Assembly (NCBI GenBank): GCA_003530935.1
Contig: DPEO01000045.1
Location: 6,034-30,033 of the forward strand
DNA length: 24,000 nucleotides
Direction: 5' to 3'
Source: Desulfomicrobiaceae bacterium
GTDB taxonomy: Bacteria > Desulfobacterota > Desulfovibrionia > Desulfovibrionales > Desulfomicrobiaceae
Part shown: positions 1-24,000 of the stretch, one piece after another
Numbering within the stretch: position 1 is the stretch's first letter
How the letters are laid out: each line of letters begins with the position of its first letter
Translations under genes and position numbers: made by a program
The notes under the pieces: generated by a model
What the model saw: only the letters and a program-made list of their open reading frames with translations
Told to the model about the DNA's origin: nothing
The model's database searches: none

Positions 1-923
1 ATCCACGCCCGCACCAAGGATGGGCCTGCGCCGCCCAGCCATAGATAGGCCGCACTCCACGGAAGCCCGAAGGCCACGGCCAGCTGCGGCCGAGGCAAAT
101 ACACCGCCAACCTTGGCCATAGGCGGATGGCCAAACTGGCAAGCCCCAAGCCCATACCCAAAACCACGCCCACATGCAGCCCCGAAAGGGCAAGACTATG
201 GGCCAACCCGGCCCGGCGCACCCGGTCCATGAGTAAAGGCGGCACGAAAAAACGCTCTCCACCCACCACGGCAAGCAACATGCCGCGGGCCTTCTCAGGG
301 CAAAGGGCGGAAAAACGCTCCAAGACCCGAAGGCGCAGGCTTCCCGGACCCCGCACCCAATGTACCGGAACCGCGCCTTGGCTGTAGGCCCGAAACCCCA
401 CGCCGCGCCGCAACCACCGCTCCTCCGCCCGGGGAAGGCCAAAATTGGCCCGGCCCCAAAGCGGCCGCAGGCGCAACCGGGCTGCAAACACCGACCCCGG
501 GGCCACTAAATGCGGCGGATTGTCCCAGCTCCAGACCAGATTCGCCCCCAGAGGTCGAGGGCTTCCGTCTGCCCCCAGGGTCTCCACGTCGCCCACTACC
601 AGCAGCATGCGCTCTCCGGGATAGCTTTGCGCGGAAAGGACGGTCCCCCGCACCGACATCGTGCGCGGCCACGAGGGGTCATGGGCATCCACGCAGGCGG
701 GCGCAATGGGAAGCGTCCTCAGGGAAAGGAGAATGCCCAGGACGAGCCCCGCCGCCACATGAACGCGCCGTGGGGTGAGCACGAAGAGCACGACGGCGCA
801 GGCCAGACTCGGCGCCGCCGCGTGCGGGACAAAAACCCCCACCACCCCGGCGAGCACCACCCATTGCCAGGGGAGAAGCGGGAGTAAAAAGGAAGCAAAA
901 TCCGGCTTTTTCCACTGTACCAT
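1..923 (-). CDS. comEC: ComEC/Rec2 competence membrane protein, N-terminal part (gene continues beyond the left edge)
   Basis: Absent from the ORF track because it has no in-window stop. My hand translation of the minus strand from ATG 923 (GGGAGG 7 nt upstream) stays open to position 1. It reads MVQWKKPDFASFLLPLLPWQWVVLAGVVGVF...RVRRAGLAHSLALSGLHVGVVLGMGLGLASLAI. The GLAH-LA-SGLHVG block is the signature of the ComEC Competence domain, preceded by N-terminal TM helices. Confidence 0.8.
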   Translation of the reverse strand, partial: MVQWKKPDFASFLLPLLPWQWVVLAGVVGVFVPHAAAPSLACAVVLFVLTPRRVHVAAGLVLGILLSLRTLPIAPACVDAHDPSWPRTMSVRGTVLSAQSYPGERMLLVVGDVETLGADGSPRPLGANLVWSWDNPPHLVAPGSVFAARLRLRPLWGRANFGLPRAEERWLRRGVGFRAYSQGAVPVHWVRGPGSLRLRVLERFSALCPEKARGMLLAVVGGERFFVPPLLMDRVRRAGLAHSLALSGLHVGVVLGMGLGLASLAIRLWPRLAVYLPRPQLAVAFGLPWSAAYLWLGGAGPSLVRAW

Positions 924-984
924 CCATTGCCTCCCGGCCGCTGCTCGGTTAGGAGTTGGCCTATCTTTGCCCCAAGGAGGTCCC

Positions 985-1374
985 ATGGATTCCTACTCCG
1001 TACTCTTGGTGGACGACGAGCCGGATTTTTTGCGCACCATCGTCAAGCGCCTCACCAAACGCGGTATCCAGGCCACGAGCGCCACCAATGGTGAAGAGGC
1101 CCTCGCCATGCTTGCCCAAGAGCCCCGGGACGTGGTGGTCTTGGACGTGAAGATGCCGGGCATGGATGGGCTGAACGTCCTTCGCCGCATCAAGGCCGCC
1201 TGGCCAGACACAGAAGTCATCATGCTCACCGGGCATGCCAGCATCGAAACCGCCATGGAAGGAATGGCCAGCGGCGCCATGGACTATCTCATGAAACCCG
1301 CGGACCTGGAAGATCTTATCGACAAGCTCGAAGACGCGGTGCGAAAAAAACGCCTGCGCAGCCATCGGCCATGA
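985..1374 (+). CDS. Stand-alone CheY-like response regulator (receiver domain only)
   Basis: ORF 775..1374 trimmed to ATG 985, which follows AAGGAGG at 974-980. MDSYSVLLVDDEPDF...VVVLDVKMPGMDG...IMLTGH...DYLMKP contains the acidic pair, the phospho-acceptor Asp and the conserved T and K positions. The protein ends after the receiver domain, with no output domain. Confidence 0.9.
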   Translation: MDSYSVLLVDDEPDFLRTIVKRLTKRGIQATSATNGEEALAMLAQEPRDVVVLDVKMPGMDGLNVLRRIKAAWPDTEVIMLTGHASIETAMEGMASGAMDYLMKPADLEDLIDKLEDAVRKKRLRSHRP

Positions 1375-4300
1375 GCCTCTTCTTCGACCCCCAAGACCAC
1401 GCCCTCCTGGAACTGGTGGAGGACGTCCTCTCCCGAGCGAGCCGACCACGGAGCCTCTCCTCCCTCATGGCGCCAGCCCTGCATCCCCACGGCATCAAAG
1501 AGCTGGCCGCGCCCCGGGGACTGCGCATCGCCTACGCCGTGGCCAGCCTCTTGGGGTCCCTTGCCGGAGACAAGGCGCCGGAGCGTCTGGCGGCCCTCAC
1601 CATGCTCCGTGATGAAGTGCTCCTCACCGCGGACGTGCGCCTGCCCCGCAATACCGCCCGGGTGCTCATGCAGATCATGAAAGATCTCATCCGCCACCGG
1701 GGCGATACCGCCACCCAATTGCGTCTTGCCCATGCCTTCCGGGCCGTGTCCACCGGTCGTCCTCGGGAAGTGCAGCGGGCCCTTGCCCGCTACCATCTCC
1801 TCGAGATGCCCGAAGACTGGAATCAAGTCGCCTTCGACGACCACGTGCACGACGCCAACACCAAAGGCCGCAAAACGCCGACGCACCTGGTCATGGACGC
1901 GTGGATCAAGGGAATCCGCCACCTCACGGTAGTGTATTACAATTTCGTGGCCCCAGAAGTGGCTGAAGAGCTCCTGCAGGCCGCCGCCATTTTGGGCATG
2001 ACGGTACGCATCGGCATCGAGGTCCGCGCCCGCTTCCGCGATCTCTACGCCCGCTTCACCTGGGAGCCCTTCCAATCGCCGGATCCCGAATCCTTCCGTC
2101 GTTTTCTCGCCGCCCCCGCCGTGCAGTCCTTCATGGAAGCCGGCCGCCAGGTCTCCCTCTACCACCAGCGCTACGTGTTTGGCGCCCTCGATGCGTACAA
2201 CACCACGCATCGCAAAGCCATCGGCGAAGTCATCGGCCTGACCCCTCCCGCCATATCCCAGGAGCACTTTCTCCAATTCGTCGGCGAAGGGCAGCCGTCG
2301 CTGCTGCACCTGGCCCGCTGCATCGAAATCAGCCTGTATGAAGCTGCGGCCGCGCAGCCGTCTGCCCAGAGACATGCCCGTGTCCCCTTGGAAGAGGTAG
2401 ATCCCGAATATCTCATCCATCATTATCTCCAGCCCTGCCGCAATCCGCACCTCCACGATCCCACGCAACCGTCCGACGACCCGGAAGTACCGGAGCTCTT
2501 GCAGCGCTCCCCCAAAGAACTCTTGGAGAACCTCGCCGAGCTCCAACCTGCATCGCGCTTTGTCCTCAACCCAAGCAACCTGTCGGTCGCCGACGTGCTG
2601 GAGATCATCGCCCAATGCGAAGGGCTGGTCACGGACATGGAAATCTACAGCCTCAAGACTCTGGCCGGCGGACGGCCGGTGGACGAGTCCTGCGCCGAGG
2701 CCGTGGACATCACCAGTCCGCAGCGCGTCTCTCAGCGCTTGGCGGAACTCCAGCAGGCCCTGGGGGACGAACACATCATCGCGCTCAAGCGGGTGGTGCG
2801 CGGCATCGTCTGGGACTATCATCAGGAGCGTGAAGCCGCTTCCCGACGCGTTTCCCAGGCAGATACCGACGCCGAGCGCAAAACGCTCGAGGCCGAGCTC
2901 GCGGCCATGACCAGGCGCTGTGAGGACTTGCTTGCGATTTTGGAGCATCTGCCCGCCCTCCATCAGGCATACGCCGGCCGCCCCATGGGCGTGCGCATAG
3001 GCAGCAGTTCCACCGGACAATCACGACGCTTCTACGGCATGGGGTTGGCGGTGGCCGAAACCTTGCCCGCGCGCGCCCAAGCCGCCATCCATGACCCCCG
3101 AAATCCCCAGCGGCTCCGGCTTCCTTTGCGGGCCCACCTGGTGCGCCACCTGCGCCAGCCCGTGGGATACGGCAAGCTTTCCTGGGCAGCGCGTCTTTTG
3201 GGACTGCTTCCGCCGCCGTCCCTTTCGTGGGAGGTGGAACGCTTGGCGTGGAGCGACACCCCCGGCAACGTGGTGACCTTGGGCGGCCTGGGGGGCGGCA
3301 GAGAGCCCGAAGTCCCCATGCAGGGGCGTTGGGATTCCTTGAATTCCCACCTGAAAAACATCCTCAAGGTATGCATCGGCTTTATCCCCGCTTTCTTCAC
3401 CTTTGCCCTTACCAAGGACTGGTGGGTGCTCGCCTACGGCGGCGCATTCATCTGGTTTGCCATCACCGGGGTGCGCAACGTGGTACAGACCGTACTCGGC
3501 GGCGGCGGACTCAAGCGCCCAAGCGAACTGCCCTGGCGATCGCTCATCAGCGCCAACCGCATTGCAGACTCCCTGCTCTTTACCGGTTTTTCCGTGCCGC
3601 TCCTCGATTACCTCGTCAAAACCCTGCTGCTCCACCATGGTCTGGGCATCACGGTGGCCAGCCACCCCATACTCCTCTATGCCATCATGGCCGCGGCCAA
3701 CGGGCTGTATATCTTTTCCCACAATCTGTGGCGGGGCCTGCCCCGATCTGCAGCCATAGGCAACCTCTTCCGTTCCATTCTCTCCATCCCTGTGGCGCTC
3801 CTGTACAATAGTATCGCGGAAGGCGTCCTCCTCGCTACAGGCACCGCCGACCCCGACACCATCCTCCAGGCCGCAGCCGCCATCCTCTCCAAGCTCGCCT
3901 CCGACACCGTCGCCGGTGGCATCGAGGGGCTGGCCGACCGCAACGCCAACATCGCCATGCGCCTGCGGGACTACCGCACCAAGTTCACCATGCTCTTCAA
4001 TACCTTCGCCCGACTGGACGCCCTCTTTCCCGAAGAAGACGTGCTCGAGATGCTCCAAACGCCCAAGGCAGTCCTCGACACGCTCAATCTCGAGGCGCAG
4101 GAACTCGAGCAGGCGCTCATCGTCAACGCCTTGGACCTCATGTACTTCTGGTACTACCAGCCCCGGGCGAGAAGCGCCTTGCGGCAGATGGCGCGCACCA
4201 TGACGCAGGAAGAGTGGCTGATCTTCTTCCGTTCCCAATTGGTACTCAAACGGTTTCGGGAAATCAGCCGTATGCTCGTGGACGGCCTGGTGGGGAAGAA

Positions 4301-4412
4301 TTTTTCCAAAGCCCTGGCCTTTTATCTGGACCGGTATGAATCTTACCTGCGGGACATGGAACGACTCGGCGCGTGGCGCCGCCTGCATGCTCCGGCACGG
4401 GACAGCGCATAG
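1371..4412 (+). CDS. Large (1013 aa) polytopic membrane protein of unknown function
   Basis: Uninterrupted 1013-codon ORF. Its ATG at 1371 overlaps the upstream stop (ATGA). A cluster of about five hydrophobic helices is encoded at about 3360-3840 (ILKVCIGFIPAFFTFALT, WWVLAYGGAFIWFAITGV, IADSLLFTGFSVPLLDYLV, HPILLYAIMAAANGLYIF, IGNLFRSILSIPVALLYNSI). It is flanked by a soluble N-terminal region of about 650 aa and a helical C-terminal tail of about 170 aa. I can assign no motif to a named family. Confidence 0.85.
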   Translation: MSLFFDPQDHALLELVEDVLSRASRPRSLSSLMAPALHPHGIKELAAPRGLRIAYAVASLLGSLAGDKAPERLAALTMLRDEVLLTADVRLPRNTARVLMQIMKDLIRHRGDTATQLRLAHAFRAVSTGRPREVQRALARYHLLEMPEDWNQVAFDDHVHDANTKGRKTPTHLVMDAWIKGIRHLTVVYYNFVAPEVAEELLQAAAILGMTVRIGIEVRARFRDLYARFTWEPFQSPDPESFRRFLAAPAVQSFMEAGRQVSLYHQRYVFGALDAYNTTHRKAIGEVIGLTPPAISQEHFLQFVGEGQPSLLHLARCIEISLYEAAAAQPSAQRHARVPLEEVDPEYLIHHYLQPCRNPHLHDPTQPSDDPEVPELLQRSPKELLENLAELQPASRFVLNPSNLSVADVLEIIAQCEGLVTDMEIYSLKTLAGGRPVDESCAEAVDITSPQRVSQRLAELQQALGDEHIIALKRVVRGIVWDYHQEREAASRRVSQADTDAERKTLEAELAAMTRRCEDLLAILEHLPALHQAYAGRPMGVRIGSSSTGQSRRFYGMGLAVAETLPARAQAAIHDPRNPQRLRLPLRAHLVRHLRQPVGYGKLSWAARLLGLLPPPSLSWEVERLAWSDTPGNVVTLGGLGGGREPEVPMQGRWDSLNSHLKNILKVCIGFIPAFFTFALTKDWWVLAYGGAFIWFAITGVRNVVQTVLGGGGLKRPSELPWRSLISANRIADSLLFTGFSVPLLDYLVKTLLLHHGLGITVASHPILLYAIMAAANGLYIFSHNLWRGLPRSAAIGNLFRSILSIPVALLYNSIAEGVLLATGTADPDTILQAAAAILSKLASDTVAGGIEGLADRNANIAMRLRDYRTKFTMLFNTFARLDALFPEEDVLEMLQTPKAVLDTLNLEAQELEQALIVNALDLMYFWYYQPRARSALRQMARTMTQEEWLIFFRSQLVLKRFREISRMLVDGLVGKNFSKALAFYLDRYESYLRDMERLGAWRRLHAPARDSA

Positions 4413-4420
4413 GAGCTGCC

Positions 4421-7072
4421 ATGGGCATTATACGCGCCATCCAAAGCCTTCTTAGCCGGACCCCACCGCCTTTGCCTGCGGCCGACGCCGAGGATCAGGA
4501 AGCCATCTTCCGGGCTCGCTACGAAAACTTCCAGCGCCTGCTTGCCGCCAACAACGCCAGTCTCGACCTCATGGCCGCCCTGGAGGCCGCCCTGCACGGC
4601 GAGCGCCATTTCGGCATGTATTTTCTGCGCTCCACGGTGACGGCCCTACTCACCAAGGTCTACAGCATGGTGGAGCGCCTGCGCGCCCTGGCCCCAGAAC
4701 GCTACCCCGACCTCCCACCCGCCTTCCACGCCGTTGCCGAAGAGATCCGCACCCGCTTGGCCCCCCGGAAGGTGGTGGGCACTTCGGCCTTGGTCCTTGA
4801 TCTCCACGAACTTTCCGCCGCCATGGCCGACGACGTAGGCGCCAAGATGGCCCACTTGGGAGAACTTCGGCGTCTCAGCATCCCGGTGCCCGACGGCTTT
4901 GCCATTACCGCTGCGGCCTGCCAGACGTTTTTCCGGCATAACGGCCTGGGCGAAGAAATCGCCTGCATGGTCCAGTCCCACGCCATGGGTGGCGCCCTCT
5001 TTGACGTGGAAGCCACCAGCAAGACACCGGCATTCTCCATTTTGGACATCTGCACGCGCATCCAGGCCAAAATCCTCGACGCGCCGGTTCCGGAAGAAGT
5101 CCAGCAGGCCATCTTCGATGGATACGCCCGCCTCAAGGCGCGGCTGGGATACGCCCCACGCGTGGCCCTGCGTTCCAGCGCTGTGGGCGAAGACGCCGCC
5201 GGAGCCAGCTTCGCAGGTCAGCACCGCTCGCTCTTGAACTTGACGGAAGAAAGCCTCCTGGACGCCTACAAAGAAATCCTCGCCAGCAAGTATTCACCCC
5301 ATGCCACGGTATACCGACATCGTAAGGGGATCCGCGAAGACGAGGTCTTCATGGCCGTGGGCTGTCTCGTCATGGTGGACGCTGCGGCCGGCGGCGTGGC
5401 CTATTCTCGCAGCCCGGTGGATCCCCACAACACCCACGTGCACATCACCGCGGCCCTGGGTGCCGCCAAGGGCGTCGTGGACGGCAGTGCGCCCACGGAT
5501 CAGTACCAGGTGACGCGGGAAGACCCGCCTCGTCTTGCGGTCAGGGACATCGCGGAAAAATCCTGGCGCATCGTCCAAGCAGCCACCGAAGGCGTGCGCA
5601 GAGAGGCGGTGGAGGAAAGCGCCCGCACCCGCCCCTGCCTTACCGACTCGCAAGCCATAGAACTCGCCCGCATGGTGCTTTTCCTGGAGGACCATTACGG
5701 CACGGCCCAAGATGTGGAATGGGTGCTCACCCCCACCAACGAACTTGTCGTCCTCCAGGCCCGTCCCTTGGAAATCCGGGCCGAGGCGACGCAACCCGAT
5801 ACCGTGTCGCCAGCAGCCATCACGACTCCTGCGCGCATCTGCGGCGGCCAGACCGTAAGTCCCGGAGCGGGATGCGGTCCGGTGCACATCCTCCGCAACA
5901 ACGTGGACATGCTCACCGTCCCCCAGGGCGCCGTACTGGTGTGTGCGGACGCGCTGCCCAAATGGGCGGCCGTACTCCCCCAGGCCAGCGCCGTGGTGAG
6001 CGAGCGCGGCAGCACCGCCGGGCACCTGGGCACCGTGGCACGGGAGTTCCGCATCCCGGCCCTCTTTGGCGTCCCGGAAGCGACGGCCTTACTCGCCCCA
6101 GGGGAAATCGTGACGGTCGATGCCTCCACCACCTGCATCTACCCAGGCCGTGTGGAAGCCCTGCTTGCCCAAAAACCCGCCCCGCCGCCTCTGGCAGGCT
6201 CTCCCGTGTACCAAACCCTAGAGCGACTGGCCGAGGTCATTTTGCCCCTCACCCTCACCGACCCGGACAGCCCGCGGTTTCGGGCCAAGAACTGCACCAC
6301 CCTCCACGATATCACCCGTTTTTGTCACGAAAAGGCCGTTACCGAGATGTTCGCCTTTGGTCGGGATCATCCCTTTTCGCCGCGGGCAAGCAAACAGCTC
6401 AAAACCGTGGTCCCCATGCAGTGGTGGGTGCTCAACCTCGATGACGGCTTTACCCGAGAGGTCACAGGACGTTATGTGGATCTGGCCTCCATCGCCAGCA
6501 TCCCCATGCTTGCCCTATGGCGGGGAATCGTGGCCTTTCCCTGGGAAGGGCCACCGAGCCTCGATGGCCGCGGCTTCATGTCCGTCCTTTTCCAAAGCGC
6601 CACCAACCCCAACCTGGAGCCCGGGGCCGCCTCCCAATACGCCACCAAGAACTATTTCGTCATCGCCCGGCATTTTTGCTCCATGCAATGCCGCTTCGGC
6701 TACCACTTCACGTCCGTGGAGACCATGGCCGGCCCCCGGCCGCGGGAAAACTACATCCGCTTCCAATTCAAAGGCGGGGCTGCCGACGAAACCCGCCGCG
6801 CCCGCCGCGCCCGGCTGGTGGCAGAACTCCTCGACGCCTTCCACTTCCAAACCCAGGTGCGCGGCGACAATCTCGCGGCGCGCATGGACGACTGCGAGGC
6901 GGCGTTCATCGAAAAGCATTTGGAACTGCTCGGACATCTCATCATGCACACCCGACAGTTGGACATGATCATGGCCCAAGAAGACCTGGTCGCGGCCTAC
7001 CGCGAGCGACTTCTTGCGCAAATGCGCTGGCTCTACGAACAGCCTTTGCCCACCCCTGTTTCCAGCGCCTAA
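4421..7072 (+). CDS. PEP-synthase/pyruvate-phosphate-dikinase-like enzyme: ATP-grasp (PPDK_N-type) plus swivelling phospho-His domain, with a non-canonical C-terminal domain
   Basis: ORF 4373..7072 trimmed to ATG 4421. The AGGAG at 4411-4415 overlaps the upstream TAG stop. VGAKMAHLGELRR..IPVPDGFAITAAAC...ALRSSAVGEDAAGASFAGQHRS...AQDVEWVL...LVVLQARPL matches the PEP/pyruvate-binding ATP-grasp domain. VSERGSTAGHLGTVAREFRIPALFGV matches the mobile His domain (His codon 6023-6025). The last 290 aa or so (NYIRFQFKGGAADETRRARR...) do not resemble the PEP-utilising TIM barrel. Confidence 0.88.
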   Translation: MGIIRAIQSLLSRTPPPLPAADAEDQEAIFRARYENFQRLLAANNASLDLMAALEAALHGERHFGMYFLRSTVTALLTKVYSMVERLRALAPERYPDLPPAFHAVAEEIRTRLAPRKVVGTSALVLDLHELSAAMADDVGAKMAHLGELRRLSIPVPDGFAITAAACQTFFRHNGLGEEIACMVQSHAMGGALFDVEATSKTPAFSILDICTRIQAKILDAPVPEEVQQAIFDGYARLKARLGYAPRVALRSSAVGEDAAGASFAGQHRSLLNLTEESLLDAYKEILASKYSPHATVYRHRKGIREDEVFMAVGCLVMVDAAAGGVAYSRSPVDPHNTHVHITAALGAAKGVVDGSAPTDQYQVTREDPPRLAVRDIAEKSWRIVQAATEGVRREAVEESARTRPCLTDSQAIELARMVLFLEDHYGTAQDVEWVLTPTNELVVLQARPLEIRAEATQPDTVSPAAITTPARICGGQTVSPGAGCGPVHILRNNVDMLTVPQGAVLVCADALPKWAAVLPQASAVVSERGSTAGHLGTVAREFRIPALFGVPEATALLAPGEIVTVDASTTCIYPGRVEALLAQKPAPPPLAGSPVYQTLERLAEVILPLTLTDPDSPRFRAKNCTTLHDITRFCHEKAVTEMFAFGRDHPFSPRASKQLKTVVPMQWWVLNLDDGFTREVTGRYVDLASIASIPMLALWRGIVAFPWEGPPSLDGRGFMSVLFQSATNPNLEPGAASQYATKNYFVIARHFCSMQCRFGYHFTSVETMAGPRPRENYIRFQFKGGAADETRRARRARLVAELLDAFHFQTQVRGDNLAARMDDCEAAFIEKHLELLGHLIMHTRQLDMIMAQEDLVAAYRERLLAQMRWLYEQPLPTPVSSA

Positions 7073-7108
7073 CCCGAAAAACCACCGCACCACACTTGGA
7101 GAACCACC

Positions 7109-7294
7109 ATGCACGACGAACACCGTGACGCCCCCCGACAAATCCTGTTGCGCGGGGTCCTCGTAGGCGGCGCCCTGGGGATGATCGCCCGCTGGTTCGG
7201 CTATGAGCCGGCCAAGGCCTTTTTCCTGGCCGTCATCTGCGGACTTCTCGCCGCAGGGACCCGCATTGCGCTTTTGCGACGCCGGAAAAAATAA
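7109..7294 (+). CDS. Small (61 aa) two-helix membrane protein, hypothetical
   Basis: ATG 7109 is preceded by GGAGA at 7096-7100, 36 nt after the upstream stop. GC-rich third codon positions match neighbouring genes. There are two hydrophobic stretches (ILLRGVLVGGALGMIARWF and AFFLAVICGLLAAGTRIALL) and a basic RRRKK tail. No family was recognised. Confidence 0.5.
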   Translation: MHDEHRDAPRQILLRGVLVGGALGMIARWFGYEPAKAFFLAVICGLLAAGTRIALLRRRKK

Positions 7295-7384
7295 CCTTCC
7301 TTCCCCTCGGATTCACAAAAGACTTGTTTTTTCCGCCGGGTTGCGGCAACAGTGCGGGCATTCCGTACGCATCAGGAGGCGCCT

Positions 7385-9702
7385 ATGTTTCGAAAGTTCT
7401 CCTTTCAGATCAAACTCCAAAGCGTCGTAGGCGTGCTCATGCTGGCCGCCGTAGTCGTATCGTCCTCCATTATCTTCGTACATGTGCGCGACGGGGCCGT
7501 GCGCCTCGGCAAGGCCATGTCGCAAAACATGGTAGACCAACTCGCAGGCGCCATCCGCCTCTATACCGAAAGCACCCGCGTCCGCCTCAAGGCCACTTCC
7601 GATGCAGCCCAGCTCCTGATTGAACCCAGCGAAGTTGGTCCGGGCTACGATTCCGCTTTTCTCGTGGCAGACCGCATCCGTCTCCAATACGATACGCTCG
7701 CCAGTATCTACGCCCGCACCCCATCAGGATTTGTTCTGGTCTCCACCAATCGTGAAGTGCAGGGGAAACGACCTGTGGGGGAAGCCCTTGCCAATGCCCA
7801 CGCCGCCAAATCCCTTGCCGATGGGCGCCCAGTGGAGGGCGAAGAAGTCATCGACGGCATGCTGCGCCTCGTGGAATACCGCCCCATCTTCTGGGAAGGC
7901 CGAGTGGTGGGGGCGCTTCTGACCGCCAAGCGGGTCCTCACCCCAGAACTCGTCCACCTCCTCGAACAAACGAGCATCCAGGGAAAAGGGTATGCTTTGA
8001 TTATCGATGCCCAAGGCATCCTCGTGCACCATCCCCGCAAGGAGCTTGTGGGCCGCCCTGCGGCAGAATCCATCCCAGCGGCCCCCCAACTCCTTGCTGC
8101 GCAAGACGGCATCGTGGAATATAGCTGGGATGGGGAAACGAAGATCGCGGGCAAACGCTCCGTGCCCGCCATTGGTTGGAATATTTTCTTCACCATGACT
8201 GCGGCCGAGACCTTGCACGGACTCGATCATGAGATCCTGAGGTCTGCAGGCATGGGTATGGCGGCAGCCGCCCTCCTCGCCTTTGGCACCCTGCTTGTCC
8301 TCGTCCCCCTGCTCCTTGCCCCTATCCGGCGCATGGCGGCGGCGGCCAAAGATATCGCCAGCGGCCACTATGACGTGCACATCGATTACAGCGCCCGGGA
8401 CGCCATCGGCGCCACTGCCGAGGCCATCCACCATATGGCGGCCACTATCAAGGAGCGCATGGGCTTTACCCAAGGAGTGATCGAGTCCATCAAAATACCG
8501 AACGTCATCTGTGGTCCCGATGCCACGGTCGTACGCTGCAACCAAGCCATGCTCGACGTTTTAGAAATCCCAGGCGCCCCTGAAGACTGGGAGGGCAAAG
8601 ACGTCAATCGCCTCATCTTCGGCGATGCGCCCGGAGAGAGCGTTGCCGCGCAGGTGGCCAGGGATCGCCAGGCGCGCTTGGGTGTAGAGCGGACGTTTAC
8701 CACTCGCACCGGGAAAACCATCCACGTGCGCATCGACTGCACTCCCCTGTTCGATCTCGACGGCAATTTTTTGGGCTCCTCCTCCATCTGGATGGACCTC
8801 ACGGACATCGTTCGGGCCAAGGAAGCCATCGAGGCGAGCCAAAAGCGGCTGCTGGCCGTGGCAGGACAAGTGGATTCCCTGACCCAGCACATATCGCCAC
8901 CGCCACCGACGAGCTGGCCGCCCAGGTGGAACAAGTCTCACGCGGAACCGATGTGCAGCGCGACCGTACCGCGGCGACAGCCACAGCCATGGAAGAGATG
9001 AACGCCACGGTGCTCGAAGTGGCCAAACACGCAGCCGAAGCCGTGCGCGGCTCGCAAGAGGTGCAGGAGAAAAGCCACGAGGGCAACCAGGCCGTGGAAC
9101 GGGTTATCGAGGCCATGGCGGCAGTCCGCGAAAGAGCATCGGTCCTCGCCCAAGAGATCAACGCCCTCGGCTCCAAGGCTGCGGACATCCGCTCCATTGT
9201 GGACGTCATCGCCGACATCGCCGATCAAACCAATTTGCTTGCCCTCAACGCCGCCATCGAGGCGGCCCGGGCCGGAGACGCGGGCCGAGGCTTTGCCGTG
9301 GTGGCCGACGAAGTCCGCAAGCTCGCCGAGCGCACTATGGCGGCCACCGGTCAGGTCACCCAATCCATCGAGGCCATCACCAGCGGAGTTGGCCACACCG
9401 TCCACAGCATGGCCCAGGTGTCCCAGGCGGTCGATACCGCCAACCAGCTCGCAGCACAGGCGGGAGAAACCCTCATGGCCATTGCCCGCATCGCCGAATT
9501 GGCCATGAGCCAAATCACCTCCATCGCCACGGCTGCCGAAGAACAGTCCGCCACCTCGGAAGAGGTCAACCGCTCGGTGGCGGAGATTTCCACCATCGCC
9601 AGTGAAGCAGCCCAGGCCATGACCCAATCCGCGCAGGCCGTGAGCGACCTTGCGCAGCAGGTGGGGGCATTGCGCGAGCTCGTGGCATCCCTCAAGGCAT
9701 AA
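7385..9702 (+). pseudogene. Methyl-accepting chemotaxis protein (Cache sensor, TM, HAMP, PAS, MCP signalling domain) interrupted by a frameshift near 8891-8897
   Basis: There are two ORF fragments: 7352..9001 (true start ATG 7385 after AGGAGG) and 8926..9702 in a different frame. Fragment 1 has an N-terminal TM helix, a periplasmic Cache-like region, a second TM helix, a HAMP domain (PIRRMAAAAKDIASGHYDV...) and a PAS domain. It then decays into [14 protein letters not shown]. The other frame reads [46 protein letters not shown]... from 8893 on, and continues through the canonical [32 protein letters not shown] hairpin tip to stop 9702. Confidence 0.85.
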
Positions 9703-9729
9703 CCTCAACCCGTGTTCCAAGGAGTTGTC

Positions 9730-10008
9730 ATGAACAAGAGCGATCTCATCCAAGCCCTGGCGGAGCGCGTGGGCATTACCCACGACGAGGCCACCATGAC
9801 CGTGGAGACCTTTTTCGAGGCCGTCCGCGACGCCATGCTCCGCGGTGACCGTGTGGAACTCCGGGGATTTGGCAGCTTCAAGATCAAACACTACGACGGA
9901 TACACGGGCCGCAACCCCAAAACCGGCGAACCCGTGGAAGTACGCCCCAAACGCCTGCCCTTCTTCAAGGCGGGCAAAGGGCTGGTGGACGCGGTGAACG
10001 ACCGATGA
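9730..10008 (+). CDS. HU/IHF-family DNA-binding protein (IHF-like)
   Basis: ORF 9712..10008 trimmed to ATG 9730 after AAGGAG. MNKSDLIQALAERVGI...GDRVELRGFGSFKIKHY..YTGRNPKTGEPVEV..KRLPFFKAGKGL is the HU/IHF fold signature (RGFGSF, GRNPKTGE, proline-containing arm). Confidence 0.9.
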   Translation: MNKSDLIQALAERVGITHDEATMTVETFFEAVRDAMLRGDRVELRGFGSFKIKHYDGYTGRNPKTGEPVEVRPKRLPFFKAGKGLVDAVNDR

Positions 10009-10889
10009 TGCCTCCGGTCCCCACAGCAGTGCGTCGGGTGGCCGCCATCCATGACCTCTCCGGGTTTGGCGGCGGCTCTTTGGCAGCCGCCATTCCTATT
10101 TTATCGTCCATGGGATTCCAGGTTTGTGCCCTCCCCACGGCCCTGCTCTCCACCCATACCGGGGGGTTCACCGGCTTTCATTTTCGGGACCTCACCGATG
10201 ACATGGCAGCCATCCTCGCCCATTGGCAGGAGTTGAAGCTCCGCTTTGCCGCCATCTACTCAGGATTTCTCGGATCCCCGGAACAAATCCGCATCGTCCA
10301 GGAAGCCTGCGCCACGGTGGGCAAAGACGCCCTCATCGTGGTGGATCCTGTGCTCGGAGACAACGGCGCCCTCTATCCTACCATGGACGATGCCATGGTT
10401 GCCGGCATGCGCAAGCTCGCTGCCCATGCCCATGTGATTACTCCCAACGTCACCGAGGCCGCACTGCTCCTTGGCGAACCCCTGGACATGGTTTCCGCCC
10501 TCCCCACACAGGTCATCAAGGACTGGGCAAGGCGCCTGGCGGCCACAGGTCCGTGCTGGGTGGTACTCACCGGACTTCCCGCCGCGGCCCCGGATCGCAC
10601 CCAAACCGTGGCCTACGACCGCCGCACGGACAAATTCTGGCGCGTGGAATGTGACTACGTGCCCGCAAGCTACCCAGGCACCGGAGACATGTTCGCCAGC
10701 GTGCTCACCGGCGCCCTGCTCCAGGGCGATTCACTCCCCATTGCCCTGGACCGGGCAGTGCACTTCGTGGCCCTGGCCATTCGCGCCACTTTCGGGCATG
10801 GTGCCCCGGAGCGCGAAGGGGTGCTCCTTGAGCGCGTGCTCCCGAGCCTCGCCGCTCCGGTAAGCTTGAGCAGCTATCAGCTCCTCTAA
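10005..10889 (+). CDS. pdxK: Pyridoxal/pyridoxamine kinase (ribokinase superfamily, PdxK/PdxY type)
   Basis: The start overlaps the upstream stop (ATGATG at 10005). VAAIHDLSGFGGGSLAAAIPILSSMGFQVCALPTALLSTHTGGF...IYSGFLGS...VVDPVLGDNGALY...ITPNVTEAALLLG...YPGTGDMFASVLTGALLQG matches the pyridoxal kinase family pattern. Confidence 0.8.
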   Translation: MMPPVPTAVRRVAAIHDLSGFGGGSLAAAIPILSSMGFQVCALPTALLSTHTGGFTGFHFRDLTDDMAAILAHWQELKLRFAAIYSGFLGSPEQIRIVQEACATVGKDALIVVDPVLGDNGALYPTMDDAMVAGMRKLAAHAHVITPNVTEAALLLGEPLDMVSALPTQVIKDWARRLAATGPCWVVLTGLPAAAPDRTQTVAYDRRTDKFWRVECDYVPASYPGTGDMFASVLTGALLQGDSLPIALDRAVHFVALAIRATFGHGAPEREGVLLERVLPSLAAPVSLSSYQLL

Positions 10890-10982
10890 GCCCCATCCAC
10901 TGCCCGCTTGGCATCGCCCAAAAACAGCGATACGCACCGCACTTGCTGCCGGAACGCCACACGAACCTTAAGAACAACCATC

Positions 10983-11765
10983 ATGCGGAATCTCCTCTCC
11001 CGCCTCGGCGCGGGAACCATATCTCTCGTGGAGCATCTGGGCCGCTACGCGCTTTTTTGCCTCCACGCCCTCCTGCAACCGTTGCGGCCACGGCGGCTGT
11101 GGGGAAAGACCATCGCCCAAATAGCGTTCATCGGCGCGGGATCCTTGGGGATCGTCGCCCTGGTGGCGCTTTTTACCGGCATGGTCCTTGGACTCCAAGG
11201 CTACTACACCCTCATCAAATTCAGCGCTGAAGGGGCCCTGGGCACGGTGGTGGCGCTGTCTTTGGTACGGGAACTCGGGCCGGTGCTCACCGCCATCATG
11301 GTGGTGGCGCGGGCAGGCTCCAGTACCGCTGCGGAGCTGGGCATCATGCGTATTTCAGAACAGATCGACGCCCTGGAGACCATGGATATCGATCCCGTGC
11401 GTCATTTGGTCACCCCCCGCCTGGTGGCGGCCCTCGTCGCCTTTCCCCTGCTCACCGCGGTCTTCGACGTGGTGGGCATCTTCGGCGGCTACCTGGCGGC
11501 GCACCTGCTTTCCTCCCGGGCAGGCATCTACTTCAGCAAGATCCAATCCACTTTGGTGCTCTCCGACATCTCCGGCGGATTCATCAAGGCGGTGGTCTTT
11601 GGCTTTCTGGTCATGAGCGTCTGCTGCTATTGCGGTTTTCATACCCATCTGCGCCGGGACAGCGCCGGGGCCCGGGGAGTGAGCGCATCCACCACCTCGG
11701 CGGTGGTGCAGTCGTGCGTGTACGTGCTTATGGCGGACTACGCCATCACCTCTTTCCTCATGTAG
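10983..11765 (+). CDS. mlaE: MlaE-type ABC transporter permease (phospholipid/retrograde lipid transport)
   Basis: ORF 10908..11765 trimmed to ATG 10983. ...GAGSLGIVALVALFTGMVLGLQGYYTLIKFSAEGALGTVVALSLVRELGPVLTAIMVVARAGSSTAAELGIMRISEQIDALETMDIDPVRHLVTPR is the conserved MlaE/Ttg2B core. The gene heads an mlaFDCA string. Confidence 0.9.
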   Translation: MRNLLSRLGAGTISLVEHLGRYALFCLHALLQPLRPRRLWGKTIAQIAFIGAGSLGIVALVALFTGMVLGLQGYYTLIKFSAEGALGTVVALSLVRELGPVLTAIMVVARAGSSTAAELGIMRISEQIDALETMDIDPVRHLVTPRLVAALVAFPLLTAVFDVVGIFGGYLAAHLLSSRAGIYFSKIQSTLVLSDISGGFIKAVVFGFLVMSVCCYCGFHTHLRRDSAGARGVSASTTSAVVQSCVYVLMADYAITSFLM

Positions 11766-11773
11766 TGTGCGCC

Positions 11774-12961
11774 ATGGCAGAGCCTCTCATCCGCTTCGAA
11801 AACGTTCGCAAGGCCTTTGGCGAAAAAGTCGTCCTGGATGGCGTGAGCCTCGACATCCCGCAAAACGCCATCACCGCCATCATCGGCAAAAGCGGCACCG
11901 GCAAGAGCGTGCTCGTCAAACACGCCATCGGCCTCCTCAAACCGGACGCCGGGGAAATCTTCTTTCAGGGGCAACCCTACAGCCGCATGTCCCGCGCCCA
12001 ATTGGGGGAGGTCAAGCGACGGCTGAGCTACATGTTCCAAAACAACGCGCTGTTCGACTCCCTCTCCGTATTCGAAAACATCGAGCTGCCCCTGCGCGAG
12101 CGCGGCGAAGGCACTCCCAAGGAACGCGCCGCCCGCGTGCTCGAGGTGTGCGAGCAACTGGACATCGCTTCTGCCATAGACCAATACCCCAAGGCCCTGT
12201 CCGGAGGCATGCAAAAACGTGTAGCCCTGGCCCGGGCCCTGGTCACCCGGCCCGAAGTCATCTTCTTCGACGAACCCACCACCGGCCTGGACCCGCTGCG
12301 CAAGAACACGGTGCTCACCATGATCGCCCAGTACCATGCCCGCTTGGGCTTTACGGCGGTCATCATCACCCACGACGTGCCGGACATCTTTTTCGTGGCC
12401 CAAGCGGTGCGCATCCTGGATGGCGGCCATGTGATCTTTGCCGGCACGCCCTTGGAGCTCGAGGCCCAGGCGCAGCCGTCCTTGCGCCCCTACTTGGACG
12501 GCCAAGGCATCCTCACGGAGGAGCTGACGGGCCTGGGCAACCGCCCCGCTTTCATAGCGCAAACTCAGGAGGTCCAAGAACAGCCGGACATGTGGCTCGT
12601 GACCATACGTCTCCACGGCCTACGGGAAATACGCGATTACCGCGGCCAAGTGGCAGCCTTCAGCTGCCTGCAGGAAGCGGCGCACGCCCTGCAGAAAAGC
12701 CCCTTGGGCAAGCGCGGTGTCTTTCGGGTCGGCCCCGAGAGCCTCGCCTGCCTGACGCATGCGCCCCGCGCCACCGAAGAGGACCTTGTCCGCCAGGTAG
12801 CCTTGATCTTGGGGGCGTGCCCAACAGCCTCCACCCTGGGGACCTTGTCCGGTCGACGCCGGCTAACCTTCGTGGCCGCAGCCGCCCCCCTTCGCGCCGA
12901 CACGCACCCCTTGGTGCAAATCCATAACGCCCTGACCACAGCCCGAGGCATATCGTCATGA
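11774..12961 (+). CDS. mlaF: MlaF-type ABC ATPase fused to a C-terminal degenerate GGDEF-like domain
   Basis: ORF 11630..12961 trimmed to ATG 11774. Walker A GKSGTGKS, the Q-loop, signature LSGGMQKRVALARAL, Walker B VIFFDEPTTGLD and the H-loop ITHD all lie in the first 240 aa or so. Residues from about 246 to 395 (nt 12509-12958) begin EELTGLGNRPAF and align along their length with a GGDEF domain, but carry GPESL in place of GG[DE]EF. Confidence 0.85.
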   Translation: MAEPLIRFENVRKAFGEKVVLDGVSLDIPQNAITAIIGKSGTGKSVLVKHAIGLLKPDAGEIFFQGQPYSRMSRAQLGEVKRRLSYMFQNNALFDSLSVFENIELPLRERGEGTPKERAARVLEVCEQLDIASAIDQYPKALSGGMQKRVALARALVTRPEVIFFDEPTTGLDPLRKNTVLTMIAQYHARLGFTAVIITHDVPDIFFVAQAVRILDGGHVIFAGTPLELEAQAQPSLRPYLDGQGILTEELTGLGNRPAFIAQTQEVQEQPDMWLVTIRLHGLREIRDYRGQVAAFSCLQEAAHALQKSPLGKRGVFRVGPESLACLTHAPRATEEDLVRQVALILGACPTASTLGTLSGRRRLTFVAAAAPLRADTHPLVQIHNALTTARGISS

Positions 12962-13413
12962 AAACATCTACGCTATATACCGTTGTCGGTGTCTTCGTCC
13001 TGCTGGGACTCCTCGCCGCCGGGTACCTCACCCTTACTTTGGGCAACACCACCCTTTTTGCCCGCGGGGTGTACACCATTTCCGCCCATTTCGGCTCCGT
13101 GAGCGGGCTGCGCGTAGGCAGCACCGTGGAGATCTCCGGCGTGCCGGTGGGAAAAGTCGCGGACATCCAACTCGATCAGGAGCAGTTCTACCAAGCCCGC
13201 GTCGTCATGCAGATCCACAACGCCATCCGCATCCCCACGGATTCTTCCGCCGCCATCAAGACCAGCGGGCTCATCGGCGACAAGTATGTGCAGATCATCC
13301 CGGGAGCGGATGAAAAAAATCTTTCGGACGGTGGATCCATCCTGGACACTAAGTCCGCTCTGGACATCGAAGAAATGGTCTCCAAGTATGTATTTGGGAG
13401 CGTAAAACAATGA
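12958..13413 (+). CDS. mlaD: MlaD (MCE-domain) periplasmic lipid-binding component
   Basis: ATGA overlap with mlaF. An N-terminal TM anchor (TVVGVFVLLGLLAAGYL) is followed by FGSVSGLRVGSTVEISGVPVGKVADIQLD...ARVVMQI...IPTDSSAAIKTSGLIGDKYVQI, the MCE domain pattern. Confidence 0.9.
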   Translation: MKTSTLYTVVGVFVLLGLLAAGYLTLTLGNTTLFARGVYTISAHFGSVSGLRVGSTVEISGVPVGKVADIQLDQEQFYQARVVMQIHNAIRIPTDSSAAIKTSGLIGDKYVQIIPGADEKNLSDGGSILDTKSALDIEEMVSKYVFGSVKQ

Positions 13414-14015
13414 GAAACCGCGCCCCTGCTGCGCTCTTCGTACTCGCTGCGTGGCTCATGCCTGCTTGCGTATGGCCTGAAACCTCTCCGCTTGCCTTTG
13501 TGCGGGAAAACGTGGGCCACGTCGTCGCGGTGCTGGAAAATCCCGATCTCCGGGGAGAAGAACGCCGCAGCCAACGCTATGCGGAACTTTCCCGTATTAC
13601 GGATGCTTTTTTCAATGCCACGGAACTGGCGCGTCGCGCCCTCGGACAACGCTGGCGTATGTTCTCAGGAGCTGAACAGCAGGAGTTCACCCAGCTTTTT
13701 CTTGAGCTCATCAAGCAGACCTATCTCGGTAAGCTCGATGCCTACAACAATAATGGCATCACTTACGACCAGGAAATATTCCAATCACCGACCCAAGCAG
13801 AAGTCCTGCTGACCGTCGCCACGGATAAAGGCCCACTTCGAGTGGAAATCGCGCTCATCCGAGATGCAAACGGCTGGCGGGCCTTTGACGTGACCGTGGA
13901 AAACATCAGTCTGGTTCGGAACTTCCGCACCCAATTTCAAAGCATCCTGCAGTCGCATCCCCCCCAATATCTCATCCGTATTCTCAAGGAGAAAGTCCAT
14001 GGCTCGGCTCAGTAA
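13410..14015 (+). CDS. mlaC: MlaC/Ttg2D periplasmic phospholipid-binding protein
   Basis: ATGA overlap with mlaD. It has a signal peptide (ALFVLAAWLMPACVWP). FFNATELARRALGQRWRMFSGAEQQEFTQLFLELIKQTYLGKL is the toluene-tolerance Ttg2D/MlaC pattern. Confidence 0.85.
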   Translation: MRNRAPAALFVLAAWLMPACVWPETSPLAFVRENVGHVVAVLENPDLRGEERRSQRYAELSRITDAFFNATELARRALGQRWRMFSGAEQQEFTQLFLELIKQTYLGKLDAYNNNGITYDQEIFQSPTQAEVLLTVATDKGPLRVEIALIRDANGWRAFDVTVENISLVRNFRTQFQSILQSHPPQYLIRILKEKVHGSAQ

Positions 14016-14712
14016 GCTCATCGTGATGCTCCTCGTGACCCTGATGCTTGGGGCGTGTGCCCCCAAACACGCCCCTGCCCCGGACAGTGCGCTCCAAGAA
14101 GAGCAGCCCATCCCGGATCCTCTGGAACCTTTCAACCGGGCCATGTTCCGCTTCAACGATTGGTTCATCACCGACGTCTTCGGCCCGGTGCGCACGGTGT
14201 ACGTGGGTGTCTTCCCGCAAGACGTCCGCAACGGCTTCGGTAACTTCTACCGCAACCTCGCGACGCCGGTGCGCGTGGCCAACGATATCCTCCAGCTCAA
14301 GGTGGACAAGGCCGTTGCCGAAGTGGTGCGCGTTGTCCTCAACACCACCTTTGGTACCCTGGGGCTCTTCGACGTGACCCGCAACATCGCCTGGCTCAAC
14401 CCCTCCCCGGAAGACTTCGGGCAGACCTTGGGACACGCCGGCGCAGGGTGCGGTGCGTACCTGGTCCTGCCCTTCCTCGGGCCCACGAGTATCCGTGATG
14501 CCATAGGGCAGGTTGCGGACAGCGTCGCCCATCCCTTCTTCTGGGCCCAACCTCTGGCGGACGCCGCCCTACCCATGCGCATCCATGACCGCGCCAATGC
14601 CTTGTCCCAGTACTTCGACGAGTACCAGCAGGCCAAGGCCGACGCCTTTGACCCGTACATCAGCTTCAAAGACATCTACACCCAGCACCGGGATGCTTTG
14701 GTGCGCCAGTAG
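13999..14712 (+). CDS. mlaA: MlaA/VacJ outer-membrane lipoprotein
   Basis: AAGGAGA lies upstream and the gene overlaps mlaC by 17 nt. It has a lipobox LMLGAC. DPLEPFNRAMFRFNDWF...RNGFGNFYRNLATPVRVANDILQ...NTTFGTLGLFDV is the VacJ family signature. Confidence 0.9.
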   Translation: MARLSKLIVMLLVTLMLGACAPKHAPAPDSALQEEQPIPDPLEPFNRAMFRFNDWFITDVFGPVRTVYVGVFPQDVRNGFGNFYRNLATPVRVANDILQLKVDKAVAEVVRVVLNTTFGTLGLFDVTRNIAWLNPSPEDFGQTLGHAGAGCGAYLVLPFLGPTSIRDAIGQVADSVAHPFFWAQPLADAALPMRIHDRANALSQYFDEYQQAKADAFDPYISFKDIYTQHRDALVRQ

Positions 14713-14720
14713 TACTGCAC

Positions 14721-14741
14721 GGCGCCCCTTTCCGGGGCGCC
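14721..14741. terminator. Candidate bidirectional intrinsic terminator between convergent genes
   Basis: GGCGCCCC (14721-14728), loop TTTCC, then GGGGCGCC (14734-14741) form a perfect 8-bp GC stem. It sits in the 33-nt gap between the mlaA stop (14712) and the minus-strand gene stop (14746). The T-tract is weak (TCGTTT). Confidence 0.5.
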
Positions 14742-14745
14742 TCGT

Positions 14746-15585
14746 TTACCACGGCTGACTCTGCAAATCCAAAGTCACTCGAAAGGAGTGGCGGATTTCT
14801 CGCTGGACCGCGCGGTGGAAACGCACCGCCGGATAGCCGAGCAGCATGACGTACATGACATGGTCTTCGGGGATGCCCAGGCTTCGCGCCACATGGGGCA
14901 CCACCGCCTGGATGGCCCAGGTGGCAAAGCCACACCATAATGTCCCAAGCCCCAAGCTTTGGGCCAAAAGTTCCAACTGGGCGAGGGCGATGTACACATC
15001 CGCCTCGGGTGAAGGCCCACCCTTGGGACTCGAAGCAATGATCATGTGCGGAGCCTTACGAAACACGAGATCCTGGCCCTCGGCAAAACGCCGCGCCAAG
15101 GCAGCAAAAAAGCCCAGGCCCTCCGGCAAGGTGCCGTCTGCTGCAGCCCGGGCGACGCCCTCCATGACCGTATGGCGCAAGCGCTCCATCACCGAGGCAT
15201 CGTCCACCACCGTAAAACGCGTGGCGCGAACGTTTTTCCCAGTGGGCGCATAGGCCAGGGCCTCCACGAGACGCTGAAAAAGCGCCGGCTCCACCGGTTT
15301 TTGGGCAAAACGCCGGCAGGAGCGACGCTGCCGAAGGAGCCGATCCATGGCCTCAGGGGCGGGCATCTCCCCCAAAGGGGCACAGGCATCCGGCTGCACT
15401 CCTGCCATGGAAAACGCCCCTACCGGACACACCGCCAGACAATGCTGACATTGGAGGCACGCCTTCTCCCGGTGGGGCAAAATCCCGGCCACGCCATCGC
15501 GCAGCTCGATGATCCCCACGGGACACTCGGTGACGCACTCTCCACACCCCACACACCGGTCTTCATCTACCTGCCATTGCAGCAT
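14746..15585 (-). CDS. Ferredoxin-domain (2x[4Fe-4S]) / nitroreductase-family fusion protein
   Basis: ORF 14746..15639 trimmed to ATG 15585 after GAGGAG. There are two CxxCxxCxxxCP motifs (CVGCGECVTECP and CLQCQHCLAVCP). The nitroreductase fold follows (LLRQRRSCRRFAQKPV...AYAPTGKNVRATRFTVV...LGLGTLWCGF). ATG 15639 is a less likely alternative start. Confidence 0.85.
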   Translation of the reverse strand: MLQWQVDEDRCVGCGECVTECPVGIIELRDGVAGILPHREKACLQCQHCLAVCPVGAFSMAGVQPDACAPLGEMPAPEAMDRLLRQRRSCRRFAQKPVEPALFQRLVEALAYAPTGKNVRATRFTVVDDASVMERLRHTVMEGVARAAADGTLPEGLGFFAALARRFAEGQDLVFRKAPHMIIASSPKGGPSPEADVYIALAQLELLAQSLGLGTLWCGFATWAIQAVVPHVARSLGIPEDHVMYVMLLGYPAVRFHRAVQREIRHSFRVTLDLQSQPW

Positions 15586-15621
15586 CTGGTTCTCCTCTTC
15601 CCTTGGCAGAACGCCCTGTTT

Positions 15622-15638
15622 TGCATAGCAAAGATGCA
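15622..15638. promoter_or_regulatory. Candidate operator (inverted repeat TGCAT-N7-ATGCA) upstream of znuA
   Basis: TGCATagcaaagATGCA lies in the most AT-rich patch of the 79-bp divergent intergenic region, 27-43 nt upstream of the znuA ATG. The arms are only 5 bp, so it is not statistically compelling on its own. Confidence 0.25.
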
Positions 15639-15664
15639 TCTAACGTTTCGGCCTCGGAGGAATC

Positions 15665-16549
15665 ATGGTTTGGCGATATTTCGCGACGCTTCTCGTATGC
15701 CTCATGCCTCTTTCCGCCAGCGCCGCCCTTTCTGTGGTGGTCCCGGTGGCGCCGCTGGCGGAGATCGTCCAAGCAGTGGGCGGCAGTCACGTGTCCATAA
15801 CGATCCTCGTGCCCCCTGGCGCCTCGCTGCATACCTACGAGCCCAAGCCCATGCAAATGGCCGCCGTGGCCCAGGCTCGGCTCTACTGTAGCGTCGGCGA
15901 CGTCTTCGACGCCGTGTGGGTGCCGCGCTTTCGCAGCGCCAACCCCCAAATAGCTGTGCTCGAACTCTGGTCCGGCATCGAGCGAATCCCCATGACCGCC
16001 CATCACGATGACCACGCAGAAGATCACGACCACCACGACGACGCCCATCCGGGAGGCATGCCCGATCCGCATATCTGGCTCGACCCCATGCTCGTGGCAC
16101 GCATGAGCGAAAAAGTTCGCGACGCCCTCTCGACCCTGGACCCGGAGCATGCCGGGGAGTTCCGTCACAACCAGCACGCATACCAGCAGCGCCTCATCCA
16201 GGTGGACGCGTCCATTCGTACACTCCTCGCCCCCATCCCGGAAGACCGCCGCGCCTTTCTGGTGTTCCATCCCGCATGGGGGTACTTCGCCCGCGCCTAC
16301 GGGCTGCGACAGATCCCCATCGAGGTCCACGGCAAAGAGCCGAGCCCCCGACAGCTTGCGGCCACGGTGCGCACGGCTCGCGCCACGGGCGCCCAAGTGA
16401 TTTTCGTCCAGCCGCAGATTTCCACCAAGGCTGCTCAAAGTGTGGCCCGGGAAATTGGGGCCACCATCGCCACTCTCGACCCCCTCGCCCCGGACCTCTC
16501 CGCCAATCTCGAGCGCGCCGCCCGCGCCATCGCCGAGGCCTTGCACTGA
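15665..16549 (+). CDS. znuA: ZnuA-type periplasmic zinc-binding protein (cluster 9 / TroA-like SBP)
   Basis: GGAGGA lies upstream and the protein has a signal peptide. The motifs SLHTYEPKP, DPHIWLDP and FHPAWGYFARAYGL are present. An acidic His-rich loop, HHDDHAEDHDHHDDAH (nt 16001-16048), is typical of zinc-specific ZnuA. Confidence 0.8.
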   Translation: MVWRYFATLLVCLMPLSASAALSVVVPVAPLAEIVQAVGGSHVSITILVPPGASLHTYEPKPMQMAAVAQARLYCSVGDVFDAVWVPRFRSANPQIAVLELWSGIERIPMTAHHDDHAEDHDHHDDAHPGGMPDPHIWLDPMLVARMSEKVRDALSTLDPEHAGEFRHNQHAYQQRLIQVDASIRTLLAPIPEDRRAFLVFHPAWGYFARAYGLRQIPIEVHGKEPSPRQLAATVRTARATGAQVIFVQPQISTKAAQSVAREIGATIATLDPLAPDLSANLERAARAIAEALH

Positions 16550-16601
16550 TGCCTGGAAACGCACCTTGCCAGAGGCGGGGGAAATCACTAGGCGAGCGCC
16601 C

Positions 16602-17369
16602 ATGACTTCTGCCGCCCCCACCGTTGCGCTCCGCCACGTCACCTTTGCCTACGGCACAGAACCGGTGTTGGAAGACATCGACTTCACCGTCATGGCCGGC
16701 GACTATGTAGCGGTGGTGGGCCCCAATGGCGGGGGCAAAACCACGTTGATCAAGCTCATCCTTGGGGTGCTCTCCCCCCAGAAAGGCACGATTCAGGTCT
16801 GCGGCGAAAGTCCCCGCAAGCGGCAGACAAGCATCGGCTACGTCCCCCAGCACGCTGCCTTTCAGCCCCATTTTCCCATCACGGTGCTGGAAACCGTGCT
16901 CATGGGCCTTCCCCGTGAAGGCCGCCGCACCCCCGGTTACCGGGCAGAAGACAAAGACCGGGCCATGACGGCCCTCAAGCAGGTGGGCATGGAACGCGAG
17001 GCCCGCAAACGCTTCGACGCCCTCTCTGGAGGGCAAAAACAGCGCACCCTGGTGGCCCGGGCCCTCGTGGCCGCCCCCAAGCTGGTGCTCTGTGATGAAC
17101 CCACGGCCAATGTCGATCCGCACGGCAAGGTGTGTCTTTTCGACCTCTTTGCCAGTCTTGTGCCTCGGCACACGGTGATCGTGGTGAGCCACGATCTCGT
17201 GGCCACGGCCAGTAGTGTCACGAGCGTTGCCGTGGTCAATCGCCGCATCATCCAGCGTCGTCGCCTCGACGCGGCCATGCTTACCCTGATGTATGGAGAG
17301 CACGGGGCCAGTTGCCCGATCTCCGAGTATCTCCAGGGCTTGCCCCAATCCCACCCTCACCGACCATGA
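16602..17369 (+). CDS. znuC: ZnuC-type metal ABC transporter ATPase
   Basis: ORF 16440..17369 trimmed to ATG 16602. It has Walker A GPNGGGKTT, signature LSGGQKQRTLVARAL, Walker B LVLCDEPTANVD and the H-loop SHD. Confidence 0.8.
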   Translation: MTSAAPTVALRHVTFAYGTEPVLEDIDFTVMAGDYVAVVGPNGGGKTTLIKLILGVLSPQKGTIQVCGESPRKRQTSIGYVPQHAAFQPHFPITVLETVLMGLPREGRRTPGYRAEDKDRAMTALKQVGMEREARKRFDALSGGQKQRTLVARALVAAPKLVLCDEPTANVDPHGKVCLFDLFASLVPRHTVIVVSHDLVATASSVTSVAVVNRRIIQRRRLDAAMLTLMYGEHGASCPISEYLQGLPQSHPHRP

Positions 17370-18187
17370 CGGCGCTGCTCCATCTCCAATTCTTCCAATA
17401 CGCCCTCGCAGCCGCCCTTCTGGCAAGTATCGCCTGCGGCATGGTGGGCACCTTGATCACCGTCAATCGCCGCACGTTTCTGGCCGGCGCCGTATCCCAC
17501 GCTGCCTACGGCGGGGTGGGACTGGCCATCTTTCTCGGCATGCCCGTGCTGCCAGTGACCCTCGTCTTCACCGTCGCCGCCGCGCTCCTCATGGCCGTGA
17601 TCGTGCGCCGCCTCCCAGCCCGAGCCGACAGCCTCATCGGCGTACTCTGGGCGGCCGGGATGTCGGCAGGGATTTTACTGGTCGATTTTTCCGAAGGCTA
17701 CAACGCGGACCTGATGAGCTACCTCTTTGGGAGCATCCTGGCGGTGTCCATGCGAGACCTGATCATCATGGCGGCCGCAGACCTCTTGATGGCGGCCATA
17801 ATCTTCTTCTGGTACAAGGACTTTTTGGCCATGTCCTTCGATACCGAGTTCGCCCGCGCCCTCGGCGTCCCGGTGGAGCGCATGCACGACCTCCTGCAGA
17901 TCCTCATCGCCGTGGCCGTGGTGCTGCTCATCCAATTGGTGGGACTCGTGCTCGTCATGGCGCTTTTCACCATCCCGCCCATGGTGGCCGAAACCCATAC
18001 CCGCTCGTTGGGACAGACCATGATCCTCGCCACCCTCATCTGCGTGGGAGTGACTCTCAGCGGGCTGGCCCTGGCTGTCGCCGCCAACCTCACGTCTGGA
18101 GCCGCCATCGTGGCCGTGGCCGTGGCGGTTTGTATGCTGAACGCCGTGCTCACCCGGAGACGTCCACGGAACTCCCCCCTTGCATAA
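17366..18187 (+). CDS. znuB: ZnuB-type metal ABC transporter permease
   Basis: ORF 17312..18187 trimmed to ATG 17366, which overlaps the znuC stop (ATGA). It is a polytopic membrane protein. FFQYALAAALLASIACGMVGTLITVNRRTFLAGAVSHAAYGGVGLA...DSLIGVLWAAGMSAGILL matches the ABC-3 (ZnuB/TroCD) family pattern. Confidence 0.8.
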   Translation: MTALLHLQFFQYALAAALLASIACGMVGTLITVNRRTFLAGAVSHAAYGGVGLAIFLGMPVLPVTLVFTVAAALLMAVIVRRLPARADSLIGVLWAAGMSAGILLVDFSEGYNADLMSYLFGSILAVSMRDLIIMAAADLLMAAIIFFWYKDFLAMSFDTEFARALGVPVERMHDLLQILIAVAVVLLIQLVGLVLVMALFTIPPMVAETHTRSLGQTMILATLICVGVTLSGLALAVAANLTSGAAIVAVAVAVCMLNAVLTRRRPRNSPLA

Positions 18188-18198
18188 GGAGCATCGTT

Positions 18199-18858
18199 AT
18201 GCGCGCGTTTTTTCTCGGATTCCTCCTGCTGTGCACGGCCTGCGCCACGCTCACACCGGAAAAGCCCCGCCAATCAGCAATCCAGAACGAGCCCCCCTCC
18301 GCCCCAACGCCCGCCGGCCCCACGGAAGCCGCCACGTCGCCCGACACCCCTTGCCTACCCTGTGCCCAGGCGCACGAAGCGGCCAGCAACGCAGCCTGCT
18401 TTCACCTCGTCCCTGGCGCCCCGGCCCAAAAAGACAAAAAAGGAAAGACCATCCGTCCTGGTCGGATGTGCCAACCGCAAAGCCTCATCTACGCCCGCTG
18501 CCGCTCGGGTATCGTGACCTGTAAGCTCGGCAACACCAGCCCGGAAGGGTGGTTCGCCTGCGCCCAAAAAGCGGGGAACACCACCTCAACCCCTCAGGCA
18601 GGCGCGGTGATGGTGCTGGCGGCCAATGCCAAGCGCAAGATGTTTACCGGCCACCCCGTGTACGTGGAAAAGGTCTGCCGGGAAACGGACGGCACCTGGA
18701 CACTCACCATCAGCCATACCAACTACGACCGGCAATGCCACTTGGACCAGAATGCCCTCGTCCGCTTCGATCCCAGGACCATGACGGCGACATTCCGCAG
18801 CGGCCCATGGGCACCGTGGGCCAAAGGCCTGCGCGTCTTGGGATTCATTGTCCGCTAG
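18199..18858 (+). CDS. Cys-rich secreted/lipoprotein with C-terminal CHAP-like (Cys/His amidohydrolase-peptidase) domain
   Basis: This is the last 219 codons of ORF 17293..18858. ATG 18199 follows AAGGAG, 12 nt after the znuB stop. It has a signal peptide with a lipobox-like LLCTAC and a Pro-rich linker. MCQPQSLIYARCRSGI...PQAGAVMVLAANAKRKMFTGHPVYVEKV...LTISHTNYD then resembles the proteobacterial CHAP/surface-antigen pattern (QCV.FAR..SGI ... P..GAV.vf ... GHVA.V ... H.NW). Confidence 0.6.
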   Translation: MRAFFLGFLLLCTACATLTPEKPRQSAIQNEPPSAPTPAGPTEAATSPDTPCLPCAQAHEAASNAACFHLVPGAPAQKDKKGKTIRPGRMCQPQSLIYARCRSGIVTCKLGNTSPEGWFACAQKAGNTTSTPQAGAVMVLAANAKRKMFTGHPVYVEKVCRETDGTWTLTISHTNYDRQCHLDQNALVRFDPRTMTATFRSGPWAPWAKGLRVLGFIVR

Positions 18859-19226
18859 CGCGATGGCGGACGATCCAGGAGACTTTGCACCGTCCGCACC
18901 AGCTCGTCCACATCCGAACTCTTGACCACATACGCATCTGCGGCGATGGATTTGAGGTCGTGCCGGAAGTAATCGTAGGCGGTGCACAACACCACCGGCA
19001 GATGGGGATGCCGGGTGCGGATCCTTTGCAGAAGATCCAAGCCACTCGCCCCTTCTCCCAAGCGAATGTCCAAGACCACAAGATCTGGCGCGAGGCGATC
19101 TAAAACGGCGTCCACATCTTCCGACGTGCCGTCAAACGCCTCGGCCACCAACCCCAAACGACGAAACTCCTCCGTGTAGAGCAGTCGGATGAGGGGTTCG
19201 TCATCAATCACGAGTACGGTGGGCAT
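18855..19226 (-). CDS. Stand-alone CheY-like response regulator (receiver only)
   Basis: ORF 18855..19286 trimmed to ATG 19226 after AGGAGG. MPTVLVIDDEPLIRLLY...DLVVLDIRLGEGASGLDLL...VVLCTAY...AYVVKS has all the receiver-domain hallmark residues and no output domain. Confidence 0.85.
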   Translation of the reverse strand: MPTVLVIDDEPLIRLLYTEEFRRLGLVAEAFDGTSEDVDAVLDRLAPDLVVLDIRLGEGASGLDLLQRIRTRHPHLPVVLCTAYDYFRHDLKSIAADAYVVKSSDVDELVRTVQSLLDRPPSR

Positions 19227-19310
19227 AAGGCACCTCCTGCGCAATCCCTCTACCATACGAGACTTCCGGACCCAAGCAAAAAACAACCATATTCAAGGGA
19301 GAATACGACG

Positions 19311-19508
19311 ATGATCACCGTCCATCTCGAACCCGAAGGTGGCACCCTCACCTTCCCCCGCATCACTACGGTGCTGCAATTGCTTCATAAAACCGGCCGC
19401 AAACCCGGCCGGGCCATCGTTATTCGAGGAACGGAGCTGCTCACTCCAGACCGGCGCCTGGCCGCCGGCGACACCATCATCCTGCGCGACGTGGGATCCC
19501 GGGGGTAA
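19311..19508 (+). CDS. ThiS/MoaD/TtuB-like ubiquitin-fold sulfur-carrier protein (C-terminus Arg-Gly rather than Gly-Gly)
   Basis: It is 65 aa, with AGGGAGA upstream. MITVHLEPEGGTLTFPRITTVLQLLHKTGRKPGRAIVIRGTELLTPDRRLAAGDTIILRDVGSRG shows the beta-grasp carrier pattern (..V.vrGe.L..d..l..gD.i.il..v.GG). It ends 4 nt before a TtuA-like gene. Confidence 0.65.
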   Translation: MITVHLEPEGGTLTFPRITTVLQLLHKTGRKPGRAIVIRGTELLTPDRRLAAGDTIILRDVGSRG

Positions 19509-19512
19509 ACCG

Positions 19513-20457
19513 ATGAAATGTACGCGTTGTCGTGAACTCGCCGCCGTGGCCCTGCCGAGTCACCACTCGGCCTTTTGTCCGGAGTGTTTCCTCCTCTTTT
19601 GCCGCCGCATGGTGGAACGCGCCATCCACGACCATGCCATGTGCACCCCGGAAGACCGCATCCTCGTGGCCCTTTCCGGCGGCAAGGACTCCCTGTCCCT
19701 GGCCTGGCTGCTGCGCGAGCTCGGCTACCAGGTGACCGGCCTGCACATCGACCTGGGGATTCCAGGATCCTCTGCCGTGGCCCGCCGCATCACGGAAAAT
19801 TTCTGTGCTCGCCATGGCATCGCACTCCATGTGCTCGAGATGGAAGCCATGGGCCTCGGCATGGCCCAGGTACGCCAACGGGTCAAACGCCCCATCTGCT
19901 CGGTATGCGGTCAAACCAAACGCTATTTCTTCAACCGTTTTGCCCTGGAAAACGGTTTTTCCGTGCTCGCCACGGGGCACAATCTCGATGACGAGACCTC
20001 GCGCCTCCTGGCCAATGTCCTGCGTTGGGATGCCGACTTTCTGGCCGATCAAGGACCGGTGCTGTCCGCGCAGGAAGGCTTTGTCCGCAAAATCAAACCG
20101 CTCTACCGCCTGACGGAATTCGAGACCGCCAACCTGAGCTTCCTTCTCGGCATCGAGACCGCCTCGGCCCCGTGCCCCTACAGCGCCAAGGCCACCTTTC
20201 CGGTGTACAAGCACCTCCTCGCCGATTTGGAAGACCGCCAGCCGGGCCGCAAACTCCAATTCTACGAAGGCTTCCTCAAACACGGCCGCAAGCACTTCGC
20301 CTCCCACAGCACCCCCGACCTTACCCCCTGCGTCCGCTGCGGCTCCCCGACCTCCACGGAGCTCTGCGGGGTGTGCCGGCTCAAGGCAATGATGACGAGC
20401 GAGGCCGATCTCCCGGAGGCAAGGGATAACGTCCTTGACAGCGGCCAACAAGCCTGA
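19513..20457 (+). CDS. TtuA/TtcA/NcsA-family tRNA 2-thiolation PP-loop ATP pyrophosphatase
   Basis: ORF 19339..20457 trimmed to ATG 19513. It has an N-terminal zinc finger CTRC...CPEC and a PP-loop LSGGKDS. The Fe-S ligand cysteines are CSVCG and APCPY. GHNLDDE is present, as is a C-terminal zinc finger CVRC...CGVC. Confidence 0.85.
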   Translation: MKCTRCRELAAVALPSHHSAFCPECFLLFCRRMVERAIHDHAMCTPEDRILVALSGGKDSLSLAWLLRELGYQVTGLHIDLGIPGSSAVARRITENFCARHGIALHVLEMEAMGLGMAQVRQRVKRPICSVCGQTKRYFFNRFALENGFSVLATGHNLDDETSRLLANVLRWDADFLADQGPVLSAQEGFVRKIKPLYRLTEFETANLSFLLGIETASAPCPYSAKATFPVYKHLLADLEDRQPGRKLQFYEGFLKHGRKHFASHSTPDLTPCVRCGSPTSTELCGVCRLKAMMTSEADLPEARDNVLDSGQQA

Positions 20458-20523
20458 CTAACGAGTCATCTTTCCTTGCTCGCCCCCCATGGGAGCGGGC
20501 TATAACCCACAAGGAGGACAATC

Positions 20524-20829
20524 ATGACAAGGTACGAGCAGCTGCTCCTTTTCAGCCCGGAATTGGGCTCCGAGGAGCGCCAGGCCGTGCTGGACCGCCT
20601 GGGCGCCGTCATCGAGCGCGAAGGTGGACAGATCCTGACGGTGGATGATTGGGGCATGAAGGATACTGCCTATCCGGTGCGCAAGTTCACCCGCGGCCAT
20701 TACGTGCGCTTGGAAATGGCCATGCCGGGCGCGGCGGTGGCCGAATTGGAGCGCAACGTGCGTATCAGCGAAGGAATCCTCAAGTTCATCACCGTGCGTC
20801 TGGCCGACGCCGCCCAGCAGGAGGCCTAA
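20524..20829 (+). CDS. rpsF: 30S ribosomal protein S6
   Basis: AAGGAGG lies upstream. MTRYEQLLLFSPELGSEERQAVLDRLGAVIEREGGQILTVDDWGMKDTAYPVRKFTRGHYV is the S6 pattern. Confidence 0.95.
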   Translation: MTRYEQLLLFSPELGSEERQAVLDRLGAVIEREGGQILTVDDWGMKDTAYPVRKFTRGHYVRLEMAMPGAAVAELERNVRISEGILKFITVRLADAAQQEA

Positions 20830-20832
20830 TCC

Positions 20833-21099
20833 ATGTCCCAGCCCAAAAGAAAGTTTACTCCGCGCAAAAAGTTCTGCCGTTTCTGCGACAACCCTGAACT
20901 CCCCTTGAACTACAAAAATCCGGACGTACTTGCGGATTTCATCACCGAGCGCGGCAAGATCATTGCCAGCCGCGTCACCGGGACCTGCGCCAAACATCAG
21001 CGCGCTCTGACCCGGGAAATCAAGCGGGCTCGCCAGATGGCACTTCTCTACTACACCGCCACCCACAGCACCGACGTGCTCAAAAAGTCCAAAATCTAG
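20833..21099 (+). CDS. rpsR: 30S ribosomal protein S18
   Basis: KKFCRFC...[48 protein letters not shown] is the S18 signature. Confidence 0.95.
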
Positions 21100-21108
21100 G
21101 AGGCTGCC

Positions 21109-21609
21109 ATGATGAAAGTCATTCTGCGCGCCGATGTGGACAACTTGGGCCGTCTGGGAGACATCGTCACCGTCAAGCCCGGCTACGGCCGCAACTACCT
21201 GTTGCCTCAAGGACTGGCTTCTTTGGCCACTCCTTCCAACCTCAAGGTCTTCGAACAGGAACGCAAAAAGCTGGAAGCCAAGAACAACGCCCTGCGTGCT
21301 GCGGCACAGGAGCTGGCGGACAAGCTGGCCGCTGCCCAGGTGCGCATCGAAGTGCGTGTGGGCGAGAACGACAAGCTCTACGGCTCCGTGACCAGCACCC
21401 AGATTGCCGAAGCCTTGGCCGCCCAAGGGATCGAGCTGGATCGCCGCAAGATCCTCTTGGCGGAGCCCATCCGCTCCCTGGGCGTGTACACCGTGGAAGT
21501 GAAACTCCACCCCGAGGTGGTCGCCACGCTGCAGGTGGAAATCGCCAAGCCGGGTCAGCCTGCCGCGCAAGAGCCCGCTGCCGATGCCCCCGCGGAAGAC
21601 ATCGAGTAA
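21109..21609 (+). CDS. rplI: 50S ribosomal protein L9
   Basis: TAGGAGG lies 5 nt upstream. MMKVILRADVDNLGRLGDIVTVKPGYGRNYLLPQGLA is the L9 N-terminal domain. A start at the second ATG (21112) is also possible. Confidence 0.95.
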   Translation: MMKVILRADVDNLGRLGDIVTVKPGYGRNYLLPQGLASLATPSNLKVFEQERKKLEAKNNALRAAAQELADKLAAAQVRIEVRVGENDKLYGSVTSTQIAEALAAQGIELDRRKILLAEPIRSLGVYTVEVKLHPEVVATLQVEIAKPGQPAAQEPAADAPAEDIE

Positions 21610-21631
21610 TCCCCGTCGCTCTGAGGACGCC

Positions 21632-23002
21632 GTGCACGCGGCGTCTTCGGAGCTTTTGCGCAAAGTCCCCCCGCACAACCTGGAGGCCGAACAGGCCGTG
21701 TTGGGCGGGATTTTTTTGCACAACGAACTGTTCCACCAACTCGTCGACATCATCTCTGCCGACGATTTCTACTCCCCCGCCCATCGCACCATCTACGCCG
21801 CCTGCGAGGAACTCTACCGCCGCGGGCAACCCATGGACCTGGTGACCGTCGCCGAGCACCTCGCCTCCCATGGCCAATTGGATGCCGTGGGCGGCTCCGT
21901 ATACTTGGCCTCGCTCACCAACGCCGTGGCCTCCGGGGCCAACGCCGTCTTTCATGCAGGGATCGTCCGGGACAAGGCGGTGCGACGCCGGCTCATCCAA
22001 ACCGCAGCGGAAGTGCTTACTTCCTGCTTCGAGAACGCCGAAGACACCGAACACCTTCTCGACGACGCCGAACAGCGCATCTTTGCCGTGGCCGAGGCCA
22101 AAAGCCGGCCCAGCTTCATCTCCAGCAAAGACCTCATCACCCGCGTCTTCGAACAGCTCGAAACCCGCGCCGGCCAAGGGGATCTCATCACCGGGGTGCC
22201 CACCGGCTACTTGGATTTCGACCGCATGACCGCAGGTCTTCAGCGCTCGGACCTGATCATCGTGGCAGCCCGGCCGTCCATGGGCAAGACGGCGCTCGCC
22301 CTCAACATGGGCATGCGCGCCGCGGTGCACCACGGGGTGCCGGTGGCCATCTTCTCTCTGGAGATGTCCATGGAGCAGCTCATGATGCGTATGCTCGGCT
22401 GCCACGCCCGCGTGGACTTGTCCCGTCTGCGCACCGGCTTTCTCAACGATGAAGACTGGGCCCGCCTCTACCAAGCGGCAGACGAGCTCTCCCACGCCCC
22501 CATCTTCATCGACGACACCCCGGCCCTGTCCACTATGGAGATCCGCGCCCGCTGCCGTCGGCTCAAGGCGGAAAAAAACATCGGCCTGGTGATCGTGGAT
22601 TACCTGCAGCTCATGCGCTCCAGCCGCTCCCAAGACTCCCGCGAGCAGGAGATCTCCGACATCTCCCGCAGCCTCAAGGCCTTGGCCAAAGAATTGGACA
22701 TCCCGGTGGTGGCCCTGGCCCAGCTCAACCGCAAAGTGGAAGAACGCTCGGATAAACGCCCCGTGCTCTCGGACCTCCGCGAATCCGGCGCCATCGAACA
22801 GGACGCCGACGTCATCGTCTTCATCTACCGGGATGCGGCCTACAACAAGGCTGAAGACAACCCCAACAAGAATATCGCCGAGATCATCATCGGCAAGCAG
22901 CGCAACGGCCCTGTGGGGAGCCTGCGTCTTGCCTACTTTGGTCAGTATACGGCATTCGAAAACCTCACCGATGCGGGGATCCCATCGGAGCACGGCCTCT
23001 AA
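21632..23002 (+). CDS. dnaB: Replicative DNA helicase DnaB
   Basis: ORF 21584..23002. KVPPHNLEAEQAVLGGIFL, Walker A ARPSMGKTALALN, Walker B VIVDYLQLM, SRSLKALAKELDIPVVALAQLNR and IIIGKQRNGP are present. I prefer GTG 21632 as the start because it follows GAGGA and does not overlap rplI. ATG 21584 (26-nt overlap with rplI, weak RBS) remains possible. Confidence 0.9.
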   Translation: MHAASSELLRKVPPHNLEAEQAVLGGIFLHNELFHQLVDIISADDFYSPAHRTIYAACEELYRRGQPMDLVTVAEHLASHGQLDAVGGSVYLASLTNAVASGANAVFHAGIVRDKAVRRRLIQTAAEVLTSCFENAEDTEHLLDDAEQRIFAVAEAKSRPSFISSKDLITRVFEQLETRAGQGDLITGVPTGYLDFDRMTAGLQRSDLIIVAARPSMGKTALALNMGMRAAVHHGVPVAIFSLEMSMEQLMMRMLGCHARVDLSRLRTGFLNDEDWARLYQAADELSHAPIFIDDTPALSTMEIRARCRRLKAEKNIGLVIVDYLQLMRSSRSQDSREQEISDISRSLKALAKELDIPVVALAQLNRKVEERSDKRPVLSDLRESGAIEQDADVIVFIYRDAAYNKAEDNPNKNIAEIIIGKQRNGPVGSLRLAYFGQYTAFENLTDAGIPSEHGL

Positions 23003-23023
23003 CCCCAACCTGCCGAGGACGCC

Positions 23024-24000
23024 ATGCACCACGCCTTCTGCCCTGAAGAATTCTGGTCCCAGGATACGCTGCGCGCCGTCCAATCCGCTCGCCTGCAATC
23101 GATTATCGAGGCATCCGCCCGCTCCCCCTTCTATGGCCAGCGTTTTGCCCAGCTCGGCATCGCCCCTGGAGACATCCGCAGCGTCGACGACATCCGGCAC
23201 CTTCCCTTCACCACCAAAGACGACCTCCGGGCCGCCTATCCGGACAAGATGCTCACCCTGCCGCTACGCCAGATGGCGCGGTTGCACGCCTCTTCCGGCA
23301 CCACCGGCGCGGCCACCGTGGTGTACTATACCCACAACGACCTGGCGGCCTGGGCCGATTTAGTGGCCCGCTGCATGCACATGACCGGCATCCGCGCGGA
23401 CGACACCTTCCAGAACATCGCCGGCTACGGACTCTTCACCGGCGGCCTTGGATTTCACTACGGCGCCGAGCGCCTGGGCTGTCTCACCATCCCTGCCGGG
23501 GCGGGGAATTCCAAGCGCCAGCTGAAGCTCCTGGAAGACTTCCGGGTCACAGCGGTCCATATCATCCCCTCCTACGCCCTGCATCTGGCCTCGATGATGG
23601 AGGAAATGGATTTCGACCCCCAGCGCCTTGCCCTGCGCATCGCCCTCATCGGCGCAGAGCCCCACACCGAGGCCATGCGCCGCCGCATCGAATCCTTCTT
23701 CGGGGTGCGCGCCTACAACTCCTACGGCCTTTCGGAAATGAATGGTCCGGGGGTGGCCTTCGAATGCCCGGAGCAAAACGGCATGCACCTGTGGGAAGAC
23801 GCCTACATCGCGGAGATCATCGATCCTGCCACCGGAGATCCAGTGCCGGAAGGCCAGGTGGGCGAGCTGGTGCTCACCACCCTCACCCGGGAAGGGATGC
23901 CCCTTATCCGCTACCGCACCCGGGACCTCACCCGGTTTCTGCCCGGCCAGTGCCCCTGCGGCCGGGCCCATCGCCGCATCGACCGTATCAGCGGCAGGGC
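23024..24000 (+). CDS. paaK: Phenylacetate-CoA ligase (PaaK) family adenylate-forming enzyme, N-terminal ~325 aa (continues past the right edge)
   Basis: Absent from the ORF track because it has no in-window stop. My hand translation from ATG 23024 (the first start after an in-frame TAA, with GAGGA upstream) stays open to the edge. It reads MHHAFCPEEFWSQDTLRAVQSARLQSIIEASARSPFYGQRF...IRHLPFTTKDDLRAAYP...LHASSGTTGAATVVYYT...YGLFTGGLGFHYGAERLG...YNSYGLSEMNGPGVAFEC...PLIRYRTRDL. These are the PaaK/F390-synthetase family motifs. Substrate specificity cannot be inferred. Confidence 0.85.
   Translation, partial: MHHAFCPEEFWSQDTLRAVQSARLQSIIEASARSPFYGQRFAQLGIAPGDIRSVDDIRHLPFTTKDDLRAAYPDKMLTLPLRQMARLHASSGTTGAATVVYYTHNDLAAWADLVARCMHMTGIRADDTFQNIAGYGLFTGGLGFHYGAERLGCLTIPAGAGNSKRQLKLLEDFRVTAVHIIPSYALHLASMMEEMDFDPQRLALRIALIGAEPHTEAMRRRIESFFGVRAYNSYGLSEMNGPGVAFECPEQNGMHLWEDAYIAEIIDPATGDPVPEGQVGELVLTTLTREGMPLIRYRTRDLTRFLPGQCPCGRAHRRIDRISGR

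Follow-up and report, generated by a model that had tools for sequence, protein, structure and literature searches.

A compact group of four genes in Desulfomicrobiaceae DNA raises the question of what is controlled by a receiver protein lacking any output domain, when its neighbours encode a large membrane protein, a dikinase-like enzyme and a small hydrophobic peptide and no kinase is in sight. The four products are referred to here as RR, BIG, ENZ and the 61-aa peptide (Table 1); the window is the whole 24,000-nucleotide stretch that was analysed. The first-pass annotation had described the genes as packed on the same strand for co-translation, and every coordinate and junction was correct when rechecked. 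RR starts at ATG 985 and stops at TGA 1372-1374, the ATGA at 1371-1374 being common to its stop and the BIG start. ENZ begins 9 nt after the BIG stop (TAG 4410-4412), with AGGAG (4411-4415) five bases 5' of its ATG at 4421, and the ENZ stop (TAA 7070-7072) is followed by 36 nt up to the peptide ATG at 7109. No terminator-like sites were found between the four genes, and the complete Thermodesulfomicrobium sp. WS genome has the identical four genes called with identical starts. The four genes form a real operon that is probably co-transcribed. Neither a histidine kinase nor an Hpt domain was found in the window with Pfam on large ORFs and tblastn with two kinase queries, as had been noted earlier. 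Pfam also confirmed the earlier domain calls (a receiver without output, and a swivelling-His ATP-grasp enzyme without the PEP/pyruvate barrel), and the operon still maps to no characterised pathway.

Table 1. Genes of the operon and predicted domains of their products.
Feature	Coordinates	Strand	Basis
RR, 129-aa single-domain receiver	985..1374	+	ORF translation, Pfam
BIG, 1013-aa membrane protein	1371..4412	+	ORF translation
BIG residues ~148-600, predicted cytoplasmic PHP-like domain with long helical inserts	1812..3170	+	Foldseek, hhalign
BIG residues ~659-823, membrane region, five to six helices	3345..3839	+	model helices, hydropathy, alignment
BIG residues ~824-1013, C-terminal all-helical cytoplasmic domain	3840..4409	+	AF2 secondary structure
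ENZ, 883-aa dikinase-like enzyme	4421..7072	+	ORF translation, Pfam
ENZ residues 1-120, N-terminal three-helix domain	4421..4780	+	AF2 helices 20-58, 66-90, 98-113
ENZ residues 138-460, ATP-grasp nucleotide-binding domain (PPDK_N)	4832..5800	+	Pfam 4.4e-78
ENZ residues 501-570, swivelling phospho-His domain (PEP-utilizers)	5921..6130	+	Pfam 3.5e-17
ENZ residues 590-883, new C-terminal domain	6188..7069	+	AF2 secondary structure, alignment
61-aa two-helix peptide	7109..7294	+	ORF translation

RR matches only the Pfam Response_reg model (7e-33), and no output domain was found with Pfam. Its phosphorylation site, read from the translation, is complete (acidic pocket D10/D11, phospho-acceptor D54, T82 and K104). 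It resembles the CheY-like single-domain response regulators, receivers with a complete site that are expected to act via protein-protein contact, although by sequence it comes closest to receivers of the NtrC type. There is no indication of a chemotaxis role, since the chemoreceptor gene that adjoins the operon in the window is not conserved beside it and is absent next to the operon at a related locus (L082).

Public records make ENZ a genuine PEP synthase (pyruvate, water dikinase), which it could in principle be. PEP synthase gives its best matches in NCBIfam and PDB, source names read 'pyruvate, water dikinase', and, as in PpsA (PEP synthase) and PPDK (pyruvate phosphate dikinase), an ATP-grasp domain is followed by a swivelling phospho-His domain with a conserved catalytic His motif. 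The AF2 model (pLDDT 84.8) matches PEP synthase 2ols best in Foldseek, along with HpeI 9goj, rifampin phosphotransferase 5hv1/5hv3 and PPDK 1kbl; its ATP-grasp domain aligns with the ATP-binding domain of RPH (5hv6) at a TM of 0.90. The catalytic His535 lies in GSTAGHLGTVARE (codon 6023-6025), and 59 homologues all share G530, G534, H535, L536, R541 and E542. However, the PEP synthase matches end at ~583 of ~790-position models, with scores below half the NCBIfam cut-offs (298 versus 598, and 281 versus 740), and PEP-utilizers_C was not found with Pfam. In place of the PEP/pyruvate TIM barrel of PpsA and PPDK, ENZ has an unrelated domain of ~300 aa, modelled as helices and an antiparallel sheet and not as a beta/alpha barrel, and it carries in addition an N-terminal helical domain. 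We give the PEP synthase reading almost no credence.

Sequence searches of Pfam, NCBIfam and PDB gave no match for the C-terminal domain. It is rich in invariant polar residues (H629, D630, R633, H636, E637, K658, R758, H762 and E767, then F783-G786-A787, R792, R796 and H843-T-R-Q846-x-D848) and is presumed to form the acceptor-substrate site. Among 1401 cluster representatives (50% identity) it is always C-terminal in proteins of ~850-890 aa and occurs in no other architecture. In the solved structure of rifampin phosphotransferase, the acceptor domain sits between the ATP-grasp and the C-terminal His domain, whereas ENZ has its His domain in the middle and the presumed acceptor domain at the C-terminus. 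PigC/RedH and HpeI-type phenol dikinases likewise combine ATP-grasp and His-swivel with a family-specific acceptor domain, although ENZ scores only ~190 against NCBIfam models for other 'X, water dikinases' (cut-offs 999-1350). Rifampin phosphotransferase, as outlined in PMC4844700, uses such a domain to direct this chemistry to a non-pyruvate acceptor. ENZ residues 1-120, a family-specific domain with conserved columns F37, L40, N44, L48, M51 and M66, have no Pfam match and may serve for docking or dimerisation.

BIG has no Pfam match and no NCBIfam model, and nearly all of its more than 2200 homologues are labelled 'hypothetical'; at least 583 stretches were found in species-representative genomes. 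The four best Foldseek PDB matches of its AF2 model (pLDDT 75.6) are all PHP phosphoesterases (3o0f, 5.8e-6; 3e0f; RNase AM 9etk, 1.6e-4; 2yb1, 6.5e-4), followed by the PHP domains of PolC/DnaE. The Pfam PHP model gave no match to BIG. A weak hhalign alignment with E. coli RNase AM (YciV; E 0.3) pairs the HxH and GxE motifs, retained in BIG as H158-x-H160 and G-I-E217, and sets BIG VVYYN opposite ITDHD. Elsewhere, canonical metal ligands seem to have given way to other residues, apparently YN, N and S/T at the positions of DH and the later His/Asp, and catalytic competence is therefore uncertain. This medium-confidence model suggests a degenerate PHP-like (polymerase/histidinol-phosphatase, phosphoesterase) fold that differs from known PHP enzymes by large helical inserts and a fused membrane domain. 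The membrane region, to which the hydropathy peaks are confined (663-821), is the best-conserved part of BIG, its invariant residues, polar or charged, including R702, N703, Q706, GGGG 710-713, D746, K750, H784, N785, R788, N798 and R801. The helical domain behind it is kept in 61 of 61 aligned homologues.

Across Desulfobacterota, ENZ usually comes last in a cassette that opens with a dCache histidine kinase and continues with one to three single-domain receivers, then a TauE/TSUP permease and then a membrane protein of 240 aa (p240). A DASS anion transporter is sometimes added, and a DNA-binding regulator is not part of the cassette. In context counts based on tblastn thresholds and the 80 best-matching ENZ loci, 38 of 52 loci have p240 upstream of ENZ, 33 of 42 have TauE, 27 of 34 an RR-like receiver scoring 100 bits or more and 15 of 26 a kinase, and the downstream side is enriched in kinases (12/59), receivers (8/59) and Na_sulph_symp/CitMHS transporters (6/59). 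RR itself fits this setting. Its nearest relatives (70-98% identity) are single-domain receivers located directly upstream of BIG wherever the locus was examined, and several more are on contigs whose length equals that of a contig with a BIG match. The next tier (59-65%) was in TauE/p240(/ENZ) cassettes in all three cases sampled (59-62%), with one such receiver directly upstream of ENZ (L170) and the same receiver/cassette theme in Desulfonatronum. By these sequence relationships, RR is a member of the ENZ-cassette receiver group.

Because most ENZ cassettes encode a normal dCache-HisKA-HATPase_c kinase, the absence of a kinase from the window is a local loss and not a property of the system. 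The same observation makes unnecessary, and leaves unsupported, the earlier speculation that phospho-His535 of ENZ passes its phosphate directly to D54 of RR, or takes it back, in place of a histidine kinase or Hpt protein. His-to-Asp phosphotransfer is chemically ordinary, the window shows no kinase, the cassettes hold several output-less receivers with no DNA-binding regulator, and ENZ has its extra N-terminal helical domain. On the other hand, complete kinases stand beside the receivers in most cassettes, Pfam showed neither a HisKA nor an Hpt signature in ENZ, and the strong conservation and polar character of the C-terminal domain speak for an acceptor site of its own. Such a transfer is highly improbable.

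How BIG came to precede ENZ is suggested by the distribution of the four-gene order. The first-pass annotation had made wider conservation of the neighbourhood a condition for its proposed functional module, and the order was found only in close relatives of at least 72% identity, the Thermodesulfomicrobium clade; L082/L083 and L166, at 72-90% identity, keep it and differ in the flank that follows downstream. In tblastn-thresholded context counts over the 80 best-matching loci per scan, an ENZ relative lay within 10 kb of BIG at a single BIG locus, BIG was near ENZ at none of the ENZ loci, and the neighbours of BIG were heterogeneous. BIG thus appears not to be a general partner of ENZ. Desulfomicrobium-type contigs share the upstream synteny (Toluene_X, TetR, LptFG, ComEC) but carry only RR-BIG, followed by convergent genes, and in Desulfomicrobium norvegicum ENZ and the peptide are located elsewhere, where a kinase and an ENZ paralogue precede them. 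Since Desulfomicrobium has only RR-BIG at the same site, the synteny shows that BIG occupied it before ENZ arrived. The 61-aa peptide has no Pfam match and no relation found to p240, TauE or BIG. It has a basic tail and, by hydropathy, two hydrophobic segments (12-30 and 38-56). Its homologues (53-88% identity) lie directly 3' of ENZ at L081, L082, L085-L090, L092 and L166; this arrangement is conserved in Desulfomicrobiaceae only, and of 75 ENZ loci from metagenomes 6 have the peptide. Judged from such comparisons, the operon is a clade-specific, recent joining of two older pairs: a two-gene RR-BIG operon adjoining a divergent ComEC gene, and ENZ with its two-helix peptide, placed directly behind BIG.

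BIG and ENZ could have come together without functional consequence. The two pairs would then be independent units that a rearrangement had put into one transcript, with RR regulating only BIG and ENZ borrowing the promoter. The solitary RR-BIG at the syntenic Desulfomicrobium site, the near absence of BIG-ENZ neighbours elsewhere and the heterogeneous surroundings of BIG are all consistent with this. However, relatives at 72-90% identity retain the 9-nt BIG-ENZ junction, and, because RR belongs to the ENZ-cassette receiver group, the fusion re-creates the widespread receiver-ENZ pairing. We regard neutral juxtaposition as possible, although rather doubtful. The earlier idea of a dikinase and a membrane protein under receiver control stands in part: it fits the contexts of ENZ elsewhere, as the upstream counts and L170 illustrate, but not as a four-gene module conserved beyond close relatives.

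The ENZ-family cassettes match in gene composition the Desulfovibrio 'nitrate cluster' (DVU0245-DVU0251 / Dde_0597-Dde_0605; Korte et al. 2014, PMC4001038). That cluster combines a permease of the TauE type with a small hypothetical protein, a histidine kinase, a single-domain receiver and a PPDK_N/PEP-utilizers protein (DVU0246/Dde_0604) which, like ENZ, has no annotated PEP/pyruvate domain (DVU0246 has 744 aa versus 883 for ENZ), as well as a PtxB-like binding protein and a dual-specificity phosphatase. Its disruption confers nitrate resistance, and a mild thiosulfate defect is mentioned there from unpublished data (PMC4001038). These phenotypes are indicative of anion transport, in a cluster whose annotation is poor. 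In Dissulfuribacter, consecutive genes for a 'PEP synthase' (DITHS69_1988, likened to ENZ by annotation and context), a 'TM protein co-occurring with TauE' and TauE are all up in thiosulfate disproportionation (PMC13490349). The window differs from the nitrate cluster in having BIG and the 61-aa peptide instead of TauE, p240 and kinase. BIG might then be a transporter or membrane enzyme replacing TauE and p240, handling a compound that ENZ phosphorylates or the PHP-like domain dephosphorylates, a kinase/phosphatase pair like DVU0246/DVU0245. ENZ is nearly always beside membrane proteins, the membrane helices of BIG hold invariant charged residues, its fold is PHP-like, and the nitrate cluster pairs a dikinase-like gene with a phosphatase (PMC4001038). 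Yet BIG has no sequence relation to TauE or p240, synteny places BIG at the site before ENZ, no phosphatase recurs beside ENZ among 59 loci, and the PHP metal site looks degenerate. Such a replacement is unlikely.

The best explanation, to which we give about an even chance, is that of a composite operon of the Thermodesulfomicrobium clade served by an unlinked kinase. A conventional kinase encoded elsewhere would phosphorylate D54 of RR, and phospho-RR would act on ENZ and/or BIG through protein contact, as no other output is present. ENZ would transfer the beta-phosphate of ATP to His535, and its swivelling domain would hand this phosphate to an acceptor in the C-terminal domain, yielding AMP, Pi and phospho-X. 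The PHP-like domain of BIG may bind or hydrolyse a phospho-compound, and the process would be tied to membrane anion traffic, probably of sulfur oxyanions. As for the enzyme itself, its sequence places it in a large uncharacterised family of ATP-dependent 'X, water dikinases' defined by the new ~300-aa C-terminal domain, and the public 'PEP synthase' label is a mis-annotation.

The operon consists of four same-strand genes encoding a 129-aa single-domain receiver (RR), a 1013-aa membrane protein (BIG), an 883-aa PEP-synthase-like dikinase (ENZ) and a 61-aa two-helix peptide. The starts, stops and junctions read from the window are those of the first-pass annotation, and its observations on domain content also stand. 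RR carries Response_reg over residues 6–115 as its sole domain (113.5 bits versus a Pfam cut-off of 30.2) and has no output domain. Pfam and tblastn detected no histidine kinase and no Hpt domain in the 24-kb window, and ENZ gave no Pfam match to PEP-utilizers_C, the PEP/pyruvate TIM barrel. No Pfam or NCBIfam match was obtained for BIG and the 61-aa peptide. A promoter/terminator scan returned no promoter-like site, and its terminator-like sites were not more frequent than in shuffled sequence.

Features of the window and their coordinates
Feature	Position	Strand	Remarks
ComEC/Rec2 gene	1–923	-	runs past window start; divergent from RR, spacer 61 nt
RR	ATG 985 to TGA of ATGA 1371–1374	+	same ATGA starts BIG
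BIG	stop TAG 4410–4412	+	AGGAG 4411–4415 ahead of ENZ ATG
ENZ	ATG 4421, end 7072	+	
61-codon ORF	start 7109	+	36 nt past ENZ end
Cache-HAMP-PAS-MCPsignal chemoreceptor gene	7385–9702	+	just downstream of the operon; two reading frames, break at ~8891–8892
DnaB gene	21584–23002		
PaaK/coenzyme F390 synthetase-like ORF	23024–24000	+	follows DnaB; runs off window end

The break in the chemoreceptor gene is a 2-nt ‘AT’ insertion relative to the intact 771-aa orthologue of Thermodesulfomicrobium sp. WS, so that the gene is a pseudogene unless the metagenome-assembled genome was misassembled at this place. A weak tblastn match to an ENZ paralogue at 22883–23230 (minus strand, E 0.001) runs antisense to the PaaK-like gene and was judged spurious.

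The four-gene order with its short junctions is kept in the complete genome of Thermodesulfomicrobium sp. WS, at about 90% identity to the window, and in a relative at 72–74% identity (locus L082), where the operon is followed by a sigma-70 gene versus the chemoreceptor gene of the window. On Desulfomicrobium-type contigs the upstream synteny is retained (Toluene_X, TetR, LptF/G and the divergent ComEC), and the operon is made of RR and BIG only, followed by convergent genes. ENZ and the small peptide are found at another site in Desulfomicrobium norvegicum, where the genes of a histidine kinase and of an ENZ paralogue precede them; a CBS protein and DASS transporter are encoded nearby. When 80 BIG loci of species-representative genomes were examined, four had a close receiver immediately upstream of BIG and a single one had an ENZ relative within 10 kb, on the opposite strand; conversely, BIG was near ENZ in none of 80 metagenomic ENZ loci. 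This narrow spread, together with the separate RR-BIG and ENZ-peptide sites, identifies the four-gene operon as the product of two older gene pairs fused in this lineage only. The first-pass annotation, sound in its observations on layout and domains, can thus be followed only in part in its interpretation: the packing of the genes agrees with the functional module it had proposed, while their conservation, which it had suggested checking outside this genome, is restricted to close relatives and makes of this module a clade-specific composite.

ENZ is named ‘pyruvate, water dikinase’ in the public record. It shares with PEP synthase the ATP-grasp domain (PPDK_N, residues 138–460) and the His-swivel domain (PEP-utilizers, 501–570), its only Pfam matches, and the catalytic His535 is conserved within an invariant G-x-x-x-G-H-L-x-x-x-x-R-E motif. 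However, alignment with the PEP synthase models of NCBIfam ends at about residue 583, and the scores stay under half of the cut-offs (298 versus 598 for NF005057, 281 versus 740 for TIGR01418). In the structural model of ENZ (pLDDT 84.8), PEP synthase, HpeI, rifampin phosphotransferase and PPDK are matched via the ATP-grasp and His domains, and residues 590–883 form helices and an antiparallel sheet, with no beta/alpha barrel. That ENZ is a true PEP synthase was therefore rejected on domain grounds, i.e. the missing PEP-utilizers_C, the sub-cut-off scores and the lack of a barrel. ENZ also differs from the rifampin phosphotransferase/PigC type, in which the ATP-grasp domain is followed by the acceptor domain and then by a C-terminal His domain, whereas the His domain of ENZ is central; its scores with such models are 190–195 versus cut-offs of 999–1350.

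Residues 590–883 constitute a new domain, for which no Pfam, NCBIfam or PDB-sequence match was found, including in a PDB profile search with the alignment of this region. It is among the most conserved parts of the protein, with invariant H629, D630, R633, H636, E637, K658, R758, H762, E767, R792, R796, H843, R845, Q846 and D848, a pattern that would fit a catalytic acceptor site. A profile built from this domain retrieved 1401 cluster representatives at 50% identity; in full-length proteins the domain is always the last module, and the protein measures about 850–890 aa. ENZ presents the hallmark of this family, a C-terminal domain of 300 aa with HDITRF and HTRQLDM motifs placed after PPDK_N and PEP-utilizers. 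Judged by its sequence, ENZ belongs to a large dikinase family that lacks biochemical characterisation and has a new putative acceptor domain. In many genomes ENZ is accompanied by a divergent paralogue of about 33% identity, built of the same three parts down to the C-terminal domain and often encoded directly beside it (L081:5293–7854 and loci L085–L090, L132, L139, L145 and L161). From this adjacency, the two proteins may form a hetero-oligomer or differ in acceptor specificity.

The gene context of ENZ was counted in metagenomic loci with enough flank. Directly upstream lies a 240-aa membrane protein without Pfam family (p240) in 38 of 52 loci, and further genes upstream are a TauE/TSUP permease (33/42), a same-strand receiver with at least 100 bits to RR (27/34) and a kinase (15/26). 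The canonical order is that of Thermodesulforhabdus: dCache kinase, receiver, receiver, TauE, p234, ENZ and GAF kinase. Downstream of ENZ, kinases, receivers and Na_sulph_symp/CitMHS transporters are enriched, and in Desulfonatronum all these elements are present together. ENZ is thus recurrently linked to single-domain receivers, kinases and anion permeases. No DNA-binding regulator was seen in the cassettes examined in detail, and their only visible output is control at the protein level. The gene directly after ENZ in a Desulfonatronum locus (L173:11649–12851) encodes a fusion of Cytidylate_kin2 with a receiver domain, which ties another output of nucleotide-kinase type to the signalling cassette.

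A database-wide search gave a closest tier of RR relatives at 70–98% identity. Every member whose locus was inspected is encoded immediately upstream of BIG, and several further ones come from contigs equal in length to a contig with a BIG match. After a clear drop, a second tier follows at 59–65%, of which all three sampled members belong to TauE-p240 cassettes. One of them immediately precedes the gene for an 883-aa ENZ; the other two (loci L171 and L172) are in cassettes of a kinase, three receivers, TauE and p240 which, as with the operon of the window, are divergent from ComEC. RR is 52–62% identical to cassette receivers versus 26–38% to unrelated receivers of the fetched loci. These identities and the placement of the second-tier relatives argue that RR is a member of the receiver set of the cassette. 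The ComEC-receiver synteny common to the Desulfomicrobiaceae RR-BIG loci, L171 and L172 is a hint that RR is possibly a positional remnant of the cassette. A chemotaxis role (CheY) for RR was raised by the chemoreceptor gene that follows the operon; this adjacency is absent in L082, and RR groups with the TauE-cassette receivers, so this role was set aside.

BIG belongs to a family of over 2200 clusters (90% identity), with at least 583 stretches in species-representative genomes. Its members, of about 1050 aa, are nearly all from Desulfobacterota, and no family model exists. The AlphaFold2 model of BIG is of medium confidence (pLDDT 75.6) and comprises an N-terminal helical part, an alpha/beta domain at about 150–600 with long helical inserts, a membrane part of five to six helices from 659 to ~823, the sole hydrophobic region, and a C-terminal domain made of helices. 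The four best Foldseek matches in the PDB are all PHP phosphoesterases (E 5.8e-6 to 6.5e-4, target TM 0.56–0.62), and the PHP domains of PolC and DnaE rank next. No PHP sequence-profile match was found in BIG by Pfam or by a PDB profile search with the BIG alignment. The hhalign comparison with E. coli RNase AM, statistically weak (E 0.3), places the near-invariant D-D-H158-V-H160-D of BIG on the PHP HxH motif, G-I-E217 on GxE, and VVYYN at ITDHD of RNase AM, the ‘DH’ of motif II being replaced by ‘YN’; later PHP motifs were compared by eye only. Taken together, the model matches and this weak alignment point to a PHP-like fold whose metal site is probably remodelled. For a widespread Desulfobacterota membrane protein without family model, such a degenerate PHP fold is a first structural lead.

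The neighbours of BIG are mixed. A PAS-GGDEF-EAL protein is encoded directly upstream in about 7–8 of 65 loci, and unsupervised clustering of the neighbours revealed no dominant partner and no other pattern. In Desulfobulbus-type genomes (L002, L015, L018, L033, L040, L046, L051 and similar loci) a same-strand PAS-GGDEF-EAL membrane protein immediately precedes BIG. According to lineage, BIG is thus located behind different signalling genes, either a receiver or a c-di-GMP enzyme. One Desulfobacteraceae contig (L074) contains two convergent BIG paralogues, at 300–3293 (+) and 3515–6517 (-), about 220 nt apart and with 47 and 44% identity to the BIG of the window. TauE and p240 were not found in the 24-kb window (tblastn, Pfam). 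That BIG substitutes for them is an improbable reading; no relation of BIG with TauE, p240 or the small peptide was detected by hhalign or blastp. A likelier rival to the mechanism proposed below, though less probable than it, is that the fusion of BIG with ENZ is functionally neutral.

In the mechanism that we propose, a kinase encoded at an unlinked site would phosphorylate D54 of RR, whose phosphorylation site is complete in the translation (D10, D11, D54, T82 and K104). Because no other output exists, the phosphorylated receiver would act by contact on ENZ and/or BIG. ENZ would transfer the beta-phosphate of ATP via His535 to an acceptor bound in its C-terminal domain, and the PHP-like domain of BIG may bind or hydrolyse a phospho-compound. 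The system would serve membrane anion traffic or homeostasis, probably of sulfur oxyanions. We also considered that the ENZ family is an ATP-grasp-powered phosphoryl relay of two-component signalling, its swivelling phospho-His exchanging phosphate with the accompanying output-less receivers, so that in the kinase-less operon of the window ENZ would be the phosphodonor of RR. If true, receivers could be phosphorylated by a route that bypasses both histidine kinases and Hpt proteins. ENZ itself has no HisKA, HATPase_c or Hpt domain (Pfam). Most cassettes encode a kinase, so such a transfer from phospho-His to Asp is unnecessary, and we consider it very improbable.

Two published gene groups resemble the ENZ cassette in gene composition, the level at which they were compared. 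The poorly annotated ‘nitrate cluster’ of Desulfovibrio encodes a TauE-like permease, a hypothetical protein, a PtxB-like protein, a kinase, a single-domain receiver, a PPDK_N/PEP-utilizers protein and a phosphatase; its disruption results in strong nitrate resistance, for which the authors suggested leaky anion (thiosulfate) transport (Korte et al. 2014, PMC4001038). In Dissulfuribacter, the products of consecutive genes for a ‘PEP synthase’, a ‘transmembrane protein co-occurring with TauE’ and TauE are all up during thiosulfate disproportionation (2026 proteomics, PMC13490349). Literature searches on PPDK_N and PEP-utilizers with response regulators, and on follow-ups of DVU0246 from the Desulfovibrio cluster, returned only Korte et al. 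2014, and a sulfate-transporter review does not mention these cassettes.

The routine annotation of ENZ as PEP synthase would distort reconstructions of carbon metabolism in sulfate reducers and sulfur disproportionators. Its acceptor substrate, once found, would extend the dikinase superfamily by a new reaction and would explain the nitrate-sensitivity phenotype. That a Desulfovibrio cluster similar to the ENZ cassettes controls nitrate sensitivity is of relevance to the control of oil-field souring. Although a clade-specific composite, the operon brings to light two families of considerable size that lack characterisation, and a theme of receiver, dikinase and transporter for which a phenotype is known.

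Follow-up and report, generated by a model that had tools for sequence, protein, structure and literature searches.

An MlaF-type lipid-transport ATPase carrying a C-terminal, catalytically dead GGDEF-fold domain in a Desulfomicrobiaceae bacterium and its relatives

The mlaF gene of a Desulfomicrobiaceae bacterium encodes an ABC ATPase that is followed, in the same polypeptide, by a folded domain of the GGDEF type in which the catalytic residues of a diguanylate cyclase are replaced. By analogy with MetN and MalK, this tail may serve, underneath the ATPase dimer, as a noncatalytic C-terminal domain for dimerization or regulation, a reading to which we assign a probability of about 0.5. The fusion is an undescribed family rather than a one-off, because MlaF–GGDEF fusions are common in public sequence databases; their annotation there is automatic, and one UniRef member carries the name 'Diguanylate cyclase'. 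The initial annotation of this DNA knew of no MlaF with such a fusion, and for the literature searched this holds: no description of an MlaF–GGDEF fusion was found, with subscription-only papers outside the coverage of the search.

The window, the whole stretch of DNA that was analysed, comprises 24,000 nucleotides, and all of the features described here lie on its forward strand. A single uninterrupted open reading frame runs from the ATG at 11774 to the TGA at 12959–12961 (11774–12961) and gives a product of 395 residues. The ABC ATPase domain (residues 1–235; 11774–12478) matches the Pfam ABC_tran model (PF00005) over residues 21–170 with E = 4e-33, and the best NCBIfam model is that of MlaF (NF008809; E = 3e-55). 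It contains a Walker A motif (GKSGTGKS), a Q-loop, the signature LSGGMQKR, a Walker B motif (IFFDE) and the H-loop His200; G38–S45, Q89, S143–R149, D166/E167 and H200 are invariant among 51 homologues. A helical linker (residues 236–248; 12479–12517), delimited by the AF2 helices (235–241 and 243–252) and by conservation, has the family consensus xLxxYxHGxExLx with an invariant L247. The degenerate GGDEF-fold domain (residues 249–395; 12518–12958) is supported by Pfam, the comparison of the family profile with the PDB, AF2 modelling with Foldseek, and dN/dS. The initial annotation had observed that the reading frame continues beyond a complete ATPase; about 160 residues do lie beyond it and the peptide quoted was correct, but the domain had been started at nucleotide 12509, whereas the EELTGL sequence begins at 12518 (E249).

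The gene sits within an mla operon. Upstream lies mlaE, encoding the permease (10908–11765; Pfam MlaE, E = 7.4e-75), the TAG stop codon of which (11763–11765) is 8 nt ahead of the mlaF ATG; its actual start probably lies downstream of 10908, given that the homologues (L001–L004) are called at 260 residues. The stop codon of mlaF and the start codon of mlaD share an ATGA overlap (12958–12961), an arrangement typical of translational coupling. The genes that follow are mlaD, encoding an MCE domain protein (12958–13413; Pfam MlaD, E = 1e-22), mlaC, encoding the periplasmic lipid carrier (13410–14015; Pfam MlaC, E = 9.3e-36), and mlaA/vacJ, encoding the outer-membrane lipoprotein (13999–14712; Pfam MlaA, E = 9.5e-62). 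The resulting order, mlaE-F-D-C-A, is the same in Desulfonatronum, Desulfomicrobium and Desulfoplanes. Among the species genomes with the fusion, the fused gene adjoins mlaE in all 38, mostly with mlaD-C-A as well, and at least mlaE and mlaD are present at 37 of the 38 loci.

The gene context and the sequence matches indicate that the gene encodes the genuine MlaF ATPase of its mlaE-F-D-C-A operon. The protein scores 187.4 bits against the NCBI equivalog cutoff of 441 for MlaF, which makes it a distant MlaF-type ATPase and not an equivalog under the NCBI rule. The best structural match in Foldseek is E. coli MlaF (PDB entry 6xgy; 37% identity, target-normalized TM score of 0.82), and the top matches comprise the MlaF proteins of E. 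coli, A. baumannii and P. aeruginosa together with mycobacterial MceG. Over both E. coli entries (PDB entries 6xgy and 6xbd; PMC7367683), which belong to the same ATPase family, the target-normalized TM score is 0.82–0.85. The E. coli Mla operon is of the same kind, with MlaE, MlaD, MlaC and MlaA counterparts, but the gene order differs (F-E-D-C-B in E. coli and E-F-D-C-A in the window), and no mlaB was found in the window operon or among the small same-strand open reading frames within 5 kb. Both MlaF proteins continue beyond the core of the nucleotide-binding domain (NBD), from near residue 240. The E. coli extension is an extended peptide of ~25 residues wound around the neighbouring subunit and MlaB, whereas in the window it is a folded GGDEF-like domain of ~147 residues (249–395); a folded domain replaces the 'handshake' peptide.

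The assignment of the tail to the GGDEF fold is borderline for the single sequence and decisive for the family. The gathering score of PF00990 is 23.8 bits, and the Pfam search proposed by the initial annotation gave a divided answer: the tail alone exceeds this score (26.4 bits, E = 6.9e-6), whereas the whole protein falls just under it (23.7 bits). The match on the window tail spans just positions 5–95 of the 161 in the profile. Among homologous tails, 36 of 41 match PF00990, the best with E = 7e-19. A profile of the 41 tails aligns over profile positions 13–158 with SadC, PleD, WspR, DgcZ and others in the PDB, the best sequence match being SadC (PDB entry 4wxw; E = 1.8e-21). Against a library of 1.84 billion proteins the same profile matched 334,472 proteins; among the best 150 of these, 130 of the 148 newly returned proteins have GG[DE]EF. 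When the tail alone was the query, a word-indexed search for homologues gave no matches; a full-length query was needed. Modelled with AF2, the tail (pLDDT of 87.5, pTM of 0.82) has the β-α-α-β-β-α-β core with the motif hairpin that characterizes the GGDEF fold, and all of the top 50 Foldseek matches in the PDB are GGDEF domains (query-normalized TM scores of 0.52–0.68); the GGDEF domains of FimX and LapD are among its structural matches. The profile and the model therefore both bear out the block-by-block resemblance first noted by eye. In the full-length AF2 monomer model (pLDDT of 90, pTM of 0.83) a compact folded domain comes straight after the NBD, and the predicted confidence is suggestive of a set placement of the tail with respect to the NBD.

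Individual residues were mapped by aligning the window and family tails with 40 canonical GGDEF domains; counts refer to 136 unique family members unless stated otherwise, and the roles of catalytic and substrate-binding residues are taken from PMC7288161. The best-preserved stretch of the tail is the entry motif E249-E-L-T-G-L-G-N-R257 (12518–12544), the equivalent of DxLTGLxNR. In the canonical domains D, L, T, L, N and R each occur in 40 of 40 and G in 29 of 40, and in the family D/E, L, T, G, L and R are kept in 33–40 of 41 members. The DxDxFK block is replaced by R279-L-H-G-L-R284 (12608–12625); the initial annotation had recognized the substitution but read it as TIRLHG, two residues out of register. 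The metal-binding Asp (PleD D327) is R279 in the window and is Asp in no family member. Within the R287/G291/F296 block (12632–12661), the base-binding Asn (PleD N335) is replaced by R287 (Asn in 10 of 136), the invariant core Gly is kept as G291 and the base-binding Asp (PleD D344) is replaced by F296. The family has no Asp at this last position: His (68) and Gln (52) together account for 120 of the 136 members, and Phe occurs in seven, including the clade of the window protein. Arg predominates across the family at the positions of PleD D327 and R366. At exactly the nucleotides originally reported, G320-P-E-S-L324 (12731–12745) stands in place of GG[DE]EF in the β2–β3 hairpin, between predicted strands 316–320 and 323–329; GG[DE]EF occurs in none of the 136 members and its second Gly is likewise kept in none. 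In the phosphate-binding K...GRN block (PleD K442 and R446), the canonical Lys aligns with R391, and the alignment is gapped at GRN for the window protein and for roughly half of the family. At the position of the RxxD I-site, five residues upstream of the GGDEF motif, the window has L311-G-K-R314, and no RxxD motif is present anywhere in the tail, as first reported; across the family, 11 of the 136 members have Arg and 16 have Asp in the I-site columns.

Every residue class for diguanylate cyclase activity is lost in the window protein and its 136 homologues, which confirms and extends the original observation that the catalytic positions are replaced. The tail shares the DxLTGLxNR motif and the core Gly with its homologues in the active cyclases PleD, WspR, SadC and DgcZ, but its catalytic and substrate-binding residues are all replaced and the K...GRN block is missing. 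An active cyclase is ruled out by these motifs (GG[DE]EF, D327, N335 and D344 all replaced), and a canonical c-di-GMP receptor by the absence of RxxD; judged by its residues, the tail does not belong with the c-di-GMP synthases or with the canonical I-site receptors. The one item in favour of c-di-GMP synthesis is the UniRef name of a single homologue, an automatic annotation. What is conserved in the tail, going by the alignment, is the linker, the DxLTGLxNR entry hinge and the core structural residues, not a pocket.

Other degenerate GGDEF modules (PelD, PopA, FimX, LapD, GdpP and BcsE) resemble the tail in having kept the fold and lost GG[DE]EF. These proteins keep the RxxD I-site, pair with a c-di-GMP-binding EAL domain or retain nucleotide binding. 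The MlaF tails differ from these modules in that the I-site and all of the GTP contacts are missing and in having an ABC ATPase as the fusion partner. The tail might nevertheless bind a small molecule at a remodelled site and switch MlaF on or off, with c-di-GMP at a noncanonical site, GTP, (p)ppGpp, cGAMP or a lipid-derived metabolite as candidate ligands, a possibility that we regard as unlikely. Such switching would have parallels in the trans-inhibition of MetN and ModC and in the control of the OpuC ATPase by c-di-AMP through CBS domains. Such a sensor would be in keeping with purifying selection on the tail (dN/dS of 0.23–0.29) and with the conservation of the replacement itself at D344 (His or Gln), alongside the dominant Arg at D327 and R366; nucleotide-binding degenerate GGDEF domains are well known (PMC7288161), and the GGDEF domain of PleD binds ppGpp in PDB entry 9g85, which is among the Foldseek matches. 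The prevalence of His and Gln at the D344 position could mark a new ligand site under selection and not a role in structure alone. Set against this are the absence of RxxD from the window, the minority of members with Arg or Asp in the I-site columns, the loss of all GTP-contacting side chains and a K...GRN block that the window protein, like about half of the family, shows as gapped or absent. The residues of the would-be pocket also vary by subfamily, with Phe at D344 in the window clade. In its most specific form, which seems rather improbable, retrograde phospholipid transport in much of the Desulfobacterota, and in some Lentisphaeria and Nitrospira, would be switched post-translationally by a nucleotide signal at a remodelled, non-I-site pocket that would include the conserved D344-position His/Gln and the D327-position Arg. 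Were this form true, it would connect GGDEF-type signalling directly with lipid homeostasis of the envelope for the first time, and the GGDEF fold would gain a new mode of ligand binding.

The identical 395-residue protein is encoded on at least 24 contigs, and the relatives P0003, P0004 and P0005 (87%, 72% and 63% identity, respectively) are also fused on their contigs; separate genes for the ATPase and the tail were found in no close or distant relative checked. The dN/dS ratio is 0.23–0.29 for the tail and 0.08–0.15 for the ABC part, and by this measure the tail is under purifying selection. Read-through or an assembly artefact is ruled out by the contigs, the fused relatives and the dN/dS of the tail, and the lost stop codon that the initial annotation had named as a possible source of error finds no support in the relatives. 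The same reading frame recurs on independent contigs (at least 24) and in 38 species genomes. An artefactual fusion, whether through loss of a stop codon or through misassembly, has, like an active enzyme, a negligible probability, and both are already refuted by the sequence data.

A search for MlaF homologues with the same extension, another of the checks originally proposed, found the fusion in 38 of the 80 nearest species genomes, which are a sample and not a census, with the Desulfomicrobium and Desulfonatronum genomes outside those 80. Fused proteins occur in Desulfovibrionales, Desulfobacterales, Syntrophales, Lentisphaeria and Nitrospira metagenome-assembled genomes, and the length of the tail, its secondary structure and the linker are retained across these orders and phyla. 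Frameshifted or truncated copies were absent from the 38 species genomes except for one at a contig end. In a neighbour-joining tree of the ABC part, which is crude, the fused proteins form a broad cluster with unfused proteins nested within it, and one old gain of the tail followed by losses is a tentative interpretation. The tail could alternatively be the decaying relic of a once-active cyclase fusion, harmless to MlaF and without present function. Consistent with decay, the tail changes at two to three times the rate of the ABC part, the catalytic positions are highly variable, the window member is among the most degenerate (reaching Pfam at threshold only) and the nesting of unfused MlaF among fused proteins suggests repeated loss. 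However, a tail dN/dS well below 1, the retention of length, secondary structure and linker, the confident AF2 model and the near absence of broken copies all count against a relic, which we consider very unlikely.

The preferred reading, a dimerization or regulatory domain beneath the ATPases, would run as follows. A GGDEF domain would have been fused long ago to the C-terminus of MlaF and would since have lost catalysis. Two MlaF subunits would sit under the MlaE dimer, each with a compact α/β domain on a conserved linker of ~13 residues, and the two tail domains would pair, or pack on the neighbouring ATPase, below the NBD dimer. In this position they could hold both ATPase subunits on the transporter and set the ease of ATP-driven closure. 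MetN (with its C2 domain) and MalK, ModC and CysA (with TOBE-type domains) likewise place a compact domain after the NBD, and in these proteins it dimerizes under the NBDs and gates closure; in ATPases of the MetN/MalK type such domains modulate activity, in many cases when a ligand binds. Foldseek aligns the protein with MetN (PDB entries 3tui and 6cvl) over ~360 columns including the C-terminal domain of MetN, with a high r.m.s.d. (7.8–9.6 Å). The tail has a GGDEF/palm fold unlike the MetN C2 or TOBE-type domains, and the transporter is an MCE-type lipid system whereas MetN, MalK, ModC and CysA serve solute importers; a mechanism shared with MetN/MalK-type ATPases is inferred by analogy.

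The tail would fill the role that the 25-residue C-terminal handshake plays, with MlaB, in E. coli MlaF, an extension that is essential, dimerizes MlaF and can be substituted by a GCN4 zipper (PMC7367683). Many close relatives have an MlaF of 245–260 residues with neither tail nor handshake, and also lack a nearby mlaB. Because the tail-less relatives are also without a nearby mlaB, the tail is not merely a stand-in for a missing MlaB, and help with dimerization is evidently dispensable in the tail-less lineage. STAS domains (mlaB) were found neither among the window operon genes nor among small same-strand open reading frames within 5 kb of 36 fused loci, and likewise not among such frames near 40 unfused loci; the frames were called by a crude greedy method over ~5 kb on each side of the locus. 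The strong claim that the tail replaces MlaB was dropped: no STAS domain was found in either set of loci, and there is no anticorrelation.

A dead GGDEF domain might instead bring a further protein to the transporter. One candidate would be an active GGDEF protein as heterodimer partner (for local signalling or sequestration of the cyclase), another an envelope-stress or lipid-metabolism factor. GGDEF domains function as dimers, and a retained hinge and core with a catalytic half-site free to vary would suit such a platform; the suggestion of docking made in the initial annotation fits all of the data. A conserved partner gene is absent, however, with flanks that differ among Desulfonatronum, Desulfomicrobium, Desulfoplanes and the window, and the small neighbouring open reading frames share no common family besides MlaD; we rate docking as a rather slim prospect.

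A different C-terminal addition is found in close relatives of this ATPase, the tandem MlaF-like proteins P0006, P0016 and P0075, which have two ABC cassettes per chain (504–566 residues); P0006 and P0016 are 42–43% identical to the window MlaF, in the ABC part only. Here the addition is a second ABC cassette, giving a covalent NBD dimer, and not a GGDEF fold, and two NBDs would be kept together by it. The dead GGDEF domain is a third natural solution at this position of MlaF, beside the handshake peptide and the tandem double cassette.

For the post-translational control of Mla transporters, E. coli uses a unique handshake and the STAS protein MlaB, and the loci described here have no nearby mlaB. 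The fused proteins provide a test case for enforced or gated NBD pairing in MCE-type lipid transporters. For the c-di-GMP field, they are a new and widespread class of noncatalytic GGDEF domain with neither an I-site nor an EAL partner, the members of which risk being miscounted as diguanylate cyclases, inflating censuses of c-di-GMP enzymes in sulfate reducers.

The mlaF gene of the window is a single open reading frame on the forward strand (ATG at 11774, stop TGA at 12959–12961) that encodes a protein of 395 residues and starts 8 bases downstream of the mlaE TAG. The Pfam ABC_tran model covers residues 21–170 (E = 4e-33), and the best curated NCBI model for the protein is MlaF (187 bits, well short of the 441 required of an equivalog). 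The adjoining genes are mlaE, mlaD, mlaC and mlaA, all four with strong Pfam matches, which identifies the protein as the ATPase of an mlaE-F-D-C-A operon. The operon is tightly packed. The mlaF stop and the mlaD start codon share the 4 nt ATGA (12958–12961, forward strand), mlaD and mlaC overlap by 4 nt (13410–13413) and mlaC and mlaA by 17 nt (13999–14015), which suggests translational coupling. The window is 99.2–99.6% identical to MAG contigs, and a protein identical to its MlaF (P0001) carries the source label Desulfomicrobiaceae.

The initial annotation had described the C-terminal part of this protein (the tail, here delimited as residues 249–395) as a degenerate GGDEF-like domain. The evidence from the single sequence is thin: PF00990 scores 23.7 bits against the whole protein and 26.4 bits against the tail (gathering score 23.8), the match to the protein reaches only as far as position 95 of the 161 in the profile, and the cyclase matches in NCBIfam are weak. 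The question is settled by the homologues. A search with the full-length query returned approximately 100 proteins of 370–416 residues with the same architecture, from which 41 non-redundant tails were aligned; 36 of these match PF00990 individually (best E = 7e-19). The profile of the alignment matches SadC in the PDB over nearly the entire domain (E = 1.8e-21), as well as the solved structures of DgcR, DosC, DgcB, WspR, PleD, DgcZ, FimX and LapD. Searched with HMMER against 1.84 billion representative proteins, it matched 334,472, and GG[DE]EF is present in 130 of the 148 newly returned proteins among the best 150 matches. An AlphaFold2 model of the tail built on the same alignment is confident (pLDDT 87.5, pTM 0.82), and GGDEF domains account for all of its top 50 PDB matches by Foldseek (probability 1.00; TM-score 0.52–0.68, normalised to the query). 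Judged by profile similarity and predicted fold, the tail is a GGDEF domain. The peptide originally quoted is correct, as is the position of GPESL (12731–12745), but the start had been placed at 12509, whereas EELTGL begins at 12518. Similarly, the DxDxFK block is indeed replaced, but alignment with 40 canonical GGDEF domains places R279-L-H-G-L-R284 there rather than TIRLHG. Neither correction changes the conclusion.

In PleD, the metals are held by D327 and E370, guanine is bound by N335 and D344, and the phosphates are bound by K442 and R446 (PMC7288161). The corresponding residues in the window are R279, E322, R287, F296 and R391, with a gap at the R446 position, and GPESL stands in place of GG[DE]EF. 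Among 136 unique homologues carrying the tail, the D327 and D344 positions are never Asp, the second Gly of the motif is never kept and GG[DE]EF never occurs; ten have retained the Asn at the N335 position. The I-site positions read L311-G-K-R314, and RxxD occurs nowhere in the window's tail. The loss of both the catalytic positions and the I-site, as first proposed, is thus borne out, and the sequence excludes an active enzyme, to which we give a negligible probability. The family instead keeps the linker (residues 236–248; xLxxYxHGxExLx, with L247 invariant), the entry motif D/E-x-L-T-G-L-x-N-R, L283, D/E288, the invariant G291 and, often, the Arg before the motif; these residues belong to the hinge and the structural core rather than to the substrate pocket. 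At the D344 position the replacement is itself conserved (His in 68 and Gln in 52, together 120 of 136; Phe in the window's own small clade, F296, nt 12659–12661) and could mark a new functional site. This His/Gln conservation would suit a ligand sensor whose pocket has been remodelled, a reading that we consider unlikely given the missing I-site, the loss of every GTP contact and the variability between subfamilies.

At least 24 contigs in JGI, NCBI and Logan assemblies encode the identical 395-residue protein, and in every one its gene lies between mlaE and mlaD. Three relatives (P0003, P0004 and P0005; 87, 72 and 63% identity) are fused and lie in the same operon on their contigs, and a fourth (P0002, 89% identity) likewise has 395 residues. 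The extension therefore neither lacks significant GGDEF similarity nor results from a lost stop codon between genes that are separate in close relatives, the two outcomes named beforehand as counting against the initial annotation; a fusion artefact is as negligible as an active enzyme. Nei–Gojobori dN/dS values between the window's mlaF and three of these relatives are 0.23–0.29 for the tail and 0.08–0.15 for the ABC part, which indicates that the tail is under purifying selection, looser than that on the ABC part. These values contradict the idea of a functionless relic, and so does the fact that length and fold stay intact in different phyla; we regard a relic as very improbable.

Fused MlaF is encoded in the same operon in Desulfonatronum lacustre, Desulfoplanes formicivorans and a Desulfomicrobium-type metagenome contig. 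In a scan of one genome per species, the tail is present in 38 of the 80 nearest relatives among the matches listed (401–419 residues), with one further fused copy cut by a contig end. The labels are Desulfovibrionaceae, Desulfovibrio, Desulfohalobiaceae, Desulfobacterales, Desulfobacteraceae, Syntrophaceae, Smithella, Lentisphaeria, Nitrospira and one Hyphomicrobiales MAG, so that the extension, whose taxonomic range the initial annotation had proposed to map, spans several phyla. At the fused loci, mlaE lies on the same strand in all 38 and mlaD in 37, with mlaC and mlaA after them in most cases. The majority of the other 42 relatives have an ordinary MlaF of 245–260 residues, and the many short proteins of this kind, which lack any extension, show that some relatives do without the tail. 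Two of the 42 carry other extensions that match the family profile barely or not at all: that of a Thermodesulfobacteriota MAG (L078, 383 residues) retains a GGDEF-like 'ARFDERCIAFILPGT' stretch, and that of an Opitutales MAG (L061, 376 residues), rich in Ala and Arg, could be a decayed version of the tail or a different extension. A crude neighbour-joining tree built from the ABC part groups the fused proteins in a single broad cluster, inside which some unfused Desulfobacterales and Opitutales also fall; tentatively, this fits an old gain of the tail followed by losses.

Directly upstream of mlaE are genes for an HU-family DNA-binding protein and a pyridoxal/HMP kinase-family protein (9712–10889). 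The pair recurs there at the loci L006 (P0037), L088 (P0004, 72% identity) and L090 (P0005, 63% identity), and is absent there in Desulfonatronum and Desulfoplanes. A gene for a Cache-HAMP-PAS methyl-accepting chemotaxis protein (7352–9702, forward strand) is split into overlapping reading frames (7352–9001 and 8926–9702) by a 2 nt 'AT' insertion at 8891–8892 relative to near-identical contigs. The difference was seen against L001 and L003, the gap counts of L002 and L004 agree with it, and all four contigs have an intact 771-residue frame; the split reflects either pseudogene formation in this strain or an error in sequencing. Downstream of the operon are a ferredoxin–nitroreductase fusion gene (14746–15639, reverse strand) and znuA (15665–16549, forward strand), an arrangement conserved in the closest relatives (L001–L004, L088 and L089); in the near-identical contigs, the ATPase and permease genes of a ZnuABC-like ABC transporter of the zinc-uptake type come after znuA. 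The tail as a docking site for another protein appears quite improbable, as no conserved partner gene was seen at the loci examined. We also considered the tail as a simple substitute for MlaB. Crude greedy calling of small same-strand reading frames within 5 kb detected no STAS domain near 36 fused or 40 unfused loci; operon-encoded MlaB seems to be generally absent from the lineages examined, and simple substitution was therefore rejected.

The AlphaFold2 model of the full-length MlaF monomer is confident as a whole (pLDDT 90, pTM 0.83), and its best structural matches are MlaF of E. coli, A. baumannii and P. aeruginosa and mycobacterial MceG. MetN (3tui, 3tuz and 6cvl; Foldseek) aligns over approximately 360 columns, covering the NBD and the C-terminal C2 domain, although at a high r.m.s.d. 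of 7.8–9.6 Å; this hints at a MetN-like two-domain layout. GGDEF domains are dimer-forming modules in which the DxLT entry hinge transmits the position of the preceding helix. E. coli MlaF has an essential 25-residue C-terminal extension that dimerises the protein by a reciprocal handshake and can largely be substituted by a GCN4 zipper, and in other ABC ATPases folded C-terminal domains come together beneath the NBDs (PMC7367683). The kept hinge, the short linker and the handshake precedent lead us to favour, at a probability of roughly 0.5, the reading that the dead GGDEF domain is a C-terminal dimerisation or regulatory domain, which would stabilise the two MlaF subunits on MlaE or gate them. 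Separately, three close MlaF relatives (P0006, P0016 and P0075; 504–566 residues) contain two complete ABC cassettes per polypeptide, a covalent NBD dimer and another natural means of tethering a pair of MlaF-type ATPase domains.

No curated NCBIfam model covers the fused protein, Pfam detects the tail in just part of the family and one homologue bears the automatic UniRef name 'Diguanylate cyclase'. The initial annotation knew of no described MlaF with this fusion, and no description was found in the literature searched on MlaF–GGDEF fusion, ABC/Mla, Desulfovibrio, Desulfobacterota and c-di-GMP. MlaF–GGDEF is an undescribed, widespread architecture and not a new type of system, because each part is familiar and the principle of a folded regulatory tail on an ABC ATPase is already known. 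The fusion offers a clean experimental handle on the control of NBD pairing in lipid transporters that lack MlaB.
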